In this document: positions 1-64,000 of the stretch, one piece after another
Position numbering within the stretch: the stretch's first letter is position 1
Layout of the letters: each line of letters opens with the position of its first letter
Source of the DNA: Candidatus Latescibacterota bacterium
GTDB taxonomy: Bacteria > Latescibacterota > UBA2968 > UBA8231
Direction of reading: 5' to 3'
Assembly: GCA_965261395.1 (NCBI GenBank)
Contig: OZ253462.1
Location: 416,001-480,000 of the forward strand
DNA length: 64,000 bases
Position numbers and translations under genes: made by a program
Notes under the pieces: generated by a model
The model's database searches: none
What the model was told of the DNA's origin: nothing
Seen by the model: the letters and a program-made list of their open reading frames with translations, nothing else

Positions 1-242
1 GATTTCGATTCAAAGATGAACTCCTGCCCCTTGTACCGGATGACTCGGTCGCCTTTCTTCTTTCTATCGTGGTCATCGTGCTTGATAACCTCTGAAACGT
101 TGTCACCCGACAGCCAGAGTTTTTCGAGCTTGAGTTCCGCCAAGTAACCCAGAATCATGCCGCGGAGACTCGGATTATCCTCTACTAGCTCCGTTAGCTC
201 TTCTGGGGTCATATCCCATCTGTCGAGAATCGTTTCGGGCAT
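1..242 (-). CDS. PD-(D/E)xK nuclease, probable restriction endonuclease (partial, runs off window start)
   Basis: Manual translation from ATG at 242: MPETILDRWDMTPEELTELVEDNPSLRGMILGYLAELKLEKLWLSGDNVSEVIKHDDHDRKKKGDRVIRYKGQEFIFESK; E...GD...ESK catalytic layout; AAGAAGG upstream; AT-richer than flanks; absent from the ORF track. Confidence 0.6.
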   Translation of the reverse strand, partial: MPETILDRWDMTPEELTELVEDNPSLRGMILGYLAELKLEKLWLSGDNVSEVIKHDDHDRKKKGDRVIRYKGQEFIFESK

Positions 243-331
243 ATTATCGCCTTCTTAAGCCTTATATGCAGTAGCTAAATTATGAGCTTACGGAGAATTT
301 GTGCCCCCAAGGCAACCCAAAATTACATTCC

Positions 332-1414
332 CTAGACCGACGGCAATTGCGGCACCACTTGGTTGGCGAGCAGATCCATCGAGCGCTCCCACAGCGGCCG
401 GTCGTCCCAGTCGTGGGCGATCATCAGCAGCGTGTCGAAACCCCCAGTCGTCTCCCACAAGCCCGCTAGCTGATCTACGCACGACTGCACGTCGCCTATT
501 ATGCACAGGTTGCGGATCAGATACTCGGGCGTGACCTGCTCGTCGGGGATCTCCGGGTCGTGCTTCGTAATGTGGAGCATCTTGGCACCGCTGAGTACGG
601 CGATCAGATATTCAAAGGCGCGGCTGAAAGCACTCTTCTCGTCGAGGGCGTAGTCCCAAGCGCGCGCTGCTTCATCGGCGACGAGGATACTGCGCGAGAT
701 GCGCCAGCGAGTGCGCTCGGGCGCGGGCAGACCAGCCCCGGTAGCCCCGGCGCTGTAGGTCTGCCAGTGCTGGGTCAAGGTCGAATCAGCGACGAGGTTG
801 GTGCTAATGGGCAGATAGCCCCGCTGGCCGGCCATGGTCGCGGCCATGGAATCGCCTCTGATTACGCTCATGCCAATGGGCGGGTGCGGCTGCTGGTAGG
901 GCTTGAGCAGTTCGCCGATGCCGAGTTCGGGTTGCGGCTCCTCAATTTTGATGCGGTAGAAATCCCCCGCAAAATCAAAGGGGGCCTCTGCCTGCCAGAG
1001 CTTGAGGACCATGTCGATGCTCTCGACAGTCATCAGCCCTTGCGTCTTGGGATCGGGCAGGTCAAAAAGGCCCCAGTCGGTAGCGACGCCGCCTTGGCCG
1101 AAACCGCAGTTGAAGCGGCCCTTGGACAGGTGGTCGAGAAAGGCCAAGCGCACTGCGACATTGACCGGGTGGTGCTGCGGCATGATGGAGACGCCCGTGC
1201 CCAAGCGGATGTTTTGCGTCAGGGGCAGGACGTGGGCGATGAAGAGGTCGTTGGACGGGATCGGCTCCCAAGCGACGGTGTGGTGCTGGCCGATCCAAGC
1301 CTCGGTGAAGCCGAGCTGATCGGCGCGGACGACAAACTCGACGTCTTCGGCAAAGCATTCGGTGCGGTCTTTTTCCGGGGGATGCAAGGGCATCATAAAG
1401 GTGCCGAGTTTCAT
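332..1414 (-). CDS. LLM-class (luciferase-like) flavin-dependent oxidoreductase
   Basis: MKLGTFMMPLHP, ADQLGFTEAWIGQHH, IRLGTGV, LDHLSKGR motifs; GAGGAGG RBS. Confidence 0.9.
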   Translation of the reverse strand: MKLGTFMMPLHPPEKDRTECFAEDVEFVVRADQLGFTEAWIGQHHTVAWEPIPSNDLFIAHVLPLTQNIRLGTGVSIMPQHHPVNVAVRLAFLDHLSKGRFNCGFGQGGVATDWGLFDLPDPKTQGLMTVESIDMVLKLWQAEAPFDFAGDFYRIKIEEPQPELGIGELLKPYQQPHPPIGMSVIRGDSMAATMAGQRGYLPISTNLVADSTLTQHWQTYSAGATGAGLPAPERTRWRISRSILVADEAARAWDYALDEKSAFSRAFEYLIAVLSGAKMLHITKHDPEIPDEQVTPEYLIRNLCIIGDVQSCVDQLAGLWETTGGFDTLLMIAHDWDDRPLWERSMDLLANQVVPQLPSV

Positions 1415-1458
1415 GGGAATCCTCCTCTATGGGGAACGTAGATGCACGGCGCTCTGGT

Positions 1459-2793
1459 TCAGTATCCCAACTCCCGCTCCATTTCTCCGACCACCTCCGC
1501 GATTACCTGCGCGACTTCCTCGACCTGTTCTTCACTAATGGTAAAAGGCGGGCTGATGGCAATGTGGTCGCCGGCGACGCCGTCGATCAACCCAGGCGAC
1601 CCAGGCATGATGAGCACGCCCTTGGCAAAGGCGCGGTTGACGACCGCGGCAGACACGCCCTGAGCGGGGTCGAAGGGCGTGTGGGTCGCCTTTGCCTTTG
1701 CAAACTCCACGCCAGTGAGCAGGCCCTTGCCGCGCACCGCGCTGACTATGGGTGAGTCCATCAAGGGCTGCATCTTCTCCAGCATCAGGTCGCCCATCTG
1801 CGCGGAGCGAGCGACTAGGTCGTGGTCCTCGATGTAGTTCTGCACGGCGAAGGCGACGGCACAGGAGAGCGGATTGCCACCATAGGTGTGGCCGTGGACG
1901 TAGTGGTTTTGCTCTTTGTAGATCCCGTCGTAGATCTCGTCGCGGACCAGGGTCGCGGCAATGGGGGTGTACCCGCTGCTGAGGCCCTTGCCGGTGGCCA
2001 AGATGTCTGGGATGGCGTCCCAGTGCTCAATGCCGAAATTGAGGCCCGTGCGTCCGTAGGCGGTGACCACTTCGTCGATGATCATCAAGATGTTATAGCG
2101 GTCGCAGATCGCGCGGATCGTGGGGAAGTAGTCGGGCGGCGGCATCAGCCCGCAGCAAGAAGTGCCCGAGATCGGCTCGGCGATGAAAGCGGAGATGTAT
2201 TCGCTGCCCTCCTGTTTGATGACCCGCTCCAGCTCTTCGGCGCAGGCCAGCGTACAAGCGGGTCGATCCTGGCAGTACGGGCAGTGAGCCGGGCGGGGGA
2301 AGGTGATGTGCGGGAAGTCGAGTAGGTAGGGCACGTAGTCTTCGCGCCAAGTGGAACGGCCCGACATCGAAAGCGCGCCGATGGTGTTGCCGTGCCAGCT
2401 CTGCCAGCGGGTGATGACTTTGTACTTTTTGGGATTACCGGTTTCGACGTGGTACTTGCGGGCGATCTTGAGCGCGGCCTCCGTGGCTTCGGACCCGCCG
2501 GAGACGAAGAAGACGCGGTTGAGATCGCCGGGGGCCATGGCGGCAAGTTTGTCGGCGAGATCGATTTGCGGCTGGGTGAGGAAGCGGGCGTAGGTAAAGC
2601 AGACCTTGTTCGCCTGCTCCTGCATGACCGCAGCTATCTCCGGGACGCCGTGGCCGATGGAGACCACGTGGACGCCGGCGCAGGCATCGAGGTAGGCGCG
2701 GCCGTCCTCGGCGTAGAGATAGCAGTCTTTGCCGTGGGAAATCTGCGGCCAGTTGTCGGTAATGACGCGGTGAAAAATGCGGTCGGTAGTCAT
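1459..2793 (-). CDS. Class-III PLP-dependent aminotransferase
   Basis: YLDACAG, SGGSEA, SWHGNT, AEPI, DEVVTAYGRTG, GKGLSSGY, HGHTYGGNP; start reassigned to ATG 2793 (MTTDR). Confidence 0.9.
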   Translation of the reverse strand: MTTDRIFHRVITDNWPQISHGKDCYLYAEDGRAYLDACAGVHVVSIGHGVPEIAAVMQEQANKVCFTYARFLTQPQIDLADKLAAMAPGDLNRVFFVSGGSEATEAALKIARKYHVETGNPKKYKVITRWQSWHGNTIGALSMSGRSTWREDYVPYLLDFPHITFPRPAHCPYCQDRPACTLACAEELERVIKQEGSEYISAFIAEPISGTSCCGLMPPPDYFPTIRAICDRYNILMIIDEVVTAYGRTGLNFGIEHWDAIPDILATGKGLSSGYTPIAATLVRDEIYDGIYKEQNHYVHGHTYGGNPLSCAVAFAVQNYIEDHDLVARSAQMGDLMLEKMQPLMDSPIVSAVRGKGLLTGVEFAKAKATHTPFDPAQGVSAAVVNRAFAKGVLIMPGSPGLIDGVAGDHIAISPPFTISEEQVEEVAQVIAEVVGEMERELGY

Positions 2794-2881
2794 GGAGCTG
2801 TCCTTTGTATGTAGTAATGGCAAGGCACTCAAGATACAAAGTCCCAAGATGCCAGCATAGGGCGCGGCCGATTTTGGCGCG

Positions 2882-2926
2882 TTGCAAGGGTGCAACTCGC
2901 TCAATATCTCGATATGTTTCTCTACA
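2882..2926 (+). promoter_or_regulatory. Conserved upstream element of TonB receptor 1 (variant of a putative ECF-type promoter)
   Basis: ttgcaagggtgcaactcgctcaatatctcgatatgtttctctaca matches 5178-5214 apart from an 8-nt tandem duplication and a few substitutions. Confidence 0.4.
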
Positions 2927-2982
2927 AGCTCGCATTTATGGGATAACCCCTGTGGTCGTCTTTCGTTTGGATAGGCACAAAG

Positions 2983-5148
2983 GTGAGATTGCAAAAAAAA
3001 TGTAGGCGGGTGCTGGCGGCGTGGCTGCTACTGGCGGGGTCAGCACAGGCGGCGACCCTGAGCGGCTTTGTCACCGATGCTGACAACGGCGAAGCCCTGA
3101 GCCGCGCAGCTATCGCGGTGGAGGGGCTTCCGCTCGGGGCGGTCAGCAATCACAGCGGCTACTACGCGGTCAAACAAGTACCGGCTGGTACGCACGTGGT
3201 AAGCGCGTCGCATGCAGGCTACCAGACCCGGTGGGACACGCTGCGCTTTGGCGCGGACGAGGCCGTGCGGCTCAATTTGGCGCTAGTGTCCAAGCCGGCG
3301 GGCCTGGGCGAGCAGGTCTCGGTGGAAGCCGAACGCATCAGCCTCCGCGCCAAGCCGGTGCAGCAGTTGCCCGCCCTTGGCGAGGCCGATCTCTTGCGCA
3401 GCTTACAGCTACTGCCGGGCATCCAAGCGGTCTCGGATATCAGCAGCGGCTTGTACGTGCGCGGCGGCGGCCCCGATCAGGCGGCTATCCTCCTCGACGA
3501 CATTCCGCTGTACAATCCTTCCCACCTCTTCGGCCTCTTCTCGACCTTTAATCCAGACGCCATCAAGGAAGTCAATCTGTACAAGGGAGCCTATCCCGCT
3601 CCGTATGGCCGCACGCTCGGGGCAGTGCTCGACGTGAGCAACCGCGAGGGCAACCGACAGCGAACTAGCGGGCGTGGCGGCGTGAGTCTAATTTCAGGCC
3701 GCCTGCTCACCGAGGGACCAGTCGGCCAAGGCTCGTGGATGCTGGCCGGCCGCCGCACCTACCTAGAACCCGTGCTCAGCGCCATCCGCTCGCGCGGAGT
3801 GGATATCCCCTTGAACTATTACTTCTACGACTTCAACGGCAAAGTCAACCAGCGGTGGGGCGACGACACCTTTACAGTGAGCACGTACTGGGGCCAAGAC
3901 AACCTGCGGCTTGACCTAGAAGACGACGAAGAGTCTTTCGTCAATCTGCGCTGGGGCAACCGCGCCCTGACTGCGCGCTGGACGCGGGTGTTCTCGCCGG
4001 CCCTATTCGGGCACTTCATGGCCACCGGCTCGTCGTACGAAAGCATCATCGCGCTCCGTTTCCTCGACGCGCCCGTCCGCATCGCCAACAGCATCCGCGA
4101 CCTGTCGCTCAAAGGCGACTTGGATTACTTCGCCAACCGCAACCACACCCTTTCTTTAGGCTTGTTGGCCACCCTATTTGAGTTTCACTTTGCCCGATCT
4201 TTCAACGAGCGGACTCAGCTCGACTTGCGCCAAGAGCCGGTGCTGTTGGAAGGCTACGTGCAGGACGAGTGGCGGCTCGGGCCGACCACGCGAGTGCAGC
4301 TAGGCGGACGAGGGACGTACTTCAGCGCAGGGCACCGCTGGCATTTCGCACCCCGGCTGTCCCTGAGCCACGCCCTCAGCGACAAAGTCCGGGTCAAAGC
4401 CGGCGGCGGGGTATATCGCCAACACCTGCAACTGATCACCACCGAAGGCTTTAGCGGCGGCGATTTCTGGGTGCCGCTCGACAGCACCGTCGAGCCGGGG
4501 CGATCCTATCAGGCTGTCACCGGCGTCGAGTGGATCCCTTCGCCGCGCTACCAGCTTTCCGTGGAGGCTTATTACACGGACCTTGCCAACCTAGTGACCG
4601 TGGATACCGAAGTGGATGATGACAACGAGGCCACGCACTCGGACGCGGTATTCAAAAGCGGCGGCACGGGCTGGGCGAAGGGGTTGGAGGTCTTTTTGCA
4701 GCGGCGCACCGGCGCACTCACCGGGTGGATCGGCTACGCGCTCGGTTGGACGCGGCGGACGTTTCCCGAACTCAATGATGGCCGTCCCTTTCCCCCCAAA
4801 CACGACCGCCGCCACGACCTGTCTTTTGTCGCTTCCTACAAGGTGGGCGCATGGCGGCTCGGCGCGAGCTTGGCGTACGCCAGTGGTCAGGCGTTTACAC
4901 CGGTCTCCGAGACCCCTGCCCAGCGCAACAGCGCCCGCCTGCTGCCCTACCACCGCCTCGATGTCAGCGCTAGCCGATCGTTCGGATTGTGGGGAGCCGC
5001 CAGCGAGTTCTACGTGCAGATATTCAATGTGTACAGCCGCCGCAACGAGTGGTTTTTGCAGCTTGATTCAGTCGATCCCGAAGTCGACCCGCGCAAGATC
5101 AAACAATTGCCCATAATTCCCACGCTGGGCTTCAACTTCAATTTTTAG
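2983..5148 (+). CDS. TonB-dependent receptor (paralog 1) with N-terminal carboxypeptidase-regulatory-like domain
   Basis: Signal peptide, plug motifs LQLLPGI / YVRGG / YNPSHLFG / YKGAYPA, C-terminal Phe (GFNFNF). Confidence 0.9.
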   Translation: MRLQKKCRRVLAAWLLLAGSAQAATLSGFVTDADNGEALSRAAIAVEGLPLGAVSNHSGYYAVKQVPAGTHVVSASHAGYQTRWDTLRFGADEAVRLNLALVSKPAGLGEQVSVEAERISLRAKPVQQLPALGEADLLRSLQLLPGIQAVSDISSGLYVRGGGPDQAAILLDDIPLYNPSHLFGLFSTFNPDAIKEVNLYKGAYPAPYGRTLGAVLDVSNREGNRQRTSGRGGVSLISGRLLTEGPVGQGSWMLAGRRTYLEPVLSAIRSRGVDIPLNYYFYDFNGKVNQRWGDDTFTVSTYWGQDNLRLDLEDDEESFVNLRWGNRALTARWTRVFSPALFGHFMATGSSYESIIALRFLDAPVRIANSIRDLSLKGDLDYFANRNHTLSLGLLATLFEFHFARSFNERTQLDLRQEPVLLEGYVQDEWRLGPTTRVQLGGRGTYFSAGHRWHFAPRLSLSHALSDKVRVKAGGGVYRQHLQLITTEGFSGGDFWVPLDSTVEPGRSYQAVTGVEWIPSPRYQLSVEAYYTDLANLVTVDTEVDDDNEATHSDAVFKSGGTGWAKGLEVFLQRRTGALTGWIGYALGWTRRTFPELNDGRPFPPKHDRRHDLSFVASYKVGAWRLGASLAYASGQAFTPVSETPAQRNSARLLPYHRLDVSASRSFGLWGAASEFYVQIFNVYSRRNEWFLQLDSVDPEVDPRKIKQLPIIPTLGFNFNF

Positions 5149-5177
5149 CATCGAGATCGGCGTCTATTCGGGCCGTT

Positions 5178-5214
5178 TTGCAAGGGTACAACTCCCTCAA
5201 TATGTTTTTCTACA
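5178..5214 (+). promoter_or_regulatory. Putative ECF-sigma-type promoter of TonB receptor 2
   Basis: AAC(5190-5192)-N16-TCTA(5209-5212); conserved upstream of both paralogs. Confidence 0.4.
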
Positions 5215-5242
5215 TCCCGATTCCAAGCAGATTTGAGCAATT

Positions 5243-7510
5243 ATGACGAATATTCGCAAGACCGTGCAGCATGGGCGGAGCGGTTTACGAATGTTAGCGG
5301 CAGTGTGGCTGCTAGCGGCGGGCGCGGCACAGGCGGCGACCCTGAGCGGATTTGTGACCGACGCCGACAGCGGCGAATCCCTGCCTCTGGCCTCCATTGT
5401 CCTGACGCAGGTACAGTTGGGCGCGGCGAGCAATAGCAGCGGCTACTACGCCGTCAAAGAGGTACCAGCGGGGACGTACGAGGTGGTGATTTCGTATATA
5501 GGCTACAAAAGCTGGCGCGACACCCTAGCGTTCAGCGACCGAGATGTGCGCTTGGATGTGGCCTTGCAGGTCGAGTCGGTGGACCTAGAGGAAATTGTGA
5601 TCCAAGCCGAGCGCAGCGAAGAGCTGGAGCAGGCCACCCAGAGCAGTTTTATCGCCCTACAGGTCGAGCCGTTGCAGCAAATGCCAGCCATTGGTGAGGC
5701 CGATCTCCTCCGCAGCTTGCAACTGCTGCCGGGCATCCAGTCGGCTTCGGACATTAGCAGCGGCCTGTACGTGCGCGGCGGCGGTCCCGATCAGACGGCT
5801 ATCCTCCTCGACCACATCCCCTTGTACAATCCCTCGCACCTATTCGGCTTCTTCTCGACCTTTAATCCAGACGCCATCAAGGACGTCCAGCTATACAAAG
5901 GGGCCTACCCGGCTGCGTACGGCCGCACGCTCGGGGCGGTGCTCGACGTGAGCAACCGCGAGGGCAACCGACAGCGCTTCAGCAGCCGGGGAGGCATCAG
6001 CCTGATCGCAAGCCGTTTGCTGGCCGAAGGGCCGGTGGGGCAAGGCTCGTGGATGCTGGCCGGCCGCCGCACCTACCTAGAACCCGTGCTCAGCGCCATC
6101 CGCTCTCGCGGGGTGGACATCCCCTTGAACTATTACTTCTACGACTTCAACGGCAAAGTCAACCAGCGCTGGGGCGACGACACCTTTACGGTGAGCACGT
6201 ATTGGGGCCAGGACGATCTGCGGGTGGACATAGAAGATGAGAATGAGTCGTTCGTCGATCTGCGCTGGGGCAACCGCGCGCTGACTGCGCGCTGGACGCG
6301 GGTGTTCTCGCCGACCCTGTTCGGGCACTTCATGGCCGCTGGCTCGTCGTACGAAAGCACCCTCTTATTCAGCTTCTTCGACACGCCTTTTAGCATTGCC
6401 AACAGCATCCGCGATTGGTCGCTCAAGAGCGACTTGGATTACTTTGCCAACCGCAACCACACCCTCACCCTCGGCTTTCTCGCCACCCTGTTCGAGTTCG
6501 ACTATGACGAGTCCTTCAACCAGCAGGACCAGTCCGACTTGTACCAAAGGTCGGTGCTGGCCTCGGCCTACGTGCAGGACGAGTGGCAAGCCGGGCCGAC
6601 CACGCGGCTGCGACTCGGGGGACGGGGCACCTATTTCAGCGTTGCGGATCGCCTGCATTTCACGCCGCGAATGTCCCTGAGCCACGCCCTCAGCGACAAA
6701 ATTCGCGTCAAGGCCGCCGCGGGCATGTACCGCCAGTACTTGCAATTGATCACCACCGAAGCCTTTAGCGGCGGCGATTTCTGGGTGCCGCTGGACAGCA
6801 GCGTCGAGCCGGGGCGCTCTTATCAGGGGGTGATAGGCACCGAGTGGGACCCGTCGCGGCGCTACCAGCTCTCCGTGGAGGCCTACTACACCGACTTGGC
6901 CAATCTGGTGGTGCTAGACAACGCGGTGGCCGTCGATAGCGAAAGCACGCGCTCGGATGACATATTCAAAAGCGGGGGTAGCGGCTGGGCCAGCGGAGTC
7001 GAGGTCTTTTTGCAGCGGCGCACTGGCGCACTTACCGGGTGGGTGGGCTATACCCTGGGCTGGACGCGGCGCACCTTTCCCGAACTGAACGGCGGGCTCA
7101 CCTTTCCCCCCAAGTACGACCGCCGCCACGACCTATCTTTCGTGTTCTCGTACCAGGCGGGGAAATGGCGCTTAGGCTCCAATCTCGTGTACGCCACCGG
7201 ACAGGCCTTCACCCCGGCCTCGGCCCGCTATTCGCTGCGCGAGCCAACCACTGGATCGGTGGAAGACTACGTGCTACCGGCCGAGCGCAACAGCGCCCGC
7301 CTACTGCCCTACCACCGCCTTGATGCCAGCGCCAGCCGCGAGTTTGGGCTGTGGGGCCTCGACGTCGAGTTCTACTTGCAAATTTTCAATCTCTACAGCC
7401 GGCGCAACGAGTGGTTCGTGCAGTTCGACACGAAGAATCCCGAGACCGAGCCGGAAGTGGTCAAGCAATTGCCCATCGTGCCGACGCTGGGCTTCAACTT
7501 TTCGTTTTAA
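5243..7510 (+). CDS. TonB-dependent receptor (paralog 2)
   Basis: Same architecture (ISYIGY, YVRGG, C-terminal GFNFSF); exact start may be downstream (MLAAVW, 5291). Confidence 0.9.
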   Translation: MTNIRKTVQHGRSGLRMLAAVWLLAAGAAQAATLSGFVTDADSGESLPLASIVLTQVQLGAASNSSGYYAVKEVPAGTYEVVISYIGYKSWRDTLAFSDRDVRLDVALQVESVDLEEIVIQAERSEELEQATQSSFIALQVEPLQQMPAIGEADLLRSLQLLPGIQSASDISSGLYVRGGGPDQTAILLDHIPLYNPSHLFGFFSTFNPDAIKDVQLYKGAYPAAYGRTLGAVLDVSNREGNRQRFSSRGGISLIASRLLAEGPVGQGSWMLAGRRTYLEPVLSAIRSRGVDIPLNYYFYDFNGKVNQRWGDDTFTVSTYWGQDDLRVDIEDENESFVDLRWGNRALTARWTRVFSPTLFGHFMAAGSSYESTLLFSFFDTPFSIANSIRDWSLKSDLDYFANRNHTLTLGFLATLFEFDYDESFNQQDQSDLYQRSVLASAYVQDEWQAGPTTRLRLGGRGTYFSVADRLHFTPRMSLSHALSDKIRVKAAAGMYRQYLQLITTEAFSGGDFWVPLDSSVEPGRSYQGVIGTEWDPSRRYQLSVEAYYTDLANLVVLDNAVAVDSESTRSDDIFKSGGSGWASGVEVFLQRRTGALTGWVGYTLGWTRRTFPELNGGLTFPPKYDRRHDLSFVFSYQAGKWRLGSNLVYATGQAFTPASARYSLREPTTGSVEDYVLPAERNSARLLPYHRLDASASREFGLWGLDVEFYLQIFNLYSRRNEWFVQFDTKNPETEPEVVKQLPIVPTLGFNFSF

Positions 7511-7528
7511 GGAGGAAGTCGTGCGCTA
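7484..7528 (+). repeat. 45-bp direct repeat, left copy (receptor 3' end + RBS + GTGCGCTA)
   Basis: acgctgggcttcaacttttcgttttaaggaggaagtcgtgcgcta; 42/45 identical to 10070-10114. Confidence 0.9.
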
Positions 7529-7588
7529 TTAAGAGTTGGACGGTGAGGCACAGGGAAGGTATGAGACCCGGTTCTATATAGTTTCTAC

Positions 7589-8235
7589 TCACTTGCGTGC
7601 AATACGGCACGACTTCCAGTTCTTCGACCAATGTTCATCGGACTGGACATGGCCCGCCCGAACGCTCTTGCAGACATTGTACCTGAATTCCTCGACCGGA
7701 AATGCTCGTGCCAACCGTATCACCACCCCTTCCCGTTCACCTCCCAATACGGATGGCTCCGTGTGCGCCTTGCTTACGAAGTCCTGAATTTCGTCAACGG
7801 AGCGGAACAAGCCCTCGAACAGAATGGGGGCTACCGGAATGTCGTGTTCTTGGGCATAATCCACCATCGTCCGGAACGACGAAAAGGTACCATCCCCAAA
7901 GCGAAGCGCGAAGGCATAAAAGGTTTCGTTCTCGGCGACGGGTTCATATTCGATGCTGTGTACTCCGTAGATATCTTCACCATAAAGAAACACGTCCGGC
8001 TCCATCACTTTCCAAGCATGGTGTTTCTTGACCATCGCCATCCACTTGCCATTCGAAGGAGCGGAGACACTACGTGCATAAACTTCACCCTGGTGAAGGA
8101 GTGTATTGCCTCCATCGATCTTCTCGGTTACGACAATCGGTAATCCTATGAACCTCATCGGGTCGGCAAGAGCTTCGCCGTCTCGGACAGCCGCTGGCGA
8201 GTCTGGCCAGTAGGAGTTTTTGGATATTTGAGCAT
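7589..8235 (-). pseudogene. ATP-dependent RNA ligase family protein with a 1-nt frameshift near codon 8
   Basis: Motif I VVTEKIDGGN, LYGED, FYAF, REGVVIR, KSVR..HVQSDEHW. The family N-terminus MLKYPKTP (ATG 8235) is out of frame with YWPDSP: ATG CTC AAA TAT CCA AAA ACT CCT ACT GGC. Confidence 0.7.
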
Positions 8236-8331
8236 ATGACCTGACGTCGAAAATTGGCACTCGAGATCCGCGTGCGTGTTTCTTCCGTTCGCCGCTATGG
8301 CAACGTTGGTGTCTACGACAAAGGATGTCAT
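8155..8331 (-). pseudogene. Truncated PIN-like protein N-terminus, fused in frame to the RNA ligase start
   Basis: ATG overlaps the ATPase stop (TGATG); MTSFVVDTNVAIAANGRNTHADLECQ then FSTSGH-MLKYPKTP...*; 58 aa. Confidence 0.65.
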
Positions 8332-9689
8332 CACGAGGCTTTGATCCGTCTTTCCAGGGACGCTGTGCTAATCGCAGCAATCTCGCCCATTTCATCTCCA
8401 AAAAATTTATCCGGCCAGTTCTCTATTTCACCCCACATATTCAGACTGAGATCGTCGCATTCGGCTACGCCGTGTTTCGTATGAACGAAGTAGAGCTTCA
8501 AGTCTGACGATGACATTTCTTCTTCGGCTACGCGACGCTGGAAGCGCCTTAATAAGTGCTCACTGTGGCTTTCCACGACAATCTGGACCCGGCGCGTCTT
8601 GGCCACTGCGAGTATCACGTCCGCCAATCCACTTTGAACGGACGGATGCAAATGAATTTCCGGCTGCTCCATCAGAACGATAGAGCCATCCGGCACATAG
8701 TACAGAAGTACCAGAACAGGCAAGATTTGGGAGACGCCGAAGCCTACATCCGTTAGCATCGTCTCCGGGCCTTTGTCTCTTTGAACGCAGGCTTGGTACA
8801 GGTTGGACCTAGGCGCGATTTCTTTAACCTCGAAGGAATCAATCAGGCCTAGTTCTCTCAACCAATGGGCAATCATTTCTTGGAATGGCTTGTAGTGCTT
8901 GCGTGGTGCAAGGTTTCGCATCTCGCCTCGTGCGGTAGCCGCCAGAATGGCATCGATAGTGCGTTCGCCGCGTGGTCCCACATCATCGGGGCTAGATCCC
9001 GCCCACCTATACTCGCGCTGCGGATGCTCTCGGAGAGGGCCAAGATAGAAGATCCTATCCATCAGCGCCTCGTACTGAGCTTCGAATTCACTTAGAAAAT
9101 TGGCGTCTTGAAAGTAGGTACGGGCTTGGTCAGGGAAGAGATGTGTCTTAACCGGGCCGGGCAGAGCCCAACCCCGTCCTCTATTCCGAGTGAACTCGAA
9201 CGGGTGTTCACCGCATGATATAAGATCGAACTCATTGGGTTTGTCTACTTTTGGTTCGATGGCGAAAACGGTGTTGTCAAATTTATATTTCATATGATGC
9301 GCCGATAGATCTGAGCCTTTCAGTCCAACCCGGCATTCCATTTGTAGACTAGTTCCCTCTAAGAGCACCTTATTGCGAGGGCCCTTGGGGTCATAGACTT
9401 TATAAGAATTTGGAAGTGTCCAATCTAGGGTCCAGTTGATGTTCGCTTTCTGGTCGCCTTGATGCACAATGGCTTGGTAGGTTCCCAGATTTACCAGTTC
9501 GTTCGGTCCGCCGAAGTCCAGCACGGTACCCCGGTCTGTCGCATTCTTCGTCTGCTTGAGCAAAAGTAGAAACTGAAGCACACTGCTCTTGCCTGAACTA
9601 TTCGTGCCGAAAAGACCAGTGACCTTCCCTAAGGATATCTGTAACTCGCACCATGCCTTGAAGTTAGTGATATTAAGAAATTCCAACAT
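8331..9689 (-). CDS. ABC-type ATPase (AAA_15/AAA_21) with DUF3696-like C-terminus
   Basis: ITNFKAW, Walker A GTNSSGKSS, YLGPLR, DVGFGVSQILPV, MEQPEIHLHP, VESHSEH, WPDKFF. Confidence 0.88.
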   Translation of the reverse strand: MLEFLNITNFKAWCELQISLGKVTGLFGTNSSGKSSVLQFLLLLKQTKNATDRGTVLDFGGPNELVNLGTYQAIVHQGDQKANINWTLDWTLPNSYKVYDPKGPRNKVLLEGTSLQMECRVGLKGSDLSAHHMKYKFDNTVFAIEPKVDKPNEFDLISCGEHPFEFTRNRGRGWALPGPVKTHLFPDQARTYFQDANFLSEFEAQYEALMDRIFYLGPLREHPQREYRWAGSSPDDVGPRGERTIDAILAATARGEMRNLAPRKHYKPFQEMIAHWLRELGLIDSFEVKEIAPRSNLYQACVQRDKGPETMLTDVGFGVSQILPVLVLLYYVPDGSIVLMEQPEIHLHPSVQSGLADVILAVAKTRRVQIVVESHSEHLLRRFQRRVAEEEMSSSDLKLYFVHTKHGVAECDDLSLNMWGEIENWPDKFFGDEMGEIAAISTASLERRIKAS

Positions 9690-10069
9690 TGGTTACTTGC
9701 CTTCCTTGGAGTGCGGTCGCCACCTCGACGCTTCTCGTGAGGTCTCGTTCCGAAACCGCGCCGACCGACCATCTCCTTCCGGTGAAATAGCTGGATTCGC
9801 TTGGAGGCAGCCTTAATGGTCTCTTTCATGGCTCCACCATAGTTTTGGTCGCGTGGTGTAAGACAAAGTACAAGGTTCAGCAAACCCTCGCCAGCATCAC
9901 GTCCTCTTGTAGTAGCCTCTCGATACGGACCTGGAGCAGCGATCGTATATATTTGTATATAGTGTTCGATATACTGTACTTTTGCTTTATGCCAAGCAAG
10001 ACTTTGGCCTATCTAGGCAGCCGTTTTCGACTTGGGCCAAACAGTATGAATCCCAAGGTGCGCCTAAAC

Positions 10070-10114
10070 ACGCTGGGTTTCAATTTTTCGTTTTAAGGAG
10101 AAAGTCGTGCGCTA
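10070..10114 (+). repeat. 45-bp direct repeat, right copy
   Basis: acgctgggtttcaatttttcgttttaaggagaaagtcgtgcgcta; encodes an orphan TLGFNFSF* and supplies the RBS/start of the lipoprotein. Confidence 0.9.
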
Positions 10115-11027
10115 CATTTTTATCGTCCTATGCCTAACGGCCTGCGCTGCCGAGCGCCAGCCGGGCGATCTCTTCGGCTCAGTAAAAAAAGAAAGCGAGG
10201 TGGTGGTGGACGGGGTGCTGCTGGTCGATCAGCTCCTACCCGAATTGTTCGTGCGGCGCACCCTGCCTCTCGACCAAACCTATCGCAGGGAAGCGGCGGT
10301 AGTAACTGACGCCGAGGTGCGCATTTTCCAAGGGGACCAAGTCTTTGATTACGCACCCGACCCGACTACGCCCGGCCGCTATCTGCCACCGCCAGAGGCC
10401 CCCCAAGTGGAAGCCCTGACCGAGTACCGACTGGAAGTGGACGTAGAGGGAAAGAAAGTGCGTGCCAGCACGACCACGCCAGAGCGGCTGCGGCTGCGGC
10501 AGGCGGTGCTGGTTGACGAAGACACCCAAGAAATCGTGCGGACTCTCAAGTCATTTGCCGAGGTTGGGGACGAGGTTTACACGGCACCGGAGAATCAGCT
10601 TACTCACCTAGAGGGCCTGATCGAACTCCACTTGGAAAAGGCAGGGGAGGCGTACCAAGCAGCACTCTTCGCTTTGGAAGAGAACGCGCAATTGCTCGAC
10701 GAGGATTTCCCGGACTTGTTCGACGAGGACTTGGATGCATTGCGAGCCAACCAATCGCCGCCCTTCGCCGCCAGCGACGGAATCGTGCGCTGGCCGTGGT
10801 TCGCCGTGGTTTATACCGGGCGTTCGCTAATAAAGGTGTACGCACTCGACCACAACTGGTTCGAGTACGCCCGCTCCAGCCCCGACCTGCAGGAACAGGG
10901 AGGATCTGCAGGAGGGCTGGCCGGCGAAAATTTCGAGCGGCCATTCTTTCAGGTGGAGGGAGGCATCGGGCTGTTCGGCTCGGCGTCGGTGGATTCGGTG
11001 GGGTTTGTCGTCCTGCCGCGACCGTAG
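10107..11027 (+). CDS. Lipoprotein partner of TonB receptor (DUF4249-like)
   Basis: Lipobox LTAC, VVVDGVL, C-terminal VEGGIGLFGS; AAGGAG RBS. Confidence 0.75.
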   Translation: MRYIFIVLCLTACAAERQPGDLFGSVKKESEVVVDGVLLVDQLLPELFVRRTLPLDQTYRREAAVVTDAEVRIFQGDQVFDYAPDPTTPGRYLPPPEAPQVEALTEYRLEVDVEGKKVRASTTTPERLRLRQAVLVDEDTQEIVRTLKSFAEVGDEVYTAPENQLTHLEGLIELHLEKAGEAYQAALFALEENAQLLDEDFPDLFDEDLDALRANQSPPFAASDGIVRWPWFAVVYTGRSLIKVYALDHNWFEYARSSPDLQEQGGSAGGLAGENFERPFFQVEGGIGLFGSASVDSVGFVVLPRP

Positions 11028-11063
11028 AGCGCAGCGTTTTCACTGCTAACAAGGACCAGACGC

Positions 11064-11855
11064 ATGTGGACAGAAGCGCAACAACAGGCATTTGCAGAGC
11101 GAGGGTACTTCATTGCCAGCGACGCCGTCAGCCCAGATATGGTGGATGAACTGCGCCAAGCAGCCCGGCGCGTAAAGGCCCGCATACGCACCGGTGAATT
11201 GGACTTGTACACCGACCACCGGGGCGAGAGTGAGCCGTATCACGTCTCCGGCCTAATCGCACCGCAATACGGCGAGCCTATCTTCGCCCAGTACTTGGCC
11301 TCAGAGCCTTTGCTCGCCTACGTCCAAGCGCAGATCGGCCGCGAGTTGCGCTTCGGTTCCCTCTCCATGTTTACCAACCCGCACGACCAAGTGTTCAATG
11401 TGCCTTGGCACCGCGACGACGGCCTCGTGTTCGACAAGGACGAAGCCACCGAACTGGCTTATTTGCAGGAGCCGCGCACGGAGTGCCGCTGGGAGCTAGC
11501 CCTCGCAGACGACTCGGCACTTGGCGTAATTCCGGGCAGTCAGAAGCGCTACCGCACCCAGCGGGAATGGGAGGCCATGAGCAACAGCCGGGCCGAGGAC
11601 TTGCCCGGGGCCGAGACGATTCACTTGCGGGCCGGAGAAACCGTTTTCTGGAACGGCAACATCATTCACCGGGCCTGCCACCAGCCCGATCGCGAGCGGC
11701 TGACCTTGGTCGCGGCCTATAAAGCATACCGCGCCGACGAATCTCCACAGGACGTAGGACGCTTCCAGTTCCTGCTCGACGACGAAGTGCGCGCCGGCTT
11801 GCCCACAGCCTTGCACGTCTATTACGACCGCTGGAGATCCCTCCAACTCGCCTGA
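11064..11855 (+). CDS. Phytanoyl-CoA dioxygenase (PhyH) family Fe(II)/2OG oxygenase
   Basis: FAERGY, WHRD, VIPGS, AGETVFW..IIHR. Confidence 0.85.
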   Translation: MWTEAQQQAFAERGYFIASDAVSPDMVDELRQAARRVKARIRTGELDLYTDHRGESEPYHVSGLIAPQYGEPIFAQYLASEPLLAYVQAQIGRELRFGSLSMFTNPHDQVFNVPWHRDDGLVFDKDEATELAYLQEPRTECRWELALADDSALGVIPGSQKRYRTQREWEAMSNSRAEDLPGAETIHLRAGETVFWNGNIIHRACHQPDRERLTLVAAYKAYRADESPQDVGRFQFLLDDEVRAGLPTALHVYYDRWRSLQLA

Positions 11856-11917
11856 GCAAGCAGCCTAATTCATCCCATCGCCCTGCGGTTTCCTTCCCGC
11901 TAGATCCCGATCCATTT

Positions 11918-14269
11918 TTAACGGTTTTCGGCCGCTTGCTTGAGCGCTCGGCTGCGTTCGTAGAATTCGGCCAGATCCATTTCCTTGAGGAACACGAGGC
12001 CCCGCGTGGCGCGGATCAGGGGGCTGGGATGTTCGTGGAACCACTTGTGGCCGAGACAGGTTTTGATCTTCTGGTACTGATCGACCTGCACCTGCTGCGC
12101 CAGTTCGGAGAAGGGGCCGTCGTGCTCGTAACTGGGGAATGAGGCGTCGCGCTGGGAGATAAAGGTGTTCATAAAGGCGCTGTGCATGACCGAAAACATA
12201 TTGAGCGACACCGGCACGAAGATATTGGCCTCGCTGGGGTCAAAGCGGTACCACACATTGCGGTAGCCCCAGACCTTGATCTCGGAGCGTCCACTTTGTC
12301 GCTCGTAGCGGCGGAGTGCCTCGGTAATCACCTGTAGCACCTTGTAGTGGGTATCCGGCCCGCTGGCTTCTGGGTCTAAGGCTACGCCGACCACGTCGGG
12401 CGCTACTTGGTCCAGGAGCGCGAGTACGGGCGGCACATCGTCTTCGAGCGTCGGCTCTTGAGTGAAGATGTCGCCGGTGTAAAAGCCGAGGCTCAGGTGT
12501 TTGACGCTAGAGCAATCCCAACCAAAATACCCCCACAGACACTCGGCCTCCCACGCGCGGCATTTGCTTTTGAGCATCTGCACCTCCGGCGCGTCCTTCT
12601 GGCCCGGATAGTGGCTGGCGAAGTAGGCCTCCAACTCCCCCAACCGGGCCTCAATGCCCTCGAGGTCCTCAACGTCGTACAGCTCGACGAGGTTCCGTAA
12701 AAAGCGCCGTGCCGCCCCTTCGTCGCACAACAGCGGGTCCGCGGCGGCAACCCCGTCGAGGTACTGCCAAACATCGCGGTTGCGGCCGTTTTCGTAGCTG
12801 GGGTCAAAGTAGTCCTGCGCCCAAAGCGCCGAGCACTCGGCGCTGGGCAAAAAGCGCCGCAGCCGTTGCAAGTGGGCCTCGATAAAGCGGTTGGTCACCG
12901 CGGTGAAGCCGCCGGTAAAACAGGCGAAATAATGCACGTTGGTGGCGTCGCGCACGTGGCGGACGATATAGGACAGGTAGCCCAGCATTAGGTCGTCGTG
13001 GTGCGGCTCCGTGTGCAGGAAGCGCGTCCCGGAAAGGGTCTGAGATCCCCGCTCGATTTTGCCTATTAGCCGGTCGTGTACCATCTGCGTCAATGCGGCA
13101 ATCCCCTCCGGGCGCTGGCACAACAGCACGGCACCCAAGGCGTCTCGGGCAAAGTCGGCTTCGGTCAGGTCAACGACCTTTTTGCTCAAGCCGCAGGCTA
13201 GGTCGATGACGATCTTTTCCACCATCTCATCGTCCATGGCTGCCCGCTGCTCCACGAGCACGAGCCGCCTAGCCCTGAGCGCCTTAGCCGCTCCCTGGGT
13301 AATGTAGAACCGCGCCATGGGCAGGCGGTGCAGCGCCGTGGCCGGATAGCGCACGTCTGGCGCTTGCTCGATCGCGGCGGCGACAATGCCAGCCTTGGCC
13401 TCGCCAGCGGCGATGATCAGGGCGCAGCAGTCGGGATTATCAACGATTGTACCCAAGCCGATGGTAATGACCAACCGCTTACGCGATACCTCAATGCCGC
13501 CCAAATCGCCGGCAGCCGCCGCCTGCGTTTCGTAGTTGATCCCCGTCAGCCTCGTCGTCGAAAAGTGGTCCGAGCCGCGCACGTTAAAGCCGATGTGCCC
13601 GTCCGGGCCAATGCCCCCCAAGAAAAAGCCAATGCCTCCGAGGGCGCGGATTTGCTCCTCGTACTCTTGGCACCACTGGTCAATCCTGCGCAAGGCGTCC
13701 TGCTGCACGCGCTCAAGCAAAGTGCGGGCAGCCCGATAGCGCAGTGAGAGATCCACGGTGCCGTCTGGCCACACCTCGTTCAAGGTTTGGTCGGCCTTTA
13801 GGCCGATCTCGGCGCAGTTGATGCGCAGAGCCTTGGCCGGATCTAACCCAAAACCATCGATATAGAAGCGGTTTACATAGGCGTAGAAACTGTTGTCCTG
13901 TCGGGGGTCGATCGGATAGAACTCGTCAATTTGCACAAAGTGTAAACTGCGCAGGTCCGGCTTGCGCCCTGGGTCGATGCCGGCCTCTTCGAGTTGGGCG
14001 CGGACATCCGCCTCGTCCCAATGCCGCAGCAGTCGTTCGACCCAGCGGATAAAGTGTTCGGGGGTTTTGCCCGTCGGCAGCGAGACCACGCCGCCGGGAT
14101 GGTCCTGGACCCATTCGACAAAGCGCATCGCCGCTAGCTTGCCCAGCGCCGGGAAGTGCTCGACCACAATGGTCTTGATGCGCTCGGTCGAAGGATAGTG
14201 TGCCGCAAAAGGCGAGCTTGCTACAGCTCTGCGCTCGACCGCGGTCAGCTCTCCGGTATCGACCATCAC
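11918..14269 (-). CDS. Glucosamine-6-phosphate deaminase-like domain fused to PIG-L/LmbE deacetylase-like domain
   Basis: LPTGKTP, IDEFY, GGIGPDGHIGFN, ITIGLGTI, then EPHHDD and GPDTH, YRNVW. Confidence 0.8.
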   Translation of the reverse strand: MMVDTGELTAVERRAVASSPFAAHYPSTERIKTIVVEHFPALGKLAAMRFVEWVQDHPGGVVSLPTGKTPEHFIRWVERLLRHWDEADVRAQLEEAGIDPGRKPDLRSLHFVQIDEFYPIDPRQDNSFYAYVNRFYIDGFGLDPAKALRINCAEIGLKADQTLNEVWPDGTVDLSLRYRAARTLLERVQQDALRRIDQWCQEYEEQIRALGGIGFFLGGIGPDGHIGFNVRGSDHFSTTRLTGINYETQAAAAGDLGGIEVSRKRLVITIGLGTIVDNPDCCALIIAAGEAKAGIVAAAIEQAPDVRYPATALHRLPMARFYITQGAAKALRARRLVLVEQRAAMDDEMVEKIVIDLACGLSKKVVDLTEADFARDALGAVLLCQRPEGIAALTQMVHDRLIGKIERGSQTLSGTRFLHTEPHHDDLMLGYLSYIVRHVRDATNVHYFACFTGGFTAVTNRFIEAHLQRLRRFLPSAECSALWAQDYFDPSYENGRNRDVWQYLDGVAAADPLLCDEGAARRFLRNLVELYDVEDLEGIEARLGELEAYFASHYPGQKDAPEVQMLKSKCRAWEAECLWGYFGWDCSSVKHLSLGFYTGDIFTQEPTLEDDVPPVLALLDQVAPDVVGVALDPEASGPDTHYKVLQVITEALRRYERQSGRSEIKVWGYRNVWYRFDPSEANIFVPVSLNMFSVMHSAFMNTFISQRDASFPSYEHDGPFSELAQQVQVDQYQKIKTCLGHKWFHEHPSPLIRATRGLVFLKEMDLAEFYERSRALKQAAENR

Positions 14270-15025
14270 TTAGCTCCTCTCGTGGGTCGCACTCAGGTGC
14301 GAGGCCGCTACTTGATCGAGCAGGAATGTACAGTCGGGGTGATTTTGCAACAGGCTGGCCGGGCAATCCGGCGTGCAAGGCCCCTCCACGGCCCGCGCCA
14401 CAGCCGCGGCCTTATGAGCACCAGTAGCCAAAAGCGCAATGCTCCGCCCGTCGAGAATGGTCGCCAAACCCACCGTCAGGGCTAGCTGGGGCACGTGCGA
14501 CGGATCGGCAAAATGGCGGCTGTTGGCGGTGACGGTCTCTGGATTGGGCGCTACCACCCGCGAGCGGCTCGCTGGATCGCTACCGGGTTCGTTAAAGGCG
14601 ATATGGCCGTTGCCGCCGATGCCCAAAAGCCACAGGTCAACCCCGCCCAAAGCGCGGATCTTGGCCTCAAAGGCCAGGCACTCCTGCTCGGGATCTGACG
14701 CCGTGCCGTCGAAGAGGAACGTGTTATAGGGACGGACATCGACGTGATCGAACAAGTACCGCTGCATAAAGAAGCGGTAGCTCTGCTCGTCGTCTCCAGA
14801 CAGGCCGAGGTACTCGTCTAGGTTGAAGGTTCGCGCCTGGGCAAAGCTAAGCCCTTCCTCGCGGTGCATCCGCACCAACTCGCTATAGGTCGGCACCGGC
14901 GTCGAACCGGTCGCCAAACCCAACACGGCGTTGGAACGGCGGCGCAGCCACGCGGCGCACAGACCAGCGGCAGCAGCAGCCACCGCCGTCTCGTCGGCGA
15001 GGACGCGTACCTCAATCCCGCTCAT
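14270..15025 (-). CDS. nagB: Glucosamine-6-phosphate deaminase
   Basis: LGLATGSTP, TFNLDEY, LGIGGNGHIAFNEPGS, PASLLQNH; start at ATG 15025. Confidence 0.92.
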   Translation of the reverse strand: MSGIEVRVLADETAVAAAAAGLCAAWLRRRSNAVLGLATGSTPVPTYSELVRMHREEGLSFAQARTFNLDEYLGLSGDDEQSYRFFMQRYLFDHVDVRPYNTFLFDGTASDPEQECLAFEAKIRALGGVDLWLLGIGGNGHIAFNEPGSDPASRSRVVAPNPETVTANSRHFADPSHVPQLALTVGLATILDGRSIALLATGAHKAAAVARAVEGPCTPDCPASLLQNHPDCTFLLDQVAASHLSATHERS

Positions 15026-15109
15026 TGCGTACCTAACCTGTGAAAAGTGAACAAGTGTATGGAACAAATTAGAAAGAGGAGGGATTGCGGTAAAGAATGC
15101 TAGGCGACC

Positions 15110-16819
15110 CTACCACAACACCACAAAAAGCAGGAAGCTAGCCACGGCCAAATAGACCCCGATCCACACCCCCGGCCGCAAATACCACTTAGGACCATTC
15201 TCGCCGACCGCGAAAGGATACTCCGGCCGGATGGGTGCTTCTATCAGAGTCTTCTGCAACCAGGTGCCTTCCAGCGCCACGAGCCGCCGGGCCATTATCG
15301 GGCGCAGTGCGGCCGGATCTTCGTGGCGGACGTAAATCAGTCCGCGCAGCTCCTCGTCGCGCACTGGACCGCGCCGCCAGTCGATCAGCTTCGAGGCGGC
15401 GTACATGCTCACCGCGGGCAGCACCAAGTTCCACAGGTAGGTCCACCACGTATTCTGGTACCACACCGGCAGCGGCCACTCGTTAAAATCAGCCAAGATC
15501 GCCGACATCCCGTAGCCAAGCCCCGTCAATAAGCCGATGATCCCGGTCTCGCGGTGTACTCGCGTAAAAACCCCCATCAAAATGACCGTCATCAGCGGCA
15601 CGGCAATGGCCCCGGCCAGCCGCAGGTAGAACAGCAGCATCCCCTTCTCGCCCAAAAAGGGCACATAGATAAAACCCAGCGCCAGAATAACCGGCACCGA
15701 GATCCGCCCCACCTTGGTGTAGTGCTCGTCCTTGGCGTCCTTGACGATAAAGCGCGCGTACACGTCGCGCACGAAGAGCGAGGAAATGCCAATGCCGATG
15801 GAGTCGAAGGTCGAGTACCCAGCCGCCACCAGCCCGGCGACCACCAGCCCGACCAACCCAGCGGGTAGGTACGCTTGGATCATCAGCGGATAGGCCTGAT
15901 CGACCATTTCTAGGCCGGGAAACTGCGCCCGCGCCATCGGTCCCAAGCTGACGTTGAAGAAAAGACAGATCGCCGTGGCAATGCTGGCCACCAGCGCGGC
16001 CATTTTGAAGTCCCACTCCGAGCGTGCGCCGAGGAAGCGGATGGCCTCGTACTGGTTAATGACCGCGTACGTAGTCAACACCACCAAAAAGCCGAATATC
16101 ACGATGAAGGGGGGCACACCGGGCGGCGAATAGCCTCCCACGTGCAGCAGTGTATCCGACAGCCCTTCTTCCACCGTCTCCAGCCGCGCCGCCACCCCGT
16201 CCCAACCGCCCAGCCCCGAATAGACGAATCCCCAAAGCACAAAAGAGGCCACGATCATCGTCGCGCTTTGTAGCGCGTCGGTCAGCACCCCGGCTCGCAA
16301 GCCGCCACGCACGATGTAGAGCACCGAGCTAAGTGCCACGCCCACCACCATCAACCAGCAAGTCGTCTCCTCGATTCCGGTGATGACATTGAGCACCAGG
16401 AACATGGAAAAGAAAATGTTGCCCAGCACGTTGGTCCGCGATTGGACGTTGATCAAGACCGCTAGCAGCCGCACGGATGGCCCGAAGCGGAACTCCAGCC
16501 ACTCGGCGTTGGTAAAAACCCCCGAGCGGTACATCGGCACGATGACGAAGAAGCTGAGCACGGTCCAGCCCACGGCAATGCCCAACCACCACTGCGCCAA
16601 TTGCGACAGCCCGAGGTTGTAGGATCCGCCGACAATGCCGACGTAATCGCCGCTATCGACAGCCGTGCCAAACGCCGACAGCCCAATCACCCACCAAGGC
16701 ATGGACTTGGCCGCAAGGTACCAGTCGAAACTCTCACCCTTGTTGCGGAAGGCGATCAGGCTGTAGGCGACGATGCCGCCGTTGAGGACCAAGACGACGG
16801 CCCAGTCTAATGTGGTCAT
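15110..16819 (-). CDS. Sodium:solute symporter family transporter
   Basis: Many TM segments, MPWWVIGLS, EWLEFRFG, GGLRAGVLTDALQ, DQAYP, RDVY. Confidence 0.9.
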   Translation of the reverse strand: MTTLDWAVVLVLNGGIVAYSLIAFRNKGESFDWYLAAKSMPWWVIGLSAFGTAVDSGDYVGIVGGSYNLGLSQLAQWWLGIAVGWTVLSFFVIVPMYRSGVFTNAEWLEFRFGPSVRLLAVLINVQSRTNVLGNIFFSMFLVLNVITGIEETTCWLMVVGVALSSVLYIVRGGLRAGVLTDALQSATMIVASFVLWGFVYSGLGGWDGVAARLETVEEGLSDTLLHVGGYSPPGVPPFIVIFGFLVVLTTYAVINQYEAIRFLGARSEWDFKMAALVASIATAICLFFNVSLGPMARAQFPGLEMVDQAYPLMIQAYLPAGLVGLVVAGLVAAGYSTFDSIGIGISSLFVRDVYARFIVKDAKDEHYTKVGRISVPVILALGFIYVPFLGEKGMLLFYLRLAGAIAVPLMTVILMGVFTRVHRETGIIGLLTGLGYGMSAILADFNEWPLPVWYQNTWWTYLWNLVLPAVSMYAASKLIDWRRGPVRDEELRGLIYVRHEDPAALRPIMARRLVALEGTWLQKTLIEAPIRPEYPFAVGENGPKWYLRPGVWIGVYLAVASFLLFVVLW

Positions 16820-16823
16820 CGCA

Positions 16824-17861
16824 TCACGGAGCTGGCAGGTGGTATCCGTCCTTGCCGACTTTTATCTTGGCCAAGATGCCTGGATTTTCCGGCGGCGCGC
16901 CCCCCCCGTAGGTGACGTAGAGCGTCTTGCTCTCCTCGCCGCGACCAAACGCCGTGTTGGTCGGAACTTCGGGCGTGGGGATATAGGCCAGTTCCTCGCC
17001 GCTGGGGGAGTACACGACAATGCCCGGGCGCGTCACGTCCCGCACCGCCACGTACAGGTTGCCGTCAACGTCAGCAACCAGGCCATCCGGCCCGTCTTCG
17101 GGATAGTAATCGACCAGCACTTCGCGGAATGTGGCTGTGCCGTCGGGATGCAGATCGTACGCCAACAGAGCCATCCGGCCCTTGTGCGCGGGCGTGCCTA
17201 GCAAGCGGAAGATCCCCGTATTGCCGTTGTCGTTGCTCACCACGTAGAGCGACTGCTGGTCCGGGGACACACAGACGCCGTTGGGCTTACCGGCGTCTGT
17301 GATGATCCGCTCGATAGTGCCGTCGGGATCAATCCGGTACACCGCCATCACCGGCTGGTCAATCGGCTCGTGCCCCAGATAGCGTGGGTCGCTGAAGTAG
17401 ATGCGGCCCTTTTCGTCGATGGAAATGTCGTTGGGGGAATTGAAGGGTCGGCCCTCGTATAGCCCGGCGATGATCTCGGTCTTGCCGGTTGCAAGGTCGG
17501 TGCGCGTCACGCGCTGCCCCCCAAAATCCGCGCCCTCAGCGGTAATCAGCCGGCCCATTGCGTCGAACTTGAGGCCGTTGGACATGCCGCTAGGTGAGCG
17601 ATAGACTGCGGTCTTGCCGGTCTTGGGATCGTAGCGCCAGATGTGCCCGGCCTGCATCCCCGAGGGCTTGGAAAAGGTAATATCGCTGAAGAAAACCGAG
17701 CCGTCCGGGGCCACGGCCGGCCCCTCGGAAAAGAACGCACCGTCGAAGAGCACTTCGAGCTTGGCACCTGCGGGTATAATCGACGGATCGCCCATCGGCT
17801 CTTGGGCGAAGGCAGTGCTGGCTGCCAGGACCAGCGCGATTGTGGCGAAACGTTGCATCAT
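16824..17861 (-). CDS. Secreted SMP-30/gluconolactonase/LRE family protein
   Basis: Signal peptide; EGPA, SNGL, FNSPND, PNGV, PDGL, PTNTAFG. Confidence 0.9.
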   Translation of the reverse strand: MMQRFATIALVLAASTAFAQEPMGDPSIIPAGAKLEVLFDGAFFSEGPAVAPDGSVFFSDITFSKPSGMQAGHIWRYDPKTGKTAVYRSPSGMSNGLKFDAMGRLITAEGADFGGQRVTRTDLATGKTEIIAGLYEGRPFNSPNDISIDEKGRIYFSDPRYLGHEPIDQPVMAVYRIDPDGTIERIITDAGKPNGVCVSPDQQSLYVVSNDNGNTGIFRLLGTPAHKGRMALLAYDLHPDGTATFREVLVDYYPEDGPDGLVADVDGNLYVAVRDVTRPGIVVYSPSGEELAYIPTPEVPTNTAFGRGEESKTLYVTYGGGAPPENPGILAKIKVGKDGYHLPAP

Positions 17862-17888
17862 GGTATCTCTCCTTGGATTATGTATCGG

Positions 17889-37731: not shown

Positions 37732-38603
37732 CAGTCTAGATACTTCCCATAGAGCACCCTGAGCCGCTCCTTCGCCTCTAAGGGAATCACCGCTGGGTCG
37801 GTGATGATGGCGCGTTCGGCGGCGCGCAGACAAGGGCAAGCGGATTCAGCCGACAGGCGCGTGGCAACCTCGGAAACGATCTGCTTAGCCAAGGCGCTGT
37901 TGGCCTTCAGCACCGCTAGCACTTGCTCGACGGTCACGTCTTCTTCCTCCTCGTGCCAGCAGTCGTAGTCCGTGCCCGTCGCCAGCAGTGCGTAGCACAT
38001 TTCCGCCTCGCGCGCCAGCTTGGCCTCGGGCAGAGCGGTCATGCCGATCACGGCCGCGTCCACAGCGTTGCGGTAGAAATGCGACTCGGCGCGGGTGGAA
38101 AAGGCCGGTCCCTCCATGCAGAGGTACGTGCCCCCCTCGTGGACGTTGGCACCCGCCGCCTGGGCCGCAGCCATGACTACGCCCCGCAACGTCTCGCAGA
38201 ATGGGTCGGCAAACATCACATGTCCGGCGATCCCGTCGCCGAAGAACGTCGATGGGCGTTGGCCGCGCGTGCGGTCGAAAATTTGGTCGGGCACGATCAT
38301 GTCCCCAGGCCGGATCGCTTCCTGCATGATGCCGCAGGCGCTGATGGCCAAAACGTGGTTCACACCAAGTTGCTTGAGCGCGTGGATATTGGCGCGTGCG
38401 GGCACTTCGGCTGGCAGCAGCCGGTGCCCCCGGCCATGTCGCGGCAGAAAATGCACCGTGCGGTCGCCAATTCGCGCCTCGACGATGGCGTCCGAGGGCG
38501 CGCCAAAGGGCGTGTCTAGCCGGTGCTCGGCGACCGTTTCGACCCCTTCTATATGGTACAACCCCGACCCGCCGATGACGCCCAAGACTACGGATTGACT
38601 CAT
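37731..38603 (-). CDS. mtnP: S-methyl-5'-thioadenosine phosphorylase
   Basis: GVIGGSGLY, TPFGAPS, PRHGRGH, EGPAFSTRAES, IGMT..PEAKLAREAE, TDYDCW. Confidence 0.93.
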   Translation of the reverse strand: MSQSVVLGVIGGSGLYHIEGVETVAEHRLDTPFGAPSDAIVEARIGDRTVHFLPRHGRGHRLLPAEVPARANIHALKQLGVNHVLAISACGIMQEAIRPGDMIVPDQIFDRTRGQRPSTFFGDGIAGHVMFADPFCETLRGVVMAAAQAAGANVHEGGTYLCMEGPAFSTRAESHFYRNAVDAAVIGMTALPEAKLAREAEMCYALLATGTDYDCWHEEEEDVTVEQVLAVLKANSALAKQIVSEVATRLSAESACPCLRAAERAIITDPAVIPLEAKERLRVLYGKYLD

Positions 38604-38772
38604 CATCATCTCCTCCTGTGAGAATGCAAGTGCCTGATATAGTAATGCGGCATGATTTGAACGATTCGAGCGGTGGATCGTCTTGTGCATCCTATTCTGC
38701 GTCTATCTGCGTCCATCTGCGGATCACCTTGTAAATGATGTAGGATTGCTATAGCACCCTATATTATACACC

Positions 38773-41148
38773 ATGCCCCCGCGCCTGCTCAAAACCTCGG
38801 TCCGCGAACTTATCGGCTTCGTGCTGCGCTCCGGCGACCTAGTCTCCGGCGGCTTTTCCCGCCCCGACCGCCTAGTGGAAGGCACGCGCGGTCACCAGCA
38901 AGTCCAGCGCGCCCGCCCCGCCGACTATCAGGCGGAAGTGCCCATCTCCTACCTAGTCGAGACCGACGAGATCACCCTCGAAATAAGCGGCCGCATCGAC
39001 GGCCTGCTCGTCGCAGACGACGCCGTGCTCATCGAGGAAATCAAGACTACCGAGGCCGACCTCGAAGAGGTCCCCGAAAACCCAGCGCACTGGGCCCAGG
39101 CCAAGCTCTACGCCTTTATGGTCGCCGAGCAAAGTGGCCTCGACGCCATCGACATCCAGCTAACCTACCTTCAGTTGGATACCTATGAGCGCCGCGAGGA
39201 TCGCCGCACCTTTGCGTGCGACGAACTGGCGGCGTTTTGCTCCGATCTCATCGAGCGCTACCTACATTGGGCGCGAATCTATCACCAGTGGTGTGCCGAG
39301 CGCGATCTTTCGCTCGAGGCACTCAAATTCCCCTTTGCCGAGTACCGGCCCGGCCAGCGCGATCTGGCCGTGGTCGCCTACCGCACCATCGACGGCCGCG
39401 GGCGGGCTTTTGCCCAAGCACCCACCGGCATCGGCAAGACCATCTCGACCCTGTTCCCGGCCGCCAAGGCCCTCGGCTTGGGCCATGCCGAAAAAATCTT
39501 CTACCTGACGGCCAAGACCAGCGGACGCAGGATCGCCGAAAAGGCCCTTGACGACCTGCGCGGGGGAGGCGCGCGCCTCAAGAGCCTGACGCTGACGGCC
39601 CGCGACAAGATCTGCTTCAAACCCAACGGCGGCAGCACCTGCGATCCCGATCAATGCGAGTTCGCCCGTGGCTACTACGACCGCATCAACGACGCGCTTG
39701 AAGACATCTTCACCCACGATGCCTTCACCCGCACTCTCGTCGAGGAATGCGCCCAAAAGCACCGCGTCTGTCCCTTTGAGTTCTCGCTCGATCTCGCGCC
39801 GTGGACCGACGTCATCATCTGCGACTACAACTACGTCTTCGATCCGCGCGCCTTCCTCAAGCGCTTCTTCCAAGACGTCAGCGGGCAATACGCCTTCCTC
39901 ATTGACGAGGCCCACAATCTCGTCGATCGGGCGCGCGAAATGTTCTCGGCCGATCTGTGCAAGTCCGAGATCTCTGGGCTCAAGCGCTTAGTCGGCAAGA
40001 CGCATCCCGACTTGGGCAAGCAACTCGACGCCCTCAACCGCTACTTTGCCAAGCTCGGCAAGAAGGTCGAGCAGGAAGGCGACGGCGAGTGCTGGATCAG
40101 CCCGCAACTATCGACGGATCTGATGGCGCTGGTCCACAACGTCCTCCGCGCCGCTGAGAAGGTCCTAGAGCAAGGCGCTGCCTTGCCCTTTTGGGATGAA
40201 TTGATCGAGTGCTACTTCCGGGCACTGGGCTTTGAGCGCATCGGCGAGCTTTTCGACGAACACTACACCACGTACACCGAAAAACAGGGTCGGGATATTC
40301 GCTTCCGGCTGTTCTGTCTCGACCCAGCGCCCAATATCCGCCAAGCCCTAGGGCGCGGCTGCGCGGCTGTATTCTTCTCGGCCACGCTCTCGCCGCTGGC
40401 GTACTTCCGCGACCTGCTCGGTGGCGAGGAAGGGGATACCTTGTTGAGCCTTGGCTCGCCTTTCCCGCCCGAACACCTGCGCCTGCTGCTGGCCGACCAC
40501 ATTGAGACGACGTACAAAAAGCGCGGCGAGAGCTACGACGACATCGCCGAGTCCATCGCCGCCCTCGTCAGCCAGCGCGCGGGCAATTACCTCGCCTTTT
40601 TCCCTTCGTACAAATACATGGAGGAAGTGGCCTCGCGCTTTGCCGAGGCGCACCCGAGCATCGACCTCCTCGTCCAAGAAAGCGGCATGTCCGACCGCCA
40701 GCGCGAGGCATTCCTCTCCGTCTTCGACGCGGAGCCATTGCAGCCCGCGCAGCACATAGTGGGTTTCGCGGTGATGGGCGGCGTCTTTGGCGAGGGGATC
40801 GATTTAGTCGGCGAGCGCTTGGTTGGTGCAGTGGTCGTCGGCGTTGGGCTGCCGCAACTGTGCTTGGAGCGCGACCTGATCCGCCACTATTTCGACGAGC
40901 GCGAGATTCCCGGCTTTGCGTACGCCTACGTCTATCCGGGCATGAACCGCGTGTTGCAGGCCGCCGGTCGCGTCATCCGCACCGCAGCCGACCGCGGCGC
41001 GATCCTTCTCGTCGATCGCCGCTTTGCTCAAAGCCGCTACCGCCAGCTCTTCCCCTCCTCTTGGCACCCGGTGCATTCCGTGCGCAACCCCGCCCATATC
41101 GCCCAGTCGCTGGCCGAGTTTTGGCACCATGACCCTACGCACACTTAG
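38773..41148 (+). CDS. Fe-S DinG/Rad3-family helicase with N-terminal PD-(D/E)xK nuclease-like domain
   Basis: GRIDG..EEIKT..HWAQ; YRPGQ, APTGIGKT, Fe-S Cys cluster, DEAHN, SATL, QAAGRVIR. Confidence 0.9.
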   Translation: MPPRLLKTSVRELIGFVLRSGDLVSGGFSRPDRLVEGTRGHQQVQRARPADYQAEVPISYLVETDEITLEISGRIDGLLVADDAVLIEEIKTTEADLEEVPENPAHWAQAKLYAFMVAEQSGLDAIDIQLTYLQLDTYERREDRRTFACDELAAFCSDLIERYLHWARIYHQWCAERDLSLEALKFPFAEYRPGQRDLAVVAYRTIDGRGRAFAQAPTGIGKTISTLFPAAKALGLGHAEKIFYLTAKTSGRRIAEKALDDLRGGGARLKSLTLTARDKICFKPNGGSTCDPDQCEFARGYYDRINDALEDIFTHDAFTRTLVEECAQKHRVCPFEFSLDLAPWTDVIICDYNYVFDPRAFLKRFFQDVSGQYAFLIDEAHNLVDRAREMFSADLCKSEISGLKRLVGKTHPDLGKQLDALNRYFAKLGKKVEQEGDGECWISPQLSTDLMALVHNVLRAAEKVLEQGAALPFWDELIECYFRALGFERIGELFDEHYTTYTEKQGRDIRFRLFCLDPAPNIRQALGRGCAAVFFSATLSPLAYFRDLLGGEEGDTLLSLGSPFPPEHLRLLLADHIETTYKKRGESYDDIAESIAALVSQRAGNYLAFFPSYKYMEEVASRFAEAHPSIDLLVQESGMSDRQREAFLSVFDAEPLQPAQHIVGFAVMGGVFGEGIDLVGERLVGAVVVGVGLPQLCLERDLIRHYFDEREIPGFAYAYVYPGMNRVLQAAGRVIRTAADRGAILLVDRRFAQSRYRQLFPSSWHPVHSVRNPAHIAQSLAEFWHHDPTHT

Positions 41149-41878
41149 CATCTTATTATTCTTGCTCTGTCCCGCGCTAGCAGCGGCCCAAAGCGTGTTC
41201 GCCGCCGCTAGCCTAAGCTCCGCACTCGCAGAGCTAACCACCCACTACGAGGGGATGCGCCTGTCCGTTGCCAGTTCTTCGACCTTGGCCAAACAAATTG
41301 CCGCAGGTGCGCCAGCCGACATTTATTTTTCCGCCAATGCCGAGTGGATGGACTATCTCCAAGCGCACCAGCACATTGAGCAAGACACCCGCGTCGATCT
41401 CCTCGGCAACACCCTCGTGGTCATTGCATCCAAGGAAGGGCCTTTCGCCGTCCGCTTGGCTAGGGACTTCAACTTTGCCGGTGCTTTCGCTGGCCGCTTG
41501 GCCCTCGGCGACCCCGATCACGTACCGGCCGGCCAGTACGCCCGCCAAACCCTAGAGCAATTGGGCTGGTGGCCGGCGCTCAAAAGCCGCATTGCACCCG
41601 CGCCCGATGTCCGCGCCGCCCTAGTGTACGTCGAGCGCGGCGAGTGCGCCGCGGGCTTGGTGTACGCCACCGATGCGGCCCAAAGCGACCGCGTGATAAC
41701 CCTAGCGACGGTGCCCGACTCACTGCACCGCCCCATCGTCTATCCAGCGGCCATCGTCAAAGACCGCACCAGCGCGCAGGTCCGCAGCCTGCTGGCGTTC
41801 TTTGGCTCGGACACGGCCGCCGGTATCTTCCGCAAACACGGCTTTACCTTTTTGGGCGACCAAGGTGTTCAGCGCTGA
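41129..41878 (+). CDS. modA: Molybdate ABC transporter substrate-binding protein
   Basis: VFAAASL, ASSSTLAKQI..GAPAD, VPAGQYA, VYATDA. Confidence 0.93.
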   Translation: MTLRTLSILLFLLCPALAAAQSVFAAASLSSALAELTTHYEGMRLSVASSSTLAKQIAAGAPADIYFSANAEWMDYLQAHQHIEQDTRVDLLGNTLVVIASKEGPFAVRLARDFNFAGAFAGRLALGDPDHVPAGQYARQTLEQLGWWPALKSRIAPAPDVRAALVYVERGECAAGLVYATDAAQSDRVITLATVPDSLHRPIVYPAAIVKDRTSAQVRSLLAFFGSDTAAGIFRKHGFTFLGDQGVQR

Positions 41879-42539
41879 GGAAGGGCAGGTCCTTTTGCTT
41901 TCGCTGCGCGTGGCCTTTTGCTGCGTGCTGCTGAGCCTGTTGCCGGCCGTGTTGCTGGGCTGGCTGCTGGCCCGGCGGGAGTTTCCGCTCAAGATCGCGC
42001 TCGACGGCCTCTGTCACCTGCCGCTGGTCCTGCCGCCGGTGGTCACCGGCTATCTGCTCTTGTTGCTTTTTGGCCGCCGCGGTGTCTTCGGCCCGGTGCT
42101 CGCCGCGCTCGACCTCCAGTTGGCCTTCGACTGGAAGGGCGCGGTGCTGGCCTCGGCCGTGGTCGGCTTTCCCCTGATGTTGCGCTCCGTGCGCCTCGGG
42201 ATTGAGAGCGTGGACCCGCGCCTAGAACGCGTCGCCCGCACCCTCGGAGCGGGTCCGGTGCGCGCCTTTCTGACCGTGACCCTGCGCCTCGCCGCTCCCG
42301 GCCTGCTGGTCGGCTCGCTGTTGACCTTTGCCCGCTCGTTGGGCGAGTTTGGCGCGACCATCACTTTTGCGGCCAATATTGCCGGACAGACCCGCACCAT
42401 TCCTTCGGCCATTTACACGTATCTCAACCAACCAGACGGAGAAAGCCGCGTCGTCGGGCTAATCGTGGTCTCGGTCGCGCTCTCGCTGCTGGCGCTCGTG
42501 GCCAGCGAGTGGTCGGCCCGTCGCCTGCGCTCGAGTTAG
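41865..42539 (+). CDS. modB: Molybdate ABC transporter permease
   Basis: LPLVLPPVVTGY, FARSLGEFGATI; GTG start. Confidence 0.93.
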   Translation: MFSAEEGQVLLLSLRVAFCCVLLSLLPAVLLGWLLARREFPLKIALDGLCHLPLVLPPVVTGYLLLLLFGRRGVFGPVLAALDLQLAFDWKGAVLASAVVGFPLMLRSVRLGIESVDPRLERVARTLGAGPVRAFLTVTLRLAAPGLLVGSLLTFARSLGEFGATITFAANIAGQTRTIPSAIYTYLNQPDGESRVVGLIVVSVALSLLALVASEWSARRLRSS

Positions 42540-42541
42540 CA

Positions 42542-43636
42542 ATGCTCCACCTCCGCGCTCAACACCAGCTAGGCCGCTTCGCGCTCGACGTCGATATCGA
42601 GTGCCACCATGCCGTCACCGCCATCTACGGGCCGTCGGGCGCGGGCAAGACCTCGCTGCTCAACCTAGTTGCTGGGCTGGTGCGGCCGGACGCCGGCGAA
42701 ATATCCTTGGACGGCCAAACCCTCTTCTCCTCGACCCAGCGCATCGATCTACCGCCCGAGCACCGCCGCGTCGGCTACGTGTTTCAAGACGACTTGCTCT
42801 TTCCGCACCTGAGCACCGAGGAAAACCTCTGCTATGGCCGCGACCTGCTGCCGGCAGCGGCGCGCCGCTTTGCCTTGGACCAAATCGTCGATTTGCTCGA
42901 AATCGGTCCCCTGCTCAAGCGTCGGCCGGGACACCTGTCCGGCGGCGAGCGCCAGCGCGTTGCCTTGGGCCGTGCCTTGCTCACTTCTCCGCGCCTCCTG
43001 CTGATGGACGAGCCGCTGTCCTCGCTCGATCAGGGACTCAAAAACCGCATCATTCCCTACTTGTGCCACGTCCGTGACGCCCTCCAGATCCCCATTCTCT
43101 ACGTCAGCCACTCGGTCGCCGAGATCCTCGAACTCACCAGCCAAGTCGTCGTCCTCGACCGCGGCCAGGTCGTCGCGCACGGCGACTTTTTCACCATCGC
43201 CGCCCATCCCCGAGTCCTGCCGCTAGTCGAAGAGCACGGCTTTGAAAACGTCCTCGACGTGGAAATCGCAGCGAGCGACGCTGAGCGGGGCGTCTGTGAG
43301 GTCCGGTGCCACGGTCAGCAGCTAAAAATTCCCTACTGCGATCAACCCGTCGGCAGCCGCCTCTTCATCGGCATCCGCGCCGACGACATCGTCCTCGCGC
43401 GCCAGCGCCCCGAAGGGCTGAGCGTGCGCAATGCTTTGCAGGGGACTATCAGCGCAATCGCCGATGTGGGGGGGAAACAGCTCATCTACGTGGATGTCGG
43501 ATGTCGGCTGGCCGCCAAAACCACTCTAGAAGCCATCGAGGAAATGCAACTCAGCATCGGCGATCCGATCTACTGCCTCGTCAAAACCCATTCCATCCGC
43601 TTGGGACCGCAGCTAGGCCGGGCGGACAAGCGTTGA
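42542..43636 (+). CDS. modC: Molybdate ABC transporter ATPase
   Basis: GPSGAGKT, LSGGERQR, MDEP, TOBE/Mop tail SVRN. Confidence 0.93.
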   Translation: MLHLRAQHQLGRFALDVDIECHHAVTAIYGPSGAGKTSLLNLVAGLVRPDAGEISLDGQTLFSSTQRIDLPPEHRRVGYVFQDDLLFPHLSTEENLCYGRDLLPAAARRFALDQIVDLLEIGPLLKRRPGHLSGGERQRVALGRALLTSPRLLLMDEPLSSLDQGLKNRIIPYLCHVRDALQIPILYVSHSVAEILELTSQVVVLDRGQVVAHGDFFTIAAHPRVLPLVEEHGFENVLDVEIAASDAERGVCEVRCHGQQLKIPYCDQPVGSRLFIGIRADDIVLARQRPEGLSVRNALQGTISAIADVGGKQLIYVDVGCRLAAKTTLEAIEEMQLSIGDPIYCLVKTHSIRLGPQLGRADKR

Positions 43637-43662
43637 CATGACAAACGCCCGCCTTTTATACT
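43633..43662 (+). promoter_or_regulatory. Sigma70-type promoter
   Basis: TTGACA(43633-43638)-N18-TATACT(43657-43662) upstream of 43718. Confidence 0.65.
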
Positions 43663-43717
43663 CTTTACAAATGAGTACAGACTGGTACCTGAGCACTTCC
43701 AACCTAAGAGACTCGCT

Positions 43718-44395
43718 ATGAATGTCATCACGGTTGCCCGTCAACTCGGCAGCTTTGGCGACTGGATCGCCGAGCAGTTGGCCGCCAAGCTAGACTACGC
43801 ATTTGTCGACCGCCGCCTCGTCGAAGAGATCGCCAGCATCACGGATACCTCGGTCGAAGAGGTCGAGCGCTACGACGAAAAGGGAGAGGGCGGGCTCAAG
43901 TTCTTCCTCAAGAAATTGCTCGTGCCCGAAGTCGCCCCGGGGACTTTCCCCTTATCGGCTGCCGCGTACGCGCCTGAGTTTGGGCTCGAGTTTCCCCACA
44001 TGCGCGACTATGAGGTCGGCGAAGCAACGTACCTCGACCGCGGTACGTACCAGCTACTCATCACGACCCTCGTGCAGGAGTTCGGCCAAGACGGCAAGGC
44101 CGTCATCGTTGGCCGAGCTAGCCAAGTCATCCTCGCCGATCACCCCAAGGCCTGCCACGTCAAGATCATCGCCCCGCTCGAAACGCGGATTGAACGCTTG
44201 ATGCAGAACCGCGGCATGGATCGCGAACAAGCGCATAAACTCATCGAGCAACACGACCAATGGCGACAGAGCTACCTGCGCAACTTCCACAACGCCGACT
44301 GGAACGACCCCCTGCTCTACGACCTGACGATCAACACCGGCAAAATAGACCGAGCCGCCGCTGTCGATCTTCTCGCTGGTTTCTTAGCCGAGTAG
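43718..44395 (+). CDS. Cytidylate kinase-like family protein
   Basis: VITVARQLGSFG, VIVGRAS, YDLTINT. Confidence 0.85.
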   Translation: MNVITVARQLGSFGDWIAEQLAAKLDYAFVDRRLVEEIASITDTSVEEVERYDEKGEGGLKFFLKKLLVPEVAPGTFPLSAAAYAPEFGLEFPHMRDYEVGEATYLDRGTYQLLITTLVQEFGQDGKAVIVGRASQVILADHPKACHVKIIAPLETRIERLMQNRGMDREQAHKLIEQHDQWRQSYLRNFHNADWNDPLLYDLTINTGKIDRAAAVDLLAGFLAE

Positions 44396-44419
44396 GGGCG
44401 ACCGGCCGGTCGCCCCTAC
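44392..44419. repeat. Perfect 28-bp GTAG-type REP palindrome
   Basis: GTAGGGGCGACCGG|CCGGTCGCCCCTAC; contains both convergent TAG stops; second copy at 61734-61759. Confidence 0.85.
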
Positions 44420-45912
44420 AGATCAAACGAACGCGACACCGGCCGTCCCCGCGCCCCGTGTAAAAACGCGTCGTCCGGGCGTGGCCAGCGCATCGCGTAC
44501 TGCCGGCTGCGCTGGCGGCGGTAGCCAGCATTGTAATAAGTGCTCGCGGCGAGCCAGCGCAGCAGACGGGCCATAAGCTCGTTTTGCAGTTCCTGATGCT
44601 CGGCGCGGCCCCAGAGGTTCCATAGCTCGTGCGGGTCCTGCTCCAAGTCGTATAGCTCGCCCTGATCTTGGCCGATGTAATAGACCATTTTGTGCCGCTG
44701 GCCACGCATCATCACCTGATAGTTGTCCTCGCAGAACACCCACTCGCGCGGAGCAAAACCCGCGTCCGGTGCCTCCAAGTATGGCCGCAGCGAGCGCCCC
44801 TCCAAGTAGCTGGGCACCTCCACGCCAGCCGCTTCTAGGATCGTCGGCCCCAAATCCATCAGCGAAACCAAGTCACCGACCGCATCGCCCTTTTGCATCC
44901 GACGACTGTCGCGCACAATCAGCGGCACGTGTACCACGGGGTCGTACATCAGCCATTTGTACGCCAGCCCGTGATCGCCCAACAGCTCGCCGTGATCCGA
45001 GCAGAAGATCAGCAGGCTATTGTCCAAAAAGCCCCGCGTCTGCAGCGCGTCGAGGACCTCGCCTAGCTTCTCATCCACCGTGGTAATCTTGGCGTAGTAG
45101 TGCCGTCGCATACGAGCGATGTCCTCTTCGCTGGGCGAGTACATGTCGATCGCGGACTCGTGCTCGGTTTCAGCGTGCATTTTTTTCTGCGCCGCGTGCT
45201 GGGGCGGCTTGTCCTCCAACTCGCCCTCACGCATCACGCGCGGGGGCATTGGACGCCCTGCGTACTGCTCCAAATGCCTCGGCAGCGGGTCCCATGGCTC
45301 GTGCGGGCCGGTAAAACCTATCTGCAAGAAAAACGGTTGTTGGCCCTTGTAATCGCGGATCCAAGCAAGGGCGGAGTCGCCGATAAAGACATCCGAGTGA
45401 AAGCGCTCCTCCAAGTGCCAAGGGACACCTTGATATTTCTGTAGCCAATTGGGATCGGTCTTGTTGCGGTCGTTGGGCCGCTCTAAGCCGTGAATCCGCA
45501 GATAGCGGCCCCAATCGTCGTCCGCCCCGCCCGAGTCGAGGTGCTTGCTGGTGGGATTCTCCACGATAACCCGCTCGTGGAAGCCCCCGGCGACATCGCG
45601 TGGAGCAAAGTGCATCTTGCCAATGTTGACGCAGTGATAACCCGCGTCGTTGAGGTCTTGCACCCAATTGCGGTGATCGGCCCAATGGTCGAAGCTGTAC
45701 ACGCCGGTATTGTGTGGGTACATACCCGTGAAGATCGCCGCCCGCGAGGCAATACAGGTCGCGCCCGGGCAAAAGGCATTGCGGAAGGAAAGCCCCTCCG
45801 CGGCCAAGCGGTCCATCGCCGGCGTGATCGCGTAGTCGCAGCCCCAAGCGCCGAGCGTGTCGAAGCGCTGTTGGTCGGTCATAATCAGGATGATATTGGG
45901 TCTTTCAGGCAT
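44416..45912 (-). CDS. Formylglycine-type sulfatase
   Basis: PNIILIMTDQQR, CIASRAAIFTG (CxAxR variant), IGKMH, PHEP, SDHG, ELYDLEQDP. Confidence 0.92.
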   Translation of the reverse strand: MPERPNIILIMTDQQRFDTLGAWGCDYAITPAMDRLAAEGLSFRNAFCPGATCIASRAAIFTGMYPHNTGVYSFDHWADHRNWVQDLNDAGYHCVNIGKMHFAPRDVAGGFHERVIVENPTSKHLDSGGADDDWGRYLRIHGLERPNDRNKTDPNWLQKYQGVPWHLEERFHSDVFIGDSALAWIRDYKGQQPFFLQIGFTGPHEPWDPLPRHLEQYAGRPMPPRVMREGELEDKPPQHAAQKKMHAETEHESAIDMYSPSEEDIARMRRHYYAKITTVDEKLGEVLDALQTRGFLDNSLLIFCSDHGELLGDHGLAYKWLMYDPVVHVPLIVRDSRRMQKGDAVGDLVSLMDLGPTILEAAGVEVPSYLEGRSLRPYLEAPDAGFAPREWVFCEDNYQVMMRGQRHKMVYYIGQDQGELYDLEQDPHELWNLWGRAEHQELQNELMARLLRWLAASTYYNAGYRRQRSRQYAMRWPRPDDAFLHGARGRPVSRSFDL

Positions 45913-48442
45913 TCGGTATCTCCTCTAAGTCAGCTTCGGCGAGCGCCCCCAACAGCGACGGCACGCCAAAAAATACTAAGCTCAACGCGGTCGGATGCAT
46001 GGCCACCGCGCCCCGGTAATCTGGGCGGTCGCTCCAGTCCTGCTGGTCAATCAACTCGGCCAACACCGCGCGCGCCACCTCCAGGTAAGCCCGCTCCCCA
46101 GTCAGCCGCCAAGCGTACGCCAGCGAGCTGCAGAGCACGCCGTGGTAGCTTTGCGCGCAGGCAAACTCGGCGTCAAAGACTCCTTTGCCGCCGCAAAACC
46201 AATCGACAGCTCGCACGAAAACCTCGGCCACATCCGCGCGCGCGGTCATCCTGTGTAGCCGCTCCAGCCCGACCATCAAATAGTGCGTCTGATAGCCCTT
46301 TTGCTCCTCGTAGGGCAAAACCCGCTTTAACGAGCCAAAGCTTCCCCCCAGCGCGAGGTATTCTTCGTCGCTAAACGGGGCCGCCGCGCCCATTTCCACC
46401 GCGAGGGTCGTACCCTCGGTGGCCATGCCGTACGGCCCTTGGTCGGGCAGCTTGCCCTCTGTGGATACCTGAAAGCGCTTGTGCCAGCTACCGTCTTCGT
46501 TTTGGCCGCGAGCCACCGCGTCGTACACCTCGTCGGCGCGGCGCATAAAGCGCGCTTCACCGGTCAGCTCGTACAGGTAGAGCAAGCCCCGCAGCACGTT
46601 GCCGATGGAGCGCAAGCTGAAGCTGTAGCGCGGGTCCTCGCTCCAGCGGTAGCGCAGGAAAAATCCCCCGACCTCGTGCAAGACCTCCCGCGCTCGCTCG
46701 TCGCCGCTCAAGTAGTAGTAGTCCACCCAATTGTCGATGAAGGTGTGCGAAGCGCACGGCTCGTCGCCAAAGTGGTCCATGCTGTGGCGAAAACAGCCGC
46801 CGACCATGTAGGGCCGCAACGGGTGATAGTGGCAGGTATCTACGTCCAGCGAGTGCCGGGTCATGGCCTCGCCGAGCGCGTAGTAGCGCCCCTCGCCCGT
46901 GCGCAAGTACTGCAACCACACGGCGTGGCGCGGATCCCATTCGCTGTTGCACCAACCCCAGCGGCCCTTAAAGCGCCAGCCGCCCGCGCTTTCTTCCCAA
47001 GTGGCCATCACGTCGCCCCAATCGAAAAAACCCTTCCAGCGATAGCGCTCAATGTGCCCTTCCATCCAGGCGACAAAACCCGTCAACATGCGGTCGGCGC
47101 GCGGGAACTCCGCGCCGGTTGCCAAGCCGCCGACTGCCCCACTCTGCGCCACCCACTCCGGCGCGACGCTCACCTGCGGCGGGTGCAAAAGGCCCTGCAA
47201 CCGCTCGCCGTCGGCAGCACCAGCGCGAAAAAAGTCAACGAAAAACTCGCTGCTCTTCGCCGTGCCCGTGCCGTCGGCATAGACCCCTTCGCCCTCGTGC
47301 CAAGCCACCTCCTCGGCATAGCGCTTGAAGCTGAGCCGCCGGCCTTCTGGGTCGCGCCAAAAAAAGATGTCGATGCCTTGCGCACCAACGCCGAGGGCCT
47401 TGGGATACTCCTCGGCCATGTAGCGCAGCGCGACGCCGATGCCGACGCGGTCGTTCTCGGCGCAAATCCAGCCACCGGCCTGCTCGCCCTCAGCCCGCAC
47501 GGTGCGCTCAACGCCCTCGTACTCCTCCCAATAGAAGTGATTGTCCAGCCGCTGCGAGAGCAATGCGTAGCGCTCGGAAACCCAAGGCCCCGCCATGACC
47601 CGATCGACCCCGACGCGCCAAGTTCCGCTGCCTTCGGGCAAGATTGGGACGCGCAAGCCCAGTTCCTCCACTTCGGTCTCACGCGGATTGCAGGTAGCGA
47701 TCACCGTGTGCACTACCCGCACCTGCGCCTGGCCGGCATAGGCGTAGATCCGGGTTGCAAAGCGCAGCGGGCGATAGCCGGCGTAGTGGTGCATGGGCGC
47801 GGTTGACTCGTAGGCCCCTCGGCAGCAAATCACCGCCCGCAAGGGGCCGGCCTCTTCGATCTCGACGGCGTATTCCTCCACGCCTGCTGAGGCCAGACAC
47901 GTGCCCCCCATCCCGTAGATGCGCCGCTGCGTTCCTCCGGCGAACTCGGACTCGGAGATCTTGGCCCAAGCGTCGCCGCCGCCCCGAGGTGCAACTTCTA
48001 CCTCGGAGACAAACGACCCCTCGGCTCGCTGCCCTAGCTCTACTCCGTCAAAAAGCGCGAATGCCTTTTTGCCAATGCCAAAGCGCAGGGGTCCGGTACA
48101 CACCTCAAAGCGATCTTCCTGCTCGGCGATTTCCACGCCGCGGACGCTCGCTGCAACTTTTTGGTCCTTTGTGTATTGCAAGGTGTACACGGCCTCTTGT
48201 CCCGCTTCCACATCGGCCTGAAAATCCACCAAGACCCACTTCGCGCTGCCGTCCGGCCAGCGGCTCAAGACCCGTACCTGCACCGGGACATCCCGGCCCT
48301 GCGCGTCCTGCAAAGACAGGTTTTCCACGCCTGCTACGGCACCTTGGGGCAGGGGAACGCCCCTTGTCAGGGGGTACTTGCGGCGGGTAATGCCCGCAGT
48401 CTCTGCTACTTTTAAGGCAATGCCTTCGTCGAGTATGCTCAC
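45905..48442 (-). CDS. Putative polysaccharide lyase/hydrolase (exo-rhamnogalacturonan-lyase-like, alpha/alpha toroid)
   Basis: GVPLPQG, WPDGSAKWV, GFFDWGD, WCNSE, MTRHSLDVD, SHTF; GTG start with AGGAGA RBS. Confidence 0.6.
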   Translation of the reverse strand: MSILDEGIALKVAETAGITRRKYPLTRGVPLPQGAVAGVENLSLQDAQGRDVPVQVRVLSRWPDGSAKWVLVDFQADVEAGQEAVYTLQYTKDQKVAASVRGVEIAEQEDRFEVCTGPLRFGIGKKAFALFDGVELGQRAEGSFVSEVEVAPRGGGDAWAKISESEFAGGTQRRIYGMGGTCLASAGVEEYAVEIEEAGPLRAVICCRGAYESTAPMHHYAGYRPLRFATRIYAYAGQAQVRVVHTVIATCNPRETEVEELGLRVPILPEGSGTWRVGVDRVMAGPWVSERYALLSQRLDNHFYWEEYEGVERTVRAEGEQAGGWICAENDRVGIGVALRYMAEEYPKALGVGAQGIDIFFWRDPEGRRLSFKRYAEEVAWHEGEGVYADGTGTAKSSEFFVDFFRAGAADGERLQGLLHPPQVSVAPEWVAQSGAVGGLATGAEFPRADRMLTGFVAWMEGHIERYRWKGFFDWGDVMATWEESAGGWRFKGRWGWCNSEWDPRHAVWLQYLRTGEGRYYALGEAMTRHSLDVDTCHYHPLRPYMVGGCFRHSMDHFGDEPCASHTFIDNWVDYYYLSGDERAREVLHEVGGFFLRYRWSEDPRYSFSLRSIGNVLRGLLYLYELTGEARFMRRADEVYDAVARGQNEDGSWHKRFQVSTEGKLPDQGPYGMATEGTTLAVEMGAAAPFSDEEYLALGGSFGSLKRVLPYEEQKGYQTHYLMVGLERLHRMTARADVAEVFVRAVDWFCGGKGVFDAEFACAQSYHGVLCSSLAYAWRLTGERAYLEVARAVLAELIDQQDWSDRPDYRGAVAMHPTALSLVFFGVPSLLGALAEADLEEIPNA

Positions 48443-48571
48443 GTGACTTCTCCTTGGCCTCGTCTGTGCGGCGAGGGAAAATAAGCAAGCGACCCACGAC
48501 CCACCAATCCGCATTGACCCACCCCCACGCCCCTCCTATCTTCTCGCTGCCCAAGCAAAAGGAACCGTCCC

Positions 48572-49945
48572 GTGAAACCAGACCAAGACCTGAACGCCCA
48601 AAAGCTCCTTCCAGCAATCCAGCGCTTTTTAGCCCTTACCAGCGTCAAGATCCTCGATCTCGACCGCACCTGGGACCCAAACCACGGCACCCCCGTCTTC
48701 ACCCAGCAGGGGCGTTACACCACCCGAGGCTGGACCGAATGGACCCAAGGCTTCCAATACGGCTGCGCCATACTACAGTACGACATGACCGCCGACGCGC
48801 GCTTTCTCGCGCTCGGCCGCGAGCGCACCATCGCGCACATGGCACCACACGTCTCGCATGTCGGCGTCCACGACCACGGCTTCAACAACCTCTCCACCTA
48901 TGGCAACTTGCGCCGCCTGATGCTCGAAGGCCGCATTCCGCACGATCAGCGCGAGCTAGATTTCTACGAGTTGGCCATCAAGCTGTCGGGTGCCGTGCAA
49001 GCGGCCCGCTGGACCGAGACCGCGTGCGGGACGGGCTTTATCCACTCCTTCAACGGCCCGCATTCGCTCTTTTCCGACACCATGCGCTCGCTGCGCATCT
49101 TGGGGACTGCGCACCAGCTAGGCCACGCGCTGATGGGCGAAGGCGACCAGCGCATCAGCCTGCTCGGCCGCTTGATCGAACACGCCCAGACCAACGCCCG
49201 TTTCAACGTCTATTACGGCGAGGGGCGCGACGCGTTTGACGTGCCCGGTCGCGTGGTCCACGAGTCCATCTTCAACACCCGCGACGGCCAGTACCGCTGC
49301 CCCAGCACCCAGCAGGGCTACACCCCGTTTTCGACTTGGACTCGCGGGCTGTCGTGGGTGCTCGCGGGCTACGCCGAGCAGCTAGAGTATTTCGCCGCGC
49401 TCAGCGAGGCCGACGTCGAGCCTTTCGGCACCAAGGCCGACATCGTGCAAACCATGGAAAAAGCCGCCCTAGCCACCGCTGAATTTCACATCGCCAACAG
49501 CTTTGCCGACGGCGTGCCCTTCTGGGACACCGGCGCACCCGGGGTCGCCTCCTTTGGCGCGATAACCGACAAACCCTCCGACCCGTACAACGACGTCGAG
49601 CCGCTCGACAGCTCGGCCGCGGCCGTCTGCGGCCAAGGGTATTTGCGCTTAGGCAACTACTATTTGTCCAAGGGGGACGCCGCGAGGGGGACGCGCTATC
49701 GCGCCGCGGCTTTCACCATTGCCCGCGCCCTCCTAGAGGAGCCGTACCTCGCCGTCGATCCCCAACACCAAGGCATCACCCTCCACGCGATCTACCACCG
49801 CCCCAATGGCTGGGATTACGTGCCCTCAGGCCGCGCTATCCCGTGCGGCGAGGCGGCCATGTGGGGCGACTACCACGCAATGGAGCTGATGAGCCTGATC
49901 AAACGCGAAGCAGAAAACGCCCCTTATCCCCTCTTCTTCCACTAG
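48572..49945 (+). CDS. GH88-like unsaturated glycuronyl hydrolase
   Basis: WTQGF, HDHGF, DTM, WTRGLSW, DSSAAA, WGDY. Confidence 0.75.
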   Translation: MKPDQDLNAQKLLPAIQRFLALTSVKILDLDRTWDPNHGTPVFTQQGRYTTRGWTEWTQGFQYGCAILQYDMTADARFLALGRERTIAHMAPHVSHVGVHDHGFNNLSTYGNLRRLMLEGRIPHDQRELDFYELAIKLSGAVQAARWTETACGTGFIHSFNGPHSLFSDTMRSLRILGTAHQLGHALMGEGDQRISLLGRLIEHAQTNARFNVYYGEGRDAFDVPGRVVHESIFNTRDGQYRCPSTQQGYTPFSTWTRGLSWVLAGYAEQLEYFAALSEADVEPFGTKADIVQTMEKAALATAEFHIANSFADGVPFWDTGAPGVASFGAITDKPSDPYNDVEPLDSSAAAVCGQGYLRLGNYYLSKGDAARGTRYRAAAFTIARALLEEPYLAVDPQHQGITLHAIYHRPNGWDYVPSGRAIPCGEAAMWGDYHAMELMSLIKREAENAPYPLFFH

Positions 49946-49956
49946 CGAGGCCCGCC

Positions 49957-51102
49957 GTGAAAATCACCGCCATCACCCCGATCATCGCCCGCTTCGGCAA
50001 CCGCCCCCGCGTCTTGGTCAAAGTCGAGACCGACGAGGGCATCACCGGCTGGGGCGAGACCTACTCCATCGGCCCCGACCTAGCCGTCGGCCCAACCGTC
50101 GATTATTGCTTTGAGCTAATCAAAGGCATCGACCCGCGACGGATCGAGTTCATCATGATGAAACTGCACCAGCAGTTTCGCTTCCCCCCAGGCGGGATCG
50201 GCCTGTCGGCCATCTCCGGCATCGATCACGCACTGTGGGATATCTCCGGCAAAGCCGCGGGCGTCCCGGTCTATCAGCTCTTGGGTGGCCACGCGCGCGA
50301 CCGGGTGCGCGTGTACCGCGGGATCGGCGGCCGCGACGGCAAAGAGGCCGCCGACCAAGCCCGGCGTCTGAACGAGGAATACGGCTTCACTGCCTTCAAA
50401 ACCAGCCCCTATCAGCTCGACCCCGACGCCAACCGCTGGGGCCGAGTCTGCGCCGAGGCGACCAAGTATTTTGAAGAATTGCGCGTCAACTGCCCCGACG
50501 ACTGGGAGTTTGCCTTCGACCCGCACGCCAAGATCTTCGAGCCGATTCGCGCCTTGCAGCTAGCCAACGCCCTCGCACCGTACGATCCTTTTTTCTACGA
50601 AGAGCCTATGCGCCCCGAGCACATTCCGGCGTGGACCAGCCTCAAGTCGCAAATGCAGGTGCCGTTGGCCACCGGCGAGAGCCTCTACGCCCGCTTTGAG
50701 TTCCTCAACCTGATGGCCAACCAAGGTGCCGACATCATCCAACCCGACATCTGCGTCTGCGGCGGCCTACTCGAAATGCGCAAGATCAACGCCATTGCCG
50801 AAGCCCACTACATCAGCATCGCTCCGCACAACCCCATGGGGCCGTTGGCGACTGCGGTCAATCTGCACTTCTGCGCCTCGGCACCGAACTTCAAAATTCT
50901 CGAATACATTCTGCCGACCGAGTCCGAGTGGAACGACTGGGTTGACGAGCCCTATCTGCCCAAAGACGGTTATCTCGAATTGCGGCCGGACCGGCCGGGG
51001 CTAGGCGTCGAGATCAACGAAGAAGCCATTGCCGACAACGAATACATCCATTGGGAACGCTCCAGCCCGATGCGTCCCGATGGCTCGACCGGATACATTT
51101 AA
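49957..51102 (+). CDS. Galactonate-dehydratase-like enolase-superfamily enzyme
   Basis: VKVETDEGITGWGE, IDHALWDISGK, FKT, YEEP, TGE, QPD, APHNP. Confidence 0.88.
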   Translation: MKITAITPIIARFGNRPRVLVKVETDEGITGWGETYSIGPDLAVGPTVDYCFELIKGIDPRRIEFIMMKLHQQFRFPPGGIGLSAISGIDHALWDISGKAAGVPVYQLLGGHARDRVRVYRGIGGRDGKEAADQARRLNEEYGFTAFKTSPYQLDPDANRWGRVCAEATKYFEELRVNCPDDWEFAFDPHAKIFEPIRALQLANALAPYDPFFYEEPMRPEHIPAWTSLKSQMQVPLATGESLYARFEFLNLMANQGADIIQPDICVCGGLLEMRKINAIAEAHYISIAPHNPMGPLATAVNLHFCASAPNFKILEYILPTESEWNDWVDEPYLPKDGYLELRPDRPGLGVEINEEAIADNEYIHWERSSPMRPDGSTGYI

Positions 51103-51641
51103 TGCTCAGCCGCGACCACACCGCGCTCGTCCTCATTGACATTCAGGGCAAGCTGGCCTCGCTGATGCACGAGCGCGAGGCGCTCTACCGCCAGCTACAG
51201 ATTCTCGTCAAGGGCGCGCAGGTCTTGGAGCTACCCATTCTATGGCTGGAGCAATATCCCCAAGGGCTTGGCCCCACCATTCCCGAGGTCGCCGACCTGC
51301 TCTCCAGCCAAGAGCCACTGGTCAAGACCTGCTTTAGCGCCTGCGGCCTCAGCGCTTTCCAAACCCAACTGCGCCAGAGCGGCCGACGCCAAATTCTCTT
51401 GGCCGGGATCGAAAGCCACATCTGCGTCTATCAGACTGCCCGCGATTTGTTGGACTCAGGCTACCAAGTCGAAGTCGTCGCCGACGCCGTCGCCTCGCGC
51501 ACCGCCGAGAACAAGGCGTTGGGGCTGCAAAAAATGGCGTCCGCTGGCGCGCAGATCACGGTGGTGGAAATGTGTCTCTTTGAATTGCTACGGGAGGCGG
51601 GGACGGCGGAGTTCAAGCAAATTGCCGCATTGGTCAAGTGA
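51102..51641 (+). CDS. Isochorismatase-family hydrolase
   Basis: LIDIQ, EQYPQGLG.T, KTCFS, GIESHICVYQT; TAATG coupling. Confidence 0.9.
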   Translation: MLSRDHTALVLIDIQGKLASLMHEREALYRQLQILVKGAQVLELPILWLEQYPQGLGPTIPEVADLLSSQEPLVKTCFSACGLSAFQTQLRQSGRRQILLAGIESHICVYQTARDLLDSGYQVEVVADAVASRTAENKALGLQKMASAGAQITVVEMCLFELLREAGTAEFKQIAALVK

Positions 51642-51644
51642 GGA

Positions 51645-51692
51645 GTGTTGTTGCCTCTGAGGAACAGCGTTGTTCCTACAAGGCAACAGCAC
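51645..51692. terminator. Long imperfect hairpin (terminator or REP-like)
   Basis: gtgttgttgcct-ctg-aggaaca-gcgt-tgttcct-aca-aggcaacagcac directly after the stop; no U-tract. Confidence 0.5.
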
Positions 51693-51802
51693 GGCGCATA
51701 CAGCACATACTTCTACCAGAGGGAACGGACGGCTGCCTAAGCGTGGTCTGCTTTTTGCATGTAGGGGGCGAGCGCTTACATTTACCAATGGAGGAACTTC
51801 TG

Positions 51803-52144
51803 GTGACCGAACAGCCGCCCAATCCCGCCCAGCCGACGGAATCTACCCTCGTTCTTGGCTTCCTGCGCGAGGATATTCAGGCCCTGCGCCAAGACGTCCG
51901 TCAAGATATCCGCCAAATACACGAACGCATCGATCAGACCAACGAGCGCATCGACGCCCTGCGTACCGAGGTGGGCGAGCGCATCGACCAGACCGGCGAG
52001 CGCATTAACCAAACCAACGGACGCATCGACGACTTAGCCAAACAACTCGATTCGCGCTATGCGCGACTGATGGCCATGCTCATCGCCTGCACCAGCATCC
52101 TCGTCACAACCATGGGCGCGGCCGTCGCCGTACTCAAGCTCTAG
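51803..52144 (+). CDS. Coiled-coil protein with C-terminal membrane anchor (DUF1640/CCDC90-like), copy 1
   Basis: GGAGGA RBS + GTG 51803; ERIDQT repeats; hydrophobic tail. Confidence 0.7.
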   Translation: MTEQPPNPAQPTESTLVLGFLREDIQALRQDVRQDIRQIHERIDQTNERIDALRTEVGERIDQTGERINQTNGRIDDLAKQLDSRYARLMAMLIACTSILVTTMGAAVAVLKL

Positions 52145-52152
52145 GCCGCATC

Positions 52153-52437
52153 ATGACCGAACAGCCGCCCAATCCCGCCCAGCCTACGGAATCCACCCTC
52201 GTTCTAGGCTTCTTGCGCGAGGATATTCAAAATCTCCGCCAAGACATGCGCCAAGACATGCGCCAAATACACGGGCGCATAGACCAAACCAACGAGCGCA
52301 TCGATCAGACCGGCGGGCGCATCGACGACTTAGCCAAACAGCTCGATTCGCGCTACGCGCGGCTAATGGCCATGCTCATCGCCTGTATCAGCATCCTCAT
52401 CACAACCGTAGGGGCAGCGGTCGCCGTACTCAAGTGA
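52153..52437 (+). CDS. Coiled-coil protein with C-terminal membrane anchor, copy 2
   Basis: Near-identical to copy 1 with fewer repeats. Confidence 0.7.
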   Translation: MTEQPPNPAQPTESTLVLGFLREDIQNLRQDMRQDMRQIHGRIDQTNERIDQTGGRIDDLAKQLDSRYARLMAMLIACISILITTVGAAVAVLK

Positions 52438-52441
52438 CGCC

Positions 52442-53683
52442 CTAAGCTCGCTCCGGGAACCGCTCCCGGTACTCCCGATCAAATTCTTCGCTGCCGTCGT
52501 CGAGCCGCACCGCTAGCTGCATCCCCGGCGAGAAGCCCGTCCGCTTGCCAGCGGTGAAATCGCTGCGGTAACTGCCGTCGGCAGCCCAGAGAACCCGGCC
52601 ATCGGGCCAGCGCACGGCGTGTATTTGGCGCACCGGCGCTTTCGCAAAGTCCGGCTCGACGCGCAGGCGCTCCACAGCCTCCCGGTCCAACTCGACCCCC
52701 AAGCCCGGAGCCTCCGGCACCCGCAGATGCCCGCCCTCCACGGCGAACTCCTGCACCAAAACGTGCGAATAGATGTTGACGCAAGGAATCGCTGGCCAGC
52801 GCGCTTCCTTTAGCACCGCCCCCAAGTGCGCCGCAAAGGTCGCCGTCAGGCCGGTACCCACCATCTGCAACCAAAACGGCATGTGCGCTCGCTCGGCCAA
52901 GTTGCCGTCGCTCAAGACGCGGCGTACCCCACCGCCGATAACAAACCCGTCGCATACGCCCTCGCGGATCGCCGTCATAGGCGGTGGCTGGCCCATGTGC
53001 ATGGCGATTGGGCATTGGATCTTTTGCCGTAGGAGCTTGTTGCCCTCCACGTCGTCCTGCGGAATTGGCGACTCGACGATAGCGAGACAGGCATTGTCTC
53101 GCTCCAAGCGCGCAATGAGCGGGGCGGCTTGGTCAACCCCCAGCAACATGGTGTTGAAATCAGCGTCCAGCTTGAAGTGCTGAGAAGTGGCCTCATCCAC
53201 GGCCTGTAATTGCGCCGCAATATCGTACCAAGGCCGCGCCTTGACCTTCATGGTGGTAAAGCCATGCGCCTCGGCCGCGCGCGCCTCGGCCGCCCACGCT
53301 GCCGGCGGCATACTTTGCGCCCACCAAGAAACCGGACAGGCGTCTCGATGTTGTGGCCCCATTAGCCGGTGGCAGGGAACGTCTAAGTGCTTGCCGGCCG
53401 CGTCGAAAAGCGCCATCTGCAAGCCGGCCCCTAGCGAGTCGTCCCACAGCATTTCGAAAACGTTCCGGCCGCGCACGCGAGCAAACTCCGCTTCGCGCGA
53501 GTGGCCCCACGTATATCCCTGAATCGTCTCGCCGATGCCGACAACGCCGCCCTCGGTCTCTACTTCGATCAACTCGACGATGGACCAACCCGGCCCGTAG
53601 ACTTCCATGGTGTCGGCGCAGCGCTCGTGGAACGGTACGTGTAGCACGGTGCGCACGATGTCTTTAACAACACAAGAACTCAT
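52442..53683 (-). CDS. Mandelate racemase/muconate lactonizing enzyme family protein (paralog of 25938-27188)
   Basis: GIGETI..YTW, ALFDAAGK, KVKARPW, DFN, VESP, PFWLQ. Confidence 0.85.
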   Translation of the reverse strand: MSSCVVKDIVRTVLHVPFHERCADTMEVYGPGWSIVELIEVETEGGVVGIGETIQGYTWGHSREAEFARVRGRNVFEMLWDDSLGAGLQMALFDAAGKHLDVPCHRLMGPQHRDACPVSWWAQSMPPAAWAAEARAAEAHGFTTMKVKARPWYDIAAQLQAVDEATSQHFKLDADFNTMLLGVDQAAPLIARLERDNACLAIVESPIPQDDVEGNKLLRQKIQCPIAMHMGQPPPMTAIREGVCDGFVIGGGVRRVLSDGNLAERAHMPFWLQMVGTGLTATFAAHLGAVLKEARWPAIPCVNIYSHVLVQEFAVEGGHLRVPEAPGLGVELDREAVERLRVEPDFAKAPVRQIHAVRWPDGRVLWAADGSYRSDFTAGKRTGFSPGMQLAVRLDDGSEEFDREYRERFPERA

Positions 53684-53701
53684 CGCATCCCCTCGTAGGC
53701 C

Positions 53702-56377
53702 CTACTCGGCCATCCGCCTGAGTACTGCGTGTAAGATCCCCCCATTGCGGTAGTAGTTGATCTCCACGGGGGTATCTATCCGGCATATCACCGCAAAGCG
53801 CTGCTCGCCCGCAGCGCTTTTGGCCACCACCTCCAACACCTGCCCCGGCTGTAGGTCGTCGTCGAGGCCCTCGACATCGTATATCTCCTCGCCGGTCAGC
53901 CCTAGCGAGTGGCGATCTTCGCCGGGGGAAAATTGCAGCGGCAGAATGCCCATCCCAATCAGGTTCGAGCGGTGGATGCGCTCGTAGCTCTCGGCGATTG
54001 CGGCCTTGACGCCTTGCAGAAAGGGGCCTTTGGCTGCCCAGTCGCGGCTCGAACCCGACCCGTACTCCTTGCCCGCGATAACGATCGAAGGCACGCCTTC
54101 TTCGATGTAGCGCATCGCCGCCTCGTACATGGTCGTCTGCTCGCCCGAAGGCAAGTGGCGCGTCAAGCCCCCCTCGACGCCGGGCACCAGCTCGTTGCGG
54201 ATGCGGATATTGGCAAACGTGCCCCGCATCATCACCTCGTGGTTGCCGCGCCTAGAGCCATAGCTGTTCCAATCCTTGCGCTCAACGCCGCGGTCGGTGA
54301 GATACTCGCCCCCCGGGCTGCCTACGGCGATTGCGCCAGCCGGCGAGATATGGTCGGTCGTCACACTGTCGCCGAGCTTGGCCAAGACGCGCGCGCCTTG
54401 AATCGGCTGGATCAGCAAAACCTCCTTGGTGAGGCCGTCGAAGAAATTCGGCTTGCGAATGTACGTGCTCTCCTCGGCCCAGGCATAGCGCGTACCCTCG
54501 GGCACGGGAATGGCGTTCCAAGTCTCGTTCTGACTGAACGCATTGCCGTATTCTTCCTCGAACATCTTCGGCGTCAGCGAGCGGGCAACCGCGTCGCGGA
54601 TCTGGTCTTGCGAGGGCCAGATGTCGCGCAGGAACACCTCGCGGCCCGCTTGGTCTTGGCCAAGCGGCTCGTGCTCGAAGTCGATCGTCGCCCGGCCCGC
54701 GAGTGCGTAGGCCACGACTAAAGGCGGCGAAGCGAGGAAATTAGCCTTCGTCACCGCGTGTACCCGACCCTCGAAATTGCGGTTGCCGCTGAGCACGCTA
54801 CACACCACTAAGTCGTTGTCAGCCACGGCTGCGGCGATTTCTTCGGGCAGGGGACCCGAGTTGCCGATGCAGGTCGTGCAACCATAGCCGACCGTGTGGA
54901 AGCCGAGGGCTTCTAGGCTCTCGGTGAGGCCGGCCGCGTCGAGGTAGCGGGAGACGACCCGGCTGCCCGGTGCCAAGCTGGTCTTGACGTAGGCCGGAAC
55001 CGCGAGGCCCCGCTCGGCCGCGTTGCGCGCCAACAGCCCCGCCCCCACCATTGCGCTCGGGTTGCTGGTATTCGTGCAGGAGGTAATGGCGGCGATGAGC
55101 ACTGCGCCGTGGTTCAGCTCAACCGCGCCCTGCTCGCCCAATTCGACGGCGACCTTTTTACCGCTGTCCTCCACCTCAAAGCGGTCCACCAGCGAGGCGG
55201 CAAAGGCGGTCGGCACGTCCTTGAGCGCGACCCGATCCTGCGGCCGCGTCGGGCCGGCCAAGCTCGGCTCGACTGTACCCATATCCAGCACCAAGTGCTC
55301 GCTGAAGACAGGATCAGGCACCTCGGCGTGGTAGAACATGCCTTGCGCCTCCATGTACGCGCGGACCCGCTCGACCACCGCCTTCTTGCGCCCGGTGAGC
55401 GCCAAATACGCCAGCGTCTCCTCGTCCACCGGAAAAATGCCCATCGTCGCCCCGTATTCTGGAGCCATGTTGGCGAGGGTCGCCCGGTCGGCCAAGCTCA
55501 ACTCGCTCAAGCCTGGGCCGTAAAATTCGACGAATTTGCCGACCACGCCATGCGCGCGGAGCATCTGCACCACCGTCAGCACCAAGTCCGTAGCCGTCGT
55601 CCCGGTGGGCAATGCGCCCGTCAGTTTGACGCCGACCACTTGCGGCAAAAGCATGTAGATCGGCTGCCCCAACATCACGGCTTCGGCCTCGATGCCGCCC
55701 ACGCCCCAGCCGAGGACGCCGAGGCCGTTGATCATCGTCGTGTGGCTGTCCGTACCCACTAGGCTGTCGGGATAGAATTCGCCGTCCTGCTCCTGCACCA
55801 CCTGGGCCAGATATTCCAAGTTGACCTGATGCACAATGCCGGTGGCCGGCGGCACCACGCGAAAATTGTCGAAGGACTCCTGACCCCAGCGCAAAAACTC
55901 GTAGCGCTCACGGTTGCGCTCGAATTCGCGCGCGGCGTTCATGGCCAGTGCCTCGCGTATGCCGTAGTAATCGACCTGCACCGAATGGTCAATGACCAAG
56001 TCAACGGGAATCAGGGGGTTGACCTTCTCCGGGTCACCGCCCAAATCGGCCACTGCGTCGCGCATCACGGCCAAATCGACTACGGCTGGCACCCCGGTAA
56101 AATCCTGCATCACCACCCGCGCCGGCTTGAAGGGAATCTCTTCCTTGCCCGCGGTCTCGGGACTCCAGCGCGCAATGCGCTCGACGTCCTCGCGGGTAAT
56201 CTCAAACCCATCGCACTGCCTGAGCGCGGCCTCTAGCAGAATTTTGATCGAATAGGGCAGCCGGCTCACCTCGGCTATGCCATCTTCTGCTAGCTTTTGA
56301 ATGCGGTACAGGACGCCGCTACCGCCACTGCATTCCAGCCGGGTGCGCGCCCCGAATTCGTCGTTTCTCTCCGTCAT
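53702..56377 (-). CDS. acnA: Aconitate hydratase A
   Basis: [55 protein letters not shown]. Confidence 0.97.
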
Positions 56378-56530
56378 GGAAAACCTCTCGCAAATGGGGA
56401 TGGGAGTCGCTTCCGTTACATCGCTTCTGAACTTGTCTAAATAAATAAGCTAAGAAGCATCGTCCAGAATTCCGTTGATGTTTTCAATTTCCGCTACCGA
56501 TGATAAAATTGCCAGAGCATCGCATCGGAT

Positions 56531-56710
56531 TTAATTCACAGATGTTGTGCGTCTCATTTTTACCGTTTGCTGATGCTTTCGCAGCAATTCGGTACGTTCT
56601 TGCCAGAAAGCCAGTTGTTCTTCGATTGTCATATTTGCGATCTGATTATGGACTCGTTCTGCGCCACGGCGTTTCATCTCAACGCAATCAAACGTCTTCT
56701 TCGTTTTCAT
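56531..56710 (-). CDS. Small partner protein of PIN gene (putative antitoxin)
   Basis: MKTKKTFDCVEMKRRG...; overlaps PIN 3' end; AGGAG RBS. Confidence 0.7.
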   Translation of the reverse strand: MKTKKTFDCVEMKRRGAERVHNQIANMTIEEQLAFWQERTELLRKHQQTVKMRRTTSVN

Positions 56711-57182
56711 AGTTGATCGTCTCCTGAGGGGAATGGATCGCAATAGTTGAGTATCCAGAAAGTGTGTTTACTGCATTGTATAGCGGAATTTTTGAAAAAT
56801 GCACGATATATTTGAAATTCCAACTCACAATCATCGAACAGCCTCCTACAGTGGCTAAGGCGACATGGAGGGCATCTGCCGCCCATTTTTCGGTCACAAT
56901 TTTCGCATTTAAGTAAGCCTGCTGAAGTCGCAAAGTCTCCTCAGAAATCTCTACAATTTCTGCAAAGTTGAGCATTTGTTCAAAGAGTGCCACAACTTCC
57001 GCCGGGGCAGACTCGATTTCCTCTTGCACCACAACAGATGCCAACAGGTTAAAATGTCCCTGCCGAACCATATCGAAAAAGGACTGACTCGCTTGATGAA
57101 ACTCTTCATCGAATGCGCCACCGAAAACGGACGTATCCGCATATACGCTTGGAATCTGTGTATTCAATTTTTGATCTCTCAA
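56688..57182 (-). CDS. PIN-domain protein
   Basis: VYADTSVFGG, EE, DALHVALA, IVSWNF; AT-rich. Confidence 0.85.
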   Translation of the reverse strand: MRDQKLNTQIPSVYADTSVFGGAFDEEFHQASQSFFDMVRQGHFNLLASVVVQEEIESAPAEVVALFEQMLNFAEIVEISEETLRLQQAYLNAKIVTEKWAADALHVALATVGGCSMIVSWNFKYIVHFSKIPLYNAVNTLSGYSTIAIHSPQETINYENEEDV

Positions 57183-57460
57183 TCAATACAATCCCTAACC
57201 TTCGGCGTTTGATTCAACTCTACATAAACCCCGCTCCACCCTGCTGTAACGATAGGTACGGGATTGGGCGTAACGCCTCGTCGAGCATGAGATCGAAACC
57301 AGTTTCGTTGATGAATTCGCCATACCAATGTAGGGACCACCGGCCCGGCCTTCAACCGGCCCCATGAATCCCCCTGTACGCCGGGCCGATCCATTGTAAT
57401 AGGCCAGTCTTCCTATATATTAGGGACAGTCAACCGCATCACTTCCCACCACGGGCCGCC

Positions 57461-59266
57461 ATGCACAACCTGCACCAATTTCTCGCTCTTCTGCGCCGCG
57501 AAGGCGAGCTTGTCACCGTTGACGCCCCGGTTTCTTCCGATCTCGAAATCGCCGAGATCCATCGCCGCGTCCTTGCCGCCGCTGGCCCGGCCCTGCTCTT
57601 TACCCACGTCGAAGGCGCGGACTTTCCCTGCGTCACCAACCTCTTTGGCACCGCCCGGCGCGTCGATTTGGCCTTTGGCCCTAGGCCGGAGCAGTTTATC
57701 CAGCAGCTAGTGCAGTTGGCCCAGGACCTGCCCTCGCTCTCGCCGGGCAAGCTCTGGCCGCACAAAAACCTAATCCCCGCCGCGCTCAAGGTCGGGCTGA
57801 AGACCGTCGGCAAAGGTCCCATTGGCGAATGCGTGCAGTCGCCCCCCGACCTTACGCGCCTACCCTTGCTCAAAACCTGGCCCGAGGACGGCGGGCACTT
57901 CATCACCCTGCCGCTGGTCTATACCCAACACCCCGATACCAGCCATCACAACCTCGGCATGTACCGCATCCAGCGCCACGATTCCCAAACCCTCGGCGTA
58001 CACTGGCAAATCCAGAAAGGCGGCGGCTTCCACTACCACGTCGCCGAGCAGCGAGGTGAGAGCCTGCCGCTGGTCATCTTCGTCGGCGGGCCGCCAGCGC
58101 TGATCCTCGCGGCGATCGCGCCTTTGCCCGAGGATTTGCCCGAGTTGATTTTGGCCTCCCTGTTGCAGGGCGAGCGCCTGCGCCGCGTGCAAGGCTCCAC
58201 GCTGCCCCTGATCGCCGAGGCCGAATTCGCCATTGAGGGCGTGGTGCCGCCGCACGTGCGCAAGCCCGAGGGGCCTTTCGGCGATCACTACGGCTATTAC
58301 TCGCTGCAACACGACTACCCAGTGCTCCAAGCCAAGCGCCTCTATCACCGCAAAGACGCCATCTTCCCGGCCACCGTAGTCGGCAAGCCGCCACAGGAAG
58401 ACATGTTCCTCGGCACCTACATCCAGCAGCTCATGACGCCCTTGAGCAAGCTGGTAATGCCCGCGATCAAGGCCATGTGGAGCTACGGCGAGACCGGCTA
58501 TCACTCGCTGGCGGCTATCGTAGTCGAAGAGCGCTATCCACGCGAGGCCATGAAATTCGCCTTTCGCATCTTGGGCGAGGACGGCGGCCAACTCAACCTC
58601 ACCAAGTTCTTGGTCGTCATAGATCGCCCGTTGGACTTGGGCGACTTCCGACAGGTGCTCGCGTATGCCCTAGCGCGAGCGCGGCTCGAAACCGACCTCT
58701 TCGTCATCGCCAATCTCGCCATGGACACCCTCGACTACACGGGACCGGCCGTGAACCAAGGCAGCAAAGGAATCCTCCTAGGCGTGGGCGATCCAGTCGG
58801 CGAATTGCCCGGAGAATTCAGCGGCGACCTACCCGGCGGGGCCCGTGCCGCCGAGGTCTATTGCCCTGGTGCCCTCGCGGTGCAAGGCCCGACGTACGCG
58901 GAAGATCCCGGCTACGCCCAACACCTCGCCGAAGACCGGGCCGTCGCAGCTTGGCCGCTGATATTTTTGGTTGATGACGCCAGTGCGGCCGCCAAGAACA
59001 TCACCTTTCTCTGGAGTACATTCACTCGCTTTGAGCCGGCTGCCGACACGTATGCCGCCGCCGTCCAGCTCCGTCGCCACCACCCCTGCTATACGCCGCC
59101 GATCGTCTTGGATTGCCGCATGAAACCCGGATATCCAGACGAGCTGATAACGGACGAAGAAACAGCGCAAAAGGTCAGTCGGCGCTGGGGGGAGTACTTT
59201 CCCCAAGGCGGCGTCGAAGGCGCGGAAGACCGCCTTGGCTACGCCGGATTTTCCCTGTTGGATTAA
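57461..59266 (+). CDS. UbiD-family (prFMN-dependent) decarboxylase with C-terminal extension
   Basis: TNLFGT, WPEDGG, NLGMYR, EGPFGDHYGYY, GKPPQED, DTLDY. Confidence 0.9.
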   Translation: MHNLHQFLALLRREGELVTVDAPVSSDLEIAEIHRRVLAAAGPALLFTHVEGADFPCVTNLFGTARRVDLAFGPRPEQFIQQLVQLAQDLPSLSPGKLWPHKNLIPAALKVGLKTVGKGPIGECVQSPPDLTRLPLLKTWPEDGGHFITLPLVYTQHPDTSHHNLGMYRIQRHDSQTLGVHWQIQKGGGFHYHVAEQRGESLPLVIFVGGPPALILAAIAPLPEDLPELILASLLQGERLRRVQGSTLPLIAEAEFAIEGVVPPHVRKPEGPFGDHYGYYSLQHDYPVLQAKRLYHRKDAIFPATVVGKPPQEDMFLGTYIQQLMTPLSKLVMPAIKAMWSYGETGYHSLAAIVVEERYPREAMKFAFRILGEDGGQLNLTKFLVVIDRPLDLGDFRQVLAYALARARLETDLFVIANLAMDTLDYTGPAVNQGSKGILLGVGDPVGELPGEFSGDLPGGARAAEVYCPGALAVQGPTYAEDPGYAQHLAEDRAVAAWPLIFLVDDASAAAKNITFLWSTFTRFEPAADTYAAAVQLRRHHPCYTPPIVLDCRMKPGYPDELITDEETAQKVSRRWGEYFPQGGVEGAEDRLGYAGFSLLD

Positions 59267-59286
59267 CCCTGAGCATAGGTCGCCTC

Positions 59287-60699
59287 ATGGATGATGCCCT
59301 AGCGTTTGCCCCCATCGCCGAACTCGCCACCCTGATCCGCCGCCGCGAACTCTCCCCGCTCGAACTCACCGATCTCTACCTAGAGCGCATCGAGCAATAC
59401 GATCCGGCGCTCAACGCCTACCTCGCCGTCACGGCCGAGCGGGCGCGGGCCCAAGCCCGCGCCGCCGAAGCGCAAATCGCGGCCGGCACCTATCTCGGCC
59501 CCTTGCACGGCATTCCCCTCGCCTTTAAGGATCTCGTGGATGTCGCGGACCTGCCCACCACCGGCGGCTCGACCCTGCTGCGCGACAACATCGCCGCAGC
59601 CGATGCCACGGTTGCCCGCCGCCTCTTTGCCGCGGGCGTCGTACTCTTGGGCAAAACCCAGCTTGTGGAATTCGCTTTTGGCGGCACCGGTGTCAACCAT
59701 CACTACGGCACCCCGGTCAACCCCTGGGATCCCGAAATCCACCGCCTGCCGGGCGGGTCGTCCTCTGGCTCGGGCGTGGCTGTGGCGGCTGGACTGGCAG
59801 CGGCCGCCCTCGGCTCGGATACCGGCGGCTCAGTGCGAATTCCCTCGTCCTTTTGCGGCCTTACCGGCCTCAAGCCCACCTTTGGCCTGCTCCCCAACAC
59901 CGGCGTCTTGCCCCTCGACCCGACCCTCGATAGCATTGGGCCTTTGTGCCACACGGCGCAAGACTGCGCCCTATTGTTCCAAGCCATGGCGGACCCGGCC
60001 CTTTGCGACCTGCCCGATGGTTCGATTGTGGATCATTTAGAAGGAGAGGTCGCCGGCCTTCGGCTCTGCTTCCCGCGCGAGTTTTTCTGGGACGAGGTCG
60101 ATGCGGAGGTCGAAGCCGCGGTGCGCGCCTCGGCGCGCATTTTCGCCGACCTCGGCGTCTATGTCGATGAAATATCGCTCGATGTGCTCGACGATCTAGC
60201 CGAATGGCGCAGCGGGCCTAGCACCACGGCCGTCGAAGCCTATCTCTATCATCGGCACAACCTCGAAGCGCACCTCGATCAGTTCGACCCCATTGTCTCG
60301 GCGCGCATCCTCGACGGCCGCGACATCCTCGCTGCGGACTTCCTCAGGCAGCTTAGAGCGCGCGACGAGCTGCGCCGCAAAGCCCGCATGGCCCTCGAAA
60401 ACGTCGATTTTCTCATCACTCCAACCACCCCTTTTGCCGCCCCGATTCTCGACGAGATCGATCGCGACGATGTCTATTTCCCCATCAATGGCCTCTGCCT
60501 GCGCAACACCATCGCCGTCAATCTCCTCGATCTGTGCGCCGTCTCCCTGCCCTGCGGGTTTACGCATGATGGCTTGCCCATCGGCTTGCAGCTTATCGGC
60601 CACCCTCGCGACGAGGCGCGGCTGCTGCGCCTCGCCCGCGCCTTTGAGCAAGCCACTGACTACAATCTCCTCACGCCCGCGCTCGACGACTTCGCCTAG
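59287..60699 (+). CDS. Amidase signature family enzyme
   Basis: GPLHGIPLAFKD, GGSSSGS, GSDTGGSVRIP, GLPIGLQ; start 59287. Confidence 0.92.
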   Translation: MDDALAFAPIAELATLIRRRELSPLELTDLYLERIEQYDPALNAYLAVTAERARAQARAAEAQIAAGTYLGPLHGIPLAFKDLVDVADLPTTGGSTLLRDNIAAADATVARRLFAAGVVLLGKTQLVEFAFGGTGVNHHYGTPVNPWDPEIHRLPGGSSSGSGVAVAAGLAAAALGSDTGGSVRIPSSFCGLTGLKPTFGLLPNTGVLPLDPTLDSIGPLCHTAQDCALLFQAMADPALCDLPDGSIVDHLEGEVAGLRLCFPREFFWDEVDAEVEAAVRASARIFADLGVYVDEISLDVLDDLAEWRSGPSTTAVEAYLYHRHNLEAHLDQFDPIVSARILDGRDILAADFLRQLRARDELRRKARMALENVDFLITPTTPFAAPILDEIDRDDVYFPINGLCLRNTIAVNLLDLCAVSLPCGFTHDGLPIGLQLIGHPRDEARLLRLARAFEQATDYNLLTPALDDFA

Positions 60700-60762
60700 C
60701 AAAGTGCGACCGGATGGCTTGCCAATATCCGGGGCTAACTCTATATTTTTTTCCCCTTACGT

Positions 60763-60837
60763 GCTCCCATCGTCTAGCGGTTAGGACCCAGGGTTTTCAA
60801 CCCTGTAGCCGGAGTTCGACTCTCCGTGGGAGCACCA
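60763..60837 (+). tRNA. tRNA-Glu (anticodon TTC)
   Basis: Acceptor gctccca/tgggagc, D-loop tagcggtt, anticodon arm caggg-ttTTCaa-ccctg, GTTCGA T-loop, encoded CCA. Confidence 0.95.
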
Positions 60838-60863
60838 TTTTTTTGTACGCTGAGGAGGAACTC

Positions 60864-61733
60864 ATGTTCGATATCGGCATCTTCGCCCCCTTTGGGGCCG
60901 ACCACGCTCGCAACATGGCCTATTGCCGCGACGCCGGCGCTACCCACATCGTCTTGAACACCGGCCAAATCTCTTCCGACGACGCGCCCGCGGCCGACGC
61001 GCTCGCGGCGCTAACCGACCAATACGCCGCCGCCGAAGTTGTGCTGGCCGGGCTGACCCCGCCTCGTCTCAGCCTCGACGCCTGCGTTGACGATGCGGCC
61101 CGCACGCGCGAAGTGGGGTACATGCGCCGCCTGATCGAAAACATGGGCCACGCGCAGATACCTATCGTGCATTTCTACCTCAGTGCCGACGCGGCCCCCA
61201 CCGACCCAGACCAGCGGCAGACGCACTGGCAGGGCTTGGTGGAGGTCTTCCAAGAACTCGGCCAAATCGGCGAAGAGGCCGGCGTGCGGATTTCCACCCA
61301 CACGTTTCACGTGCCCGACCGCCTGATCTGGAACAGAGAGACCTTTACCAATCTAATGGCCGCAACCGACTCGCCGGCCCACGGCCTGACCTTCTGCCAA
61401 GGCAAGTCGCAAATGGCCGGCGACAGCCTGCCCGACACCATCCGCCACTTCGGCGACAAGGTCTTTATGGTCCACGTGCGCGACATCGCCACCAAGCCCC
61501 AAGGATCGACTTCCCCGGAAATCGAGCAGCGGCTGGCGGACTTAGGCTATCTCGAAGTGCCCTTCGGCAAGGGAGAAGTCGATATGGTCGGCACCATCCG
61601 CGCCCTCAAAGAGATCGACTACAAGGGGCAGATTTACTCCGAGCACTTCCCAGCCATCGCCGGCGACCACGCCGCGGGGCTAGCCTGGACTATTGGCTAC
61701 ATCCGCGCCTTAGACCAAGCGATCGTCGTCTGA
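60864..61733 (+). CDS. Sugar-phosphate isomerase/epimerase or UxuA-like TIM-barrel protein
   Basis: GAGGAGG RBS; VHVRD, VPFGKGEVD, SEH, WTIGYIRAL. Confidence 0.75.
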   Translation: MFDIGIFAPFGADHARNMAYCRDAGATHIVLNTGQISSDDAPAADALAALTDQYAAAEVVLAGLTPPRLSLDACVDDAARTREVGYMRRLIENMGHAQIPIVHFYLSADAAPTDPDQRQTHWQGLVEVFQELGQIGEEAGVRISTHTFHVPDRLIWNRETFTNLMAATDSPAHGLTFCQGKSQMAGDSLPDTIRHFGDKVFMVHVRDIATKPQGSTSPEIEQRLADLGYLEVPFGKGEVDMVGTIRALKEIDYKGQIYSEHFPAIAGDHAAGLAWTIGYIRALDQAIVV

Positions 61734-61759
61734 AGGGGCGACCGGCCGGTCGCCCCTAC
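61734..61759. repeat. REP palindrome, second copy
   Basis: aggggcgaccggccggtcgcccctac directly after the stop at 61733. Confidence 0.85.
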
Positions 61760-61829
61760 GTCGGCAAATGGACACCCCTTTTTAGCCGATCTATATTTAC
61801 CTTTTCAACCGCATTGGAAAGGTACTGCC

Positions 61830-62582
61830 ATGCCTCAGCTCACTTCCGCAGACAAGCATTCCTTTAAGGAAAACGGCTGTCTCATCGTCCGCAGCGCACT
61901 CACGTCCGCGCAAATTCAAGCCGCTCAGGACGCCCTCTGGAGCGGCATTGACGCCGACCGCGACGATCCTGCAACTTGGGTCGAAGCCGGGCCGCGCGCT
62001 CCTGTACCCGCTCATCACCCGGCCATCCGCGCCGCCGTTCACGAGTCGCCGCTCTTTGCGATGATGGAGGAGATGGCCGGCGAGGGCCAGCTCAACGCCG
62101 GCAACGCCGGGCCGGCGCTGGTGTACCCGGCCAAAGACAAGGCTTGGTCCTTGCCCGAGCGCGGCCATCTCGACGGCTACTACACCCCGACCAACGGCGT
62201 ACCCGAAGGCACGGTCGGCTACATGACTATCAACGTCACGCTCTACGTCGAGGACATCGACTCGCAGGGCGGCTGCTTCACCTATTGGCCCGGCAGCCAC
62301 AACGTGGCCTACGAGTACTTCCAGACGCATTCGCTGCTGTCGGTACAGGGCGGCGTTTCCAGCGACGTATTTCCCGAGGGAACTTTCCCCAAAGGAAGCG
62401 AATTCGTCGGCCAAGCTGGCGATGCCATTTTCTGGCACGGCCAGCTTTTTCACACCGGCTCCAAGAACGTCAATCGCAATATCCGCATGGCCCTCATCGG
62501 CCGCTTCTCGCGCAAAGACACCAACGATATCCGCTTTGAGACCTGCGACGACCAATGGGCGCATTGGGAGGGGATTAGCTGA
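61830..62582 (+). CDS. Phytanoyl-CoA dioxygenase (PhyH) family oxygenase
   Basis: FKENG, HLDG, WPGSH, AGDAIFWHGQLFH. Confidence 0.85.
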   Translation: MPQLTSADKHSFKENGCLIVRSALTSAQIQAAQDALWSGIDADRDDPATWVEAGPRAPVPAHHPAIRAAVHESPLFAMMEEMAGEGQLNAGNAGPALVYPAKDKAWSLPERGHLDGYYTPTNGVPEGTVGYMTINVTLYVEDIDSQGGCFTYWPGSHNVAYEYFQTHSLLSVQGGVSSDVFPEGTFPKGSEFVGQAGDAIFWHGQLFHTGSKNVNRNIRMALIGRFSRKDTNDIRFETCDDQWAHWEGIS

Positions 62583-63352
62583 TGCAGCTCGTCTTCAGCC
62601 CGACTCTATGCCCAGACCTTCTCTTGCCCGAGGTGCTCGACCTAGCCAAAGCGGCCGGCTTCTCTCGCCTCGAACTCTTCCGCGCGTACACCGAGAGCAC
62701 TCCCGTCCACCGCGACTGGTCCGTGCCGATGGTCCGCACCGCCATTGCGGACGCCGACCTGCAACTTGCCGGCTTCAACATCCGCAACCTCACTGGCCGC
62801 AAAACCGACTCCGACGAGCGCAATCTCGCCTACAACCTGCGCCAGCTCGAATGGGATATTCACTTGGGCCGCGCCCTTGGCATCAAAACCCTGAGCACGA
62901 AGGGCGGTGCCCGCACGGACGAGGCGTTCGCCGACCTCATTGAAGGCGTCAACGCGCTCCTCGACAACATCCCCGATATCGCCCTCAACTTGGGCAACCA
63001 CCAAGGCAATCGCCTCCAAGGACTGGCCGACTACCAAGCGGTGATGCCCGAGCTGCCCGAACGGGCGCGCGTACTCTTGGATACCGGCCATCTACTCTCG
63101 GTCGGCGAGCCAATCATGCCGTTTGCCGAGGCCCTCGCCGGGCGCATTGGTCTCGTCCACCTGCGCGACCAGCAGGGCGAAAAGCCCGTGCCCTTTGGGG
63201 AAGGCGAGTTGCCCTTTGCGGAGTTGTTCAAGCTGTTATTGGATAGCGGTTACGACGGCCCCTTCGTCGTCGAGCTTGAGGAGGTCGATTGGGACGAGCC
63301 ACTCCCCGCGGCCATTGCTGCACGAGAATACGTCGAGGCCCTTCTCGCCTGA
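62582..63352 (+). CDS. Sugar-phosphate isomerase/epimerase (AP-endonuclease-2-type TIM barrel)
   Basis: AGFSRLEL, LDTGH, VHLRD, FGEGELP, GYDG..VELE; TGATG coupling. Confidence 0.8.
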   Translation: MQLVFSPTLCPDLLLPEVLDLAKAAGFSRLELFRAYTESTPVHRDWSVPMVRTAIADADLQLAGFNIRNLTGRKTDSDERNLAYNLRQLEWDIHLGRALGIKTLSTKGGARTDEAFADLIEGVNALLDNIPDIALNLGNHQGNRLQGLADYQAVMPELPERARVLLDTGHLLSVGEPIMPFAEALAGRIGLVHLRDQQGEKPVPFGEGELPFAELFKLLLDSGYDGPFVVELEEVDWDEPLPAAIAAREYVEALLA

Positions 63353-63406
63353 GTTTGGGCGCGGTGCCCCGTAGAATCTCAAGCCTGAGCGTTTTACCTT
63401 CGATAT

Positions 63407-63574
63407 CTAAGAGGAGCTTAAAACGGCTTCCAATGGCTTGGGCACCAATTTAACGACCTTTCGCTCGCTTTCTTGCTGGCGCTCTTTTGCTGCCGCAAAC
63501 AAGGCACGCACGTTATAGTCGTGTTGTGCCGCCAATTGTTCGCGAATCGTGCGGACTTCCTCAATGACCGACAC
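63407..63574 (-). pseudogene. 5'-truncated small PIN-associated partner gene
   Basis: VSVIEEVRTIREQLAAQHDYNVRALFAAAKERQQESERKVV...*; no clear RBS, no PIN gene; between 11-bp direct repeats cgcggtgcccc (63360-63370, 63577-63587). Confidence 0.55.
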
Positions 63575-63586
63575 TACGCGGTGCCC

Positions 63587-64000
63587 CTACTCGTCGGCGT
63601 CCAACAGGAGCCTGAAGGCTTCGAGACTGGGCATCTGTATGGCCGCCCGATGCAACTGCTTGAGGCGCTGCACATCGTCAATGGCCCCAATGCGAGCGGC
63701 CAACTGGTGCATATCCTCCGGCTGAAATCGCAGGGCCAACACTTCAAGGAGAAATTCTCGCCCCCCCTGCTCAATGCCTTGCTCAATGCCTTGCTCAAGG
63801 GCCTTTTCCGTGAAATACTGCACTACCGACGATTCGTACATGGTCGCCTCCGATATGATGGTCATAATCGTTTCTAATCTATACACCAAACCGCTCAAAA
63901 TGGCAAGATCGGCCAGATAATTAGCTTTGAGCACCTCGTCCATCGGCACCTGCTGCGCCCGGTTGACACACTGGCGCAACCACGCTTCCGCATCTACACC
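63587..64000 (-). CDS. Rpn family (recombination-promoting nuclease/putative transposase) C-terminal part (partial)
   Basis: LADLAILSGL, MYESSVVQY, EQGIEQGIEQG repeats, LALRF, LKQLHRAA tail; nuclease domain lies beyond the window. Confidence 0.7.
   Translation of the reverse strand, partial: GVDAEAWLRQCVNRAQQVPMDEVLKANYLADLAILSGLVYRLETIMTIISEATMYESSVVQYFTEKALEQGIEQGIEQGGREFLLEVLALRFQPEDMHQLAARIGAIDDVQRLKQLHRAAIQMPSLEAFRLLLDADE

Follow-up and report, generated by a model that had tools for sequence, protein, structure and literature searches.

The window analysed here, a stretch of 64,000 nucleotides from the 6.55-Mb genome of a Candidatus Latescibacterota bacterium (G000 below), contains two intact host genes on the + strand, a TonB-dependent receptor gene with CarboxypepD_reg and Plug domains (5243..7510) and a DUF4249 lipoprotein gene (10107..11027), both recognised from their open reading frames (ORFs) and Pfam matches. 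Receptor orthologues in congeners are 86-93% identical, and in genomes where the site is empty the lipoprotein start lies only 10-12 bases past the receptor stop. In this genome, an inserted islet of 2541 bp (7529..10069) lies between the two genes, with a GC content of 0.47-0.55 against 0.59-0.65 in the flanks.

The islet is bracketed by a 45-nt direct repeat (7484-7528 and 10070-10114, 2586 nt from start to start), which a repeat search returned with 42 of 45 positions identical (93%). As the original prediction had described, two of the three mismatches (GGC/GGT and AAC/AAT) are synonymous within the encoded TLGFNFSF. The third (GGAGG/GGAGA) falls in the ribosome-binding spacer. The 30-nt core of the repeat occurs exactly twice in the window, a number of matches reached by none of 100 dinucleotide shuffles, and its sole further match in the genome is the paralogous end (88%) of the neighbouring TonB receptor gene. 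Homology ends abruptly outside both copies, local alignments of the neighbouring sequence scoring no better than shuffles. The left copy (7484..7528, + strand) holds the last 27 bases of the receptor gene, including its stop codon (7508-7510), then the ribosome-binding site and the initial 8 bases of a dead start of the lipoprotein gene, which reads GTG CGC TAT TAA (7521..7532, + strand), while the right copy (10070..10114, + strand) begins with a dead receptor end and continues into the working ribosome-binding site and the lipoprotein start at 10107. Since the duplicated stretch spans the receptor stop together with the ribosome-binding site and start of the lipoprotein gene, both host genes remain whole, and direct reading thus bears out the dead left start, the real right start and the intact neighbours that had been predicted.

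An assembly artefact, i.e., a chimeric join or a junction duplicated by the assembler, appears extremely unlikely. At least one homopolymer error does exist in the assembly (a G missing after 8212), but Logan contigs from four sequencing runs (at most three samples and at most three studies) cover both joints with no differences, e.g., X15 contigs matching 7462-8186 and 9739-10108 with 0 differences and an X1 contig matching 9684-10106, and the same arrangement is found in an independent genome (G001). These independent short-read contigs contradict the mis-assembly that the original prediction had named as grounds for rejecting it.

All recognisable cargo lies on the - strand. An intact gene for an ABC-type ATPase of 452 aa (8331..9689; Pfam AAA_15, AAA_21 and DUF3696) matches the PADLOC model HEC-03B (PDLC04148) over residues 1-451 of 452 (3e-214) and is 89% identical to its counterpart in G001. 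It is followed by the stump of a PIN gene of the HEC-03A type, of which only the first 27 codons are left (8254..8334, delimited from ORF 8155-8334 and a block alignment). This ORF begins MMTSFVVDTNVAIAANGRNTHADLECQ, the same as the 163-aa protein of G001 and the 157-aa protein of G019, and relative to these two genomes, in both of which the PIN gene is intact, ca. 420 bp are absent between ca. 8240 and ca. 8252, a deletion that rests on the assembly as the stretch 8187-8290 lies outside the contigs listed. The G001 protein fits HEC-03A with 1.3e-66. The last gene encodes an RNA ligase (7589..8235; PF09414, 1e-17), 215 aa long in relatives. Its apparent frameshift, caused by the G missing after 8212, is an assembly error and the DNA itself contains an intact gene, since all four read sets (X15, X17, X1 and X19) have this G at full depth; the reading frame was also compared by alignment with the G001 and G019 ligases. 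A further islet ORF of 84 aa matched no family. Upstream of the ATPase gene, sequence comparison delimits a non-coding, AT-rich right end (9690..10069), in which no sigma-70-like site was found. Within it, 9977-10046 is common to G001 only, and 10046-10069 is a 24-bp patch in place of which G001 retains 14 bp of the receptor 3' end.

Among 80 loci found with this ATPase, the PIN gene adjoins in all 80 and the ligase is also present in 57. In G019, the same cassette occupies another place, ca. 280 bp upstream of a tRNA-Thr gene and thus away from the 3' end of that gene. HEC-03, as presented by Payne et al. (2024 preprint, 10.1101/2024.01.29.577857), pairs an ABC ATPase with a PIN protein and protects E. 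coli against phages, both genes being required. The ATPase in the preprint is called "A", and the PADLOC model that it matches here is named "B". We consider the islet to be, as part of the explanation favoured below, a horizontally acquired cassette of the HEC-03 type with an RNA ligase as third gene: the ATPase fits the HEC-03B model, its neighbour in G001 fits HEC-03A, the genes stand in the same order, and the ATPase and PIN genes overlap by 4 bases as they do in HEC-03. It differs from HEC-03 in the ligase, a word that is absent from the main text of the preprint, and in the PIN gene, of which no intact adjacent copy remains in this genome. Given the loss of the PIN gene and the requirement for both HEC-03 genes in the published test, the cassette in this genome is, judging from its sequence, probably no longer a working defence system and appears to be decaying.

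Pfam and PADLOC searches of the islet ORFs revealed no integrase, transposase or phage gene, in line with the predicted lack of an integrase, and the repeat search found no inverted repeat pairing the two islet ends. The only inverted repeat near an end (7514-7530/7601-7617, 15/17) represents, by our estimate, about the number expected by chance in 5 kb. An insertion sequence, transposon or MITE is at odds with the lack of terminal inverted repeats and with a duplication of at least 45 bp that is not of a short, fixed length; the earlier statements that this is neither a target duplication of the IS type nor a tRNA site are both supported.

We searched 31 genomes of the genus for the junction, and 26 remained after setting aside 5 without a match. 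A single junction copy is present in 20 of these 26 lipoprotein-holding congeners, all of which lack the islet at this site; such empty-site alleles, which the original prediction had proposed to look for, identify the islet as a true insertion. The HEC-03 islet is found at this junction in G000 and G001, a hicB-like pair (0.5-kb insert) in G007 and G043, i.e., the other cargo at the same site whose presence had been suggested as a check, and another spacer in G045 and G046. The junction thus exists in four states within the genus: empty, with the hicB-like pair, with the HEC-03 islet, and with both. Repeat lengths vary from 45 bp in G000 and 46 bp in G007 to ca. 58 bp in G001 and ca. 95 bp in G043, and so do the limits (ACGCTGGG..GTGCGCTA in G000, TCAAGCA..GGAGGA in G001, CCCATCG..GGAGAAA in G007, and a longer, diverged copy in G043). 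The left copy of G000 is homologous to the right copy of G001 over 72 bp (7459-7530, 91.7%). Right-hand joints are common to G000 and G001 (...TTTTCGACTTGGG followed by YCAARCAGT) and left joints differ, GTGCGCTATT being followed by AAGAG in G000, and a truncated hicB plus TACCATAG by AAGAT in G001.

Taken together, we favour, with moderate confidence, an insertion with long target duplication, in which an islet of the HEC-03 type was set into the gap between receptor and lipoprotein genes without a recombinase of its own. A foreign cassette would have entered the 12-base gap of this operon by illegitimate, i.e., non-site-specific, joining, duplicating on either side a target stretch that now measures 45 bp and may originally have measured at least ca. 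70 bp. Later, the islet would have spread among species of the genus via recombination in the conserved flanks. The repeats would then be a by-product, and any precise loss of the islet would proceed by ordinary homologous recombination and not by programmed excision. The insertion itself is real, most congeners are empty, the cargo is identified and free of mobility genes, and the repeat limits differ between genomes. "Illegitimate joining" serves here as a label and not as a demonstrated process. A peculiarity of the site is that, across 4 of 26 genomes, one and the same 70-95-bp junction houses two different cargos (the hicB-like pair and the HEC-03 islet), which speaks against the favoured explanation insofar as it makes purely random insertion unlikely. 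Such sharing hints at a preference for this site, at insertion nested within a "safe" stretch that had been duplicated before, or at spread guided by homology. Should the hicB-like pair have arrived before the HEC-03 islet, the latter would not owe its flanking repeat to a target duplication of its own.

Insertion with long target duplication was reportedly described for restriction-modification gene units by Nobusato and colleagues in 2000, in Gene 259:99, a work that Furuta and colleagues cite. The class as characterised by Furuta, Abe and Kobayashi (2010, NAR 38:2428, PMC2853133) has repeats of more than 30 and up to ca. 420 bp and no other mobile element, and in many cases its repeats extend across a translation start or stop and leave the target genes intact, e.g., in H. 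influenzae, where a repeat of 46 bp shares 15 bp with the end of a gene. The locus described here resembles this class closely: a defence insert of less than 20 kb and of foreign GC content, without integrase, transposase or other mobile gene, lies inside an operon-like gene pair, between repeats longer than 30 bp that match a single copy in empty-site genomes and span a stop and a start codon, with both neighbours intact. It departs from the class in its cargo, an ABC-ATPase/PIN/RNA-ligase cassette in place of the restriction and modification gene homologues that define the inserts of Furuta et al. (2010), in the toxin-antitoxin-like pair at the same junction in other species, and in repeat limits eroded differently in each species. 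The same authors suggest that the restriction enzyme drives the event by breaking DNA, an idea for which the present locus offers no obvious parallel. The original prediction, whose observations were confirmed and whose interpretation is partly supported, did not recognise the structure as a member of this described class.

A possible but doubtful alternative to such an insertion is that the islet arrived in a DNA fragment from a congener, together with that donor's downstream copy of the junction. At its right end, the fragment would have recombined homologously within the junction and lipoprotein region, at its left end, illegitimate joining would have taken place a few bases into the lipoprotein start of the recipient, and the overlap of the two joints would have become the 45-bp repeat, which would then not be the target duplication of the primary insertion; in G001, the repeat may date from an earlier insertion of the hicB pair. 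One homologous anchor and one illegitimate joint would account for a right joint identical to the base and differing left joints, in two genomes of different clades (identities of 86-88.5% between G000 and G001, 91-95% between G000 and G022, and 93% between G001 and G012) that each have closer relatives with an empty site, and also for spread among congeners. The synonymous divergence between G000 and G001 is lower in the islet (dS 0.28 for the ATPase, 0.23 for the ligase) than in the flanking genes (0.37 and 0.39), although these are only two genes each and foreign, low-GC genes may evolve off the host rate. Both genomes also have GGAGGA in the left and GGAGAA in the right copy, and the dead start of the left copy reads CTATT, like the alleles of G001, G006, G010 and G021, and not CTACATT, this genome's own. 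However, the repeat holds only 3-5 informative bases, no donor tract is visible beyond it, and the 5' end of the lipoprotein gene to its right resembles G004 and G002 and not G001. Homology-facilitated illegitimate recombination in naturally transformable bacteria is described as producing insertion with loss of recipient DNA, whereas here recipient DNA is duplicated. Such an import would, moreover, cover the spread within the genus but neither the first arrival of the islet nor the unrelated repeats of other islets (see below). The earlier proposal of a junction allele brought along by the islet itself is consistent with the shared right joint, the lower islet dS and the CTATT motif, and its short-homology reading ranks among the rivals here.

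Quite unlikely, in our view, is a reading of the two repeat copies as attL and attR, produced by a site-specific integrative element that has lost its integrase or depends on one acting in trans, which would make the islet a cis-mobilisable remnant that is perhaps still excisable. Repeats of 45-70 bp at a gene 3' end are typical of att sites made by integrases, two cargos do occupy one junction, and a cargo-only islet flanked by two direct repeats where a protein gene ends recalls the cis-mobilisable elements and integrase-less, att-flanked remnants known from the Streptococcus ICE literature. Unlike in those, no cognate integrase-bearing element was seen at the site in the 26 lipoprotein-holding congeners (31 searched). 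Neither the islets of G000 and G001 nor the hicB inserts of G007 and G043 contain a tyrosine or serine recombinase, and the repeat limits differ in every occupied genome, independent insertions thus sharing no crossover core. The location of the G019 cassette away from the tRNA-Thr 3' end also speaks against att sites. Given the differing repeat limits and the unrelated repeats around the many other islets of this genome (see below), nothing points to the trans-acting site-specific recombinase once suggested. The contigs of the four runs showed neither a circle joint nor the empty-site joint that would skip 2586 bp, which is weak evidence against an excisable islet since contigs hide rare forms. 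Neither excision nor the suggested switching of lipoprotein expression found support in the data analysed. Att-site elements are listed as an alternative class by Furuta et al. (2010). A purely vertical history, with a single, ancient insertion in the ancestor of the genus followed by repeated precise loss and no horizontal spread, seems very unlikely. Recombination between repeats of 45-95 bp restores a perfect empty site, so losses would leave no scar, and the hicB genes of G001 and G007 (85% identical) are about as diverged as their flanks (77-84%). Yet many independent losses would be needed to interleave 20 empty genomes with 4 occupied ones, the islet dS falls below that of the flanks, and the states shared by the copies within a genome, e.g., TAA in both copies of G000 and TGA in both copies of G001, would require gene conversion.

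The islet is not alone in this genome, in which we found 46 isolated direct-repeat pairs. In 15 further repeat-bracketed islets annotated from among these, none of the 45 inner ORFs matched a tyrosine or serine recombinase family, and 7 of the 15 carry defence or toxin-antitoxin cargo (Septu, AbiLi-like, type II REase and MTase, GmrSD, a TIR protein, BrnT, and an RmuC protein that matches a PADLOC model of the DRT type). Repeats of other islets in this genome, 50-387 bp long, are unrelated, and no conserved end motif was common to the HEC-03 islet and 19 other repeat-bracketed inserts. For the HEC-03 cassette at large, a crude test (range of 3.5 kb upstream and 4.5 kb downstream of the cassette) gave flanking repeats of at least 30 bp at 8 of 68 loci, compared to 3 of 68 shifted controls and 24 of 300 randomly chosen positions of this genome, i.e., no clear excess. 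Attempts to show a clean empty site gave none for two other islets from this genome, nor for a Massilia locus.

Taken alone, the locus adds one more case to a known phenomenon. It nevertheless bears on the question of how defence genes can move in the absence of integrases, and the long target duplication mode, with no accepted mechanism, has since 2000 been associated mainly with restriction-modification genes. To this the locus adds a cargo of another kind (HEC-03 plus RNA ligase), a genus of 31 genomes with one junction in four states, and a genome with many more such islets. From this set of genomes, one could work out in which order the events took place and devise a test of homology-anchored joining. 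We also entertain, as an unlikely reading, a dedicated insertion route by which small cassettes for defence or toxin-antitoxin functions are set into gene junctions with a duplication of 45-390 bp of target. The host or another element could provide it in trans, or the cargo itself could do so through its nuclease and ligase functions. If such a route exists, the TonB-receptor/lipoprotein junction would be a favoured site at which the hicB-like pair and the HEC-03/ligase cassette landed independently, and the 15 other recombinase-free islets would be products of the same machinery.

The islet at window positions 7529-10069 lies between a TonB-dependent receptor gene (5243..7510) and a DUF4249 lipoprotein gene (10107..11027), and the 45-bp direct repeat that the original prediction had placed at its ends (7484-7528 and 10070-10114) was borne out by a repeat search (42 of 45 bases identical), by shuffling and by a search of the whole genome. 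The window contains the 30-base core of the repeat two times and no more, no shuffle out of 100 had two matches, and the one additional match in the 6.55-Mb genome is the end of the paralogous upstream receptor gene, which is 88% similar. Two of the mismatches (GGC/GGT and AAC/AAT) are synonymous third positions and the third falls in the ribosome-binding spacer. GTG CGC TAT TAA (7521-7532) remains in the left copy, and the lipoprotein gene starts in the right copy, at 10107. Homology stops abruptly at the outer edge of both copies, and local alignment of the islet ends with the receptor 3' and lipoprotein 5' regions gave no hidden extension of the repeat above shuffle level (observed scores were reached by 262/300, 111/300 and 113/300 shuffles). 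Since contigs of four public runs (X1, X15, X17 and X19) cover both joints without differences, the arrangement is not a mis-assembly, the artefact that had been named as speaking against the insertion. One contig of X17 (depth 49.6 of 152.1) has an additional G behind 7529, which is the reading of the empty-site allele of the congener G022 (GTGCGCTATG...), and may stem from a relative in that sample whose site is empty. The receptor genes themselves are tandem paralogues (2983-5148 and 5243-7510, ~78% DNA identity); the first ends in TLGFNFNF, and a DUF4249 lipoprotein gene follows only the second.

A true, recombinase-free insertion with empty-site alleles, as predicted, is upheld by the survey of this junction in the 31 genomes of the genus, 26 of which have the lipoprotein gene (the other five gave no match). 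The junction is single-copy in 20 of the 26, the lipoprotein start lying 10-12 bases past the receptor stop, and the HEC-03 islet occupies it in the source genome (G000) and in one congener, G001. Other cargo at the same site, the sign to look for according to the original prediction, was also encountered: G007 and G043 carry another, ~0.5-kb insert, composed of a UPF0150/HicB-like gene (3.3e-25 in G007) and a 76-aa ORF matching no Pfam family, flanked in G007 (locus L127, 494-1071) by a perfect 46-bp repeat and in G043 (locus L133, 740-1360) by a longer, diverged one. Two more genomes, G045 and G046, have longer spacers at the junction, with a small inverted-repeat element inside that of G045. 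Such elements (~120-190 bp, terminal inverted repeats with TAAGTACCCGAC-like ends and an apparent 8-10-bp target duplication) were seen in G043 (L133, ~1376-1500), where one interrupts the signal-peptide region of the lipoprotein, and in G045 (L151, reverse strand, in the spacer upstream of the lipoprotein start), and they probably represent a MITE family of the genus.

The 2541 bp between the repeat copies have a GC content of 0.47-0.55 vs 0.59-0.65 outside, with every gene on the minus strand: an ABC-type ATPase of 452 aa (AAA_15, AAA_21 and DUF3696; PADLOC HEC-03B, 3e-214), the first 27 codons of a PIN gene (8334-8254), recognized by comparison with the 157-163-aa PIN-like gene of relatives, and an RNA ligase of 215 aa (7589-8235, PF09414). 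In the window, the reading frame of ligase codons 1-8 (MLKYPKTP) differs from that of the remainder, one G being absent behind 8212 (a GGG run, 8212-8213). Gene decay was ruled out as the cause, because all four read sets have this G at full depth; the frameshift is thus a homopolymer error of the assembly and the ligase gene is intact once the G is restored. Other homopolymer errors mimicking frameshifts may exist in the window. The PIN-like gene of relatives matches PADLOC HEC-03A (1.3e-66), and Pfam PIN below the curated cut-off (5.5e-4). Between the aligned blocks of this region the window has 12 bp vs 432 bp in G001, i.e., ~420 bp are missing from the assembled sequence, and a contig of X19 diverges from the window at 8252 and continues like an intact PIN gene. 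As HEC-03 is described as a tested anti-phage pair of which both genes are required (Payne et al. preprint, 10.1101/2024.01.29.577857), the copy of the source genome, with its PIN gene reduced to 27 codons in the assembly, is probably inactive. A promoter and terminator scan of the locus returned no sigma-70-like sites and three terminator-like sites vs 2.6 expected.

Relatives of the ATPase (275 found on scanning one genome of each species, the best 80 loci, L026-L105, being kept) come from many phyla and mostly from metagenome-assembled genomes. Among these best 80 of 275, a PIN-like gene adjoins the ATPase in every locus, and the PF09414 RNA ligase is also present in 57, in many phyla and over at least 180 residues in 54 of them, so the three-gene form is common. 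The word "ligase" is absent from the main text of the HEC-03 preprint (10.1101/2024.01.29.577857), and DUF3696 paired with "RNA ligase" brought up nothing relevant among the top-ranked literature matches. A ligase next to a PIN RNase suggests that self-inflicted RNA cuts may be repaired. Seven of the same 80 loci (L035, L054, L056, L059, L060, L066 and L067) have a shortened PIN gene away from contig ends and a full-length ATPase, like the window; loss of the nuclease gene seems recurrent, and expression of HEC-03 is apparently toxic according to the same preprint.

Within the genus, islet DNA is present in three of the 31 genomes, the third being G019, where the cassette (L017, contig C156) is at another locus, ~280 bp upstream of a tRNA-Thr(UGU), in a region of poor synteny with the source genome and on a contig that stops 15 bp beyond the ligase gene. 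This cassette is a mosaic, its ligase being 92% and its ATPase only 79% identical to the window. The contig break coincides exactly with the position of a ~110-bp segment, bounded by a 15-bp inverted repeat, that G001 has between its hicB-like and ligase genes (L016, ~5150-5270) and the window lacks; this looks as though G019 had more than one copy of the segment. The tRNA-Thr surroundings are a variable spot, with 1.1 kb (G000:C1 5014800-5015918) between a 274-aa gene and the tRNA in the source genome vs 23 bp in G019.

The joints of the junction inserts have unequal limits. The right copy of G001 begins at TCAAGCA and passes the lipoprotein start, 72 bp of it corresponding to window 7459-7530 at 91.7%, and the left copy ends at GGAGGA, the start of the hicB-like gene; the repeat of G007 extends from CCCATCG to GGAGAAA, and the right copy of G043 has its start ~45 bp farther upstream and has diverged more. 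The right copy of the window starts at ACGCTGGG, upstream of which is a 24-bp patch where G001 keeps 14 bp of the receptor end, and before this patch stands CCAAACAGT, homologous to TCAAGCAGT of G001. The resulting right-hand joint (...TTTTCGACTTGGG / YCAARCAGT) is common to both genomes, which argues for a single origin of their islets, and from these limits the original duplication would have comprised at least ~70 bp (7460-7530). The claim that the islet has its own junction allele is compatible with this common joint, in the form that the islet possibly travels with its own junction copy. Homologous islet sequence starts at AAGA(G/T), preceded in the source genome by GTGCGCTATT and in G001 by a truncated hicB and 8 unrelated bases. 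Window 7531-7588 was considered as a hicB remnant and rejected once the intact hicB genes of G007 and G043 were set beside it, which makes this segment the islet's own left end and the hicB of G001 the truncated one.

Two orders of events fit these data. Either the HEC-03 islet came first and the hicB pair was later nested into its left copy with a duplication of its own, G001 then arising by deletion and G007 and G043 by an islet-removing recombination between repeat copies, or the hicB pair was the earlier arrival, and the HEC-03 islet took the place of its distal part in the lineage of G001 before entering G000 through one homologous and one illegitimate joint. The nearest relative of the source genome, G022 (91-95% flank identity), has an empty site, as does G012, with which G001 groups (93%), and G007 is an outlier (77-87%). 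Between G000 and G001, dS is 0.37 for the receptor and 0.39 for the lipoprotein, vs 0.28 for the ATPase and 0.23 for the ligase; the proportion of synonymous differences (pS) differs between islet and flanks by ~3 standard errors in a rough binomial estimate, which has only four genes behind it, and the rate at which foreign genes evolve may differ. Taken together, the empty closest relatives and the lower islet dS make it more likely that the islet spread between species, by recombination in the conserved flanks, than that it descended purely vertically and was lost many times; precise loss of the islet through its repeats, leaving no trace, may have occurred as well.

A dedicated recombinase, excisability and a switch of lipoprotein expression, all part of the original prediction, found no support. 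Family searches of the islet and of the G001, G007 and G043 inserts gave no integrase or transposase, and the repeat search gave no inverted repeat pairing the islet ends. Comparison of the four joints of each of 20 repeat-bracketed inserts (the window islet, seven other HEC-03 loci and twelve islets of the source genome) revealed no common end motif, and their repeats, 45-387 bp long, are unrelated in sequence. An inverted repeat at 7514-7530 and 7601-7617 (15/17) was dismissed as a recombination site, being at chance level for 5 kb and not conserved in G001. Neither a joint skipping 2586 bp nor a circle joint was present over 6900-10700 in the contigs of the four runs, where rare forms stay hidden (small-share runs, i.e., sponge and marine metagenomes, were left out of this search).

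The structure of the islet and its repeats matches an insertion with long target duplication, reportedly described by Nobusato et al. in 2000 for restriction-modification genes. Such insertions were surveyed by Furuta, Abe and Kobayashi in 2010 (PMC2853133), who describe repeats from >30 bp to ~420 bp, foreign GC and no other mobile element, with a Haemophilus influenzae example whose 46-bp repeat overlaps 15 bp of a gene end; according to them, a start or stop of translation often falls within the repeat, so that the target genes stay whole, and the only mechanistic suggestion they make is that DNA breakage plays a part. The islet shares direct repeats of >30 bp, foreign GC and the lack of a mobile-element gene, but its cargo (HEC-03 ATPase, PIN stump and RNA ligase) is unlike the restriction-modification cargo of the class, whose extension to other defence systems was not found in literature from 2014 on (full-text phrase search, titles and abstracts).

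Comparison of the source genome with itself in 16-kb pieces (pairs of 28-500 bp, at least 85% identical and 0.7-9 kb apart) yielded 46 isolated direct-repeat pairs, the window pair being masked by the neighbouring paralogue. In the 15 that were annotated, none of the 45 inner ORFs matched tyrosine or serine recombinase families and two matched transposase families, and seven pairs enclosed defence or toxin-antitoxin genes: Septu PtuA/PtuB, an AbiLi-like ATPase, GmrSD, BrnT, a type II restriction enzyme with a C5 methylase and a PIN/PrlF pair, a TIR/ThsB-like protein with an SMC-like ATPase, and an RmuC protein matching a PADLOC DRT-type model. Nine low-GC islets outside the window (G000:C1 1260002-1266929, 1650940-1654931, 3085387-3087703, 3425265-3426463, 3668857-3671034, 4512270-4514453, 5108443-5112836, 5155337-5162276 and 5346701-5350460) are bracketed by isolated direct repeats of 69-387 bp and have no recombinase match; the seven cargos just named and a 1761-aa AAA_22 protein are among their contents. 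In other organisms, flanking repeats of at least 30 bp occur at 8 of the 68 full-length HEC-03 loci (from the best 80 of 275) vs 24/300 random places of the source genome and 3/68 shifted positions, so enrichment is not clear in this crude test. Some repeats bracket the cassette tightly (77 bp in L083, 67 bp in L084), and in two Massilia loci (L088 and L095; 6504-6896 and 9702-10302) a two-gene cassette sits between 357- and 383-bp direct repeats, which on visual inspection resemble the 3' end of rpoC and its terminator and whose limits are unequal between the two species, as at the window junction. The Septu (L110) and restriction-modification (L112) sites of the source genome, both variable hot spots, gave no clean single-copy allele in the output, and the left flank of L095 never adjoins the repeated segment in 40 other genomes of the genus Massilia. 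Because there is no clear enrichment and no clean empty site for these two islets and the Massilia locus, the generality of repeat-bracketed, recombinase-free islets is suggested and not proven. From its sequence, we consider the window islet a further case of a known insertion class, in a copy without the full PIN gene, and what is worth keeping is a junction in four states within one genus, two cargos in nested use of that junction, and how many similar islets the source genome has.

Follow-up and report, generated by a model that had tools for sequence, protein, structure and literature searches.

The closest described relative of the locus considered here is HEC-03 (Hma-embedded candidate 03), a two-gene anti-phage system that was validated in E. 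coli, requires both of its genes and is toxic on induction, according to the main text of its description (10.1101/2024.01.29.577857). That main text contains the words 'RNA ligase' 0 times; its supplements may list a third gene. It should be noted that the ATPase is named HEC-03B in PADLOC-DB (PDLC04147/PDLC04148) and HEC-03A in the same main text, the letters A and B being swapped. A second precedent is the proposal made by Burroughs and Aravind in 2016 (NAR 44:8525), in which a PIN domain, an ATP-grasp RNA ligase, an ATPase and an HNH nuclease belong together and the ligase neutralises the nucleases; it is reported in one sentence of PMC5499597, and apart from this sentence text searches of the literature returned no paper on an ATPase-PIN-ligase defence system. 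Judging from that sentence, the combination of ATPase, PIN and ligase seems to have been published before. It was therefore too strong to say, as the original prediction did, that a system so composed had not been described, HEC-03 itself covering the ATPase and the PIN.

The locus lies in a window (the whole stretch of 64,000 nucleotides that was analysed, from a Candidatus Latescibacterota bacterium) and is best explained, with a probability of roughly 0.6 for the explanation as a whole, as a horizontally acquired cassette of the HEC-03 family in a three-gene form that comprises an ABC ATPase sensor, a VapC-like PIN nuclease effector and a stand-alone Rnl2-like RNA ligase. The window cassette is a disarmed copy of a known anti-phage type and not a new kind of system. 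Its features are as follows.

7484..7528, + strand: left 45-nt direct repeat (family D1, 93% identity, spacing 2586)
7589..8235, − strand: ATP-dependent RNA ligase of the Rnl2-like type, consisting of the adenylyltransferase domain alone; 215 aa with the missing base restored (PF09414)
8241..8251, − strand: 11-nt filler at the deletion junction (pairwise alignment, alignment A1 against the relative L006)
8248..8334, − strand: PIN stub comprising codons 1-29 of the HEC-03 PIN nuclease (PADLOC profile and tblastn)
8331..9689, − strand: ABC-type ATPase (AAA_15 and DUF3696), 452 aa, intact (Pfam and PADLOC profiles)
10070..10114, + strand: right 45-nt direct repeat (direct-repeat search and comparison with the empty site)

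The repeats bound an inserted cassette of 2.6 kb, the first position of which is 7529. The left copy contains the 3' end and stop codon of a TonB-dependent receptor gene, a ribosome-binding site and the GTG belonging to the following gene, and the right copy includes the working start of the 306-aa downstream gene, the GTG at 10107. GC content is ∼0.50 within the cassette versus ∼0.62 outside it, and 12 genomes of the same genus have the empty site with a single copy of the repeat. At the identical chromosomal site the closest relative, L006, carries ATPase, PIN and ligase genes that are all intact. An 84-aa ORF upstream of the ATPase (9629-9883, − strand) is without a family match and was judged spurious; NCBIfam gave a specific family for none of the four ORFs, and a scan for promoters and terminators gave no signal exceeding shuffles. 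In RNA runs X16–X20, 5–9% of the sampled words were present.

The ATPase is the HEC-03 sensor subunit. It is matched over residues 1-451 by the HEC-03 ATPase profile PDLC04148 (profile positions 1-455 of 458; 3e-214, 710 bits), shares 89% identity with its counterpart in L006 and has Pfam matches to AAA_15 (1.9e-25), AAA_21 (1.2e-20) and DUF3696 (9.4e-07, 29.4 bits with a cut-off of 22). PARIS and Menshen have a homologous ABC ATPase (AriA 2.9e-28, partial; NsnB 1.4e-60) and the same logic of a sensor ATPase with a nuclease; however, these scores are far below the HEC-03 match, and neither the Toprim protein AriB nor the partners NsnA and NsnC were found among the ORFs scanned. A DUF3696-type ATPase coupled to a PIN-like start had been predicted from the letters, and this is what we see: the TGA stop of the ATPase overlaps the GTG/ATG start (GTGATGA) of a 59-aa ORF (8155-8334, − strand) beginning MMTSFVVDTNVAIAANG.

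Residues 4-31 of this ORF correspond to positions 2-29 of the HEC-03 PIN profile PDLC04147 (159 positions, E-value 4.7e-10), so that the PADLOC check suggested with the original prediction recovers the ATPase at full length and the stub at the very beginning of its profile. By tblastn, stub residues 1-29 are 90% identical to the PIN of L006, which is intact, 163 aa long and scores 1.3e-66 with the same profile. Acidic residues of the PIN are conserved across relatives, and of those in the active site D8, the first, alone remains in the stub. The rest of the gene has been removed by a deletion in which the filler substitutes for 431 nt of L006 (6439-6869: PIN codons 30-163 together with stop codon and spacer), joining the stub to the beginning of the ligase; on balance 420 nt are lost, a number that leaves the reading frame unchanged. 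Matches break at 8240/8252, and the junction is confirmed by independent short-read contigs of 139 nt over 8157-8294, with 0 mismatches, from runs X1 and X8. The ligase start MLKYPKTP stands at residue 34 of the stub frame, preceded by 33 codons of which ∼29 derive from the PIN, rather than by the approximately 26 codons first counted. The in-frame switch from PIN to ligase holds in that the frame does reach MLKYPKTP; it does not hold for the rest of the recorded gene, as the PF09414 body is in another frame of the record (ORF 7589-8401).

This last discrepancy comes from one base that is missing in the window record at 8212/8213, inside a CCC run, and causes a frameshift at ligase codon 8/9 (alignment A1). 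An extra G after 8212 is present in 11 of the 11 covering contigs from four public runs of four studies (2, 3, 4 and 2 contigs); these are assembled contigs, from which rare variants are dropped. Since all contigs of the four runs that cover the place carry the base, the record probably owes its frameshift to faulty assembly. Putting the base back would fuse the stub in frame to a complete ligase of 215 aa. The ligase matches PF09414 (RNA_ligase) with 65.2 bits (cut-off 27; 1e-17) and is 87% identical to the ligase of L006. Its translation contains EKIDGGN, GEDIYG, EREGVVIR and CKSVR, which we take to be ligase motifs I (with the lysine of KxDG), III, IV and V, and across 49 sequences (alignment A2) the motif columns K39 in EKxDG, E87, E169-G170 and K190 are invariant. 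We are highly confident of this anatomy and of the decay of the window cassette as described.

Is the ligase a regular part of such cassettes? We examined the best 80 of 275 tblastn-confirmed related loci, which gave 49 ligases and 65 PINs as full-length ORFs by our filters. A ligase lies directly behind ATPase and PIN in 57 of these 80 loci, from eight phyla, which confirms the co-occurrence that the original prediction had proposed to search for and disposes of its fear that the ATPase and the ligase never occur together elsewhere. These 57 loci define the three-gene variant of HEC-03 with ligase: all genes are on one strand, and the ligase starts ∼25–60 nt past the PIN stop (28 nt in L006). 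The window retains the order and the ligase position, with the PIN reduced to a stub. By sequence, then, the window locus looks like a deletion derivative of a three-gene HEC-03-plus-ligase member of which L006 is the intact counterpart. Of the two readings offered at first, a three-gene system disarmed by deletion is upheld by the intact cassette at the same site and the wide occurrence of the triad, and a swap of the RNase effector for a ligase is not, as these cassettes regularly carry the ligase as their third gene and a clean ATPase and ligase pair was found in no other locus among the best 80 of 275 and 10 loci of the phylum.

The remaining 23 of the 80 loci, including whole clades, have no ligase, and L009 and L061 have ATPase and full PIN beside a broken one. 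As the tested HEC-03 was also described with two genes, neither HEC-03 immunity nor tolerance of the PIN depends on the ligase. In a quick tree of the ATPase, ligase-bearing loci lie within two clades of 20 and 39 rows (support 99 each), and the ligase label changes 4 times versus 19.6 in shuffles, with 0 of 500 as low. All-against-all clustering of the ORFs of the best 80 of 275 loci, called crudely, found no recurrent fourth gene family. With no further family recurring beside the three, the cassette would include no end-healing enzyme.

The cassette therefore resembles HEC-03 in its full-length ATPase match and in the PIN encoded right behind (a stub here, complete in L006), and differs from the two-gene system in the ligase as third gene and, in the window, in the deleted PIN. 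With the Burroughs-Aravind system, as far as one sentence of PMC5499597 describes it, it shares a PIN nuclease, an Rnl-type ligase and an ATPase in one operon; unlike that system, it has no HNH or conserved fourth gene in the best 80 of 275 loci. The published system is, moreover, listed under PIN_3/COG1569, while the cassette PINs match PF13470 weakly (27 of 65, best 1.7e-4). Matches of the same PINs to PF01850 are also weak (37 of 65, best 4.3e-4). In the PIN row of L006, the score of 21 bits is below the gathering score of 23.6. PDB sequence searches gave no useful match for either the ligase or the PIN profile.

The tRNA-cutting systems offer a further comparison. PrrC is a HEPN anticodon nuclease that cuts tRNA on infection; the cyclic-phosphate ends it leaves need a kinase-phosphatase, and T4 Pnkp and Rnl1 together reverse the cut. 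The likeness is in an RNase linked to an ABC ATPase and an ATP-dependent RNA ligase that reverses the cut, a role which for our ligase is a proposal. The sealer is phage-encoded there, in contrast to the host cassette, which holds both cutter and sealer and no end-healing enzyme. PINs are metal-dependent nucleases expected to leave 3'-OH and 5'-phosphate ends, so that neither kinase nor phosphatase would be necessary. For ATP-dependent ligases, end-healing is reported to be needed solely after metal-independent RNases. In intact cassettes the ATPase may sense infection and release the PIN RNase onto tRNA or other RNA; the breaks could then be resealed directly by the ligase, and resealing would lessen self-damage from leaky PIN activity and make recovery possible. 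We tentatively assign the ligase this resealing role as the likeliest one, at somewhat less than even odds. A complex prediction for the PIN (alignment A3) and the ligase (alignment A2) scored 0.01, which is no answer and counts neither way.

The predicted fold of the ligase bears on its role as well. Although the model is of moderate quality (pLDDT 73.7, TM 0.41–0.49), Foldseek gave 21 matches at E ≤ 0.001, including 2vug, 6vt4, 5cou and 8ucg; those listed are all RNA ligases save 3qwu, titled a putative DNA ligase, and the ATP-dependent RNA ligases Pab1020, Naegleria Rnl, T4 Rnl2 and REL1 are among them. The top matches include the Rnl3-type enzymes 2vug and 8ucg. Rnl3 enzymes circularise single-stranded RNA, which makes a non-repair role possible. 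In intact cassettes the ligase might thus belong to the attack itself, circularising or mis-joining PIN-cut RNA or adenylating its ends and so blocking repair by phage or host, and the two-gene clades and the loci with a broken ligase, where it is unneeded for PIN tolerance, would agree with that. We consider this unlikely. Related ligases on viral contigs of jumbo-phage size (nine loci, 42–50% identity, no ATPase or PIN nearby) rather suit the usual repair role described for phage Rnl enzymes, and the proposal published in the sentence of PMC5499597 is one of nuclease neutralisation. More generally, PF09414 Rnl2-like ligases of jumbo phages and megaplasmids share with the cassette ligase the domain, the size, an N-terminal KYPxTP(Y/H)WP and 30–50% identity, but are without an adjoining ATPase or PIN.

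What is left in the window is a different question from how intact cassettes work. A complete PIN adjacent to the ATPase, as HEC-03 requires, is present in L006 and lacking in the window, and genome-wide searches found neither a second PIN of the HEC-03 kind nor a second ligase of the cassette kind elsewhere in the genome. As HEC-03 needs ATPase and PIN and the genome holds no other PIN copy, the cassette has, by analogy with HEC-03, most likely lost its immune function. What is left is an orphan ATPase and a ligase that may still be translated, starting at its own ATG or fused to a leader of 33 residues. Both genes show purifying selection against L006 (dN/dS 0.18 for the ATPase and 0.25 for the ligase) and could still be used after the loss of the PIN. 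It is conceivable that the ATPase and the stub-ligase fusion, still coupled by start and stop, were kept as a working two-gene module, such as an RNA ligase or repair unit gated by the ATPase, perhaps guarding against other RNases. The intact ATPase, the ligase frame restored by reads and the in-frame deletion that preserved the coupling all agree with this, and if true, one deletion would have turned a defence system into a repair system. We nevertheless hold it to be very unlikely: an in-frame deletion occurs by chance in one case of three, dN/dS averages over the entire divergence from L006, most of which may predate the deletion, and the window is the sole such case among the best 80 of 275 loci and the 10 of the phylum. 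Deletions with differing end points removed the PIN in four other loci too, where the ligase (L035, L041 and L042) or the ATPase (L042 and L103) is damaged as well. Such repeated loss fits the toxicity of the PIN.

Alternatively, the ligase could be a passenger, carried along with HEC-03 but functionally unconnected to it. One copy is indeed solitary (L102), and relatives at 30–34% identity are carried by plasmids and phages in unrelated settings; those on a Pseudomonas and a Deinococcus plasmid had no HEC-03 context nearby. Against this, order and spacing are fixed in the 57 of the best 80 loci across eight phyla and the catalytic motifs are invariant, while in the phylum of the window 10 of 168 genomes have the ligase, and of its 11 places there 8 adjoin ATPase and PIN; the passenger explanation is very improbable. 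The likelihood that a chance deletion fused two unrelated cassettes, for which we saw no supporting observation, is virtually nil, given the L006 ligase 28 nt past the PIN stop at the same chromosomal site, alignment A1 and the ligase in the same place in those 57 loci.

A decayed HEC-03-family cassette of three-gene form, our preferred reading, makes the window copy a remnant whose practical value is in the pairing of intact with naturally disarmed alleles for experiments. The 'frameshift' recorded in the ligase calls for caution, being probably an assembly error. The toxic PIN gene is a recurrent casualty of decay, in the window and four other loci. Finally, the validated HEC-03 has a widespread three-gene form that brings an RNA ligase along (57 of the best 80 of 275 loci, eight phyla). 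With cutter and sealer both encoded by the host and governed by one sensor, it would lend itself to testing whether RNA-targeting immunity can be reversible and non-suicidal.

In PADLOC, the window's ATPase is an end-to-end match to PDLC04148, the profile for the HEC-03 ATPase (3e-214), with far weaker matches to Menshen NsnB (1.4e-60) and PARIS AriA (2.9e-28), and the short reading frame that follows it matches positions 2-29 of the 159-position HEC-03 PIN model PDLC04147 (4.7e-10). The main text of the HEC preprint describes HEC-03 as two genes, an ABC ATPase and a VapC-like PIN, which reduce plaquing in E. coli, are both needed for this and are toxic on induction; 'RNA ligase' does not occur in that main text (10.1101/2024.01.29.577857). 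The letters are swapped between sources: the ATPase is HEC-03B and the PIN HEC-03A in PADLOC-DB, and the reverse in the preprint. The cassette genes as read in the window are:

8331-9689, minus strand, P-loop ATPase, 452 aa (Pfam AAA_15 1.9e-25, AAA_21 1.2e-20, and DUF3696 at the C-terminus, 9.4e-07, above cut-off)
8155-8334, minus strand, 59-aa ORF with the PIN stub, starting MMTSFVVDTNVAIAANG
7589-8401, minus strand, ORF with an RNA_ligase domain (PF09414, 1e-17), in a frame different from that of the 59-aa ORF

The TGA stop of the ATPase overlaps the GTG/ATG start of the 59-aa ORF, which reads MLKYPKTP from residue 34 onward. The coupling of ATPase to stub and the in-frame run into MLKYPKTP in the original prediction are thus borne out; the body of the ligase, however, is out of frame in the record relative to its own start. 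No second copy of this PIN or ligase was found in the window's genome, searched as a single 6.55-Mb contig.

The closest relative (L006), whose ATPase is 89% identical to the window's, carries the complete set of three genes, flanked as in the window by the TonB-dependent receptor gene on one side and the same downstream gene on the other:

5001-6359, ATPase
6356-6847, PIN, 163 aa (PADLOC 1.3e-66)
6875-7522, ligase, 215 aa, starting MLKYPKTPYWPDSPA

In the alignment, 431 nt of this relative (6439-6869) correspond to 11 nt at window 8241-8251, a net loss of 420 nt that preserves the frame. Missing as a result are PIN codons 30-163, the stop codon and the spacer, and of the conserved acidic PIN residues the window retains just the first, D8. 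The relative also carries, between ligase and receptor gene, an extra 90-aa HicB-like ORF (7657-7929, minus strand; UPF0150, PF21748, 2e-26), and ~340 nt at this position are absent from the window.

The PIN deletion is real, and the ligase frameshift most probably reflects a consensus error in the record. Compared with L006 and a further related locus, L011, the window is short of one C in a CCC run at ligase codon 8/9 (8212/8213). We compared the window with contigs assembled from four public runs, each of a different study; such assemblies would lose rare variants. An extra plus-strand G at 8212 is present at full depth in all 11 covering contigs (2, 3, 4 and 2 per run). Contigs X1 record 3 and X8 record 28, each 139 nt long, cover 8157-8294 with 0 mismatches and only that one gap, so the same molecule carries both the deletion junction and the ligase in its restored frame. 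Run X1 may be the source sample rather than an independent one, since its contigs are mismatch-free over most of the stretch; X8 comes from a different study. In all four runs, loose ends at 8240 and 8252 run on into PIN-like sequence, which indicates that the same samples also contain relatives whose PIN is intact. Further homopolymer errors may be present in this genome record.

The three-gene arrangement is common among relatives. The ATPase query against species-representative genomes gave 275 confirmed relatives; in the best 80 of them, searched by tblastn with the L006 proteins, a PIN start immediately follows the ATPase in nearly all loci and the ligase lies directly downstream in 57. 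By the filters we applied, the PIN ORF is full-length in 65/80 and the ligase ORF (205-240 aa) in 49/80; full-length ligase matches also lie inside longer ORFs in L038 and L053, the ligase of L076 is cut by a contig end, and L009, L035, L041, L042 and L061 show decay. Among the 23 loci lacking a ligase match, one (L012) stops at a contig end; downstream of the other 22 lie unrelated genes, several resembling other defence genes. All-against-all clustering of crude ORFs from the 80 loci gave no recurrent fourth gene family. On a quick ATPase tree of 79 rows (excluding L028 and L042, whose ATPase translations break after 65 and 79 residues), ligase-bearing loci form two well-supported clades (20 and 39 rows), with 4 changes of the ligase label versus a shuffled mean of 19.6. 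The association holds in the reverse direction too in the window's phylum, where the ligase occurs in 10/168 genomes at 11 places, 8 of which adjoin ATPase and PIN; the others are solitary (L102), a distant fragment with no ATPase (L110) or truncated where its contig ends (L109). In L010 another, incomplete copy of the ligase (9188-9583) lies ~1.8 kb downstream of the first, and L074 has ~1.3 kb inserted between ATPase and PIN (6356-7650).

Judging by record titles, the 57 ligase-bearing loci span 8 phyla. Across L001-L080, mostly uncultured metagenome-assembled genomes, the cassette genes are 60-77% identical between very different phyla, which suggests that the three-gene unit as a whole has often moved laterally. 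In the window, 45-nt direct repeats, 93% identical (7484-7528 and 10070-10114), flank a 2.6-kb insert with GC ~50% against a 62% background. Each repeat, a duplication from the 3' end of the receptor gene, contains the final codons and stop of that gene, a ribosome-binding site and the next gene's GTG. The flanks abut with a single repeat copy in 12 of the 18 other genomes searched in the genus (G002-G006, G008-G013, G018); G001 (the genome of L006) holds the cassette, G007 holds ~0.5 kb of other sequence, and in the other four the search matched in part or not at all. Compared with L006, the window shows a dS of 0.24-0.28 for cassette genes and 0.37-0.39 for flanking genes. There is no integrase among the ORFs of the window's insert. 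HEC-03 cassettes in six other loci are likewise enclosed by direct repeats, 27-297 nt long: L006 (4674/7938), L043, L058, L062, L063 (297 nt) and L070 (77 nt). The last two lie beside a gene that we take to resemble RNA polymerase beta-prime. The window's cassette directly follows the second (5243-7510, 755 aa) of two tandem paralogous TonB-dependent-receptor-like genes with near-identical stretches (the first at 2983-5148, 721 aa).

Loss of the PIN is a recurrent event. Besides the window, four loci have deletions that start within the first 33-68 PIN codons and have different end points:

L035, PIN 2-41 and ligase 171-213 remain
L041, PIN 4-68 and ligase 10-212 remain
L042, PIN 4-50 and ligase 94-212 remain; ATPase also broken
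L103 (from the window's phylum), PIN 2-33 and 103-158 remain; ATPase in two pieces

A premature stop interrupts the PIN of L026. These independent losses fit a toxic effector that is repeatedly lost. The window is the only PIN-deletion case in which ATPase and ligase are both whole, and dN/dS against L006 (0.18 for the ATPase, 0.25 for the ligase) leaves room for a new module of these two genes formed after PIN loss, to which we give low odds; we read the window's cassette as recent decay. The ATPase and PIN pair is already known, validated as HEC-03. Literature text searches found no description of the three-gene form apart from a closely similar proposal cited in a passage of PMC5499597. We therefore place the locus in the window within a known kind of system, as a broken copy.

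The catalytic residues of the ligase are invariant in an alignment of 49 sequences (K39 in EKxDG, E87, E169-G170 and K190), in which an N-terminal KYPxTPYWPxSP is also conserved. The protein is a bare adenylyltransferase domain. Its AlphaFold model is of moderate quality (pLDDT 73.7, pTM 0.77), and its best Foldseek matches are ATP-dependent RNA ligases (TM 0.41-0.49), in the order Pab1020, Palaeococcus and Naegleria ligases, then T4 Rnl2, REL1 and Trl1. Metal-dependent nucleases generally produce 3'-OH and 5'-phosphate ends, as the PIN should too, and an ATP-dependent ligase can join such ends directly. PIN domains are given as metal-dependent nucleases in a passage of PMC5499597, and, according to part of PMC7824862, the ends left by metal-independent RNases need a kinase and a phosphatase first. 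No end-healing genes accompany the cassette in the ORF clustering of the 80 loci. With PIN ends that should be directly joinable and no such genes travelling with the cassette, the simplest role for the ligase would be resealing of PIN cuts.

In an intact cassette, the ATPase would sense infection and then activate the PIN RNase, the mechanism that the preprint's main text proposes for HEC-03 (10.1101/2024.01.29.577857), and the ligase would reseal the cuts, which would limit self-damage and let the cell recover. The same idea, for a PIN / ATP-grasp-ligase / ATPase / HNH system, is attributed to Burroughs & Aravind 2016 in the passage of PMC5499597. Less probably, the ligase might act offensively, for example by making circles of cut RNA or joining its pieces wrongly. 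Evidence against the ligase as an essential antidote comes from whole clades without it, from L009 and L061, which keep the PIN beside a broken ligase, and from the two-gene HEC-03 tested, as the preprint's main text has it (10.1101/2024.01.29.577857).

The ligase family is large (1189 clusters at E <= 0.001 in a large protein collection), and most of the clusters have either no name or just the label 'RNA ligase family protein'. A distant relative (33% identity) on a Deinococcus plasmid (L113, 3992-5886) overlaps the start of an 'AAA family ATPase' gene; unlike the HEC-03 cassette, this pairing has no PIN. Named jumbo phages and megaplasmids also have homologues, at 30-41% identity. Nine IMG/VR viral contigs (L093-L101; 27-455 kb, most of jumbo size) carry homologues with 42-50% identity and a KYPxTPHWP motif at the N-terminus, with no ATPase or PIN near them on these contigs. 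The same enzyme family thus serves phages as well as hosts in their conflict.
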